A DNA stretch of 63,367 nucleotides, filler included, from Globobulimina sp. (Eukaryota): assembly GCA_003354225.1 (NCBI GenBank). It is 25 parts of 25 records of this genome, joined end to end, with 100 filler letters (N's around TTAATTAATTAA, not from the genome) between each part and the next. Parts side by side here need not be neighbours in the genome. Positions count along the whole stretch, not along the records: positions 43,172 to 45,609 come from PIVH01006688.1; 24 more parts are not named here. One strand, 5' to 3'. How positions within the stretch are numbered: position 1 is the first letter of the stretch; every line of letters begins with the position of its first letter. The notes under the pieces are model-generated. The model had not been told where the DNA came from and did no database searches. It was given only the letters and a program-made list of their open reading frames with translations. The translations under genes and the position numbers were made by a program. Of the stretch, positions 1 through 63,367 are shown in pieces.

Positions 1-195
1 TCACGTTCAAAGTCAATGGTTCCTAAAAAAAAAATAAAAAATAAAAATAAAAAAAAACACAAAAACCATCCAAATCATCCAAACAAGATTTAGATAAAGA
101 ACATAAAGAAGAATCTAAAGAAGAATGTAAAGTAAAATTAAAGAAAAAAAAAATAAAGAAAATAAAAAAAATACGTGAAATGAGAATGATTAAAA

Positions 196-1101
196 GTGAT
201 TTGGGACAAATTAGACAATTGCAACATTTACAAAATCAAAAACAAAAATCAAAATCAAAAACAAAATCAAAATCAAAAACAAAAACGAAGACAAAATCAA
301 AAACGAAATAATATAAATTTATTGCGTTCAACTTCAAATCAAACAGGAACAGAATTCAATGGCTGTCCGAGTCCAACAACAACAACGACCACAACACAAA
401 CACAAACAAAATATTATGAAATCATAAATGACAGTGATTGTTATAATAAATATATTGATAACAAACACTATTATTATCATCGTCAATTTATTGGTATAAA
501 TGCATTGAATGAGTTAAATATCGATATTGCGTCAATAAAGAATCGGTCTTCGCCACCATCGCTTGTCTCATATTTTTCGTCGCAGTCTCGTATAAATCAG
601 AGAAAAAAAAGGGAATTACCCGTCAGGCCGCAAATATATACAATCAAAATAAACAAACGGCCGTTGGGCTTTTTTATAGAAACAAAACAATTAAATACAA
701 TTATTGTGAATGCAGAAAACGAAGAAATAATTCAACAAATCGAAATCACGGACAATGAGAATAAATTTAATAAAGTAAATGCATATATTTCAATGATATC
801 AAAATCAAATCTAAAACAATGGCAAAATATTCTAATTATTGGTTCGCAATTATTGGCAATAAATAATAAAGATATCACTGGCTTTAATTTTAGTAAAATA
901 TTTAAAATATTATCCTCGCAGTCTTTGCCATTTATCATTAAATTGGCAGCTCCCACAAATTGGCAAACACACTCACCGACGTCACCAACACCGCCCTTCG
1001 CTCACCAACACCACCATTATTTTACAGATGGCCCTCGTGGCAGAGGACAAACCATCGACGAATCAAAATTTGGAAGAAAAAAGAAATTTTTACTTTTTTG
1101 A
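196..1101 (+). CDS. Low-complexity protein with PDZ-like domain (5' partial)
   Basis: TIKINKRPLGFFI...IGSQLLAINNKDITGFNFSKIFKILSSQSLPFIIKL follows the PDZ pattern; N/Q/K-rich N-terminus. Confidence 0.5.
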   Translation: MIWDKLDNCNIYKIKNKNQNQKQNQNQKQKRRQNQKRNNINLLRSTSNQTGTEFNGCPSPTTTTTTTQTQTKYYEIINDSDCYNKYIDNKHYYYHRQFIGINALNELNIDIASIKNRSSPPSLVSYFSSQSRINQRKKRELPVRPQIYTIKINKRPLGFFIETKQLNTIIVNAENEEIIQQIEITDNENKFNKVNAYISMISKSNLKQWQNILIIGSQLLAINNKDITGFNFSKIFKILSSQSLPFIIKLAAPTNWQTHSPTSPTPPFAHQHHHYFTDGPRGRGQTIDESKFGRKKKFLLF

Positions 1102-1314
1102 TGTTTTTTAATATTGTTTTTGAATGAACTGTATTTATGTGTCATACTCGATCATGCATCAAGACCGTAAGCAAGAAAAAAAGTCAACGGCATCCTCATC
1201 GCCAACTCTTGGAAGTGAAGTCAAGTGAAAAAAACAGCACTCTGTTAATACCGTCGTGATTCGTGATTAGTGAGTAGTCAGTAGAGAGTTATTTATTAAT
1301 TGAGAGAAGCAAGA

Positions 1315-2441
1315 ATGTCTACAATGGGTGATTTAGATCCTTTGGAAGTATTACGCGAAGATTTAAAAGACGATAATGTCGAAGTCCAATTGGATGCAAT
1401 ACGTGCTTTACCAACAATAAGTTTAGCATTAGGAACAGAGCGAACAGCGATAGATTTATTTGCATGTTTAGATAAATATTGTTTTCCGGTGGAAGTGCAA
1501 GCGGCGAAATCGCCGGAAGCCTACAGCAATACGGACAGTTTGGCGGCAAAGGAAGAAGTGTTGTGCTGCATAGCGAGGCAGTTGGGAGAGTTGGAGTTGA
1601 TAGAATACTGCGGCGGGAGCAAGGCGGCCAGCAAGTACATGTTGCCCTTATTAGAGAAGTTGTCGATGGTGGAAGAGACTGTGATTCGACAGGCCGCCAT
1701 CTCCTCGCTCAACAAAGTGTGCAGGAAATTAAACATCGAAGACGTTCGCAATGTGGGCATGCAAATCTTGGTCAAGTTAGCGGAGGCGGATTGGTTTACG
1801 TCTCGCGTGTCGGCCTCTGCTTTGACGCCCAGCTTATACTCAGTGTTGACCTTCGAAGAGGACAGACGGCAAATCTTGGAGATCCATAAGCGATTATGTT
1901 GCGATGACATGCCAATGGTTAAGAATGACGCCTATAAGAACTTAGTCTCTTTGATCAATAACATGCAGTCTCATCAGTTGATATTAGCGTACACCAAGCC
2001 ACTTTTAGAGAATTTAACCAGTGAGTTGATGGAAAATATGCGGCAATGCATCGTCGACATCACGCTCAAAATTGCCGAGAAGATCGAAGACGAAAAGAAA
2101 CAAGACATCGTACCGCAATTTATCAAAGCCGCCGTGGAAGACGACAGCTGGAGAGTTCGCAAGCATTTATCTGAAGAATTAGCCAAAATCTGCAAATATT
2201 TGGATAATGAGCGCGTGGTGGAACAGGTGTCGCCTTTATATATCAAGTTGTTACAGGACAGCGAGCCTCAAGTACGCAAATCCACCATTTTATCGCTTGA
2301 GGACATATTGTTAGTGTTTTCCGATGGGGGCAACAATGGCAATTTGTTTAGCAAGCCTTTGATCCACGGCCCCATCCAATCGCTAGCGAGTGACAGCGTG
2401 TCGGAGGTCAGGGAGGCGCTCGCCGAACAAATCTCTTTTAT
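1315..2441 (+). CDS. PP2A scaffold (A/PR65) subunit-like HEAT-repeat protein, 3' partial
   Basis: The N-terminus DPLEVLREDLKDDNVEVQLDAIRALPTISLALGTERT parallels PP2A-A; also VEETVIR, WFTSRVSA, DDMPMV, DDSWRVR and LLQDSEPQVR HEAT motifs. Confidence 0.9.
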
Positions 2442-2541
2442 NNNNNNNNNNNNNNNNNNNNNNNNNNNNNNNNNNNNNNNNNNNNTTAATTAATTAANNN
2501 NNNNNNNNNNNNNNNNNNNNNNNNNNNNNNNNNNNNNNNNN
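2442..2541. other. Artificial contig linker N44-TTAATTAATTAA-N44 (first of 24 identical linkers)
   Basis: An identical 100-nt spacer with stops in all six frames recurs about every 2540 nt; contig lengths fall monotonically from 2441 to 2436. Confidence 0.99.
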
Positions 2542-2831
2542 TTATCCACATTATGAATGGCTTCTGAACCATTAAAGTTAAAATAATTTACTATTGATAC
2601 GGTTGGTGGCGAATCGTCTATGGGTTCTGCACTGGTTGTAATTGATGGTTGTGATGTGTCTGATGTTTTAGAATCATCATTGTCTGGATAACCATTCATG
2701 ATGCAAAATCAATGGAATTCGAGATATTTGGTTTCTTTAATGAGCAATAAATGAGGAAGTATTGTTAGTGTAGGATGACTGCTTACTTCAAGAAAATCTT
2801 AATATCAGTGTAGTGTAATTATGCGTTGATA

Positions 2832-3464
2832 ATGGCTGCTGACATAACACAAAAATCTGGTGCAATTACAATAATTATATTGACCTCCATATATCTCTTA
2901 ATTTTGACACCAGTTTCTTTATATTTATCGCGGACATTATGGCAGTTAAATGCACAAAATATACCATTCATTAGCAAGCGTCATGCGAAAGTAGCAATTT
3001 TTAGCATTGTATTATTAAATATATATCCAACAATTATCAGACCCATCACAGATTTAACACGATTGCATGACGGACCTGGCAAAGCGAGCAGACTTCAAAA
3101 TGTTTTCCTTCAATCTATACAATTTCCAGCTGCACTCATTTGCGTCAGATTGTGGTTATTATATTTTGATTATACCTCAGGTCAGAATTAATGCATTTTG
3201 TGCAAAACCTCAGAATCTATTCAAATACAATTGTTTTTTTCTACAGAATTGCAAAGATTGAAACGGAAATGGAAATCACAAATCACTAAAGAACAAAATG
3301 CCATCCACTGGACAGCTAGATATCGATGGATGGGAAATTCGAAAATACTCTCACTGATTGCAATTGTTTTTGCTGTCATCCTGTTGGCAGTCATCGTGTT
3401 AAGTAATTTCAAAGTTTTGTCATTAAAAATGCGAGTTTACAGTAATATATATGCAGCATTGTAG
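2832..3464 (+). CDS. N-terminal fragment of a 7TM(-RGS)-family membrane protein, spliced
   Basis: GT-AG intron 3181-3246 joins YTS|ELQRLKRKW in frame. Motifs (ISKRH, IRP, RLWLLYF, KWK, MGN) match the 7TM part of 56136..57638. The gene is not traceable past about 3500. Confidence 0.6.
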
Positions 3465-3769
3465 CAGATGAACATATTACTTACTTTCAGACATTCCCCG
3501 CAGTATAACATATTACTTACTTAATCGTGTATAATATCTATTGTTTTATTGATTGGATACAAATCGATGTCTATAGCAAAAATAGATTGGCGTCTTCATT
3601 CAAACATGATTTTCTTTGCAAACAATATTACATTGGTTGATAATATGGATCATATCGTTTCCAGTATACCTATATCCACAGAGCCATGTGATGCCGGTGA
3701 TAAATACCGCATAAAGGGCGGAATACCACACTCAAATGACTCAATATTACGTGCACGTACTAACAAACT

Positions 3770-4379
3770 ATGTTTTATTATGATGGATCATATGATGATT
3801 ATTTTGATATCTATGACAATTTTGGTAAAATAGAAGAATTATTTGAGAAAGTTAAGCATGGCACTGAGAAATACAAAAGCAATGCAAAAAATGGCAAGGA
3901 AAAATATCGTGTCACTTATGATGCAGATGATGCACCGAATATATTCAGATTTGTAAAACAAGAGGCGATGAATTGGGGTTGTACTGGTTATACTGTTAAG
4001 CCTATGTTTAATTATAATTAATGTGAAGTAAACACCAGTATTTGTTTAGGACATTTATGTGATTACAATTGATTTGTTGACTCATACGTATGATGGTGGA
4101 GATGCAGGTGTTGTTGCAGATAAATCTGTTGATTTGGATTATTTATTTCCAGTTAAACATGATTCTCTGTCAGATTGGTTTCCGCATTGGAACAAGAAAG
4201 GATGGAATGGAGAAACTTTGAATAGAGACACTATCCCTATTCCTGCTAAACCTCATGAATTGAGTGAACTGGCATATCCAAACCATATGATACCTGACAA
4301 AGCTCACGCTAACTTGACATGCACGTTTAATGTAAAAAGAAATAGAAAATATTCTGTGCAATATGAACAAGCAATTTGA
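3770..4379 (+). CDS. Hypothetical protein, spliced
   Basis: Putative intron 3995-4049 joins ORF 3770 (..GYT) to DIYVITIDLL.. in frame; upstream ORF 3549 may be frameshifted into it. No family recognised. Confidence 0.4.
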
Positions 4380-5082
4380 TGCAAAAGTAAAACCACTTCT
4401 AAAAAGTCCTTCATGTTCAAAAATTAAGTTTTGGTTTTTCAGATTTCAATTCGGATTTTGACCGTTTGAATGGTGATTCTTTTGGTCGTATTTCTAATGA
4501 CGATTTCGACTGTTTAAATGTTGATAATTTTGGCTGTTTAATTAATGTGTACGTGAATTTGGCCGTGTTAATATAATAATTCCGACCTTTTGAGATAAAA
4601 ATAACAATATGTTAAAGCATTTTATCATTTTGATGAACGAACTGAATTGAAAGAGACAAAGAAAGAAAAGAAAGAAAGAAAAGAAAGAAAAAAAAATATT
4701 GGCCTTTTCCCAGATTTGAGAAATTTTATATCGATTTAAATCTGTTAAATCTATCGGAATGTGCTGTTCACATTATATATAAAAAAAAAATGAAGTCACA
4801 CATAAAATTGAGATTCAAAGGGGTAAATTGCAAACTATAATATATAATGTTTGAAATGAAAAGAAAAATTCGTAAAAAAAATAAATAAATGTAAAAAAAA
4901 GAAGTGGTTATTATACGAAAACAAAGGCGCTTTGTTTGCAAATAAAACAATTTTTTACATCGTATAAATCATAAATAAATTGNNNNNNNNNNNNNNNNNN
5001 NNNNNNNNNNNNNNNNNNNNNNNNNNTTAATTAATTAANNNNNNNNNNNNNNNNNNNNNNNNNNNNNNNNNNNNNNNNNNNN

Positions 5083-6198
5083 GTGCTGTGTCTCTGTGCT
5101 TAACCTCATCAATATGGCCATTTGCTGTTGTCTTATGTTTAGGTGTTGTATGGGTCAAACCATTGTATCCATCAACAAGAACAAAACTAATATTATTTGT
5201 AATGTTAACAGCAAAATTCACATTATTGTCTGCATTCTCTGATGCAATAATGATATATTCCACATATGTGGATGTTAAATATGACGATGTTGAAATTCAA
5301 ATCACAACCAGTCCCGGCGCATCCTTTGGTGTCTATGTTTTCACAAATCTTTTTGTCACGGTATTAGCTGCTGTGTTTTTCATATTTGACCAATTGTATT
5401 GTTATACTGCTGAGAATAAGAAGTATACAGAGAATAAACATGCGTCATTTAGAATATTAGCATTCGAATATAAACCGAAATCATATTTAAGTGTTGTTAT
5501 ATTATCATTGTTTTGTACATTGATTGTGTGCAATACCTGGCTGTTACTCGAATCGTGGTATACTGTCGCACTGCGACTGAACATGAAAGGAGTATTATCT
5601 TTGATATTAACAGACGTAGACAAGGTTCGGTCGTACAGTTTAATTCAGATTCCATCGCAAATATTAGATACTGCACAGAAAGGTATATGTAATACATTCA
5701 TTGAACTCTTGTTGGTATATTAGAAAGAAACAAAAACAAAAAGGGGATGCAACAACGCTGAGTTTAGTGTTTGCGTATACCGGAAGCACCATTGTGTCAT
5801 CCATGGCATTGCAATTTGGAATGTTGGTTATATGGTTTATGCCGGTATATGGTTTAAAATATTTTGGGTGGTTGGTTAAGTTTTTACTGGTTGGACAATC
5901 AGTAAATTGTTTTGAGCTATATTTTGTTTCTTGTTTTTTATCGGCAGTGGAAATTGATTTATTTACCAAATGGGAAATAAGCAATGTAGAATTACCGAAG
6001 GAATGCGCTGATAATGATATGGTGCCACAATTATTTGGTTCATGTTTTTATGTGGCTGGTTATTTTAATGTATCCGGCATGCTTTTGGTTGCTGCGGTTA
6101 TTGTAATTCATTGGTTTACATTATATTATACTGTATACACTGCGCAGAAAAGTGGTGTCACTGTCATTCAATTCGGTGCTAAAAAACATAATATGTAA
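5083..6198 (+). CDS. Multi-pass membrane protein with two PqiA-like domains (5' partial)
   Basis: SIWPFAVV..W..P...R.KL..LTAKFTLL and NCFELYFVSCFLSAVEI..CFYVAG resemble tandem PqiA-type domains. Probable intron 5683-5723 plus a 1-nt indel in an A-run. Confidence 0.5.
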
Positions 6199-6411
6199 CT
6201 TTTATAAATATTGTAAATATGTAATTTTAATATTGTCAACAAAGTGCTTTCGATATGTCATCTTTGGATCTAACCGTCTTTATACATGTTTTTTGTCACA
6301 CATTATGATTAATGTTTTTTGTCACAAGTTACTTTCTTCTCAAATCTTTTCCTTTGTGCCACTTTATTCTTTATAAATTCTGACCGAAAGGAATCGATTA
6401 TTTATTTAACA

Positions 6412-7431
6412 ATGAGACAAGCAACATTTGAATTCTCCAACACAAAGGGTCCATCCAAGCCGCCATTGCCAAACCCATTAAACTTATTATCATCAATTCC
6501 GAACTCCGCAATTAACTCCGCGCAATTTGCGTCAATTGCAAATGTAGCATTGCAAAATATCATATCAACCCCTCCACCTTCACTCCCTCAATTATTACAT
6601 TCGCAGCCAAATCCGTATATTTGCAATACGAATTTCAAGCTACCTCCTGGTTTACCCATACCTTTACCGCTAATGCAACAACAATTTATCGCTGCCACAT
6701 CAATACCAAACACCATGTCATCGGTTGGCAATTCATCAGCCAATGTCTCTCCAATTCCAAATACAATAATAAATCCAATGCAAATTCCACTTGCTTCTCA
6801 ATTCCTTCTCAAATCAAATACAAATAATTTTAGTAATAATATCAATACTCTTCACAACATTAACATAAATAATATAAATATCGGTGGAATCGGTGCACCA
6901 ACAAAAACGACAAAACTTACTGCCTCGAAATCAAGGAAAAGAGGAAAACGCGGAGGCTCCAAAAAGAAAGAAATCACCAAAGACGCAGGAATTCGAAATG
7001 TAAATTTGAAAGAAACAAATGTTACAAAACGGAATTTGATAAATGCGATAGAATTAGAACGAAGGAATCATGAATTAACGAGGCTGCGGTTATGCCAATT
7101 ACACCAACATTATGGCGAAATGTTGGTAAATTTGAAAAAAGAAAGTGTGGGCTTAAAAAATAAAGTAATCGTTTTGAAAAATGGTCCAACACAAAAGGAT
7201 TTGGAAGCGATTTTAAAACAGAAACAAAGTCTGAGAGATGATTATTTGCGGAAAAGATCAATTCGAGTAAAAGACGAACAGCAATTAAAGCAAACAAATA
7301 AAGAAAATCAAAAATTGGTTATTATTATACATTATCTTAAACAGCAAATGGATGCTTTGTTAGTTCAATATCAGTCTTTATGTCAAATGCAGGTCTGTCT
7401 ATTTCAGAGAGTTGCAGAATATTTTGAATAA
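6412..7431 (+). CDS. Hypothetical P/N-rich, basic and coiled-coil protein
   Basis: Long ORF with a basic patch KSRKRGKRGGSKKK and a heptad-like C-terminus. Confidence 0.6.
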   Translation: MRQATFEFSNTKGPSKPPLPNPLNLLSSIPNSAINSAQFASIANVALQNIISTPPPSLPQLLHSQPNPYICNTNFKLPPGLPIPLPLMQQQFIAATSIPNTMSSVGNSSANVSPIPNTIINPMQIPLASQFLLKSNTNNFSNNINTLHNININNINIGGIGAPTKTTKLTASKSRKRGKRGGSKKKEITKDAGIRNVNLKETNVTKRNLINAIELERRNHELTRLRLCQLHQHYGEMLVNLKKESVGLKNKVIVLKNGPTQKDLEAILKQKQSLRDDYLRKRSIRVKDEQQLKQTNKENQKLVIIIHYLKQQMDALLVQYQSLCQMQVCLFQRVAEYFE

Positions 7432-7623
7432 TAAGCAAAAACATTTGAAAATGAATAGGCAAACAGTTCGAAACATAATCAATATTCTGATGCTCAAAGA
7501 ATTGTAAATAATATGGATTCATTNNNNNNNNNNNNNNNNNNNNNNNNNNNNNNNNNNNNNNNNNNNNTTAATTAATTAANNNNNNNNNNNNNNNNNNNNN
7601 NNNNNNNNNNNNNNNNNNNNNNN

Positions 7624-9077
7624 GAAAGCATATATATTGAGAGCAGTTGAATTTTTTAAAAATGATCCATTAACACCGCGAGATGCGAAAGGTAATAAAA
7701 TTATACAATGGAAATTAATTTTGAATAAAATGTTTAAAAAAGCAATGAGCGAAAAGAATTTAAACGCAGATAAAACAATTAAATCGAATAAAATTAAATC
7801 AATGAAAACAAGAATAAAAGCATGGAATTGGAAAGTTATTGCTGTTAATTATGTGGTGAATCCATCTGGAAACAGAAGTGGTGGCGGCGCAGTTGATGAC
7901 ATTCCCAGCGATGTACAAAATAAAGTGTATAAATTATTGGATGAGTTATCAGCAGATAAAAACAAAGATATTTATTTTCATTCTATATGGGATTTATTGA
8001 ATTGATATAACAAATGATTTTGGCGGTTATAAGGTCTTTTCAAATGCAAAAAATAAGGCAGAATATGAGCGGAGACAACAACAAAAACGAGAAAAAAATG
8101 CAGCCGAACAAAGTTAAGATGTCCTAACACAAAACATATATAAACAGATAATTTTTTATGTACAAACAGATAATGATAACACTGTAGATATTGTACAGGC
8201 AGAGGAGGAAAAAAAAGAAGAAGAAGAAGAGTCAAAGCAAGCGATGGATATTGATAGCAATATTATGGCATATTTCAAATTAATAAATGAGGATTTTATT
8301 GAGGATTTTATTGAGGAAAATGTGGCAAACAACAATGTGGAGTTAGAAAATGAGAATTTATCGGATGTTGATGTGGATATAAAATGTATTTTAATTGATA
8401 GGAATAAAGTAAATCGATATAAAAAGAAATATAATATTTGCAAATCGACAAGTAAATATTCAACATTTTATAAAATGAATGATGTATTGGCGAGGATACT
8501 GAAATCCGTTGTTATTTCAATTGCGATACGGCGAGTTTTGCCAATCGATTATATTGGCAACAAGGACCAAGCAATGATATTTTCTCATTCGGAGAGATTG
8601 GTTAAATATTGCACGAAAGAGAAAAGAAAGCAAAGTGGCAAAAAAAAGATGCAAAGTGATCGGGTTACATTTACACACAGCCCGCATATCTTAATAAATA
8701 CAAAAACGAATGAAGGTATTTTTGGTGTTTGTACATCGCTTGTTTGTCATTTGTTTGTTTGTTTTTTCTAAGGTGTGAACGGTGAGTCGTTAGTCATAAT
8801 ACCAGTGACTACAAAAGACGGCAAACCAACAAAAGAATTGATACGTAAATTAGGAGAACAAGGTTTAAAATTTGGATTAAATCCAAACGTTGGTCAGAAT
8901 GGGATGAGAATTGTTTGTAGTTATAATGGATGGGAACAGGAACATAATTTAAAAGCAGATTGGAAAGGCATTGCGAAGTTCCCGAGACAATTATCAGTAA
9001 CAGATGGTTGGTCATTATTTAAATATTCACAGTACATTGACGCCTTATTAGATCATAAAGTTTGGCCTCGTATGTGA
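7624..9077 (+). mobile_element. Pogo/Tigger-like (DDE_1) transposase, intron-containing, partial or degenerate
   Basis: HTH-like IKAW..RSGGG..P.DVQNKVY; IGNKDQ (cf. pogo IGNMDET), DRVTFT, NGW, LSVTDGW. Intron 8716-8772 removes a stop and gives NE|GVNG in frame. The third catalytic Asp region is absent. Confidence 0.65.
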
Positions 9078-9120
9078 ATGCATTCTTTTTTCCCTTTTTT
9101 ATGTTGCAAACTAAAAGCAG

Positions 9121-9190
9121 CAGAGTACTTTTTATGCGATATTGCGTCAAACACAAACCGTCAGAGTACTTTGTATGCGATATCGCGTCA
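9121..9190. repeat. 29-bp direct repeat, 41-bp period
   Basis: cagagtactttttatgcgatattgcgtca and cagagtactttgtatgcgatatcgcgtca (2 mismatches). Confidence 0.85.
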
Positions 9191-9371
9191 GTCCAAACCA
9201 GCACAGTTTATTTTATGTTTGAATTATGAATTTTTGTATTTTGTTGAGATAACTTTTGTGTATGTTAGACTTTGAGAACTGAAGTAACTTTAACATCAAC
9301 AAAACTACTTAGTTATACAAGCTGAAGGTCTTTCCGGGGCAATTGGTCCGTTGGATATCCAACGACAACAT

Positions 9372-9941
9372 ATGGATAAGCAGCAAATAAATAAACAACA
9401 AATAAAACACAGATTAGATAAATCAGTAAACATTTTAGAGAAACAAACAAAAAACGGAAACGCAAAAGCAGCACCGATATATGTACAATGCAAATTTATT
9501 GCCAATATGTTGGATGAATACACAAACAACACTCAAAAATATTCCACTCCCAATTCATTTCATAATTCATGGATTGCATTGGATCCATATGCACCAACCG
9601 AGAAAGATAAACTATGTGGTATGCAATTATTAGACAAATCATATGGTAAAGGCACAGAAAATATGCGTTCATTAAATAGATTAGATTTCAATCCATTAAA
9701 AATGGATTTTATGCAATTAATTGATTATGTGACTGAAAATAAAGTGCATCAAAGATTATTAAACGGTGCCAAGGTGCATGACACAGGCAAATCAACCAAC
9801 AGTTATAGTTTGTTAGAAATAGAATCGTGGGAAAACGCAATCGCGTCTGGGTGCCATATATTTAATAGAAGCGACTTATCCTCACTCAAAGCGACTCCCA
9901 AAACATGGGGGTTCGCTTACAACGAACACTACAGTATATGA
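9372..9941 (+). CDS. Hypothetical protein
   Basis: About 190-codon open frame in AT-rich DNA; no motif recognised. Confidence 0.45.
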   Translation: MDKQQINKQQIKHRLDKSVNILEKQTKNGNAKAAPIYVQCKFIANMLDEYTNNTQKYSTPNSFHNSWIALDPYAPTEKDKLCGMQLLDKSYGKGTENMRSLNRLDFNPLKMDFMQLIDYVTENKVHQRLLNGAKVHDTGKSTNSYSLLEIESWENAIASGCHIFNRSDLSSLKATPKTWGFAYNEHYSI

Positions 9942-10247
9942 TAGGAAAGAATAAAATAGAGCTTAAAAGCTTAGTTAAAGCAATAGGAGCACTTTAATAC
10001 GATATGTAACCGTAGAGAATACGATATGATATATTATGGAAAATAAACACCGAGCGAAGCGAGGNNNNNNNNNNNNNNNNNNNNNNNNNNNNNNNNNNNN
10101 NNNNNNNNTTAATTAATTAANNNNNNNNNNNNNNNNNNNNNNNNNNNNNNNNNNNNNNNNNNNNCCAGTTAATGTTTTCCGAACATGGAGTTTAATATGT
10201 TTGTTTGTTATAGTTTTTTATTGCTAAGTGACGTCAGTTGAGTGGTA

Positions 10248-11090
10248 ATGGCAATCGACTACGAGAAGATCTGCGATGAATGGATGGTATACATCTCAAC
10301 CTTAGATTTAGAATCACGTAAAGCCAAATTTAAAGAATACTTGGAAGCCTCTGGCGTCTACGATTTAGATAGCTCGACCATATTTTATCTATCCGAGTAC
10401 AACAACTTCCTCACCGAAGGCATCACGACTTTGTTACACGACAAAGCGCAGCAGGCCAAGAAATCCGGTAAAGGCTTAGCTCATTACAGACACACTTCGT
10501 TCGCCTTAAGCAAGCCAGATGCGATGAACATAGTTCATGAGTATATCCATAAGAAAGTGTTGTTGCACACGGAAATGGTGAACAATAACCTCACCAAAAT
10601 GCCCAATACCTTCCCCTGGTCGTTTTTATTCAACATCCCCGAATACGTAAACAATGAGAAATTATTGACCGACAAAGAAATCCCTTCCTTACCGCACGCA
10701 AAGCACACTCCTAAATCTGTCATGACCTCAGAATTGGAAGAAACGCTCAATACGCAAGTGGACGATGAGGAGGAATATTCGTCTGACCCCTTTGACATCG
10801 ACGTCGATGATAAGCAGCAAAGCATTGATAAGCAGCAAATCATCGAACAGTTGAAACATACATTGATCAGCAAACCATTGAAGGAATACAGTCCCGATCC
10901 ATACGATATCGATGAAAATATACAACAATATACGCCCGAACCTGATGCTTTGTTATCAAACGAACCCATCACGTTCGCTGGCATCAAAGTTAATATATAC
11001 ATAACCTACACATATATGCGCATAATCGTAATGTTTTTGTGTACAAAAATGATATCCAAAGCACGGCAGCGTCCAAATAAATGGACATAG
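10248..11090 (+). CDS. Hypothetical protein with duplicated EYSxDP(F/Y)DID motif
   Basis: Long ORF containing EYSSDPFDID and EYSPDPYDID; the 3' end probably runs into an intron near 10989. Confidence 0.5.
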   Translation: MAIDYEKICDEWMVYISTLDLESRKAKFKEYLEASGVYDLDSSTIFYLSEYNNFLTEGITTLLHDKAQQAKKSGKGLAHYRHTSFALSKPDAMNIVHEYIHKKVLLHTEMVNNNLTKMPNTFPWSFLFNIPEYVNNEKLLTDKEIPSLPHAKHTPKSVMTSELEETLNTQVDDEEEYSSDPFDIDVDDKQQSIDKQQIIEQLKHTLISKPLKEYSPDPYDIDENIQQYTPEPDALLSNEPITFAGIKVNIYITYTYMRIIVMFLCTKMISKARQRPNKWT

Positions 11091-11091
11091 C

Positions 11092-12548
11092 ATGTCCGCG
11101 ACGACTATAATAGGCGGCGGTGGCTCTGGAGGCGGTGTTGGTGCACGGACTGGCCACGAAGGCTCGGCATCGGTGGCGAAATTGCAACAGTTGCAGGGCA
11201 GCACTTATTTGGATTCATGGAGCAAAAATAAATCAAAATTGGTGGCAAACGCGAAAAAAAGCACTGAGAGTGAGAGCAAAAGTGATTATAAAACAGAGCG
11301 AGAGCGGGAAACTATTGTAATTAAAAGAAAAGTGGATCTCAATGAGAGTGAGCTTGAACAGGAACAGCGAGAGCACGGCGATGAGACTCCCAATCACCGC
11401 AAAGCAGGCAGTACCATACAAGGCGGATATTGGAAGAGTCAGACTTCTGAGAAATTGGTGCATTTATTGAACGATGCGCAGGAGCATCGGGATGAAATTG
11501 TAAATAATATGCAAAGTATGAACGAGAATATTCTGAATGTTGTGAAGATGCAGCAAAAGCAAGGCATGATGGACGATATGAAAACGTTTTTGGAGCAGCA
11601 AAACTCGGCAATTATAAAAGTTATAAAGGAGGCGAATGCGGCGAATGATGGGGAAATGGAGGCAAATAATGAGAGGACACTCGGATTTGAGCAGAAAATG
11701 GATGCAAATAATAAGAAATATGAGGCCAAGATATTAGATTTGGAAAATAGGCTAAAAGCGTTTGAAAATGAGGTGAAAATGAAAAATAATTTAATCAGTC
11801 AGCAGGCGTTAAATCTGAAAGAGTTTGAAATGAATGTAAATAATAATAAGGATATGCAGCAGATTAAAATTGAGATTATGAAGGAAATGCAATCAGAATT
11901 TGAGACATTTAATGCAAAAAAGAACCACGAAGCAAAAGAAAAGGAAAAGAAGTCAGTGTTTAGCAACGAAAAGATAATGGATATCGTGGATAAAACGGAT
12001 GAGATATTGACGAAATTGAGTGCAATCTCCAAATATCAACAACAGTTAAAACAGCAATATACGTTTATCAACGAAGGGATTGACGGCGTTAATGATTCGA
12101 ATGAGAAATATTACAATCAAACCGTGAGGAAAATGAATGATTTTAATCACAAAATGAGCGAAAATATAAACGATATCCGCATAGATCAGAAAACAAATAA
12201 TAACAACCACAGCCATGCGAGTAATAATAATAATAACATTGTGGTGACTGAAATGGTCAAAGTAACTAATTTAGCCTCGCAATTGACGCAAGATATGGGC
12301 GCCGCCTCCATGTTGTCTGTGATGCGCAATGAATATAATAATGTGCGTAAGGAAAAGGAGGAGATGCGAGGTGAGGTGGAAAGGTATCGGAGAGAGAATG
12401 AATGCTATCATTAAGGAAACAGGAATTGGAAGAAGAAGCTATCAATGTTCGAGAATCGAAGCGGAGAACAATCAAGAATTTAGTGGATGAAATCAATGAA
12501 ATGCGAGACCAAATATTCAGGCTATCCAAGCGAAATCAATTGAAATAA
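11092..12548 (+). CDS. Coiled-coil protein (1-nt frameshift near 12402)
   Basis: 440-aa E/K/N-rich ORF; adding one A at GAATG extends it with MLSLRKQELEEEAINVRESKRR...NQLK*. Confidence 0.75.
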
Positions 12549-12704
12549 TATTAATACACTGTTCTGTTGCATTGTTTGTGTTGTGTTTTTCTTTTTTTTT
12601 TGTTNNNNNNNNNNNNNNNNNNNNNNNNNNNNNNNNNNNNNNNNNNNNTTAATTAATTAANNNNNNNNNNNNNNNNNNNNNNNNNNNNNNNNNNNNNNNN
12701 NNNN

Positions 12705-13805
12705 CCTCGCCATCCGTGGCCGCGTTCGCTTTATGCAGATCTTCTGCAGTTATTTTCCGCGTTGGCAAATCTTTGATAATCCTATCATCGGCGCCTTCGG
12801 GCTCTGCAAAGAAGCGAAATATAATCAACACGCACGGCAAACAGATGCAGATCGCCAATACGATCAGGAACGGCAACGCCTATTGTTTTGTACATATATC
12901 GTTGCATTTTGGCTCATTGGGGCCTCTGCATGGTGTGCGAGGATAGAAAAGGCGCAAAAACGCATAGGGTCACATACCAAGGAGACATAGACGAGAATGA
13001 TAATCACCAAACAATAGTACCACACCGTAGGCGCCGTATCTTGACAGCCTTTCTGCGTGAAAAGGAAGGTCTGCCCCAACAAGAATAGCAAAAACGTCAT
13101 GATGCTCAACCACCGCAAAATTTGGATGGACTTCTCGGCCGCGATGTTGTTGTTGTTATTATTCTCATTGTTTTCGTCGTTTAGATTCGGTTGGCGATTG
13201 ATGCGATATCTGCTATGTATTAGACACGTACGCGTTGTTAGAGAATGTGTGGCAAAATGCAGGGATATTAACATATGAATGCGTAGTGGGATGGTTATAA
13301 AGTGGCGGATGGTATAAATGAGCACCCACCATTTGAGATAATTGTTGCAATCCGAGGTTAAGCCGCCTTCGTTCCACCCAATGGCTAAGACGGTGGACGT
13401 AGCGATCACTTCTAATAAGGCGATGGTTATACGTAATAATAAGATGCGCGGCGAGTCAGTGTCGGCGTCGCGAACATGGCCAATCACGTTCCTCCGCGCA
13501 CGCTGCGCCGCATTGGCATTGTTGTTATTATTATTATTCGGGTTGTTGTCGTTTGCGACGTTGTTATTTGGTGGTACTGGGTTATTGTTTAACAATGGAT
13601 TTATATTTTCATTGTTGGCGCTGTCATTTAATAGCGGAGCAGATATATCTTGCGAGGCGGTCGCCGATGTATTGTTGGATGCGTTGGTGGTGTCAGTCGG
13701 ATGCGATGGGAGTCCAAAGTAAGAACTTGGTACTAAGGAACCAAATTCTTCGCGTTGTAGTTGCCTCGCAAATTCCTCATCACTTATTATTGTGTCGGTG
13801 GCCAT
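12705..13805 (-). CDS. Membrane-anchored RING E3 ligase-like protein (plant RIE1/At4g11680-type architecture), 3' partial
   Basis: TM helices, C..YLKWW, AP..WYYC, ALPFLIVLAICICLPC and GA...I..LP. Introns 13210-13272 and 12880-12977 restore the frame. N-terminal UIM-like DEEFARQLQREE. The RING itself would lie beyond the contig end. Confidence 0.8.
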
Positions 13806-14069
13806 ATTTAGTAATTACTGTACGTGTTTTTTGCTATTAATATTGTGGATGGATTATGAATCGATTGTAGCTGTTGAGAATTATCCGCAAATTTGATCGA
13901 GGCTATAACAGATATAATTTACTGTGCGCTTAATTTTTTCACTCAAAAACAGTTATAATAAGAAACAATAGTGTCGCTTTTTGAGACGAATAATACTTAG
14001 CATTTATCCAAAAGCTTCCATACACGCAACAAAAGCCGCTTGTCAGTATACATCTACATAATCTAAATC

Positions 14070-14492
14070 ATGTCGAATGCAATTAAGATGAAGAAAGATA
14101 ACAAGAAACAAACAAAACCGACAATATCTCAGTCAATCCCTGCGCATTTTTATAAGAATTACATTCCACCCAAGACGCCGAAAATAAACCCCACCCAACC
14201 ACCGGCCAGCAGACACATACCAGTCATTGAGGCACTTCCTCAGATATCGCCCACAGGAAAGGGCATCAATATAAAGCAAACCGGCTCCTATTCGTTGAGG
14301 GACACGCATCCCATGTCCATGCCGGAGAGACATGGCATTATGGGGCCAAAAACGACGCCGTTTGTGGTGAATCCGCCTTTGTATGATACAAAAAACAATG
14401 ACGAAGAAGCTAAGGCTGAACCAAACTCTCTGTTAAGTAAAGCACGCAAATTCGCATCACATCGCAACCAAAACTCGACATTTTCGGTTTGA
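14070..14492 (+). CDS. Hypothetical proline-rich protein
   Basis: ATG-initiated 140-aa ORF; may splice to the acidic ORF 14551..14862. Confidence 0.4.
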   Translation: MSNAIKMKKDNKKQTKPTISQSIPAHFYKNYIPPKTPKINPTQPPASRHIPVIEALPQISPTGKGINIKQTGSYSLRDTHPMSMPERHGIMGPKTTPFVVNPPLYDTKNNDEEAKAEPNSLLSKARKFASHRNQNSTFSV

Positions 14493-15244
14493 AACATGAA
14501 CAAATTCGCAAATACAAAAAAAACAGGAACATATTTAGTTTGATACTAGTTTGAAACTGAAAATATATACACATTTTTGCGCAAATTCTAAAGAAATTTC
14601 ATGTTTAATGCGCAAATTCGCAATATATAGAGAGGAAAAGCAAAAACAATTAAAAGTGGGCTCGTTTACGTGTTTTGATGTAATGAGCAGTCCATTGAAA
14701 CAATTGCCAGAAGCAACGGACCCGAAAGACAATGTGTCCGCTACCTCGCAACAAACCACTTCGACCTTCGCATCCGGCTCATTTGACGACGAAGTGGCTC
14801 CCGAAGATGACGAGGATGAGGAGGATGGCGGCGAAAGCGGTGGATTTGAAATTGAATTATAATAATTTACATACACAATTAATATTTCTTATTTCTTCAT
14901 ACATATAACTTCTAAACCCATTCAATTTATGTTCATTGCATTAAATCGTTTTTCATACTTTTTCTATGCGCAGTTTCGCATTTATATCATACATATTTTT
15001 TCATTTTTGATTGAAAATGGTGAGAAAAATTCACTTTTTTTTTTGTTTGTTTTTCGTTCCTTTTATGGAACATTGGAAACCATGTAATTGTGTCTCATTT
15101 TATGTATCTTTTGTAATTTTTTTTTAGTTTGACATTTTTTTTGTNNNNNNNNNNNNNNNNNNNNNNNNNNNNNNNNNNNNNNNNNNNNTTAATTAATTAA
15201 NNNNNNNNNNNNNNNNNNNNNNNNNNNNNNNNNNNNNNNNNNNN

Positions 15245-15979
15245 CGAAATAACATCCGTAATGGCGCAAAATTGATAAAAATAATGTCGAGTGGCGGCAT
15301 TGCCACCATTCGTGATGCAATTGACGTGGCACAATTTAATAACGATGAGATTCAATGCATTGTGAAGGAGTGTAAGAAAAACAATATCATAGTCGCAGCG
15401 CATGCGCACGGAAGGGAGGGCATTGAAATTGCCATCGATAACGGTGTGTATTCCATTGAGCATGGCACCTTTTTGGATGATGCCTTAGCGAAGAAAATGG
15501 TGCAGAATGGATGTGTTTTAGTCCCAACCAGATATATTATGGAGTATATTGCCAGAGATGGCTCCAAATTATCCAAACAGGGAAGGGTAAAAATAAAAAG
15601 TGCGATTAATGCACATAGGGAGTCCATTAAATGTGCGATAAGAAACAATGTGACGATTTGTAGTGGATCTGATTTGATATTTGATGAATGGGGGAATAAC
15701 ACATTGGAATTGAAATATTATGTTGATGCCGGTATGACGGAATTGGAAGCAATTCAGACGGCGACAGCCAATGGACCATTAAGTTTAGGCAACCCTCAAA
15801 TTAATAAAAATATACCGAAGACGGGACAGATCAAAAAAGGATATGTTGCCGATTTAATTTCAATTGTTAATGGCAAAAATCCGTTGAGTGATATTACGGT
15901 TTTAGCGGATCCCAGAAATATTCCTATCGTATGGAAATCGGGTGTTGTTGTTAAGAATATGAGCAATGCAAAGTTATAA
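15245..15979 (+). CDS. Metal-dependent amidohydrolase (Xaa-Pro dipeptidase-like), 5' partial, C-terminal AKL
   Basis: IKIMSSGG, VAAHAHG..GI..AI..GV.SIEHG, GSD, EAIQTATAN and GQIKKGYVADLI are amidohydrolase motifs; ends NAKL*. Confidence 0.92.
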   Translation, partial: RNNIRNGAKLIKIMSSGGIATIRDAIDVAQFNNDEIQCIVKECKKNNIIVAAHAHGREGIEIAIDNGVYSIEHGTFLDDALAKKMVQNGCVLVPTRYIMEYIARDGSKLSKQGRVKIKSAINAHRESIKCAIRNNVTICSGSDLIFDEWGNNTLELKYYVDAGMTELEAIQTATANGPLSLGNPQINKNIPKTGQIKKGYVADLISIVNGKNPLSDITVLADPRNIPIVWKSGVVVKNMSNAKL

Positions 15980-16344
15980 ATAATGATTAATTTGTACCTA
16001 CCGTTCGTTCTTGTACTTGTACATAACATCTCGCATAAAACAGGTAGCACCAATTGCTTGATTAGCACATCAAACTTAAGTTACTTATTACAACATTGGT
16101 TAAGAAACAAATGCATTTGACAAAAAGAAATACATTAAAATAAAAACTACCGACAAAAAAAATACAATAGAAATATAAAAAACAAAAAAAATAATTCAAT
16201 CAGAAAACCTTGATCGAAAGAAAAACAATTAATTCATACACAAAGATGAAACGTAATCAAATGTGATTACATATTTTTTTTCCTCAAAATTTTATGACAA
16301 AAGCAAACAGAAAAAAGAATGGGCGAAAAAAAGACAAATATATT

Positions 16345-17406
16345 TTAATAGACTAACGGTTTGCAAATTTGTTGCTCATTTGCATGGTAATCACTCCATG
16401 TAAATGTTTTCTCGATGATACTGGCTCGCGGCTGCGGTATATACTGATTATACTCACAGCGCTTATTGTTAATATTAATATTATTAATCTCTGCTTTTGC
16501 TGACTGCGACATTGAAAATGATATGGTCGAACGTGGAATGCTCACAAATTGCTTTATATTCCCAGATCCAAACGTAAATCTCTTCGAAATATCCACACTC
16601 GAATTCATTAATTTATTCCTTTGCTCGCTGCTTTCATTCTCAATCTGCGACAATTTGGTATTTATTGCGGGGATCTTCAGTTTGGGCCGTTTCCTCCGTT
16701 TACAATGGCGTTTTTTGTGCTGCTTTTTGTCAATGTGGTCATAGGACTTATTTTTGCATATTTTCTTCCCTTTGATAACTCTCAAATTTTTCGTTGCTTT
16801 TTTTTTCTTCCTATGCTTTTTTGGTGAATGTGTATGTGGACCGTTATCAAAACAATAATGTATCTTTGGTATATTTAGCATTTCCTCCTCATGCCAGCGT
16901 TGCAAATATATCTCGATAATGCTCTGTGTGCCTTTTTTTTTATCGCCGCATTCCACATATTGTTTGATGACATTATCTCTGTTTTTATAGAAATCAATCT
17001 CGTTTTCATACTTATCAATATTCATACTGATATCGGCTAAATTGATGTAGCTTTGGCTATTTTTGTCTGATTTGTGTGAGGATTTATACGAAGAGGAGTT
17101 TGTATGGGATACGCTGTATGATTTGGATACCATTGAGGTGGTATTGGACAAATAAGCGTTTCTGGATGGATTTGCATTGAGATTGTCATCATTGGAGGCG
17201 TTGTTATTTATTTTTACAAACTTATCAGAGGATGATCGCCGCGACAATGGGTGTTTAGAGGTGTTTGTATTGGTATTGCGTCGTTTGATAGTTAGTTTTT
17301 TGACTTTTTTGTGAATGGATGCTGTTTGGTATGGTGTTAGAACGGATGAATGTAGGTCAGAGTTTGGGTGATTTTGTTGTAGAGAATGTCTCATAAAATC
17401 ATTCAT
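16345..17406 (-). CDS. Hypothetical low-complexity S/K/N-rich protein
   Basis: 353-aa ORF with basic clusters; no domain recognised. Confidence 0.55.
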   Translation of the reverse strand: MNDFMRHSLQQNHPNSDLHSSVLTPYQTASIHKKVKKLTIKRRNTNTNTSKHPLSRRSSSDKFVKINNNASNDDNLNANPSRNAYLSNTTSMVSKSYSVSHTNSSSYKSSHKSDKNSQSYINLADISMNIDKYENEIDFYKNRDNVIKQYVECGDKKKGTQSIIEIYLQRWHEEEMLNIPKIHYCFDNGPHTHSPKKHRKKKKATKNLRVIKGKKICKNKSYDHIDKKQHKKRHCKRRKRPKLKIPAINTKLSQIENESSEQRNKLMNSSVDISKRFTFGSGNIKQFVSIPRSTISFSMSQSAKAEINNININNKRCEYNQYIPQPRASIIEKTFTWSDYHANEQQICKPLVY

Positions 17407-17784
17407 TTGGAGGCGTATGGTATTGTCGAGCTTATCGTTTCTTTTTCGTGGATATGGTATCGGTAACTATTAATTAATTGGGTTTGTATGCATAGTTTGT
17501 TGAAAGGTTTTGGTTTTGGTTTTAAAATTGAAAACAGAATGATCGAACCGGCTTAGCATTGGTGATTGAGGCGTGGTGATTTCTCCATATTGTTGGCAAT
17601 GATGAGTTTGAATCTGTTAATGACAATGGTGCTGTGATAGGCGTATATTCTTGTTCATGTCCATGGTATATCTCGTTTGTTAAANNNNNNNNNNNNNNNN
17701 NNNNNNNNNNNNNNNNNNNNNNNNNNNNTTAATTAATTAANNNNNNNNNNNNNNNNNNNNNNNNNNNNNNNNNNNNNNNNNNNN

Positions 17785-18022
17785 AAAACATATATTTTCC
17801 ATGTCAAATCAGATCAGCGAACAAAGAAATGATCCACCATGCGTGGATTGCTGGGTTAATCCGTTTCCATCACCAATCTCATTAGTTCGCTGATCTGATT
17901 TGGAAAAAACATATATTTTCCATGTCAAATCAGATCAGCGAACAAAGAAATGATCCACCATGCGTGGATTGCTGGGTTAATCCGTTTCCATCACCAATCT
18001 CATTTGTTCGCTGATCCGATTT
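17785..18022. repeat. 121-bp tandem repeat, each unit containing an 18-bp inverted repeat
   Basis: Two near-identical units; arms caaatcagatcagcgaac (17805-17822) and gttcgctgatctgatttg (17885-17902). Confidence 0.92.
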
Positions 18023-18072
18023 TCGTACATCTTATCCGAATCTGACACCACTAGGAATTTTCGGTAAACAAA

Positions 18073-19291
18073 ATGTCACTCAATCGCGAAAGCAAAGAGT
18101 TTGAGCAGTTCATGTTGGCGCATGAGCATACCTATGGCAATGAGTGGTGGTGGAATCCAGCATTATCTTCCAAAGAATTAAAAGAAATGGAATCAAATCG
18201 GTTGGGGAATCCACGAGGAATGTGGCCGCCACAACGAGTTGATATTGCTACATATAATATTGACATAACATCCAGTGATCCGTGGGTAATATCTTATTGT
18301 CAATCTGGGAAATTTGTATTGCCCGTTGTATGGCAAAAACAAGGTAGAAAAAGTAAATATGAGTGTGTACATTTGGTACCATTGAACCAAATATTACCAA
18401 CACACCATGACTTTATTTCGCGCAAAATGAAATTAGAAGAAGTGAAGGCAAGTTATGTAGATCCATCCATGTATATTAATGCCATGAAACAAATAAAAAA
18501 ATGGAGAAAATCAAATAACCCCAATGTTAAGTCATTGTGTTTTGTTTTGCAAATGTCTGTGGCAACACAAACACAAATATGAACAGCCACACTCTTTGAA
18601 ACGTCATGATTTAGTTCGATTAGATACCAATAAATGTGAGTTTGCTGCAAAATATCCAATTGCTAAAATATTAAAAATAATTAAAGGAGATTATAATTAT
18701 AATATAATAATAATACATGTCGAAATGAAGAAGAATGAAATAGCACATATTGAAAACACAGAAGGATATATTGATAGCGATACAATATGCAAAGTTTTAT
18801 GCAGATCACAATCAAAAGAAGCACAAAGAATGGCATATCAAAAAGAATTGTATTTACATCAAAAAAAAAAGAATAAAATAAAAAAAACGGAAAATGCAGA
18901 AGAGTGCAGAGATATATTAATTAACTATTTTGGAAAGAAAATCTTTTCATCATTGAATAAAACCAGTTTTGATAGGAACGCACGGAAACAGCGTCCAACA
19001 ATTATTGAACAAGAATTACATCCCAATAAAATGGATATTTTAACGAAAGATTTGGATCATCATAAAATTCAATACAAACAAAATTCATCTTTTATTACCA
19101 TATCAATAAAAACACCGTCGGAATTGGGTGCAATTGTCGGTCTTCAAAATATTATGCGGACAATAAATGGCACAAAATATTTCCCATTGTATCCAGTTAT
19201 TATTACATATGGAAAACACAGAAAATTCCCATCCTTAAAAACAGAGATTAAGGTGATTAAAAAAAATATATCTGGAAATATTGAAAGATAA
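18073..19291 (+). CDS. Hypothetical spliced protein (about 385 aa)
   Basis: GT-AG intron 18526-18586 joins NNPN|PHSLKRH in frame. Confidence 0.65.
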
Positions 19292-19629
19292 TTGTTTTTA
19301 TTAAAAATGTCACTTTTTGCAGTATTTAAGTTGTTTTCTATTTAACACAATCACAATATAAAACCTTTTTTTTTCATAGCCCTATTTCAGTCATTTTAGC
19401 ATGGCGCCAATTCGGTAGCATGGCGCCGGGTTTCTAAACTCATGGTGGAATGAGTATTGATGAAGGCGTAGCGCCATCAGGTTCTGCTTAAATGCCTGGA
19501 TTGGCCTCGCCAATCATAGACCAACGGATATTGTTTTATATTGGATCACGAATCCAATTGAGTTAATTTTTTATATATATATTTTGTTTTGATTATTTTG
19601 CAAATTTAAATAAAGGAATTTAAGCCATC

Positions 19630-20223
19630 GATATCGATGCCTCTCTCTCTCAACGACTCACACACAAACAACGCAAAACAAATAGATAGATTTGGAATGG
19701 CCCACAGTGCGATAATTACATGCGAATTTATGCGATGATGCGCGCACATTCGGAGCCATCGCAATGCAAAGCATCGTTATGTCCGTTATCGATACCTCTC
19801 TCTCAACGACTTACACACAAACAAAATATTGATTGGCAATCCGCCAATTCAGGTTTCCCTTAAATGCCTGGATTGGCTATCACCAATCATACATTTTCTG
19901 GTGGCGATGCCACCAAACACCAAACCAACCAAACACCAACCAACCAAACACCAAACCAACCAAACTTAAGTAAAATATGTTTTTTTTTTTACATCTAATC
20001 AATTGAATGATATTTAAGGTAAAATGAATGGCCGCCAGTGCGAATTTATGCGATTATGCGCGCACATTCGGAGCCATCGCAATGCAAAGCATCGGTATGT
20101 CCGTTATCGATGCCTCTCTCTCAACGACTCACACACAAACAACGCAAAACAAATAGATAGATTTGGAATGGCCCACAGTGCGAATTTATGCGATGATGAG
20201 CGCACATTCGGAGCCATCGCAAT
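19630..20223. repeat. Interrupted array of a 140-155-bp repeat unit
   Basis: Blocks gatgcctctctctcaacgactcacacacaaac.. and gcgcacattcggagccatcgcaat each recur three times; an ACCAA-type microsatellite lies at about 19911-19965. Confidence 0.9.
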
Positions 20224-20323
20224 NNNNNNNNNNNNNNNNNNNNNNNNNNNNNNNNNNNNNNNNNNNNTTAATTAATTAANNNNNNNNNNNNNNNNNNNNN
20301 NNNNNNNNNNNNNNNNNNNNNNN

Positions 20324-20708
20324 TGTTTCGGATAAAGATAATTTATCATATTTAGATATTACGGATAATCGAAATTTATTGAATGGTAAACTGATTAATG
20401 CCTTTCCACATTTAACACATATTGAGATTTATTGTACTGATTATTTAGGATCTAAATCATATCAATTTGGTTTATGTGTATTATTGGATATTTTGAGTTT
20501 ATTAGAAACAAGAAATAAAATAAAATGCTCCTTATATGGTTGGTGGAAGGATATGTGGACTGGAAATCGAAGAAGTTGGCTTTTTTATGTGTATTCATCA
20601 ATATCATCATTATTAATCAGTAAATATAAAGAAATAACAACATCAATACAGGAAACAAGAAATGCACGTGGTCGTAGACAAGATTTATTAATATTTGAAT
20701 GTGAATGA
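20324..20708 (+). CDS. 3' end of a multicopy hypothetical gene
   Basis: Open from the contig start; its last ~140 nt plus 3' UTR recur inverted at 22564-22762. Confidence 0.55.
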
Positions 20709-22762
20709 ATATCTAAATATGAATCACTCATTAAATACAATTTATATTTTTCTTTTTGTGCTGTCTGTATTTTCCGTTTCATTGTAAATCTTTTTAATTA
20801 ATAAAAATGAATTTTAAATCTTTTTTTTGTGCTGTCTGTATTTTGACGAACGCCGCTTCTAAACGACAACCTAGCTCGATCTACAAATGTCAGTCAATAC
20901 TCAATAGCAAGAGCTGTACTCAACGTGTCGATGGTAATGTTTTTCAAATAACTCTGTTATATTGCAAGCAGCGGGTATTTCAAAAGGAAAACATATATAA
21001 TCATCCCAATAAATTTCACAAATATTAGCAATATCCTCATCATTTAAGTCCTCTCTTTTCAAGTTGAATTTATGCAAAATATTACTTCCCACATTGCGCA
21101 CATATCCATCATTTCTATTCCTTTCGTGTTTAAAATATGTTTCCATCAATAAACTCGCATTCGATTTCAGTTGTGGATCAACAATATGTTTTGCCAAAAC
21201 CTGTGGCAAATCGTTATTCAAATTATCCAAATTGCCAACAAAGGTAAATAAACTATGCACTGTTTGCATGAAATGGTGATTCGATACTAAGTGGAAATTA
21301 ATCCATTTCCTTTCTGGTATTTCCTCCAACATCAATCTGTTTTTTTTAACTGTTGTTGGCTGCAACATATTGTTTATCCATATTCGTAATATTTGTAAAC
21401 CAGTCATACCATCAAAATCAATGTCCATTTCCATTCTTTTCTGTTTCTTTTCAATTTTTCTCTTTACAGCTTCAAAAAAGCCAGATAAAAATTTCTGGAT
21501 TGGATCACGGACAAAAGTGAAGATGGTCGCATTCTTATTTACGGATTTTAAGAAAGTGTCTCTACGCATTCCTCCCCTTTGAATGGGACCACTTAATATT
21601 TGATGCCGATGCCTCTTCAATGGATCCGCAGCATTGACATTCAGTTTCTTTTCCACAAACAACCTATTTAAGGCACTCTGTATTGTGGTGCCCGCTGCTT
21701 TGTAGTTGTGAATGTAATTCAATTGTTTGGAGTGGAATAGTTCTCCAGCAATGGATCCATTGTCAGATAGGTCAGGCAGTACATATTTACATCGCAAATA
21801 ATATGGAAACCAGTTGTTTGTTTCAGGACTTATTTTGAGGATATTATTGTGAGTGGAAGTATTACATTTGAATGGTTGTTTGCTTCGTTGCGCGATGATT
21901 CTATGCCAGTTTGCTTTTTCAGTAATTATAATGTTTGGTGGTTGCAGTGGGACATTGGAAATGTTGGCGGAGTATACTATGGATTGTTGCTCTTTATTCG
22001 GTTCATTATCTAATTTATATTTGTCAACAAGAATAAAAAATGAAGCAATGCAAAATGCGATCATAAACGCCATCAAAATGAAAACATTCCTTGCAATTGC
22101 CATGCTCGTATTTATCACAACAGTCAGTTAACTGAAGCTGTTTTTTTTGCTTAGTCTTGCATACTAAAATGTATTTTAGTATTCTTGCATTTAGTATGCT
22201 TAGCCATATAGATCAGATATATGAGCATTCAAACTTTTTTATTTGGTTTCTTTGTTAAAAATGATTGTGTTTCTGCTGTGTCTTGTTGGTTCAACTATTA
22301 TTCGTTCACTGTAAAGTGAATTTTTTATTTTGCTGACGTGTGTTTTTTAGCCCCAGGCCAAAAACTGAAACCAATCAAAAAAAATGAAACCAATAAAAAA
22401 AATGTTATGACAAACAAAAAATGAAAAAACAAATCAAAAAAAAAACAAACAAAAATAAAATTGGCACGAAACCAATCAAAAAAAAATACAAATCAAAATC
22501 CGAATGCATATTTTAAAAATGAAAAGGAAAATACAAACATACATTTAACGCTACATTTAAAACACAGACAGCACAAAAAGAAAAATATAAATTGTATTTA
22601 ATGAGTGATTCATATTTAGATATTCATTCACATTCAAATATTAATAAATCTTGTCTACCACCCCAAGAACCCTTTGTTTCCTGTATTGATGTTGTTATTT
22701 CTTTATATTTACTAATTAATAATGATGATATTGATGAATACACATAAAAAAGCCAACTTCTT
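20570..22762. repeat. 199-bp diverged inverted repeat pair (20570-20768 and 22564-22762)
   Basis: Reverse-complement match throughout, apart from one substitution and a divergent patch of about 15 nt. Confidence 0.92.
20901..22103 (-). CDS. Golgi-type (Sulfotransfer_2) sulfotransferase
   Basis: N-terminal signal anchor; 5'-PSB YIHNYKAAGTTI; 3'-PB FTFVRDPIQKFLSGF; C-terminal IYWDDYICFPF. Confidence 0.88.
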   Translation of the reverse strand: MAIARNVFILMAFMIAFCIASFFILVDKYKLDNEPNKEQQSIVYSANISNVPLQPPNIIITEKANWHRIIAQRSKQPFKCNTSTHNNILKISPETNNWFPYYLRCKYVLPDLSDNGSIAGELFHSKQLNYIHNYKAAGTTIQSALNRLFVEKKLNVNAADPLKRHRHQILSGPIQRGGMRRDTFLKSVNKNATIFTFVRDPIQKFLSGFFEAVKRKIEKKQKRMEMDIDFDGMTGLQILRIWINNMLQPTTVKKNRLMLEEIPERKWINFHLVSNHHFMQTVHSLFTFVGNLDNLNNDLPQVLAKHIVDPQLKSNASLLMETYFKHERNRNDGYVRNVGSNILHKFNLKREDLNDEDIANICEIYWDDYICFPFEIPAACNITELFEKHYHRHVEYSSCY

Positions 22763-22862
22763 NNNNNNNNNNNNNNNNNNNNNNNNNNNNNNNNNNNNNN
22801 NNNNNNTTAATTAATTAANNNNNNNNNNNNNNNNNNNNNNNNNNNNNNNNNNNNNNNNNNNN

Positions 22863-24081
22863 ATATAATATAATATACGTACAATTTGTGTTTCGCAAAA
22901 CCGATATTTTTTTCGAAAATGAGTACTATATAAAATATCAATCAATGCAATACCAGAAAACGTTAAAGGACCGCCATAATACACATCAATGTGGTCGACA
23001 ACGCGCGAGACATCGTAGGCAAACTGCAATATATGATATTCATATTCAAAATAGTATTTGTAGCAAATTGCTTTAATCTCTTTAGGAATACTATAAGAAT
23101 CATTTAATATTTGCCGTTCAGACTGATTGAAAAGCCAATCAATCACTAACTCACTGCCATACAAATAACAATAACTCTCATATTGCTGCAATACGTGGTA
23201 ATCAGTCACATATTCCTTGTCAAGTTTTTTCAACGCACAGAAAGGAACGATATTAAAATTCCAATTCTTGGCATTGAATGAATTTTGTTGTACTTTACGT
23301 TCTTCGCCGAATGAGATTCTCTGCGCTTTGCCGCAACTTTCAACCAATTCTGTAAAATACAAAAGCAGCATAACAAAAATGTACAGTATTTGCAAAAAAG
23401 AACCTGAGGCCTCATCAGAAAATTCCTCATCGATTGGATTTGGGGTGTTGAAAATTGCACAAGTTCGAGAATCGGATGATTGCTCCGTGCTGTTTGTACT
23501 GTCAATGTTGTAATTTTCAATTAATTTGTCCCTTTCAGCAATAAAGTGTTTTCTGACATGATAGGATTTGATTTCTAGCTCATTTATTAAGTCGTAATCG
23601 CTTAATTTTATTAAACTAAGTCCGTCAATTTTATGTTGTTTAAATGTGTGTGTAATATGTAATAATTCCCCATTACATATCGAGGTTAACCATTTCATGA
23701 CATCTCTTGCGGTCCAATCTGCGATTTGCGTTTGTGTTGGAAATGGTTGATAATTTTGCATTAGTTTATCTCTGTGATAAATAAACTTTTGCCTTAAACC
23801 AAAGTCTTGAATTTCTAATTCGTTTTTTAAATTATCGTTTGTTAATTTAATGAACTCCATTCCTCCAATCTTATGTCTTTTGAACGGCTGGAGGAGACCA
23901 TATAGTTCGCCATTACAGGTTGATTTTATCCATTCTGTCACATCATTTTGCTTCCAATCTTCAGGATCCACCTCCAAAATGTCTGGTATCTGATTTATAT
24001 TTTCGATCTTATTATCATCAAAAAGAAGTAGAATGAATACAAACAGCATACATTAGATTCTACGGCAACACAAGTTCCCAT
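22863..24081 (-). CDS. Tandem SAM-domain membrane protein, 3' partial
   Basis: Two repeats W...DV..W....CNGEL....FK.HKI.G...IKL...L..ELEI and one TM segment. A 10-codon first exon MGTCVAVESN is joined by intron 24008-24051. Confidence 0.8.
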
Positions 24082-24212
24082 GATTATTAAATGAATTTAC
24101 TTGAAAAATACCCACAAAAAACAAAAATGTTACTAACTAGCCATCATGTCGCTCCCTAAAAACAAACGCTCACAGCAACGTTTGTTGAAATCAATTGATA
24201 GTACGTTCCGCA

Positions 24213-25301
24213 ATGGTCGGTGTTAGCGAAGTAACAATACTTTATTTGATTGCGAACAGCATTAAAATAGACTGCAATTATTGCATATTCACAGGAAATG
24301 GTGTCCCATTAAATACGTGTTTTAACCAATTAGACGCAACATCCACATATAAAAGCTATCAATTCGCATGCTCTCCGCCAGAGGTAAATGGTATTTCGCA
24401 ATTGGAATATACGAATCCATCATGTTTCGGAGTATCACAAAGAAACACAACGTTGTACAACGTCGCCCAACATGGCTGTACAAACACCAACAAAATCATC
24501 TGTCCATCGGATAAATCTGTGCTAGTTTCCACGTATCAACAATATCCGCATCAAACATCAAATCCAGAGAAAGAATCTGCTTTCATCATCAACAAATGCG
24601 TCGGATCACAGATCATTAGCACACACACAAACTTTTCAAAATATATGCAATGCACTGCCAGTTCCATAACAGAATGGATATTCAGTGACATTGCCTGCAC
24701 TCAGTTGCAATCCGTGAATAAATACACAGCCAACAACACTTATCAATTTGACAATGTTTTTATTAAAAACATCAATTTTTGTCCTGCGTGCAATCACAAC
24801 CTAACTTATAACGACAGCTCGCCGCCGCCGCCACAAATAAACATAGACATAAATTATATCATAAAGGATGCATTCGTTACATTTCCGGAGCCAATGGATG
24901 TCTGCAATCAGTTCCTGCGGTATAATAACAGCGCAGATCTGTATACAATTGCGAGTTATCAATATTCGTGTTTCAGAGGGAATGTATATAAATTCATATG
25001 GCATAACACGGATTGCAGTGATATCTACGACCAACATATCATACTGACCGGCAAAGATTATCTCGATTACAATTGCATGAATTCTGCCAATATGTTGAGT
25101 CACAGAGCTAAAATACAGCCCTCTTTTGTACAGCTAACACGATATAAAACACTAAACGACGCAAATTGTGCAGCAAATATGACACAATGGACACATATCT
25201 CATACATAACGAATTATTGCATTGCGCAGAATGATAATATATGGATTATCATCGAAGCACAGACTGTATTTTTAACCATTCATTTCTTCACTGATTCTGC
25301 G
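24213..25301 (+). CDS. Secreted cysteine-rich repeat protein, 3' partial
   Basis: Hydrophobic N-terminus; repeated P...C.......SYQ(F/Y).C........C units and many N-x-S/T sites. Confidence 0.65.
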
Positions 25302-25774
25302 NNNNNNNNNNNNNNNNNNNNNNNNNNNNNNNNNNNNNNNNNNNNTTAATTAATTAANNNNNNNNNNNNNNNNNNNNNNNNNNNNNNNNNNNNNNNNNNN
25401 NTATATCAATTAAATCAAACACAATTTAAAATATCATTAAATATCACAAAAAATTCAGAGGATATGAAAGAAGATACCTTATGTATCTTGTTGTTCTGAC
25501 TTGTTTTACTCCATGATTTTCAGGGTTTTACTCCTTACGTTTTTGTGACTTTCTGAAGTGTTTTTCTAACACACACTAAATTCTCTTTGTTCAATAAATT
25601 ACAGTCTCTTAAAAGACAAATATAATATGTCAGCAATGGAAACCACAGAGGAGATCATGGATAAGTTACGATTAAAAGGTGTGTTTCAAAAAGCTCTCTT
25701 TAACGTGTTTTTTATCGCACTATTGCTTGTTCAATAAAATACATTCTCTTAAACAACAAATTAATATATTAAAT

Positions 25775-26879
25775 ATGGCAGCAATTGAAACCACAAATGA
25801 GGTCATGGATAAATTACGATTAAATGTAGCACAGTATGTCTCTGTATGTTATCAATGAATACTGTCGAAAACACAAAACAAATTACATACATTTTCAAAT
25901 ACTGGCTCGGAATTTCAACAATAAGAAAATTACACAATTTATTTGCAGAAACCGACACAGATAAAACCTGTCAACTTACCAATGAGGAATTTATATTCGC
26001 GTTGATGAAAAACACGATTTATTTATCAAAGATTGACGCATCAAACATCATTAGAAAGTATAAAGTGAATGAATTAGAAGTTAATTATTTTAAATTTATG
26101 GATGAATTATCACCGCCATTAACAAATGAAAGAGAACAAGCTGTAAAACAATTATTTGATTTAATACAAGAGAATACGAAACAAAATGGAAATATTATAT
26201 TGTATCATGATTTAATGTCATTATGTAATTTTAATGTACATCCCGCTGTTGTATCTGCTCAATTTTCTGCAAATCCGCATTTGGTTAAATCTGCTCAATT
26301 ATCTGGTCAATTCTGTCAAGAAATGATTAAATCCGCATTTGATTCCATTCAAAATGACAAAGATGAAATAACATATACACAATTTACATTTTTTTTCCGT
26401 GGCATTAGTTCAGGATATCCGGATAATACAGCTGCGTTTATTAGATTTATCCGAAGTTGTTGGTGTTCAATGTTTAAAAATGTATGTTAACATTTGCTTT
26501 TCTTTTGAAATATGTATATAAATATTATACAAAATAGGTAAATGACGGAAATATTAATGCTGACGAAGCAAATAAATATGTCGAACAAATCGAAGCAATG
26601 TTGGCAGAGAAAACCCGCCAAAAAGTCAAAGGATCGGGAAATGAGAGTCGTACATTGTTGAGACAATTTAAACATTTTGATGCCAGATCTGTTAATTATG
26701 TAAATCTACAGCAATTTGCTCGAACCTTGGAGAGTTTCGGCGTTATGGCTCCCGAAAAAGAAATGACAATGTTGTTTGATAAATGGTGTCGTCATCACGA
26801 AGCTGATAAAGAGAACAATGAGGAATCAAAAAGATTGTATTACAGACAGTTCGTCCAACAATTATTCAAAAAATATTAA
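25775..26879 (+). CDS. Calcyphosin-like EF-hand protein
   Basis: MDKLRL..GI..I..L...F...DTDKTCQL..EF, VNYFKF, HP.V, F..F.RS.W, F..FD. Intron 26482-26537 is in frame; the first intron lacks a canonical AG. Confidence 0.75.
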
Positions 26880-26934
26880 ATTCAGCCTGTCTGTATATTA
26901 TACTGTTTTTTCGTTTTGTTTTTTTTCGGAGTAT

Positions 26935-27600
26935 TTAAATTTTAATGTCGCGTCCACTTTCGTATAATGCACATTTCCCCGCCTCATTGTAGCTATACAA
27001 TGCTAATTTATATGCAATCTTAGGTATATTATCAAAAGCAACCCCTAAATGTTTATCATTCTTTTTAAATGAAATTGTACATCTATTTAAATCCAATGTA
27101 ACTGAAATAATATCGCCTGTTTGGTATGTATCTGCCCAGTGATAATCCCAAACTGCATTGGCTATTTTAGCTCCATCCTGTCTATATCCATAGGCGTACT
27201 GCAAATTATAAAAATATTGATTAATGTTTGGTTTCGCTTTTCCTGCATCAATAACTCCAACAGCAAAGGAATGCTGCACATTCAAACACTTTATTCTCCA
27301 GACATAGGTACCCATTCTCACAGATTTCACTCCAAAACAATGAATATAACCATCCATAATGTTGCTTACAATGTTACCATCAATTTCTAAACCTCTGTCA
27401 ATGGACTCTGCAATGCATATGGAACATGTTCTTATAATTCTAAAAAACACACAAATATCTTAACCTTTATCCCAAGAGTCTTCATCCAAAAAATAAAATT
27501 TTAAACATAAGTGGAGAATAGGTTCGGGAACAGCAAATATGAGTTGTTGTTCCAATTCATGAATGTATCCAAAGACCAGATAACACTCAGGTTCGTTGGT
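26935..27600 (-). CDS. SPRY/B30.2-domain protein
   Basis: YVWRIK, AVGVI, YGY..DG, YQTGDIISVTLDL...TISFKKND..LGVAF. Intron 27408-27464 links an upstream LVFGY exon; start codon uncertain. Confidence 0.85.
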
Positions 27601-28154
27601 AGTTGGGATAAAAGTTGACACGATACTAATAGTTTAACAGTTTTTAATGTTACTTGTTGGTGACATAGCTTCTCACCCTTTTGTGCATAATACTATAACA
27701 AAACAGTTTTATATATACATCATGTAAAATATTGATTCATTATTGTGTTTACTTTGTCAAATATTTGTAGAGAAACTTCTTGATTTTTTTGTAACCGTTT
27801 TAAATACGCCACACCACCGCTTTGTTCAACACATTTGGCANNNNNNNNNNNNNNNNNNNNNNNNNNNNNNNNNNNNNNNNNNNNTTAATTAATTAANNNN
27901 NNNNNNNNNNNNNNNNNNNNNNNNNNNNNNNNNNNNNNNNACTGCCATAAGACGTGTTATGTTTATATTGCTGTAAACAAAACAAAGGTTTGTATTTATA
28001 GAGATATTGCATGGACCAACAATGCGTGTCTTGTAATGTGCTGATTTGCATGCAGCCAGTTGGAGGGCCGTTCGCTTACAATGCCATTATCAAAGCTGAT
28101 GCTGTCGCCAGTCCTCAGATATTGATACGATCCGTCATCAAAACCAACAAAACG

Positions 28155-28610
28155 CTAATGAGCCGGAGGCAAAGTATCTAGAACAAAATCAGTTGCTGGT
28201 AAAATAAAAAGGTCTGTGAACGGTGTTGTATGATGCGCAGAGAATAGTGTTTGGTGCAATGGATTTGGAGTTGGACAGGAATATAAATATTGAGATGCGG
28301 TCATAATGATTAATATTAAAAATATGATAAGAATTCGAAGCTTGAATGGAAAGTTTGATCGTTTGCTTACTTTGCTATATTGGCTGTAATTTTTATTATT
28401 AATTTTTTGAATTTCTACAAACTGAGCAATTATATCCACGATGTCATGTGGAAACGTTGTGATGTTTGAGATCATATAACATTTGTCATATTTGATATTT
28501 TTGGTCCATGATTCGACGATTAAATCTATTTCATAATAATCAGCAACATATTGCAATTGATTGTAGTCACCTTTCAGCAAATTAAGGACATACACTTCAT
28601 TCACAGACAT
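28155..28610 (-). CDS. Hypothetical protein with one TM segment (probably frameshifted at the 3' end)
   Basis: ATG ORF with hydrophobic ILIIFLILIIM; coding-like sequence continues in another frame. Confidence 0.45.
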   Translation of the reverse strand: MSVNEVYVLNLLKGDYNQLQYVADYYEIDLIVESWTKNIKYDKCYMISNITTFPHDIVDIIAQFVEIQKINNKNYSQYSKVSKRSNFPFKLRILIIFLILIIMTASQYLYSCPTPNPLHQTLFSAHHTTPFTDLFILPATDFVLDTLPPAH

Positions 28611-28787
28611 TGGATGCTAGAATTAATGGGATAGTATTGGTGAATTATATAAGCGCTGTGGTTGTTAACACTAATTAAAATTCAGTTTGGTTGGATTAAA
28701 GATGCAAAAAACAAAAGGTTTTTACTTACTTAGTTATATCATCGTGTCTTGTTTTGGAGATATTCAAATAGTCCAATATCAATAACT

Positions 28788-30379
28788 ATGACGTTCGTCA
28801 ACTATGAACGGTTCATGAATACATTTTTTGATATTTTTGCAGCATTGATATCAATATCTGATATTGCAACAGATGTCATAGTCACATATCAGTTTTACCA
28901 AAACGATCGCATGGTATTTTTTGGTGTTTCATTATCTTTTATTATATTGGCTCAGTTATCGTACACACTCGCATTTGTTGCACTAATTGGCAACGAAAGT
29001 AAACCATATAAAATATTTCTAATGTGGTTATTTATACTTCCATTTTCACCAATTATCAGTTTTATATTTTATTTAACTGAAGATCCCAACTCATATATTT
29101 CAAATTTATTCAAAGACTATTTTCCGTTTGCTGTAGAGTTTACTGCCACGTACATTGATAAAGGAGAAAGTAAACTAAAGCAATGGATGAAAAAGAAAAT
29201 ACACAAACATTTAGGGTTTATAATGGAATCATTGATTGAAGCGTTCCCGCAGTCGGTACGCACTTTTTATATATAATTCAATTTAAAATTATTTCCCATT
29301 CATGCAATATTAATTAAAAAAAACAGATCCTACAACTTGCCGCAATTGTCATTTATAAGGAAGCTGATATTGTGCGCATTATATCCATCCTAATAAGTAT
29401 GCTGTCAGTTTCATCCAAAAGCTTTATACTTTCCATTCAATTCTCCATGAATATAAAAACATTATTCTTCAACTGGCTATGTGCTGTCACAGACTTTATA
29501 GTTAGGTCAATTTACTCGATTATAAAAATTATATTTATTGTTATAAAACAATACGACAGGGAATATTTTTTGCAGTGTCATGGGCTTTTTATGACTCTGA
29601 TTATGGAACAATATCAATGATTGCCTCAATATGGAAAATGAAGGTGTTATTCACTGTCATACCATTGGTTTTTAGCATTAGTGTCGGTGTATATTGCTTT
29701 GGTATATATAAGCTGTGGATTAGTATATATCCGCAATGTGACATTGCTGCTGTATTTGCTGGTTTTTGTGGCTTTGTTACCATTCAACTTTTATGGGCCT
29801 TTGGTATGGTTTTAGGTGTTTTAGCTTTGGAGATATCCACATTTCTGCTCATTGCATTTCCAATGTTTGTGATCGGCAGTATTCGACTGCCAACAGACGC
29901 TAAATCAAACCAGTTATGGCTAAATGTTTTGTCTTGGATAAAATCAGCACATTCTCATAAATATGATGGTATATTATCATTGACAAAAACACAAGATTCC
30001 ATTATTCGAATTTGTTGCATCAATCAAAGCATGATTGATAATAAAAAGTTGTACACGCGCTTTGATAAAAAGTTTGTAGCATTTATCAACTCGCATACAT
30101 CAACAAATTATATGGGCATTAAATCATTGTCAGAACTGCGGAGCCATCACGATGTGGTGGATTTTGGTGCCGGCCCATCGCCTGAATTCTTGCCATCATG
30201 TCTGGCGTTGCTGAGCTTGCCATATCTGATTACAAAACAGGAGATTGATAATGGTCAACTCATTGGAAGGGAATGGATGTTTTATGGGGTTTGTTTTGTT
30301 AATTTTATCATTGCTCCATTTTATTATTTATCGAGGATTATAAACATTGCGTTTCCGTTTGCAACACTTATGCTGTTAT
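28788..30379 (+). CDS. XK-related multi-pass membrane protein, 3' partial
   Basis: DIATDVIV..FY, ESLIEAFPQS|ILQL and SILISMLS motifs; introns 29256-29326 and 29501-29559 are both in frame. Confidence 0.8.
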
Positions 30380-30528
30380 NNNNNNNNNNNNNNNNNNNNN
30401 NNNNNNNNNNNNNNNNNNNNNNNTTAATTAATTAANNNNNNNNNNNNNNNNNNNNNNNNNNNNNNNNNNNNNNNNNNNNAGTATAATTATAAAAAAAGTC
30501 TTAGTTATTTACTCATCCATCCAACAAG

Positions 30529-31857
30529 ATGGCAAGTCAGAGACCATTTTTACTGGAACGATATTTTGCTATTCATGAGTTTACAGCAAAATATGTTGCA
30601 TGTGGCAGTGACGGCGAATCATTATCCATAAACGATATACTATGCATGAATAATAGCGATGAAAAATCCAAACAATTGGTGGACAAATTGTGGTATAATA
30701 TGAAATTGGGTTATACGGAGAGTCAGGGCTCCACTTTATTGCGACAAGAAATATGTAACATGTACAACAATGAATATGACGATCGCAAAAACAATAATAA
30801 TTCGGCATTGAAGCAAGAGAATGTATTAATAATAGCACCGCAAGAAGGCATATACATTGCAATGAACTGTTTATTGAATAAAAATGACCACATCATTGTG
30901 TTATCGCCATCCTATCAGAGCTTATATGAAAACGCATTGGCAAATAATATTGCTGTCACTTTTTGGAAATTTCGGTATGACACTCATGTTAAATATACTT
31001 TGTATGCCACAAATTATTTTGCATTTTGCTTGCATATAATTAGAATAAATAAAAATAATAATTGGTATTTAGATATTAACGAATTGGAAAATACGTTAAT
31101 TAAAGTAAATAAAACCAAAATGATTGTGATTAATTTCCCTCATAACCCCACCGGTTATGTCCCTTCGTACAACGAATACTGTCAAATATTAAATATTGCC
31201 AAAAAATATAATATTATTATATTTTCAGATGAAATGTATTTGTTTTTGTTTGCCAAACATAATAAACTCAAATCCGCGGTGATGAGCAACGACAATAACA
31301 TAATAACTTTGAGTGGAATGTCAAAAACGTTTTGTTGTCCCGGATTGCGAATTGGTTGGCTAATAACCAGAAATCAAGCATTTATGGACAAATTCCAAGC
31401 ATTTAAAGATTATGTTACTATTTGCCCGCCTTCTCCATCTGAGGTGTTGTCCATATTTGCGTTACGGAATAAAAACTATAGAAACATTATTGGCAAAATT
31501 CAAAAAATAATCGCCAAAAATAAGCATATTTTGTATCAATTTGTAACGCAAAACAATGATATTTTTTATTGGACTCAGTATGAGAATGATGGGCATTGTG
31601 GTGGATTGACGAAATTTATTGGATACCAATTGGGAAATGTGTTAAGTGTACAATTATTTTGTGATTATGTTGTCAAACAATGCGGTGTCATGTTACTGCC
31701 ATCCACAATGTATCAATATGACGGCGAGAAAGAATTTATTAGATTTGGATTAGGGAGGAAAAATTTGGAAAATGCTGTTAAGATTTTGGACAAATATTTA
31801 GCACATTGGAGACAGAATAGATTTGTTGTTGAGAATAACCATAACTCCAAATTATAA
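30529..31857 (+). CDS. PLP-dependent class I/II aminotransferase, C-terminal SKL
   Basis: F.LERYF, LGYTESQG..LR, INFPHNPTG, FSDEMY, SGMSKTF..PGLRIGW (PLP Lys), RFGLGR. In-frame 69-nt intron 30975-31043; ends HNSKL*. Confidence 0.93.
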   Translation: MASQRPFLLERYFAIHEFTAKYVACGSDGESLSINDILCMNNSDEKSKQLVDKLWYNMKLGYTESQGSTLLRQEICNMYNNEYDDRKNNNNSALKQENVLIIAPQEGIYIAMNCLLNKNDHIIVLSPSYQSLYENALANNIAVTFWKFRYDTHVKYTLYATNYFAFCLHIIRINKNNNWYLDINELENTLIKVNKTKMIVINFPHNPTGYVPSYNEYCQILNIAKKYNIIIFSDEMYLFLFAKHNKLKSAVMSNDNNIITLSGMSKTFCCPGLRIGWLITRNQAFMDKFQAFKDYVTICPPSPSEVLSIFALRNKNYRNIIGKIQKIIAKNKHILYQFVTQNNDIFYWTQYENDGHCGGLTKFIGYQLGNVLSVQLFCDYVVKQCGVMLLPSTMYQYDGEKEFIRFGLGRKNLENAVKILDKYLAHWRQNRFVVENNHNSKL

Positions 31858-31982
31858 ATTAATAATGCTTGCAACTCATAGTCTACTAAAAAAAACAATC
31901 GTTGATTATCATTTTCAATATGGAGCCTTAACGCAGATCAGATTTGGAGCTAACATCAACTAAGCAACATAGACTAACAATT

Positions 31983-32222
31983 ATGTCATCGCGACGAGCT
32001 CGAAATCGCCGTGGCGCGAAACAAAAATTACAAAAAGCAATCGCTGATCAAAAAAAATTAGAGGAACAATTGTCACAATTAAACCAAGCACAAAGTCCAG
32101 AAGATGTATGCAAAGGAATAATTGAAAGAGTTACAACAAATGCTCCATCTGATCCTCTGCTAACTGGAGCTGAGAATCCATTCGCCCAAGGAAATAATCG
32201 TTCATTTTGTATTGTATTATAA
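31983..32222 (+). CDS. Heterotrimeric G-protein gamma subunit
   Basis: 79 aa; coiled-coil, DPLL, NPF and CaaX box CIVL. Confidence 0.85.
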   Translation: MSSRRARNRRGAKQKLQKAIADQKKLEEQLSQLNQAQSPEDVCKGIIERVTTNAPSDPLLTGAENPFAQGNNRSFCIVL

Positions 32223-32518
32223 AATGTAATCAAACAGACAATACCTTATAAGTTGTATTTATTGTAACTGCTGGCTCTCCATTCATTGTACATGCATGTA
32301 AATTATTATTTTACTTTCTTTCCACAGCATATAATGAGCTAATCTATACTCAGATATTCATAACAAAAATCTATCGAACGATCACAAAAACACTGCTTCC
32401 AACGGAGAAATCTATTGACTTAAGTCACTTCAAAAAAACTACAAAACGCTTCGCTTTAATTGCATGGTAACCATTCGGGAAATATAAGGATTCAACAAAT
32501 ATCAACTTTTAATATCAT

Positions 32519-32755
32519 ATGGCATCGAGAAGAAGACGGGGGAACGCACGTCAACGATTGCAAAAAAGTCTGAAAATACAACGTACATTGGAACATGAAC
32601 TACAACAATTAAATAAAGGAGAACAACAAGAAAACTCTGCTAAATCGATCATAAAATATGTCGAACAAAATGGTAGTGATCCTATGCTAGCTCCAGACGA
32701 AGAAAATCCATTTAAAGCTGGACAGGCCGATGGATGCATTTGTATCGTAATGTGA
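32519..32755 (+). CDS. Heterotrimeric G-protein gamma subunit (tandem paralogue)
   Basis: 78 aa; DPML, ENPF and CaaX box CIVM. Confidence 0.85.
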   Translation: MASRRRRGNARQRLQKSLKIQRTLEHELQQLNKGEQQENSAKSIIKYVEQNGSDPMLAPDEENPFKAGQADGCICIVM

Positions 32756-33018
32756 TAGATACATTTTATTGAATATCATGCAAAATAAAAATGTCATATA
32801 ATAATTTTATGAATCAACGAATATGAATACGATATATCTTAATTATTACACTTCAGACTTCAGTTCAATCAGTCTTCAATGTGTTTGGATAAATTTGTTA
32901 ATTTTATTTTTGTGATTGNNNNNNNNNNNNNNNNNNNNNNNNNNNNNNNNNNNNNNNNNNNNTTAATTAATTAANNNNNNNNNNNNNNNNNNNNNNNNNN
33001 NNNNNNNNNNNNNNNNNN

Positions 33019-33424
33019 TTATGGTTGTTATCCAAAATCAAAAAACGTGAGAATTCCAGTGGTATCAAGCAATTTGGCGGGATTTCGAAAATTACCAAAA
33101 AAAGAAAAGCGAAGGGTTCGAAAAGCATTATGGCCGAAACAAGTAAGTGATAAAAAGAAACCAAGAATAAAACTTTCAAAAGAATTTAATAAAATGACAA
33201 TGAAAGATTTAGAATTGGAATTGAAAAGACGTGATCTTAAAAGAAATGGTAAGAAACAAGACTTAAAAGACAGATTAGAAAAATATTTGAACAACAAAGA
33301 ATGTAAAAAATCAAATGAATTGTTAGTATTTGGATATTGCAGGAAAAGAGAAAATAAGTATAATTTAAACATTCCTGTGTACTTACAACAAATAATAAAT
33401 CATTACTTTCCATCTTGTGTTTAA
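33019..33424 (+). CDS. SAP-domain protein, 5' partial
   Basis: FNKMTMKDLELELKRRDLKRNGKKQDLKDRL is a SAP consensus; C-terminal LLVFGY motif. Confidence 0.8.
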
Positions 33425-33934
33425 TCATAGACTCTTGAAGCTACTCAATAAAATAATTCATCATTGTTTTGCACCCATAAATTATTTTGATCTTTAACAA
33501 ATGTACATAACCAATTTCTACCTGCTCTATTGTGAAGCGCAGATTATTTTATGTGCAAATGTAAACATTTTGTAAAATTACTCCTTGCACATTAAACAAG
33601 TTATGTCCTTGGAAAAAAGTAAACCATTACTAATTCCTAAATATATGCCACTTTTCCTTGGTTATTTATGACATTGTCGTATTTTGTGTCTTTTCCTTAT
33701 TTAGTGTTTTTATTGTATACTGAGTCATGTATCTGCTTAGTATATCAAAATGAATAAAAAATCCTGATTTGATTGGGTTTATCGACGTAAACTTGTTGAG
33801 TTTCAATATAAAAGTATAAATATATTTGAATTTAAATTTGAAACAATGTAAAGTATAAATAAAATATATATATAAAAATGCTCGTCTCTCATCAAAAAAT
33901 GTAGACAAAGCGTACAAATAATTATTGATCAGTT

Positions 33935-35457
33935 CTAATCAATATTTTCAGCATATGTTTCATTTCCATGTCCTTCGAGTCCTTCGAGGCATAAATTAGT
34001 TAAATTAGTTAAATTACTTTGATGATGATGTATTTCCATATCATCTTCGCCCTCATTATCTGCAGTATTTATCTGTATATGTATATCATCTCCGTCTTCT
34101 TTTCTCCGCACACAATCAATCATATCATCGTCACAAACAATAAACTCATCATCGCAAACATTCTCAAAACTATCTGTAACAATTGATAATTTACATATTT
34201 CCAGCATAATTTTAATTTGATGCTGTTTATTAGTGATACCAATAAGTTCCAAAACATACAGCCCATCAATGTTCTTGACACCATTCAAAGCACCATATCC
34301 ATTGTTAATAAACGTATTCAAATACTGTGGCAATTCGACCTTGTCAGTTAACCAGTTTTGTATGCTATCATCACTTGACTGGTCTGAATAGGTTGAGGCA
34401 GATCCAACTTTTAACACTTCAGACATTTTACTCATTTCCATCACAGTTAAACTTACATCCATTTTGTGCTGCAATTTAGGTGTTGCAGCAGAGGATATAT
34501 AGTCTATCATTTCATTTTCCTGTTGTTGTTTTTTAATATCATATGGTCGCAATCTAACACACACACAAAAACAAAAAGGAGCACAGCAACATAAAATAAT
34601 CAATCCTGCCACATATGCAAAATAATAATATGCTGCCTCGTTACCAGAATGCATAATTACTGTTGGGCTTATTTCCGATGTATTAATATTTGATGTTATC
34701 TGATTTATCATGGATGCTCTTGTTGAATTATACGTTGTTATCGTTGGTTCAATCGTTGGTTCAATCGTAGGTATTGATGTTGGTTCAATCGTAGGTATCG
34801 ATGTTGGTTCAATCGTAGGTATCGATGTTGGTGAACTTCTATATAAATTTAAAAAACATTATAAAAACGAGATATTATTGTTATATAATTGAGGCATACG
34901 TAGGTTGTATCGTTGGTGAGTTAGTGATCCAACAATTACTGTCGGTGTTAAATGGAGATGTGCTGAATTGTCCATTCTCGCAGGTAATTGTAACCGACGA
35001 CATAGAACCAATGACACCTAATTCTATCCAAACACCACTGGGTATCCCTTGAGCAGCATTTATATTCAAATGAGTCAGTTTTCCACCGCCGGATGCATCG
35101 ATATAACATGGTGCTACCGGAACTGCTACGGATGGACCATAATAGCCAGCTATTGGAGCATTTGGACAGTCAATAATTGCAGATTGGAAGTCGAGGGTAT
35201 CACTGACTTTAATTTCCAAATAGTGAGCATTTGTGGCGTTAACATTCATTTGTGCGCATTGGAGCTTATCCGGAGAGGGAGAATCGCAATCAATGAAAAT
35301 ATTTTGCGCATTGGAGCCAGCCATGACATTCATGCCTTTAAATCCTTTTTGTGAGTTCGGTCCAGTCATTGTAAATGTGGCATCGCCATAGTTGGGAGTG
35401 GTTATGGTGGCGTCTTTAAGGCATTCTTGTGCTGATGATATCACGTACAAATTAGTG
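33935..35457 (-). CDS. Single-pass surface protein: Cys-containing ectodomain, PT-repeat stalk, TM, cytoplasmic SAM domain (5' partial)
   Basis: Intron 34839-34899 joins ORF 34881..35450 to PTSIPTIE repeats in frame with ORF 33935..34711; SAM-like WLTDKVELPQY...F..NGY...IGIT...HQ.KI. Confidence 0.8.
34740..34832. repeat. Coding 12/24-bp minisatellite (PTSI/PTIE)
   Basis: gatgttggttcaatcgtaggtat-type units in tandem. Confidence 0.85.
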
Positions 35458-35557
35458 NNNNNNNNNNNNNNNNNNNNNNNNNNNNNNNNNNNNNNNNNNN
35501 NTTAATTAATTAANNNNNNNNNNNNNNNNNNNNNNNNNNNNNNNNNNNNNNNNNNNN

Positions 35558-37734
35558 CGCCCTTCTTTTAACAACGAATTTGACATTGATTTCGCATTCG
35601 AATTATTATTCATTCTATGATGAAATGGAGGTTGCGGCGACAATGAATTGCCTCGCTTGCCATCGCTATTTATAATCCCTTGAGGTGGCAAATCATATAA
35701 TTGCTCGGTATCATTTTTATCGATGATATATTGTATTTTAATCGCATTCGAATGTGGTTTGGGGGGCGGTGGTACATCCGATTGTACTTCGAATGTATTA
35801 TTTGACACACTTTCTTTGTTCTGGTTATTTTCCACGGATACAAGTTCATTGTTTTTCTGCTTAAGCTGCATGCGCTGATATTGTTGCTTCATCAGTCGTT
35901 GCTGTCGCTGTTGTTGTTGTAACAACAAATGTTGTTTCTGTACACCATCAATGGGTGGCGGCAGTGGCGGTTTATGCGCATTCTCCGGATATATATAGTC
36001 AGCATGCTTTAGTTTGGTATCTTTGCCTTGTGCTGCTTTATATAATTGTTCCTGTTGTACTTGCATTGCAAATTGATAATCGCTAAATTCCTGCACACTT
36101 TCTGCATTTGGCAACGGTGCGTTATAACCACTCATTACACCTAAATTATGTATCTGTTGCATACTATTTACGGAGCGATGTGCCGGCGGCACCGATATCT
36201 GATTCATATTCATATTATGCACATTGATGCGTTGATGTTGCGAGGGCAGCGGCTGTGAATTAACTGAATTTGGACGATATACGTTGTCATTAAAGGGCTG
36301 CATTTGTATGTTGACAGGATATGGATTCATATAATTGTATGTATGCGCATTCCAATTATGCGAATTGTGTTTTATATGTACTTGCATGTTATCCTTGGCA
36401 TTGATCAATATTTCTTTATCATTATCCGCATCAATATACACGTTATTGTTATTTTTGCTGTTATTGGCTAATAATGGCTGATTTATTTCCAGTTTGCTGC
36501 CTTTTTCCACCGCCAGCTCAGACAACCAATTATATTTAAAAAATAACCAGATCAAAAAGGTTAAGACATTCAATAAATATAAGGCTAAATACGCCAAAGT
36601 CCAACAAGAATGTGTGAAGGAATATTCTATTGACATGAAAAAAATAATAAATGCTATACTGTTCAAGACATAGCGCATTAACATTATCAGTCCACAAACA
36701 CAATTGAATGGTAGCTGACTCATATAATAATAGGATGAAAACAGACAGGTAATACAATAAAATATAGCGCCCAGCACACTGTGCGGATCCATCAAACTGT
36801 CATTGATTTCATATCTGACGCTCCATACTCGCATAGCTATGCGACTGCATAATATCTCCCAAATAAACAACACAAGCAAACTTATATAGAATGCTGCTAA
36901 AATATCCCCGTCCCGACACCACAGATAAAACAACACGAATGGCATGATTCGCATCGACAAATCGGAGCAAAAATATATAGTTCCAACTATATTATAGTAC
37001 CATTTCGTTTTCAGTGAAGATTTATCTGTTTTTGCATATAATTAGTTATGTTAAACAGCGCAAAATCGCAAAAAAAGAGAGGTGTAACTGTGGAATGCCG
37101 AGATTCGCGCATAGTTTCGAACCCATTTTGTGAGGCCAGAGCCAAACGAAAATATGGAGATACAAATGGATATAATAAGCATCCAGTTATGTGTTATGCG
37201 GTGGGTGTCGTAGATGATTAAATATGAGATCTGTAACGAGAAACTTAGCATGGATTCAGCAAAGGATTCGATTGCACGGATTTTGGCCATATTGGTCCGG
37301 ATGGAGATGATTTTATGAATGTAATTGTATGCATCAGAGGATGGGTCAAATAGCACTGATTCTTCATCTTTGGAATAATTGATAGAAAAGAAATTTTTAT
37401 GATCATCGTCGCCATCAAAAAATAAATAACATAATAAGACAACGGGTCCAAATCCAAGCATGGACAATACTGCAACACAGAAAACTGTGCTGAATGATTC
37501 TGGTTTCATGACAACAATCACTTCTCGAGTGGTGAATGCATTTGAAATGACGATGATTGCAATTAATAAGGCTGCCCAATGGGACTGTTCCTGATATAAA
37601 AAATCAATCGCTACAAATATATCGCTGTAAATGTCGACCATGGTGATGGCTGTTCCTAACATTGAGGCAAGTAATAAAGCTTTCCATTTGTCTGATACGC
37701 AACAGAAAGTGCCCAAGCATTGTTCCAAGCACAT
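35558..37734 (-). CDS. XK-related membrane protein with long Q/P/N-rich tail, 3' partial
   Basis: DIYSDIFVA, IESFAESMLSFSLQ and SICISIFS motifs; intron 37026-37088 joins the two ORFs in frame. Confidence 0.78.
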
Positions 37735-38618
37735 GGTATAGCGTAGTTTTAAGCTTTTATTTTAAAAACATCGTCATATCGACCGTCAAATGTGTGTTGA
37801 TACAAAAAAACAAGATTAAATAAGTAAATTTTAACAGAATTACAGGAAAACGAATCTAACGAATGTCATTAATAACATATTTGCAATCAAAAGCACCAAA
37901 ACCAGCAAACAGTTTGCATCATCCTCAAATGAAGTTGTTGAAAAAGCACAACTCGATACATAAAATCACCATTAAAAACAATAATCTCCTAAATGNNNNN
38001 NNNNNNNNNNNNNNNNNNNNNNNNNNNNNNNNNNNNNNNTTAATTAATTAANNNNNNNNNNNNNNNNNNNNNNNNNNNNNNNNNNNNNNNNNNNNTGACA
38101 CTATTTGTGTCGGGAAGTTTTCTTTCAATGTAAAATAATTCAGGCATATTTATACAAAATTCCTATATTGCGCAATGTTGAGATGGTTCGTAACTACTAA
38201 GATTATGATATCATTATGAGTGTTGAGCATAATTTCCATGATTGATTGATTGATTGTCGCGGTTATGTTAATTCTGATATATAAAGATATATTCCAAAAG
38301 ATAACCCCCCTGTTTGGATAACCCCTCACCTTTGTAGACAGAAAATTCAATGCCAAAATCTGTAACAGCCAATTCGTGTATATTCTGTATCCCTGGGATC
38401 CCTATAAAAATTTGATATGAAGGGAATTTTGTATATTTCTGAAAATTATATTGTTCTCCATTTGCAAACCCAAGACAAAGTTATAACAAACACAGAACAA
38501 ACCCAGATCAAACCCAGAAAGCGTTTCTCAGATAATTGAATAAAATGTATTCAACTTATGGACCAGGGGTGTTATCTTTTTGAATATATCGTTTAACTGT
38601 AAAAAAACCGTTGTTAAA

Positions 38619-39929
38619 ATGGAAAATCCAATTGTTTTGGATATTGGTACATTCACAACCAAGATTGGCATAGCAGGCGATGCTAAACCAGTGGAAGAGC
38701 GTACAATTGCCGTGTCTCAAACGACTGAAGAAAAGGAAAGCACTGAAAGCACAACAATTTATTATGGAAACAAAGGGATTGATGCAATAAATAACAAAGT
38801 TGAAAATAAATCAAAAATCGCAAATGAAGTAAATAATGGATCATGTATAAACATAGAGAATGCAGATTTATTAGGGAATTTTTTGCGTAATGTAGTATAT
38901 GGAAATGAATTATTACCAAATTGTAGCAAATCCAGTAATCATTCAATGCTATTAACAGATCATGTGATGTGTAAGACTTCTCATCGATCGTTATTAGCAG
39001 AATTATTGTTTGAAGAGTTTTGTAGTCCATCAATATATTTTGAGATATGCGGCGTATTAGGTTTGTATGCAACGGGTCGACTGAATGGATTAGTTTGCGA
39101 CATGGGCTATGCACAGACCTCATTCGTTCCCATAGTGCAAGGATATCAAATTGAATATGCATCGCAAAGAACAAATTTCGGTGGCAAACAATTTGACCAA
39201 TATTTTAATCATTTATTACGGAAATCGGGCATTACATTGGCAACAAACTATCAGTTAGAGATTGTTCGAAATATAAAAGAAATAGTCGGAGAGTGTCGAG
39301 TGGAATCATCATTTGAGAAATTACAAGACGACGAAGAAATGAATTGTGATAAGTATGAAATGCCGGACGGCACAATATTACAAATTGGCAATGCCCGGTA
39401 CAGAGCATGTGAGGTTTTATTCGCACCGCATTTATTGGGACTACAATACAAAGGGATACAGTATGAAATATTAAATTGTATAAATAATTGTGATTTAGCA
39501 TTAAGAAAAGAGTTAATGTCTCATATCACATTAATTGGTGGAAGTTCATTATTAAAAGGATTTGGGAGAAGATTAGTCAATGAATTGGTTGCAAATGATT
39601 ACAATAGATATGATTATCAGTTATTAATTGCAAAAAATACACGGAATCATGTTGATAAAGATATAGTTGATAAGCCAGGTACTGCTGTGTCTGCTGTGTC
39701 TGCCTCTGTTGATAAGCCAAGTCCTTCTGTGTCGGCGGCATCATCCTCTATTAAACCAAAAAAAATCAATAAAAAAACTGGTGTTCGGATTTATGCACCG
39801 ATTAACAGGCGCTACAGCGCATGGACTGGCGGCTCGCTTTTATGTTCAATGGATAGTTTTAATGATGACATGTGGATAAATCAAAAGCAATATCAAGAAA
39901 ATGGCAAAAGTATATTGTATAGACAATGA
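38619..39929 (+). CDS. Divergent actin-related protein (Arp1/centractin-like)
   Basis: IVLDIG...KIG.AGD, LFEEF, LYATGR..GLV.D.G, YEMPDG, RYRACEVLF.P, RYSAWTGGS; contains an S/A/K-rich insert. Confidence 0.88.
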   Translation: MENPIVLDIGTFTTKIGIAGDAKPVEERTIAVSQTTEEKESTESTTIYYGNKGIDAINNKVENKSKIANEVNNGSCINIENADLLGNFLRNVVYGNELLPNCSKSSNHSMLLTDHVMCKTSHRSLLAELLFEEFCSPSIYFEICGVLGLYATGRLNGLVCDMGYAQTSFVPIVQGYQIEYASQRTNFGGKQFDQYFNHLLRKSGITLATNYQLEIVRNIKEIVGECRVESSFEKLQDDEEMNCDKYEMPDGTILQIGNARYRACEVLFAPHLLGLQYKGIQYEILNCINNCDLALRKELMSHITLIGGSSLLKGFGRRLVNELVANDYNRYDYQLLIAKNTRNHVDKDIVDKPGTAVSAVSASVDKPSPSVSAASSSIKPKKINKKTGVRIYAPINRRYSAWTGGSLLCSMDSFNDDMWINQKQYQENGKSILYRQ

Positions 39930-40369
39930 TATCAATGATATAGTGTATTTGAGTATTTCTTCTTTTTTTGTTGTTGAAGGTCAGTTAAACTGAAAACGTT
40001 CTAAACTTGGGAGTAATCAAAATTAAACACAAAAGAAAAAGAAATGACAATGAATACAAATAAAGAATCCAATTACGTACAGAGAAGAAGAAATGTGCGC
40101 AATTATTGATCAGTATTTTTATTTATATTATTTTTGTCATTGTTATTAACAGGTTTTGAAATAATATCAATTGTATTTATTGGAACAGTATATTTATTCA
40201 TTAATTGTTTATTTTCAAATTTAATGCATTTCCATTTTGTTGATTTTTTAACATTCCATTGTGTGCTGAAATTATTATATTGTTGAATCACTGCAATTAT
40301 TTGTTTAAAATAGAGTTTATTTATTTGTTTTTGTCTGTGAAACTGTTCAAATTGAATATACATTAAACG

Positions 40370-40533
40370 ATTCTTATTTTGCTTGGTCTGGATTTCTTCG
40401 CCATGGTATTTTTGGTTGTTTACGTCGGAGCAATTGCTGTTCTGTTTTTATTCGTCGTAATGATGCTAAATATTAAACTGGCTGAAATTTCAGAGAAGAA
40501 ACTTCGTTACCTTCCGATTGGGGGTTTTTTAGG
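40370..40533 (+). pseudogene. nad6: Mitochondrial-type nad6 fragment (NUMT or chimeric segment)
   Basis: LGLDFFAMVFLVVYVGAIAVLFLFVVMMLNIK..LRYLPIGG is the conserved Nad6 core; it begins abruptly with no 5' part. Confidence 0.88.
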
Positions 40534-40633
40534 NNNNNNNNNNNNNNNNNNNNNNNNNNNNNNNNNNNNNNNNNNNNTTAATTAATTAANNNNNNNNNNN
40601 NNNNNNNNNNNNNNNNNNNNNNNNNNNNNNNNN

Positions 40634-41442
40634 TGTCGAGCAAGGTGGAACTGCGAATATCAGGCATTATTTATATTTTTTAATTCAATCTCTTCTTCGC
40701 GAGAAATGTATGTGGTTTTAAATGGCGATTTATCCGTAATCAATTTGCTATTTTTGGACGTTGCATCGTCATCTAACAGCTCATTATCGTCGCTATATTC
40801 CTCCGATTTGACCTTCCTGTTTCTGCCAGAATGTTTACGTTTTGCTTTGGCAGCGACACCGTTTTTAATCGAAGCACTCGAATTATCCAAATAAGGATGG
40901 GGAGGATATCTATTATAATGTGGATGTGGATGTGCATGAAACATAGGATGCGGATGGGACGGATTCATGTGATGAGGATATGGCATATGGTGCGCATATG
41001 GGTTCATGTGAGGATGCGGAGGTAAATGATGAGACATCACAGGAACGAAATATTGCGGATGTTGGTGAGGATGTTGGTGAGATGTTGGTAAAACAGGTAA
41101 TAAATATTGTGGTGGTATTGGATTGGATGAATTTGCAGAATTTGCAGAAGTGGAAGGGGTTAAATCTGGAAAGTGTTGGACTTGGCTATCACTCTTGTTT
41201 TCTGCATCGACACTGTTACTATGTTCGTCCAACCGCATTCTCTTTCGTTTTGGCTCTGAACTGGTGTCACTGAGTTGATATGATTCACATTTTACTTCAA
41301 ATTTGGTTTTGTTGCCACTTAGTCTATTTTCAGAGGTTTCTTGTAGTTTAATGTCTGATGGTACTGATGGGAGATCCAAATTGTCACTGTTTTCCATATT
41401 CATTGCAGAAAAAAAAAATTCCGAAGATGTTTGACTGGCCAT
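40634..41442 (-). CDS. Hypothetical His/Pro-rich, probably nuclear protein (may be 3' partial)
   Basis: NLS-like PKRKRMR and a HP-rich tract. Confidence 0.55.
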
Positions 41443-41652
41443 TTGAATGTGTTGAATAGTCAACAAAATAACACAATGTTTATAATACAGATAGAATTTT
41501 CGATTATTAAAATTACTGAATAATGACGCATAATGTTGTCACAAATGGCTCACAATCGTTATATAATGACGTATACACAAAATGTTCTTTAATATTGGAA
41601 TGTTGTTGATATTTATAACAATTGCTTTAATAATGGTTAAATAAAGCAGTGC

Positions 41653-42945
41653 ATGGTTGTTTTGTTTATTTTGCTCGAGTTCGTGTTTTTAATTTTACTA
41701 AAGATAATGGCACTGATGGAAGCAGACCAATCAGTTGAAATGCATTTGCGAACTGATGACGAACAAATGACCAAAGAGACCCTTCAAAAATTGCATGAGA
41801 AGAAAATGTTGGCTGGAGATTCATTCACCCAAAATACATTACAAATTGTTGAAATATTAGGTGGTATTGATAATGTTTTATATATATGTTTGAACTCAGA
41901 TCATGTAATATTAAACCACAATAAATTAGAAAAAATGCATGAAATCATGCAATCACCGCCAAAATACAAACACAGAAACAAAACTACCCCATCACAAAAA
42001 ATTGAAAGCACCAATACTATCAACAAAGAGCATGGCCCGCAAATGGAGTACATATTCGATGTAAATGATACATTTTTACATTCAATGTGTGGCGAAATAA
42101 AAGCAGAGAAAATAAAGAAATTGGTGGAGAATAAAATGGTATACACATTATTAGCACTCATTGCCTTCATTGCTTTTGCATTGGGTTTCGTATTGGGATG
42201 GACATCGATTATCTTTCATGTATATTGGATAACATGTTTATGTGTATTGGTGATACCATGGTTTGTCTTAAAACATTTATTATTCAACAAACAGGCTTTC
42301 AAACTGTGCATAAAATCATTTGATTATTGGATTAAAGTCGGTTATGGTGTCATGTTTTGTATTGCTGATTTATTCCACGGCACTCCGCCTGTACAGGGCC
42401 AAGGTTTTACATCCAAGAACTTGTTGGAGTGTGTACACATTGTTTGGGGCGTTTTGGTGATCTCTTACGTCTCATCCATCGACGCCATGCATACGACCAA
42501 AACTAAGAAGTTAATTTTATCTGTGATTATTGCATTATGCTGCACCTATTTAGCGATACAATTTCAATTCTTCGAGCCGGAGGAAAAAGATTATAAAATA
42601 AGAATACAATTAGCAGAGAGTGTACATTTGATATCAATGGGGTCGCTGGTTTCCAATGCAATGAAAGTGCTTTCGTTATTTGTTTGGAAGCAGACTATAA
42701 ATATATGGCGCAGGAATGGAAAAGCTGTGTCAATATCAAAACACGTAAATATTGTGTGGATTGATAATATGAAACAATATGAGGATTCGGGGAAAGATTA
42801 TGAAATGGAAAGAAGAGACATAGATTTGGATTTGGATTTGGAAGAAACAAATGAAATTAATCTGCAGTGTGTTTCAACAAAAAAAGAAACAGTGCAATGG
42901 GTAAGTTCAAGCGAAATAGAAAAAGATGAAACTTTAAGTATATAA
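41653..42945 (+). CDS. Hypothetical multi-pass membrane protein (about 6 TM)
   Basis: 430-aa intronless ORF with several hydrophobic helices; the start may be the ATG at 41707. Confidence 0.7.
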   Translation: MVVLFILLEFVFLILLKIMALMEADQSVEMHLRTDDEQMTKETLQKLHEKKMLAGDSFTQNTLQIVEILGGIDNVLYICLNSDHVILNHNKLEKMHEIMQSPPKYKHRNKTTPSQKIESTNTINKEHGPQMEYIFDVNDTFLHSMCGEIKAEKIKKLVENKMVYTLLALIAFIAFALGFVLGWTSIIFHVYWITCLCVLVIPWFVLKHLLFNKQAFKLCIKSFDYWIKVGYGVMFCIADLFHGTPPVQGQGFTSKNLLECVHIVWGVLVISYVSSIDAMHTTKTKKLILSVIIALCCTYLAIQFQFFEPEEKDYKIRIQLAESVHLISMGSLVSNAMKVLSLFVWKQTINIWRRNGKAVSISKHVNIVWIDNMKQYEDSGKDYEMERRDIDLDLDLEETNEINLQCVSTKKETVQWVSSSEIEKDETLSI

Positions 42946-43346
42946 CTTTCTTGCATGCACATAACAACATCAATATGGCACTCAGTAGGCATGGCAGCAT
43001 GAGCTGTTACGTAACATGTAACTTTTTTGGCTTAGTTTCGTTTCGTTTCATTTCAACCATTAGCAAAGTTTNNNNNNNNNNNNNNNNNNNNNNNNNNNNN
43101 NNNNNNNNNNNNNNNTTAATTAATTAANNNNNNNNNNNNNNNNNNNNNNNNNNNNNNNNNNNNNNNNNNNNAGAGGAGAGAAGAGAATAGATAAAAAATA
43201 GATTTGGATGGATTTGGTGAATTCAGGTGAAAATTAATTGTTTGATGATGGGGAATTGTATGGTCATCACCACCCTCACAAACAACAGAAATGACAAACA
43301 TATTTTAATTTTTGTTTTTGTTTCTGCGTTTTTATTTAAGAAAGTA

Positions 43347-44976
43347 ACAGCTATGATAAATACCTGCTTTCAAAGAATTTTTCAATTTATCAAATAATTT
43401 TTCAAGTTTATCAAACAAATCAAGTTTTTCAAATAATTTATCTATTTATCAATCAATTTTTCTAGTTTTTCTAGTTTTCCATGCATTGTAAGTTCTGAAC
43501 ATTTCAAACATAAAATATACTGTACGTAAAACATGAAAACTATATAATTATCGATCGATCAAATAAACGCATCATTAAACAAAATGGAGAGGAAAAAGAA
43601 TTAAAAGAATTATATAATAATCAAATCTCTGACTCTGATAAAATTAATTGAACACATTGCTGTTTTGTTTTTTGTGATAATTTATCTTTGTCTGTATATC
43701 TAAATGCGCAGTCTATGCAACATTGTTCACATAATCTGTGACAAAATCCACATATTTTATAATATTGCCGATCATTAAATGAAAATAAAAAATATAAGGC
43801 GAGTGCATTAATAGTGGTATCAATAACATCTGCAATTTCATATTCACCGCGGAATTCATCTGGCTCTGACAACTTAATTACATACAAATTGATCAAATTT
43901 GCAATATATGATGAAATTATACCAATTACTACCAACAAAGTATAGCGAGTCCATGCTTTCATGATCCCCAAACCAATAATCTGCATATTATTATCATTAC
44001 GATCAGCGGCTTCAATATCAATCTTATTTTCTGTACGTTGTAACATTCGCAATGTTATGGATTGAAACACCTTTTTGCACGATAAACATAGCAAAGTCAT
44101 TGCAAACAAAAAATGCATTGTTATCGTTAATGGACCTAACCAGAAAATAGCATGAGAATATGAATAAAGTAATAGCATATAAAATAGTAACATCATACAA
44201 AATAAAAATGCGATTATAAATACCCAGACATATAATATCTTAATTACCCATCTTGGATACGATAAAAATGAATGACGGAAATCGATATCAATCCTTGCTA
44301 CAAATATATACAACATTATCCATATTCCAATTAAGTAAAATAAGAATATTGAATTGTATAAAAAAATATAGCCTTTGTGATAATATGATGAAGTAATTAT
44401 TACAATCCACGATAGTAAGCAACATAAAAACGTACCAATCGCAAATGAAATAAGACCACATACATTGCATCCGATCATTAATTTGTAACTATTTGTTGAT
44501 TTGATGACTGTTGAAATTGAATTGTCTTCATTTGGCTTCAATACATTTTTAATGACTCTGCAAACCAAGTAAATCAATAACACTGCAGATACAGTGTCTA
44601 ATAATGCTGCTATCAGCAATACAACAAAGTGCGACCTCGAAACCATTAAATGCAATAATAAGTTTTTTATTTTTCAAAAATTAAAGTTTTTTGGTTTAAT
44701 TTCTCAACCATGGAAAAAATACAACATTTACTCAAACATTTGATCCGTCTGCCATTAAAATGTTTCTTTAATCCGTCTGCCATGAGAAGCTACTAAAGTT
44801 TGTTGAAAATGTAAAAGTTTTTTTAGGTAAACATCAAAGTCTGGAAAACTAGAAAAACTAGAAAAATTGATTGAAAAACTAGAAAAATTATTTGGAAAAT
44901 TTGATTGTTTGATAAACTAGAAAAATTATTTGATAAATTGAAAAATTCTTTGAAAGCAGGTATTTATCATAACTGT
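43347..44976. mobile_element. Cassette bounded by ~135-bp terminal inverted repeats (43347-43481 and 44842-44976) enclosing a 7TM gene
   Basis: acagctatgataaatacctgctttcaaagaatttttcaatttatcaaataattttt... versus its reverse complement ending ...gaaagcaggtatttatcataactgt; right terminus reads CTG|TA. Confidence 0.65.
43621..44646 (-). CDS. Seven-transmembrane (GPCR-like) protein, intronless
   Basis: Seven hydrophobic segments and a Cys-rich tail YYKICGFCHRLCEQCC. Confidence 0.75.
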   Translation of the reverse strand: MVSRSHFVVLLIAALLDTVSAVLLIYLVCRVIKNVLKPNEDNSISTVIKSTNSYKLMIGCNVCGLISFAIGTFLCCLLSWIVIITSSYYHKGYIFLYNSIFLFYLIGIWIMLYIFVARIDIDFRHSFLSYPRWVIKILYVWVFIIAFLFCMMLLFYMLLLYSYSHAIFWLGPLTITMHFLFAMTLLCLSCKKVFQSITLRMLQRTENKIDIEAADRNDNNMQIIGLGIMKAWTRYTLLVVIGIISSYIANLINLYVIKLSEPDEFRGEYEIADVIDTTINALALYFLFSFNDRQYYKICGFCHRLCEQCCIDCAFRYTDKDKLSQKTKQQCVQLILSESEI

Positions 44977-45122
44977 ATCTACGTCGGAATATTGATCGGT
45001 ATAAACCATGCGAATGGACGTGGTTCAGAGGCGCATTTGGTACAATTGATAGAGATTATGGCGCATTTTTAAATTATGCCTTTCATGATTCACATGTGAC
45101 AATATTTACAAGAATCGCATAG
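44976..45122 (+). pseudogene. Degenerate delta-12/omega-6 fatty acid desaturase fragment
   Basis: YKPCEWTWFRGAFGTIDRDYGAFLNYAFHDSHV parallels FAD2 [23 protein letters not shown]..FH...DTHV; the third His box is eroded and a stop follows. Not in the ORF track. Confidence 0.7.
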
Positions 45123-45907
45123 GATGTAGTATTGTAGGAAGAGGACGATGGACGATTGCAAAAGGCAATGAAAATATGGTGCAGGTTAAAAAATGATTTT
45201 TTACGTAATATATACTGCGACCATAGTACGGATTTTACCATAGAACAATGCATTTTAATTTGTGTTATTAATAAGCTGTTAGCGTTGTTGTAATTTCTTT
45301 TGATATTGGATTAAGTCATTAATTTCTTGAGTCAATTTGTTAAACATATCGTTATTTAGTTTTGTTTCAACATACAATCTTAACAACAACTTCTCCGTTA
45401 TCATTGGATCAGGATACTGCATCAAAATATTTGTCACTTGTTCTAATTGCAAATTATCGCCATCACTATTCATGGATTTTGTACACTGCAAAAAGTTAAT
45501 TATATTCAACAACAAATTATTATTATTATTATATTCATATTGATGATGGTTTCGAGTTGATAATAAACATAAAATTGATGTCAATTTGCTTTTTGTTTCT
45601 GAATGATTCNNNNNNNNNNNNNNNNNNNNNNNNNNNNNNNNNNNNNNNNNNNNTTAATTAATTAANNNNNNNNNNNNNNNNNNNNNNNNNNNNNNNNNNN
45701 NNNNNNNNNAACAAAAGAAAAAGCGAAAAAAAAAAGAAAAAAAAGAACCGAAAATCAGTGCACAAATCGCGTCGAAAGCCCCGCAACAACCCCCAGTCCT
45801 ACGGCAATGAAATAGCATGGAACCGCCGTCAGTCCATTCCGCATCACGCCACCGTCCAATCCTTAGCCTCCATCAACCAGCCAATCATCGTCAACAAACT
45901 GTCGAAA

Positions 45908-47607
45908 ATGTCGCAAGACCTAAAATACCAACGCGAGCTCAAAAAGGCGCTGTTGGAGCTACGCCAAAAGGACGAAGACTACCGCTATGCCATCGAGATC
46001 GGCGAGTCGCTGACCAAAGAAAACGAGTATTTGAAGGAACAGATCGAAATCGTAGAGTCGCAGTTGCATTATCAAGAGACCGTCAATGGCACTTTGAAGG
46101 AGAAACTAGAGACATTATCGAGTACATATCACCAGGATTTGTATAAATACCATCAGGAATTGCAAGCTCATAAGCAATTAGTCAACGAATTGCGTAATTC
46201 GCTCAATGACAAACAACAGGAACTGTCGCAGCAAAAACAGATTGCCAACGCACGCAAAAAACACTTGGAAACGCACGAAAATGTGCCAATGAAATCGATG
46301 AAGCGGCTGACCAGCGATGACATTGATAATTTGCAGTCTGTGGATTTTCGGTCTGTGTTAGAGCAGCAATTGTATATCAAACTGGATGCGGAGAAGAATA
46401 AAGGCGTAGAGCAGCAGACGACGATCGAGAATTTGATGAAGAGTTTGGAAGATCTGCGGGGTCTGAAGAGGAAGTATGATGGCTTGAAGAGGGCGAACAA
46501 AGAGTTGAAGCAGATCACGAAGGACGAGTTGGCGCAGCACCTCCAAATGCAAAAGAGCATCGAGGCGGAGGCGGTGTACCTCGCGGCGAAGAAGGCCAAT
46601 TTGGAGGAGGAGAGGGAGGATTTGCTGGGTTTGCTGGATCAGAGGGATTATGAGATCACAATGTTGAACCAGCAGTTGGCGCTGCAGAGGAAGGAGAATA
46701 CGCAGCATATGGTATGCTTTGCATATCCTTGCACAGCGCAACATGTCCAAATGTATATATATTGAATTATTTTATGACATATAAGGAGTCGACGTTGGGC
46801 GATGATATTGGCGGTGACGAAAACGACGAATATTTCGAATACAATGATTACAATGATATGGAGAGTGAGGAGGACGACATGGAGGAAATCGACATCATTG
46901 CGGAGATCTTGGATGATGAGGACTTGTTTGACGATGATGACAGTGACGATGTCGCTGATATCAATCACGAAAAAGAAGGGGTTGGTGCCGTGAATAGAGG
47001 CAATAATTTGGTTAAAAAGAGAGAGGAAATCAGTGAGGAGTCGCGTGATAAAAAGGCGTTTGACAAAATCAAAGAGTATCTGCATTTGACTGCGTCTGCA
47101 GTGAAGATAAAGTATCCGACGGTGAAAGACATCCAATCGGATGAGCTAATTAAGAGAGTGAAGGAATTGCCTTTTTATAAATATCACGACCAAATGGTGC
47201 GGATTATGGAGACTCAGATTCGGGATGAAAAGAAAAGGAATTTCAATATCAATAACAATGCGAATATATTGTTGGAGGATGGGCCGCCGCCGGGATTGAA
47301 TAAAAGGAAATCGTTTTTGTCGATATTTAATATATTTGGCGGCGATGATAAGTCGAATGATGGCAGTGATGAGGAGGTAGATGATGGCAAATCGGATGTG
47401 AGTGTGAGTGATGATGGAGGAGATGGCGGCATTTCTACCGCCCGGAGAACACGGAAAGGGCAGAAAAAGAGGAAGAAGAAGAAAAAGCGGAAGAAGTCAA
47501 TGACGGATGTGCTTGAGAGTGAAAATGGTGGTGGTAATAAAGGGAAATATAAGCGTGGATTAAGTGTGCAAGCCTCTGTGAAAAGGTTGAAGAACAATAC
47601 AATGTGA
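45908..47607 (+). CDS. Coiled-coil protein with CC1-box-like N-terminus and acidic tract
   Basis: Intron 46712-46785 is in frame; LRQKDEDYRYAIEIGESLTKENEYL resembles the BICD/HAP1 N-terminal AAxxG..L..EN motif. Confidence 0.75.
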
Positions 47608-47708
47608 GACTGTGAGTTTGTATGTTTATTCGTAATTAATGTGAACCGCAAATAAAGTTTTGAGTATGGAAAATATAAAACCTCAGTTAGCTCAGTAAGC
47701 CCAAAACA

Positions 47709-48147
47709 ATGTCAGCTGCAGGCTCCACATCTGTGAAATATGGAACCTTGGATACTGAGCACAGTGGGTCGAAAAATAATGAATCGCAGCATTATCGCAA
47801 ACAGCAATTCTGCACCGTTAAAAGACTCTTAATTTCATTGATTTTAGTCGCAGTGATTACTGTTGCGGTTATATTGGCTGTTTTTTTTTTAGTATTCCAA
47901 GAATCTTCCGATAGCCAACATGATTTAGCGTGGTTAAACTTATTATCCAACGAGTTTTCCGTCGAATATTATGTGGAAAATATCTATGAACCGCGACAAA
48001 TGGAAGTAATTGCAAATGTAAATGGAACAGCAACGATAATTTATACGGTGGCGTCAGATTTCCGTAGCTATGATGATCTTCAACCAGAAGCAGGGATTTA
48101 TGCGTTGATAGATTATGAATCCGATGCAGTTCATGACAAAACATTGA
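47709..48147 (+). CDS. Type II membrane protein, possibly sorbosone/PQQ sugar dehydrogenase-like propeller, 3' partial
   Basis: Signal anchor, then FSVEYYVENIYEPRQM and GIYALIDYESDAVHD. Confidence 0.45.
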
Positions 48148-48544
48148 NNNNNNNNNNNNNNNNNNNNNNNNNNNNNNNNNNNNNNNNNNNNTTAATTAAT
48201 TAANNNNNNNNNNNNNNNNNNNNNNNNNNNNNNNNNNNNNNNNNNNNAATTATGTGTGTTTTGTGGATCCTCGTCTTAGATAAGACTCTAAGCAAAAGGG
48301 AGGAGAAATTTTTTTGATTAAATTAAAATAAGTTAGTTTAGTACAACATATATATACTAAATAACTAAAAAAGGAACAAACAAACAATCTAACCCAATAT
48401 AAACATATTAACAGATTAAGTGATTGAATAAAAGTCAATCAATTAAAAAGAAATAAAAAATATCTCAAACAATCAAAAATAAAAAGTAAAATGTGAAAAA
48501 TAATAAAACAGTGATTTGTTTAAAATATTTAAATAATTAATAAT

Positions 48545-50684
48545 TTAGTTCATTAATATTATACTCGAGAGCTTCTTATTTATTTTATTGCAAATTGTAA
48601 TTTTTAATTTTAATAATCCTAAATTATCAACCAATTCATTTAAAATATCCCGAATATATTTATCATCATCGAATAAGCGATTGGTAATTTTCTTGAAATA
48701 AATGACTTTTTCTTCATTTTGAACTTTATGTTTCTTTGATAAAAACAATAATTCTCTCTCGTCAATAAAATCGAACGGCTCGTCCGAATTATGTATAAAT
48801 GTAATTATTAATTTTTCTTGTTTGAGTATGAATTTATTGTTAATGTTCTTTAAATAAACCAATCTGTTTTTATATATTAATTTGAATTATTCTTATTTTG
48901 GCTGAATGCCAGCCTCTTTCTCGTAATTTACATAATAAATTGTGATGTGACAATCTATGATCTAATTCTTCGTCGTTCAATACAATCGATCGGAAGGATT
49001 CCGATGAATAAACTCCTTGGAAATGATCCATTGAATTATTTGATGAGTTATCTAATAATGTATTCAATTTACCTTTTTTATAATGAATTGCTGTGGTAAT
49101 TTCTCCACTGATTTCATTTAATTTAATTGTTAGATCTAAATAAATCACATTGTATTTTACTTCACATTTTAAGATAATATTTGAATCAATATAATTAACG
49201 TCGTATCTTGAACCATTATCCTTTGCCAATGTCATTTTAATTAATTTAATGTCTTCAGCGTCCAAAACATATTTATTTAATTCAAATAATTCATACAAAT
49301 CATCGATATATCGGCGTTCGAGTAACACATTTATTGCATTGATTTTTGTGGTACTTAGTTTATTTTCAAATATTTTAAATAACCAAATTGTTTTTGTTTT
49401 GTATTCAATGAATAAAAGGCATATATTTGCAATGTTGGGTGAAATAATCCAACCGGTTGCAACAACTTCGTTTAATTTGACTAATTTACCATGAAAATGT
49501 ATGAAAGTTAACTTAAAAACCATATGAATGATATCAATCACACCATTTTGAAAAATATAATTTATTTTAATAAAATCCATCAACCACTGAACTGCGACAA
49601 CAATGTCAGATAAACCTAATGATTCATATAACTTTGATACGTCAGCCGCTCTTTGGATGATTTCATGATCCATAAATTTGTAATTCTCGTCAATGTGATT
49701 CAAATCATTTTTAAGTTGGTAAGACTTTTCTAAGATTATGTTATAATTTGTTTTATAGCGAAATATTGCGAGATATCCATTTAATTTTTTGTTTAAAATC
49801 TTTTGAAAGAAATTTGAAGGATGATTACCTAAACAAAGTACGGGGCGCCACGAAAATGGTAATCCTTTATGAATTTTGTGGAGTGCTCCAATTTTAGCAA
49901 TTTTTGGATATATTTTGTTATTTACACTGTCAAATAAGCCATTAACAAATGGCCAATATCCAGGCTCTAAGTCAATTTTCCATAAATAGTTATATTTTGA
50001 TTTGAAATCTGTATAAAAATCGAGCATTTTCGTCATTATAAATCTGGAAACTTCCCATTCTTCATTTGATAGCAAAATAAAGCTTTCGCCATCTAATAAT
50101 TTGTAGGTTTCTTCGTATAATGTCGATTTTGCCATAATTTCTAATCCCATATTTTTATCTAACTCAACGAATACGAGATTTTCTAATTTGAATTTCTCAA
50201 ATTGATATTTTGTGATTTGAGTGAAATTCATTTCTTTTAACAGTTTATTTTTGAATTTCCAATGATAATTTTGGATTTTCTTGAGATAAATATTTAATTT
50301 GCTATCAAATAATTTATATGCATACTGTTTAGTGTTTATATCAATTGGCATTGATTTACAATACATTGTTAATTGTCTTTTGATCGATTTTGATGAATTT
50401 TTAAATTGTTTGACGTAATTATTTATGTCAATGTCATCTAAAACGCAATTTTTGCCCATTTTTGATATACTTAATGCAAATTTTGGTGTTGAGAATGATT
50501 GAAAATTGAATAGATACTTTTGCGAATATGGAATAATCGAATGATACTTAAATGAGTTACTTTTGATACACAACAATTTATCTTCGTTACTGTTGTTGTT
50601 GTATACCAATTTATTGATTTGTCAAACTTTTAATTGACTGAATTTGAAATGGTCTTCGATCGAATGATCCTTCCAAACTGTTTT
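48545..50684 (-). mobile_element. Penelope-like retroelement reverse transcriptase, no C-terminal GIY-YIG
   Basis: DKNMG, LHKIHK..WRPV, ADVSKLY, VATG..ISPNIANI, RYIDD, YLDL and a PLE-type thumb T.IHYK....L..SSNN. A 1-nt shift near 48880 continues into ORF 48545..48862. Confidence 0.85.
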
Positions 50685-50784
50685 NNNNNNNNNNNNNNNN
50701 NNNNNNNNNNNNNNNNNNNNNNNNNNNNTTAATTAATTAANNNNNNNNNNNNNNNNNNNNNNNNNNNNNNNNNNNNNNNNNNNN

Positions 50785-53221
50785 ATAATGAATAATAAAT
50801 CAGTGGTAACACTGGGAAAATCAACCAAAGGAAAAGAGTGTGGGGATAATCTGTGTTTCTTCCGAGCCCTCAGTTATGTTCAGTCTGGCATGAAAGTCGA
50901 TTGTATTCAGTCTAATGCCAAGCAATTCATGGAATGTTACAGAAAGTTTGCCGATCTACCATTAACCTGGGATGGAAGTGTGGAGATGGATGAAATGCTA
51001 AAGCTTGAGCAATGTTTCAAGATCAGGATAAATATATTCCAACTGACAGTGTCAGCCAATCAATCGAATGGCGATAAAACACAAATGTTTGCTGAAATAG
51101 TGCGAATCAGTCCAAGAACCAACAAACAATCGCCAAATGGTACAATCAATTTGGATTTATGTGAAGTATCACCTAAACAGAATGGAAATGGAGATAATGC
51201 AGATACGGGAGAAGTTTGTGAACATCTTTCTGTCATTCGGGATTTGAATAACTACTGCAAAGTATGGAATTGCAATAGGTGCAACAGGCCATTCACACAG
51301 CGCTATGCTTGCATCAGACATGGAAAAATTTGTGCAGACAATTTGCATACAAGAGCCAGGTATTCTGGTGGAGCATATGGACTGGCGAAAACACTTTGGG
51401 AACGGATAATAGAGTTTGGATTTCATGTGCCAGACAAATATCGGTATTGTGAATACCACAGTTCTTTTGACTTTGAATGTATTTCCCCAAAGTTGAGTGA
51501 AGATGATGAGAGATGTGACAAAAATGGAAGCAAACTGCGTTTTGAACGTCAACTGGAATTGGTATCCTGTTCCGTCCATTCGAATTATCCTGGATTCGAT
51601 GAACCTGCTCATTTTCGACGCTACCCGATCACAACAGAATTAATGTTGATACAACAATTGCTGGATTATTTTGAAACTATCTCGGAAACACACCAGCAGT
51701 TGATGAGGAAGAAGTTGGATAATCTCTATACACAAATTCGAGAACGCATAGCACTCTATCAGCGATACATAGAAGAAGGGAACAATAAGAACTTGGAAGC
51801 TCACTCCAAGTACATGAAAGATAATTTAGAACGCATGATCAGTGAATTGGACTCGTATACAAAGTGTCCTGTCTTTTATGCATTCAATGGTTAGTGGAAA
51901 ATTATATATTTGTTTTGTTTCACAGTATATTTTCATTTTAGGAAGCCGGTTCGATTTCAAAGTAGCCAAACGCCACATTATTCCAGAAGTTATGCGAAGA
52001 AAATTGGAAATTAAGGGTGTAATAAAAAGAAATGGTGGCTATCAGATGTTTAAGACTGATTCATACATGATCAAAGATGCAGCATCCTTAATGCCCCAGG
52101 GTGTTAGCCTTCGGGGATTTCTGGAATCTCAGAAAGTTTCCAGCAGCAAATCTCATTGGCCTCATGATTGGTGCACAAGCATGGATAAACTTGATCAAAC
52201 AGAACTACCTCCAATTGCCGCATTTGCAGATGGATTAAGTGGTGGCAGAATCTCAGTCACAGAAGAAGAGTACCAACACTTGGTCTCTGTGTTTAAACAA
52301 ATGCCACCAGATCGTAACTTATGGACTCTGCTGAAATACTACAATGATTTGTTAGTAACATTCATTTATTGCAAAATGTGATATTCATTTGAACTTTCAG
52401 GGATGTTCTTGGATTGGTCGAAGCAATAGAATGCTTGAGATTATTTTGGAAACAACATGGAGTATGCATTATTCAAGATGTTCTCAGCTTGAGCGGGTTA
52501 TCTGCAAAACTGCTCCAAAAGGATGTCAAAAAACGAAATTTACTTTGGTTACCAGATAAAGACAATGCCTTTGTATGGAATCTAGCACATAAAGCTGTGA
52601 TTGGGGGTAAGCATCCATACCATACCACATTGGATAAATTTAGTATTGTTGCATGCATATAATCGTTTTAGGTCCAAGTATAGTATGGAACCGATATTGT
52701 GAGAGAAACAAAACCAAAATAAGAAACGATCAGAATGGGAAGACATGCATGTCTGTAATAGGTCTTGATCAGTGTCAGCTATATCTGCACTCCATTGGAC
52801 AAGAAATGCCAACTGGTAAGCAAATTTTGATTTGTTTGTGTGTATATATGTAGAATGTTTATTGTTTCAGGCATACCTGTTCATTGGAAATATAATCAAA
52901 AGCGTGAGAAATTTTTTCACAAGAGATTGATGCCAAAAGGAAGTTCATTCAAGGAAGTCCAGTATGTGATGTGGCGGGCACATGAACTTCAAGTGGAAGA
53001 CAGGATGCGTCACAGATTCAATTACGGGCAAACAAGACTGACGAACGGAAACAGCAAAAAACACAAATCTGCCTTTACAGTCGGATTCCGACCGGATGGG
53101 TTACTTATGAAAGAAAGAAGGGTAAACCAAACTTGTCTTGCATTGATAAGGTAGTATATAAATAAACTGTGGTTTCTTATTAGGTTTTCAACTTTCATGG
53201 GTGCAAATGGCATTACCATGA
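50785..53221 (+). mobile_element. Protein-primed family B DNA polymerase (Polinton/adintovirus type) with five spliceosomal introns, partial at both ends
   Basis: DNLCFFRAL, C2H2-like finger, ExoI FDFEC, ExoII FN|GSRFD, KSHWPHDW, ExoIII YYND|LDV, SLSGLS, IG|GPSIV, motif A GLDQCQLY..EMPT|G, and a Vsr-like insert RPDG..|VFNFHGCKWH. Confidence 0.9.
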
Positions 53222-53490
53222 NNNNNNNNNNNNNNNNNNNNNNNNNNNNNNNNNNNNNNNNNNNNTTAATTAATTAANNNNNNNNNNNNNNNNNNNNNNN
53301 NNNNNNNNNNNNNNNNNNNNNAATATCGCATGTATTAATGGATTCGATTCCTAATAACGATGGCGATATATACTGTGGATGAGTATTAATTATATTCTGT
53401 ATTGGTGGAATGTCCTGAGTATCGTGCAAATGTACATTCAATTCTGGAGATGTACATTCCTCCTCGAATGGATTTATAATTTTGTTGTTA

Positions 53491-54875
53491 TTATGGGAAG
53501 TCTGAGTCGTGCAGCGCACGCTGATTAATATCATTCATGGACTCCACGTTATTGCACATTGTATTATATAATTCTAATTCTGCAGCATCAATATGATTAT
53601 TATTATTGATGGAATCTCGCAGTTTATTGATTGTTGATTTAATTCGGTCATTACGATCCAATAAATTCAATTCGTGTTTTTGATTTTTGGAATCGTTTTT
53701 ATTGGTCCTCTGTTTGGTGAAAAATTGCTTTTTATTTTTATTACGATTAAATCCGTTATTTTTCTTATCATCAATAAATGTACCATCTGAATAATATGAT
53801 GCTCCGCAGTCCTCTATTACATGGTTACTGCGCTCACAACGCGTACAGAATAAACCACTATTTTTATTAAGGTTCGTTCCATCTTTGTGCCAATTTGCAT
53901 AACAGTCTCTCTGTCTATGTCCTAATTTACCACAGCGATAACATGTAATATTATAATTATCATTATTCAAACGCTGTCGTTTCGGATTTGGACCATTATT
54001 TGTGGGAAATCGAGGTCTTTTTGGTCGGCGTGTGAATGGTTTATATGGTTTATTTGGTTTATTTGGTTTTGGTTTTGGTTTGTATGGTTTGCTTGGTTCG
54101 GATGATGTTCGTTTATATATTTCAAAATCCGATGGCGATGCTTTATAACTGGTATATTCGTATGATGCCATACCATCATACATTGGCGAAATTAATTCAT
54201 TTTTAATTTTTCCAAACAATGCATCCCAATTCGCCATATTTACTGGATTAGCTTTTGCAATATAATTACGAGTTAATTTATTTATTAAACCTTCGTTTTT
54301 GTATTTTTTGGCAAAATTCTTCTAATAAATATGCCTTTTAACGCATCCATCTGCACTTCTTGTGATATATTTTTTATTTTATTTTTCTTGCTGCGTCCTT
54401 TGTTAATTAATTTAATACTTTTTACTATCTTTTTTAATTTGGTTTTGTATCTTTGATAGACCATCATTGGGTTTTCATTATGACGTTGGAGATCGGACTT
54501 TAATTTTTGAATAAATTCGTATTTTAATGGCGGAGGTGGATATTTATCCAACATCCATTTGAATAAATTTCTGACGGTCTCGGTCGATGGTTTGACGACT
54601 TTTTCACCATTGCTATTATTATTATTTTCATCATCTTCTGATGAACTGCTGTCATTGCTGTATTCCAACATAAATAACGTTTGTATTTCGGTGCTCAATG
54701 AATTAAATATTCTCGAAAAGCACACATTTTCGTCTCTAAAACAATTTATTTTTAAAAATAACTTTGCACCAAATATATATTTTAAAGTGTCCCGTGGATT
54801 ACCGGAGAAATGCATGGTAAACATTTCCGGATTGGATAACTCTAACATGCGCGATGCAATTGTTGCTTGGGTCAT
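53491..54875 (-). CDS. gag: Gag polyprotein (1-nt frameshift near 54320)
   Basis: FSGNP and LQRHNENP capsid-like motifs; CYRCGKLGHRQRDC and CTRCERSNHVIEDC. The alternate frame NFAKKYKNEG..PVNM bridges the two ORFs. Confidence 0.8.
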
Positions 54876-54932
54876 TATGATATCTATTTATTTGGATATC
54901 AACGTTTGTTAAGCTATTATATTAACAAATGA

Positions 54933-55100
54933 TTATTATGCATTTAAGCAGTGAACAAAAGATAGTTATTATGCTTTATAAAGCAGTGAAAAGAAGATAT
55001 TTATTATACTTCGAATGAAGCAGTGAACGTGTTTGTTTATTATGCTTCGAATGAAGCAGTGAACGATTTTATTTATTATGCTTCGAATGAAGCAGTGAAC
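54933..55100. repeat. Five 33-36-bp tandem units in the retrotransposon 5' UTR
   Basis: Core ttattatgcttcgaatgaagcagtgaac, with variants, at 54933, 54966, 55001, 55037 and 55073. Confidence 0.9.
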
Positions 55101-55475
55101 GATTTTATTAAAGCTCCATGCAATCAATTCAGTATAACAATATGTAATATATATTAATTAATCTATCGATTAATATCTAATCTGTACATATGAATATTTG
55201 TACGTATTAATATCTGTACGTATTATTGTTATAATACAGATTATAAATATATATATATTGTAATCTGACATATTGAATGATTGCTTAATTTGGATTATTT
55301 TAAAGATGTGAAAAGGGCCCTTTTTAATAAATAAAATATTATATTTACCTATTTATTAATTAATGTTTAAAATAATTAATTTGTTTTATTTGATTTCTTG
55401 ATTCGTTTGTTTGTTTTGAAATGCTTTCTTGATCTCGCTCTCTTTAAAAGAAAACTGAAACTATAAAAGGTAATG

Positions 55476-55490
55476 CGGTCACACCCTCCA
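55476..55490 (-). promoter_or_regulatory. Primer-binding site (tRNA 3'-end complement)
   Basis: TGGAGGGTGTGACCG directly after the LTR end ..ATAACA-AT; complement CGGTCACACCCTCCA. Confidence 0.75.
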
Positions 55491-55492
55491 AT

Positions 55493-55737
55493 TGTTATCT
55501 TTCGTCTGTCGGTTCTTAGTAATGTAAGGTTCAAGTAAGGTAAATTAAATTAGACAATGAAAAACTCTTCAAGTAAAACACTGGTAGTTATTACAATGTC
55601 ACAATCGCCTCTTTCAAGACACAGTCTTTATCAATATCTCCATTTACATGGTATACTGACGTCATTGATCATTGATTGATTTATTATTATTATTTAATTG
55701 TGTATGTTCAGTGCTATGTCATTACATAGATATAACA
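55493..55737 (-). repeat. 5' LTR (245 bp)
   Basis: TG...CA ends with a perfect 6-bp terminal inverted repeat, adjacent to the PBS; the second LTR is not in the contig. Confidence 0.7.
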
Positions 55738-56135
55738 TTCTTTGGAATTTTAATAATTNNNNNNNNNNNNNNNNNNNNNNNNNNNNNNNNNNNNNNNNNN
55801 NNTTAATTAATTAANNNNNNNNNNNNNNNNNNNNNNNNNNNNNNNNNNNNNNNNNNNNATATGAAGTGCCAAAATAGCCATAGTCACATGTAATATTTGA
55901 GGTTTGTGAGAATGTAATTTGTAATAACCATATATATGCTAACCCTGACAACCGACTAAAACACCATGACATTGTGCTTAGATGACTAAGGCTTAGAGTA
56001 AAAACAGCAGTTGCCAGTGATCTGGATTAATAAACAAAATAATAATATAAACACTTTTTGACATAAAATATTAATATAAATCAAAACATTTACAATAAAT
56101 TACATGCAAAAATGAGTGAAGAAAGAGGTATATAT

Positions 56136-57638
56136 TCATCTAGAAAATCTATAATATGAATGGGTTAACAATTTCGTGAGTTCAACAGTGATATCATGAT
56201 ATAATTCAAACAATTCTCGTGAAGTCATGCTGTTGTTAATAAAATAATTAATATTTACCAAAAACGAATCTAAACTCATTTTTTGTTCATAAGATATATT
56301 TATTTGCAATTCACTTCCTAATACAACATATTTTGTATATAAAATATATAATTTAATCTTAAATTCAATCATTTTAGTTTTTTTTCCCGCAATTTGTATA
56401 TTATATTCATCCATCAACTCCTGAATGAATTTATGATGTACAATGTATGATTTTGGTATGATTTCATTTTGTAATAAACTTTCTTGCGCTGCTAATAATT
56501 TCATATCAATATCATTTGCATATTTTTTGATCATATTTTGAATCTGCGTAATTTCAATCAATGCTAACAAAAGTTCCATGCTCCATTCCTTTGCTAAATG
56601 ATCCATAAATAATTCAAAAGAATTTTCTTCTTTTAATATAGTTTCCATTGCAACCATTGATGATTGACTGTTACTTGGACTTCTCGAAGAATTATTACTT
56701 AAATCACCTAATTCGAGAGCGCTCTGCGATTGATGTTTTTGATATGCACTCAATTTATTTCCATCATTATTAAAATGAGTATCAACAATGTGTATGACCC
56801 ACCATATTTGAATCATAATGGATATACTTTGCATTGTTGCAGCCATAATAGCCACCATTAACCCGCGAAAATACACAGAAACACCAAAAGATGGCGAAGC
56901 TCCAATAATTAAGTATAAAACTGTGCCGATTAACATATTTATGGTAATATATTTAAATTCTTTGATGATATAAAATTTATCTTCAAATTTGCGCATTTTC
57001 ACAAACAAAATGACCGGGAATATCATTGGGAACAGGATTAAAAAAAAAGATATTACGGTCCATAAAATAAATCCTTTGTTTGGAAAGACAATCTCAGAAA
57101 AAATATTGATGGATATTGTAATAACTAAAAATATGACCAATCTTAACAACATCCATCTGACGTTGCCATATTTTGATTTGTTCTTTAAATACCAATTCGT
57201 TTTTACTTGGTTATGATTTAAATGTATTTTCCATTTGCTGTCTAATGTATTTTTCGTCCATTTTACTTTATAATGAATCAACCAATAACGTAACAATAAT
57301 AACCAGGGAGCAGGGATCGTTACTAAATCACCTAATACTTCTTGGACATAATAAATAACCAATGTGGAGGTTGGAATACCTTTGGAATCGATACTTATTG
57401 TCACTGCATTCAGTGTATACCGCAATAAATATAATGGTCGTTCGACAGAAACCATGATAATACCAAATATTGCGATTGCAATTGCTAACTTTGAGTATCT
57501 TTTATGTATCGCAATATTCTCTTTAATTTTGCTGTATGTTACGAATTTATATGTGCAATAACATAAAACAGGGGTGAAAAAAAACCAACAAATACATCCA
57601 AAAACACTCCATATAATCCATTTATCCGTTGCCATCAT
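56136..57638 (-). CDS. 7TM-RGS protein (AtRGS1-like architecture)
   Basis: Seven TM segments, then an RGS box IL....FELFMDHLAKEWSMELL..., YTKYV..GSELQINIS, LL..SYYRF. Confidence 0.9.
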   Translation of the reverse strand: MMATDKWIIWSVFGCICWFFFTPVLCYCTYKFVTYSKIKENIAIHKRYSKLAIAIAIFGIIMVSVERPLYLLRYTLNAVTISIDSKGIPTSTLVIYYVQEVLGDLVTIPAPWLLLLRYWLIHYKVKWTKNTLDSKWKIHLNHNQVKTNWYLKNKSKYGNVRWMLLRLVIFLVITISINIFSEIVFPNKGFILWTVISFFLILFPMIFPVILFVKMRKFEDKFYIIKEFKYITINMLIGTVLYLIIGASPSFGVSVYFRGLMVAIMAATMQSISIMIQIWWVIHIVDTHFNNDGNKLSAYQKHQSQSALELGDLSNNSSRSPSNSQSSMVAMETILKEENSFELFMDHLAKEWSMELLLALIEITQIQNMIKKYANDIDMKLLAAQESLLQNEIIPKSYIVHHKFIQELMDEYNIQIAGKKTKMIEFKIKLYILYTKYVVLGSELQINISYEQKMSLDSFLVNINYFINNSMTSRELFELYHDITVELTKLLTHSYYRFSR

Positions 57639-57870
57639 TTCTTACTAGCTCATAAAAAAGTAGCTGAAAGTTTTTCAAAACACTAAGAAATCTATCCACA
57701 ACGGCATAAAAATGTATACAACTTGTTTCCCTGCGTCGGTTATGGGATGTCGATCGTTAAATTATTATATTCAATTGTTTTACAAACCGTTAAACTACAA
57801 ACGGTTTTATATATGATCATAATGTATTATGTATAATTCAAAAGCTTCGATCTGTACAAGTGTAACATAT

Positions 57871-58295
57871 TCAATTTAATTTGCATATGATAAGCGATAC
57901 ATCATCAATACTTTCCCAACCTTTACGATGTTTCGCCTCATCTAACCATTCCACAAACGAATGGAATCTGACTTTATTTTCTTCATTCAATTGTTCAATC
58001 CGTGCCATAATATTTGAATACGAAAATTGCTGTTTCACTATGTCAAACACCGTATTTTCATACGGAAATAATAACTCCTCCATCACCTCAAATCTCCGCA
58101 AATCATCAACATTAAAAACGCATATTTTAACCAAGCGTCCAATGTTTTTTATATCACAATTAAAATGATTATAAATTTGATCAAATTGTTGTTTATGAGA
58201 CGCATTGTCGCAAAACTCATCCAATTGCATATAAAACCGTCCAATATGTTCATCCAACCCATGATTCAAAGTACCATTGACTGCAAAACCTACCA
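57871..58295 (-). CDS. Hypothetical protein, 5' partial
   Basis: Open frame running to the contig edge. Confidence 0.4.
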
Positions 58296-58395
58296 NNNNN
58301 NNNNNNNNNNNNNNNNNNNNNNNNNNNNNNNNNNNNNNNTTAATTAATTAANNNNNNNNNNNNNNNNNNNNNNNNNNNNNNNNNNNNNNNNNNNN

Positions 58396-60659
58396 CGCGC
58401 CAAGTCGCATGGCAAGATTCGTTAAAAAACAGCGACAGATTCTGGGGCAATTTTGCCAAAAAAAACATTGATTGGAGCGCCCCTTTTGATACAGTGCAAG
58501 CCGGGACCTTTGAAAAGGGCGACATTGCCTGGTTTTTAAATGGAAAATTAAATGTGTGCTTCAATTGTGTGGACCGATGGGTCAAATATAAGCCGGACGC
58601 CACTGCCATTATTTGGGAAGGCAACGATCCCACAGATACCCAACGTATCACTTACAAGGAATTGCAGGAAGAGGTATGACGTATTAATATGCACAAACAT
58701 ATGTTTATAAACTGCGAATTGCCGTGAATCCAACATATTATTTCACAAAAAGGTGTGTAAGATAGCAAATGTATTACGCCGCTATGGAGTGCGTCGTGGC
58801 GACGTAGTGGTCATTTATATGCCGATGATACCGCAGGCCGCCTATGCCATGTTAGCCTGTGCCCGGATTGGCGCTCCGCACAGTGTCATATTTGGTGGAT
58901 TTGGTCGCGATGCAATCCGGGACCGCATATTGGACGCCAATGCCCGATTTGTCATCACTGCGAATGAAGGATTGCGCGGCAAAAAGGCTGTCCCCTTAAA
59001 GCAAACCGTCGATCAAGGTTTAAAAGAATGTCCTGATGTCGAGGTCAGTGCTTCTCTTCCTTTTCCTGCATTTTTTCATGTACAAAACACGTTTTTTCTG
59101 TCATATCAAAGCGTTTCTGACCTAAAAAAACGTTTTTGTTTCGGTTTATACTGACGTTTTTGTGTAAAAACGACTCAGAATACCTTTGAATGCATGATCT
59201 ATTTCAGGCTGTTTTTGTATGGATGCGAACCGACACAAAAGTGCCTATGTTGGCGGGTCGGGACCACATTTTGAACGAATTAGTAGCTCGAGAACGACCC
59301 TATGCGCCTTGCGAGGTGATGGACAGTGAGGACACCTTATTCTTATTGTACACCTCCGGCAGTACAGGCCGGCCCAAAGGCGTCTTGCATACCAATGCGG
59401 GCTATTTGGTGTACACTATGGCCACTCATCGCTATGTCTTCGACATCCAACCCGGCGATGTGTACGCCTGCGTAGCCGACATCGGATGGATCACCGGCCA
59501 TTCCTACATCGTCTATGGGCCATTGGCCAACGGTTCGACCACATTCATGTTCGAGTCAGTGCCCACGTATCCCGATGCGGGCCGGTATTGGGACATGGTG
59601 CAGCGGCATAAAATCAGTGTGTTTTACACGGCACCCACCGCCATTCGCGCCTTGATGAAGTTTGGCGACCAATATGTGACGAAATACGACCGGTCCTCCC
59701 TCAAAGTCTTAGGCAGTGTGGGCGAGCCCATCAATCCCGAGCCGTGGTTGTGGTATTATCGCGTCGTAGGAAACTCGCAATGTCCCATTGTCGATACGTA
59801 TTGGCAGACGGAAACGGGCGGCATTGTACTCACTCCCTTTCCCGGGGCCACCGAGTTGAAACCTGGGAGTACCACCTTCCCTTTTTTTGGTATTCAGCCG
59901 GCGTTGTTGGACAAGCAAACTGGACAAGAAATTGAGCCGTTTGCCGAGAATACTGAGGATGATAAGGATAAACAGAACGAAAATGAAACGGAGACTAAGG
60001 ATGGAGACGAAGAAGAAAAGAAGATGCAATCCGGCATTTTGGTGATTAAACGGCCGTGGCCAGGTAGGTTCTAATTATTTTTTTTTTATGTTCTGCGCTT
60101 TTTATGAAACACAGGGATCGCGCGGACGGTGTATGGCGATCACGAGCGATATTTAGAAACGTATATGAAACATTATCCTGGTTATTTTGAGACCGGTGAT
60201 GGCGCGAAACGAGATTCCGATGGATATTATTGGATAACGGGGCGAGTGGACGATGTGATTACTGTAAGTGGGCATAGAATAGGAAGTGGCGAGATTGAGA
60301 ATGTGGTGGTGGAACATCCAGACATTGCAGAAGCAGCGGTCGTTGCCATACCGCATGATATCAAATATCAAGCAATATTTGTATATGCCATAGCAACGGA
60401 AAAGGCGGAGATAAACAATGAGTTAAAACTTGCAATCCGGGAAAATATTCGTGAGAAATTAGGTAAAATTTTTACGCCGGAATATATATTGGTTGTTAAA
60501 GCTGTGCCAAAAACGAGAAGTGGCAAAATCATGAGACGGATTTTAAGGAAGGTGGCCTGTAAAGATTTTAGCAATTTGGGTGATGTGACGACGTTGGCAA
60601 ATCCGGATGTTGTTCAGCAATTAATTGATGAAAGAAAAGCATTGCCACAAAAGAATTAA
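58396..60659 (+). CDS. acs: Acetyl-CoA synthetase (AMP-forming), 5' partial
   Basis: [45 protein letters not shown]. Introns 58674-58752, 59044-59207 and 60064-60114 are all in frame. Confidence 0.97.
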
Positions 60660-60940
60660 ATTACTTACTTACGTTTTGTTTATTTTATGCATTGATGTAA
60701 ATTGACAGATTTGACAGTTCATTTTTTTTGTATTTTAGATTAAAAGCAGCTTAAATAAATCTTTATGTCTTCGATGGACGAATTCTGTCAACTCAACAGG
60801 AAGATTTATTTGAGCTGTTTTTAATCTTACTNNNNNNNNNNNNNNNNNNNNNNNNNNNNNNNNNNNNNNNNNNNNTTAATTAATTAANNNNNNNNNNNNN
60901 NNNNNNNNNNNNNNNNNNNNNNNNNNNNNNNTTTTCTCAC

Positions 60941-62943
60941 ATGGCACTAGCGTCAAATAATCGAAACCTAATTTGTGTGATTTTTAGCATTGTTGTATAT
61001 CTGGTCTACGTAACACGTTCCATTGGCATTGAAGAAGATGAAGTGATGCGTAATTGGGCAGAGAGTAAAAGCGGTGTAATGTTTAGTGGAGTTTTGACAA
61101 ATAACAGCGTATTACAAAGGGAACCAGAATATGCTGCTTTGTATGGAACATCTGACGCACCAAATACATCGATACTATTACTTATAAAAGATGAGAACAC
61201 GGATTCCACCCACAATTATTCGACAACCTCAATGGAGAATGGTGATTGGAAGATAGTATTAGGTGAAACCTATGAGAATGGGGGCAATTACACATTGACT
61301 ATTTATTGTAATCAATGCATTTCAGATCCACGACATTCAACAATATACAATATAACATTTGGCGATGTCTATTTATGTTTGGGTCAATCCAATATGGCGT
61401 TAGAAGTTGAGTTTACATTCAATGCCAAAAATACCTATGCGAATATTACTGAATTGGGCAAATATTCCAATATTAGATTCTATACTAAACGCAAAATGGC
61501 AACACATGATAATATATCACCGTTTGTGATTCCTGCCGAAAATGGTGGAAATAATCATGAATATGAATGGCATTTCAGTTCAAACATAGAACGAGTTTCA
61601 AGGTTTTCTGCAACGTGTTGGTACACAGCACAATCATTGGTGGATATGTATAAAATGAGCAATATTAATTTTGGTCTCATCGTTTCTGCTGTCGGTGGGA
61701 CGCCAATTGAAGTTAGGCGACTTTTGCAAACTGTTTACAAACTATCAAAATAAATTTGTGTTTGTCAGAGCTGGATAATGAACAAAACCATTGAGACCTC
61801 AGTTTGTGGCGAAACAAACAATGATTGTCCAGGCGAAGAATGCGGCACATTGTACAATGGCATGGTTTTGCCATTCATCAATATGACAATAAAAGGCATC
61901 ATATGGTATCAGGGCGAAAGAAATGTGAGACAACAAATGAGAAATTATTCTGCTGTTTCGCCATATTCGTGTTTAGAAAAATTAATGATTGACAAATATC
62001 ACAGTGTTTGGAACAAAAAATATTTGCCATTTGGCATTGTCGAGTTAGCGGGTGGAACATCTGCAGGATCTCCCAAAGCAATGCCGTATTTTCGACATGC
62101 ACAGTCTGGAAATTACGGCATTTTGCCAAATAAACAAATGATTAATGTGTTTATGGCGCAAGCGTATGACATTGGTTTGTATATTCATATTAGCAAACAA
62201 TCAAACACTCAGAAGCATTGATCCTGTGTTGTTATTTCGGGAATATATAATCTCCAAACACAGGACCTCGAATCTCGGTGCTTTTAAGTATGCGATTGTT
62301 TGCATAAAATGATGTCCGTGAAGGCGACCCAGGGCATAGTATGAAATATCATGCGTACGATTTGAATACAACCAAATGGTTTGGCGGCCCAATCCATCCC
62401 CGGCCAAAATTGTATGTCGGTCAAAGAATGGCAATGAATATAAATAAGTTTATTTATAATAATAACCAAATATGGAAGGGGCCATTGTTGAAAGGATGTG
62501 ATTTCGACAGAAATAGTAAAATAATAACAATCGATTTTAATGAAAATATGTTGTTTGATGAAAAGGTTATTGTTCAACCATTTAATTTGTGGTACAATGA
62601 GTCTTTGGCACAAACAGTGAAATATTGGTCAACAATAAAACTTTTCATAAATCAAAGTGTTTGGAGGGATTTGGTTGGAATGAATGTGTTTTCTGTGGAT
62701 AGCAATGGATACACAGTAAATATAAATATTTCCTCTATGCTGGAAAACGATGTCACTTCAATTGATGGGATAAGTTATGCGTGGTCGGATTATCCGTGTT
62801 GTGGTGATTTGGACAGAAATCAGCATCCGTGCCCAATGAATATGTGTCCAATTATTTCATCAAAATCACGATTGCCGGCAGTACCCTTTCAAGCCAAAAT
62901 TGTAGATGACAAATGTCAATGTTTTGCGCCACAAAAATGTTAA
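60941..62943 (+). CDS. Sialate O-acetylesterase (SIAE/SASA family)
   Basis: Signal peptide; FGDVYLCLGQSNM, FSATCW, AVGGTPIE|SW, WYQGE, GPIHPRPK. Introns 61712-61768 and probably 62175-62323. Confidence 0.9.
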
Positions 62944-63367
62944 AACATTTATTTATATATTTACATTTATGTTATTTTGATTTATTTAAAACAAAAATTG
63001 CAATTTGTGAAAGGTGATGGATCTGAATACGTATTGCCTGAGATTGCAACTAAAGCGCCAACAAATAATGATATATATTTAGAGATTGATATTGCTTTTG
63101 ATAATATCACATTATTTGCTTTATTTTTAGTTTTTGCTCCATGTGTATTATTTAATGGTACTTTGATTTGTTATTATTGTTTCTCAAACAGACAAAAATA
63201 ATAAGTCTTGCACTTATATCTGTTTTTTTTTGATTTGTTACCTTTTTTTTTTCTTATAAGAGTTTGTGCATTTAAGTGAATTGAAAGTAAAATCACTACA
63301 GTGATGTATCGGATAAGATGCAGACGCTATGACCACTTTTTCAATATGACCAAATATTACTGGACCA

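Follow-up and report, generated by a model that had tools for sequence, protein, structure and literature searches.

Organization of the locus

The receptor-like gene lies on a contig of 2438 nt (positions 43172-45609; G+C, 34.2%) of Globobulimina sp., taken here as a rotaliid foraminifer and thus a shelled marine amoeba (GenBank assembly GCA_003354225.1). This contig is part of the window, by which we mean the whole 63,367-nt stretch of DNA that was analysed: 25 unrelated, unplaced contigs of about 2.44 kb each, falling steadily in length and separated by 24 linkers of the form N44-TTAATTAATTAA-N44 (48 stretches of 44 N in total). Within the contig, two inverted-repeat arms and the gene between them make up a unit of 1.63 kb, with flanks of 175 nt on the left and 633 nt on the right. 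The contig was also compared with read sets, namely four of the ten runs that contain parts of it, at a threshold of 85% likeness. The sequences compared are Logan contigs, whose usable evidence consists of cover, bridges and loose ends only. Run X1 gives the best match to the contig and may be the assembly's own data, none of the runs is listed as RNA, and the RNA origin of runs X6 and X7 is only a guess. The features of the contig are listed below.

43172..43337, no strand assigned: left flank, repeated sequence, with 43 codons from the start of a minus-strand ORF (X1 contigs, ORF scan)
43338..43346, no strand assigned: nine bases outside the inverted repeat, found in at least one other arm-bearing contig; possible true left end (X1)
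43347..43481, plus strand: left inverted-repeat arm (repeat search, alignment, TRF)
43482..43620, minus strand: spacer beyond the stop codon, taken to be the 3' untranslated region (sequence, X1 bridge)
43621..44646, minus strand: intact intron-free ORF of 341 aa, seven-helix GPCR-like protein (ORF, family, model)
44647..44741, minus strand: 5' leader and proximal upstream region (X1 and X6 contigs)
44742..44841, no strand assigned: spacer from the upstream region to the right arm (sequence, X1 bridge)
44842..44976, minus strand: right inverted-repeat arm (repeat search, alignment, TRF)
44988..45193, plus strand: fatty-acid desaturase pseudogene fragment in two pieces (match to P0105)

The ORF stands well inside the arms, 139 nt separating one arm from the stop codon and 195 nt the other from the ATG. 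The spacer at 44742..44841 holds a 22-nt direct repeat (44739-44760 and 44767-44788, 86%).

The gene between the arms encodes a predicted seven-helix protein

The preliminary description had placed a single intronless seven-transmembrane (7TM) ORF between the arms, with no transposase. An ORF scan with a threshold of at least 60 aa agrees, as the only ORFs between the arms are that of 341 aa and a nested one of 60 aa. The hydropathy peaks of the 341-aa protein fit seven helices, and an AlphaFold2 model based on a 37-sequence alignment (pLDDT 88.6, pTM 0.88) has helices at residues 4-36, 52-85, 91-123, 132-157, 161-210, 226-259 and 267-285 (+289-317), with two further helices after the seventh. 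As modelled, the seven membrane helices are predicted to form a bundle of the GPCR/rhodopsin type.

When the model was compared with the PDB by Foldseek, GPCRs occupied all of the best 50 rows, with weak scores (best E 8.6e-3, TM 0.3-0.5). VIA-align, run on 48,161 chains, gave a Z of 17.3 to a designed GPCR-like fold, of 13.5-15.5 to GPR156, TMEM87A, Ste2, TAS2R14 and class A receptors, and of 15-16 to microbial rhodopsins, on a scale where helical bundles need a Z above about 13. Since the microbial rhodopsins score as high as the GPCRs, the fold alone assigns no class. A retinal rhodopsin, which has its retinal-binding lysine inside helix 7, was considered and rejected: the stretch between residues 259 and 296 is free of Lys, and the nearest, K258 and K297, lie at helix ends. 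The protein resembles GPCRs in its modelled seven-helix bundle but differs from them at the sequence level, as none of the 37 family members matches a Pfam 7tm family at E <= 0.01 and its identity to solved GPCRs is 9-15%.

A HMMER search of 1.84 billion representatives gave E <= 1e-3 for 102 proteins and E <= 1e-10 for 20 among them. Ten family proteins were looked up; the six that carry a species name are all from foraminifera (five from Bolivina argentea, one from Nonionella stella), and the remaining four come from ENA or Logan contigs. The 341-aa protein has its nearest relatives in EukProt, in two entries from Globobulimina turgida that are 89-91% identical to it by BLASTP and 92% each when aligned. 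One of the 37 family members has a weak match to DUF7541, the 341-aa query alone drew only DUF6057 from Pfam (E 0.66), and the ESM Atlas places the protein beside a cluster that bears the automatic name 'Serpentine receptor class gamma' (score 0.95), which we take as a lead only. The protein had no match in viral contigs, and the family profile, searched against all six-frame ORFs in the window, matched this ORF alone.

A Cys/His-rich tail and the residues R118 (36 of 37 members), F123 (34 of 37), Y295 and C299 (both 37 of 37) mark the family. Helix 3 carries the almost invariant Arg at its inner end, and helix 7 has the invariant Tyr at its end, places that we take to recall the DRY and NPxxY positions of GPCRs. 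Judged from the named members, the family that the gene defines is GPCR-like, Pfam-less and restricted to foraminifera. The 341-aa protein is a GPCR-like receptor candidate of this lineage-specific family. Mobile or not, a family of 102 cluster representatives (E <= 1e-3) is a candidate for how foraminifera sense their surroundings.

Variants in relatives fall on the three codon positions 15, 8 and 15 times (38 of 66 rows) and comprise 11 synonymous changes against 27 that are not, which is uninformative on purifying selection. In the read-set contigs, the indels within the ORF amount to net multiples of three, which alone among the variants argues for a maintained reading frame; a 5-nt indel lies in the leader. 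In run X2, very deep short contigs cover 43582-44647 and almost none fall on the arms, depth and gaps of this kind being no evidence on transcript limits.

The arms are mirrored, sharply limited and built of sub-repeats

Inverted repeats of about 135 bp around the gene had been reported from inspection of the sequence, and both MAFFT and BLAST recovered them at 43347-43481 and 44842-44976. Aligned with gaps, the pair covers 136 columns at 94.1% identity (BLAST E 1.4e-54), and the eight differing columns consist of six substitutions and two one-base indels. The repeat search gave an ungapped pair of 142 nt at 85% (43347-43488 and 44835-44976), and in the alignment the identity ends abruptly at the inner and outer limits. 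Exact pieces of 23 and 24 nt occur once in each arm and twice in the window, with none expected from shuffles (n=100), and BLAST detected no arm-like sequence in the window's other 24 contigs.

The internal sub-repeats claimed for the arms were likewise found by TRF, which also resolved a unit of 20-21 nt present five times in each arm. Both arms share one mirrored build: a unique outer end of about 22 nt, then some five sub-repeats of 20-21 nt, then TTTTTCTAG repeats. TRF counted 2.4 copies of TTTTTCTAG at 43457-43478 in the left arm and 4.4 copies of AAAACTAGA at 44845-44887 in the right arm, and each arm starts with ACAG(C/T)TATGATAAATACCTGC. A unique terminus followed by direct sub-repeats is a trait of foldback-type and other sub-terminal-repeat DNA transposons. 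The Globobulimina arms are foldback-like in this respect, with long inverted ends that consist of tandem arrays of short sub-repeats (20-21 nt, five copies; 9 nt, 2.4-4.4 copies). Differences between the arms affect 1 of 56 columns at the outer end and 7 of 80 elsewhere, which as a sign of outer-end constraint is not significant (Fisher p 0.14).

The arms were also considered as coding sequence and rejected as such, given that the outward ...KLEKLFDKLKNSLKAGIYH... peptide has stops and no start codon; we take it as a by-product of an AT-rich repeat. Neither Rfam nor tRNA features were detected in the contig, arms included. Words from the arms hit 19 loci in metagenome contigs, four in prokaryote-genome contigs and one in viral contigs, and in all 19, all four and the single viral case BLAST matched little beyond the word itself. 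The longest of these matches reach 53 nt (83%) and 30 nt (93%), both in sequence of low complexity and attributable to chance.

The termini read as they had been described, TA|CAGT on the right (read inward) and AA|CAGC on the left. The Tc1/mariner/pogo-style terminus that the right end had suggested has no TA counterpart on the left. According to the extract of PMC8277862, TA duplications of 2 bp and ends shorter than 100 bp are the general rule in TcMariner elements. The right end, TA|CAGT, shows the likeness, but the left end is AA|CAGC, a TA duplication was not found, and the arms are about 135 nt long with sub-repeats. Moreover, the 9 nt outside the CAG (positions 43338-43346) recur in another X1 contig, an argument against a clean TA|CAG end.

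The flanks are unrelated and hold no target-site duplication

The right flank contains remains of a fatty-acid desaturase gene. Positions 44988-45101 correspond to residues 58-98 of the desaturase relative P0105 at 88% identity, and 45128-45193 to its residues 140-161. The remnant begins 11 nt from the arm, the residues before 58 and those from 99 to 139 are missing, and the frame is shifted; given this loss and the shifted frame, we regard it as a pseudogene fragment. In X6 and X7, the contigs with a match to 44986-45086 extend upstream into intact desaturase coding sequence (...FLQHTDW). On the left, the flank carries repeated sequence and an ORF on the minus strand that starts with an ATG at 43301 and is cut off by the contig end after 43 codons; no protein homologue of this ORF was found. 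A clean insertion into the desaturase gene was considered and rejected, as the left flank is without desaturase sequence. With unrelated flanks and a desaturase that has no leftward continuation, the unit does not represent a clean insertion into a single target, and the expectation that the two flanks would be halves of one target, a repeat on one side and a desaturase remnant on the other, was not borne out.

A scan of the boundaries 43330-43352 against 44970-44992 with k = 2-10 detected no target-site duplication and no exact repeat of at least 5 nt. The best candidate was a 7-mer with one mismatch and lopsided offsets, of which about 0.7 are expected by chance (an estimate), and the same scan showed no duplication of the 9-10-bp FB4 type. 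An empty site had been named as a check on the unit; no joint that skips 43338-44985 appeared in the four runs, an absence that proves nothing. A second complete copy, a transposase or other cargo was likewise not seen in the window or in the four runs.

These findings bear on the possibility that the unit arose by a local inverted duplication without transposition, in which template switching or the formation of a palindrome copied a low-complexity spacer next to the gene in reverse to its other side. The arm-like contigs elsewhere would then be further copies of a spacer repeat that goes along with the gene family. Such duplication occurs in this genome: a comparator contig in the window (20324-22762) has a Sulfotransfer_2 gene (20901-22103, minus strand) between inverted copies of 204 nt at 95% identity, which hold the 3' end of a plus-strand ORF (its final 46 codons with the stop), the right copy being cut by the contig end. 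This is a plain inverted duplication of coding DNA, not a pair of transposon ends. A gene between long inverted copies is thus seen in 2 of the 25 contigs of the window, and the comparator makes an origin without a transposon more likely a priori. The lack of both a target-site duplication and an empty site, together with flanks that are not contiguous, is also in keeping with a local duplication. However, the arms at the receptor-like gene are short, non-coding and sharply limited, with the build of a terminus plus sub-repeats, and the X1 contigs in which the arm meets unrelated sequence outside or inside (see below) fit a free-standing module better. We consider a local duplication a serious rival, though a somewhat unlikely one.

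Arm and gene sequences recur in other surroundings in the read sets

Both inner junctions of the unit are bridged in X1 without differences, by a contig of 946 nt (43452-44397) and one of 202 nt (44670-44871), so that these two junctions are solid. This evidence, together with the arms, weighs on another reading of the locus, namely that an assembly or laboratory chimera joined pieces that are not neighbours and that the inverted pair is an artefact. The contig is a mosaic, with the unit set between a repeat and a pseudogene fragment, which would fit a chimera. However, fold-back artefacts yield identical arms, whereas these differ at 8 of 136 columns, two indels among them. The bridges count against it as well, with the qualification that they concern the inner junctions only and that X1 may be the very data of the assembly. 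A chimera is in our view highly improbable.

At the left edge of the unit, two X1 contigs match the left flank as far as 43337, beyond which they diverge from it, and the flank also shows a 10-nt indel variant at 43216. Another X1 contig emerges from unrelated sequence, and its match begins at 43338. Given that the left-flank repeat ends at 43337 and an arm-bearing contig starts at 43338, this point is a junction of two repeat families, and the outer limit of the arm may be 43338 rather than 43347. Further contigs of X1 differ within the arm. One has a variant arm terminus: at its loose end before 43369 stand the free letters AAAGTAACAGTTATG, which repeat AAAGTAACAG, and then 13 other letters. 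A contig of 70 nt over 43389-43459 differs by three letters and one gap, and one contig matches the arm up to 43477 and continues with 128 unlike letters. The breaks at 43338 and 43477 indicate that the arm exists elsewhere as a module with another outside and another inside.

The gene, too, has relatives in other contexts. An X1 contig of 212 nt shares 72 nt with the gene leader (44670-44741) and then continues with 143 unlike letters, and one X6 contig departs at 44743, about 100 nt short of the arm. Contigs of X1 and X6 that leave at 44741-44743 imply that relatives of the gene exist without this exact surround.

The X1 contigs have depths of 240-577 on the left flank, 76-105 on the left arm, 23.6 inside and 17-31 on the right arm, which hints at a few extra copies of the arm, depth being no copy number. 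Every X1 contig that shows alternative neighbours of the arm is a single contig per case. The published Globobulimina data, according to the extract of PMC6783311, come from pooled individuals of two species; if the present material was pooled likewise, some of the arm 'copies' in X1 may be alleles or orthologues of other individuals.

The outer break at 43338 and the inner break at 43477 are also what a solitary unit of about 140 nt would produce. It is conceivable, then, that a dispersed repeat of that size inserted twice, independently and in opposite orientations, on the two sides of a resident gene; the gene would then be a bystander, and no unit would move. Against this, neither arm alone is flanked by a duplication, the arms have no tRNA or Rfam-like part, and X1 holds only a handful of additional arm contigs. 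With so few copies, two solo insertions 1.35 kb apart would hardly arise by chance unless the family is much larger, and we judge such a pair of insertions to be quite unlikely.

The unit as a putative non-autonomous DNA element

The preliminary description had proposed a Pack-type element that carries a GPCR-like gene. The proposal stands in its inverted ends, its whole 7TM gene, the lack of a transposase and the presence of the arm elsewhere, but not in a target-site duplication or an empty site, neither of which was found. We tentatively favour, at a confidence somewhat short of probable, the reading that the 1.63-kb unit is a low-copy, non-autonomous cut-and-paste DNA element of the foldback/Pack type whose movement is putative.

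Under this foldback/Pack-type reading, two terminal inverted repeats of about 135 nt would enclose the complete 7TM gene together with the upstream and downstream regions that belong to it, and the sub-terminal repeats of 20-21 nt would presumably be the binding sites of a transposase. A transposase encoded elsewhere would move the element in trans. After arrival, both sides of the locus may have been reshuffled, which would have erased the target-site duplication. On the same reading, the arms would be transposase substrates, the gene would have been captured or carried, and the unit would at some time have moved whole.

Relation to known elements

Several described systems resemble the Globobulimina unit in part. 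Like Pack-MULE, Pack-TYPE and Pack-TIR elements, as presented in the extracts of PMC8277862, PMC8903248 and PMC5861414, it has terminal inverted repeats with non-transposon DNA inside and no transposase; inverted ends that enclose such DNA without a transposase are Pack-type in the sense of PMC8277862. Pack-type elements are further recognized by ends that belong to a known transposon family, by a target-site duplication and by a parental copy at another place without transposon ends, and the Globobulimina unit differs in that none of these three traits is established for it.

The cargo differs as well. Pack-type elements usually carry gene fragments, whereas the Globobulimina unit has a whole gene with its flanks inside. 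Whole-gene cargo in small inverted-repeat elements is rarer than the gene fragments of the Pack type. Judged from the listings, the literature found describes no foraminiferal element with whole-gene cargo.

The closest described analogue, as far as the extract of PMC8277862 goes, is Ssk-FB4, a Pack-type element based on Foldback FB4 of Drosophila melanogaster. That extract gives it ends of about 700 bp and target-site duplications of 9-10 bp, with the source of its transposase unknown; it is present at three loci, and the distinct duplications at these prove repeated transposition. The likeness lies in a non-autonomous make-up, with long inverted ends, gene sequence between them and no transposase of its own. 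In contrast to Ssk-FB4 as the extract depicts it, the Globobulimina unit has ends of about 135 nt, no duplication and one locus seen. That the unit is an element of this kind is plausible but unproven.

If the unit moves, it would offer a direct route for the spread of a large, fast-evolving receptor-like family in ecologically important protists. We put forward transposition as a mechanism of receptor-family expansion as a hypothesis, based on one locus. The broader proposition, that foraminifera have active foldback-like elements with sub-repeat ends of about 135 nt which shuttle whole, working 7TM genes and so expand and shuffle a lineage-specific receptor family of the chemosensory type, appears to us very unlikely.

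Flanks and arms of the receptor unit

The contig of the receptor unit carries the following features on either side of the two arms.

43172-43337: left flank, repeat sequence with other copies, including a 10-nt indel variant, in run X1, a read set of Logan contigs
44988-45193: fatty-acid desaturase pseudogene, truncated and with an internal deletion, directly adjoining the right arm

The boundary of the left-flank repeat family was found exactly at 43337, and no homologue was found for the ORF start contained in this flank. Intact relatives of the desaturase (PF00487) are present in NCBI, ENA and Logan contigs, and they are 73-90% identical over the remaining piece.

When read outward, both arms (43390-43470 and 44850-44960) give an LEKL-rich, heptad-like peptide (...KLEKLFDKLKNSLKAGIYH...). 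Since stops interrupt its frame and it has no start codon, this peptide probably arises as a by-product of the repeat unit.

A shortened relative of the 7TM protein

The Globobulimina turgida protein P0002 (195 aa) aligns to two parts of the ORF at 43621-44646, residues 1-61 and residues 201-338, and lacks residues 62-200, which correspond to helices 2-5. This gap may be due to a deletion in this copy, to splicing or to a join made during assembly.

A second gene between inverted copies

Another gene in the window is enclosed by inverted copies.

20570-20773 and 22559-22762: inverted copies, 204 nt, 95% identical
20901-22103, minus strand: Sulfotransfer_2 gene

The copies are almost identical except for a 15-nt patch in the middle of the arm, which is entirely unlike, and they include the final codons of a plus-strand ORF together with its stop. 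The right copy is cut by the contig end.

Other genes in the window

The window (1-63367) consists of 25 individual contigs, each about 2.44 kb long, sorted from longest to shortest and joined by linkers of N44-TTAATTAATTAA-N44. Genes on either side of a linker have no genomic adjacency.

53491-54237: Gag-like ORF that includes a CCHC zinc knuckle (PF00098/PF14787)

A 529-aa ORF located on a different contig (48870-50459) had no Pfam match. Together, these two ORFs suggest retroelement debris among the small contigs of the window. In addition, one fragment each of an XK-related (scramblase-type) membrane protein is encoded on two unrelated contigs, at 28788-29276 and 37051-37734, matching Pfam PF09815 with E-values of 7e-8 and 1.5e-10, respectively.
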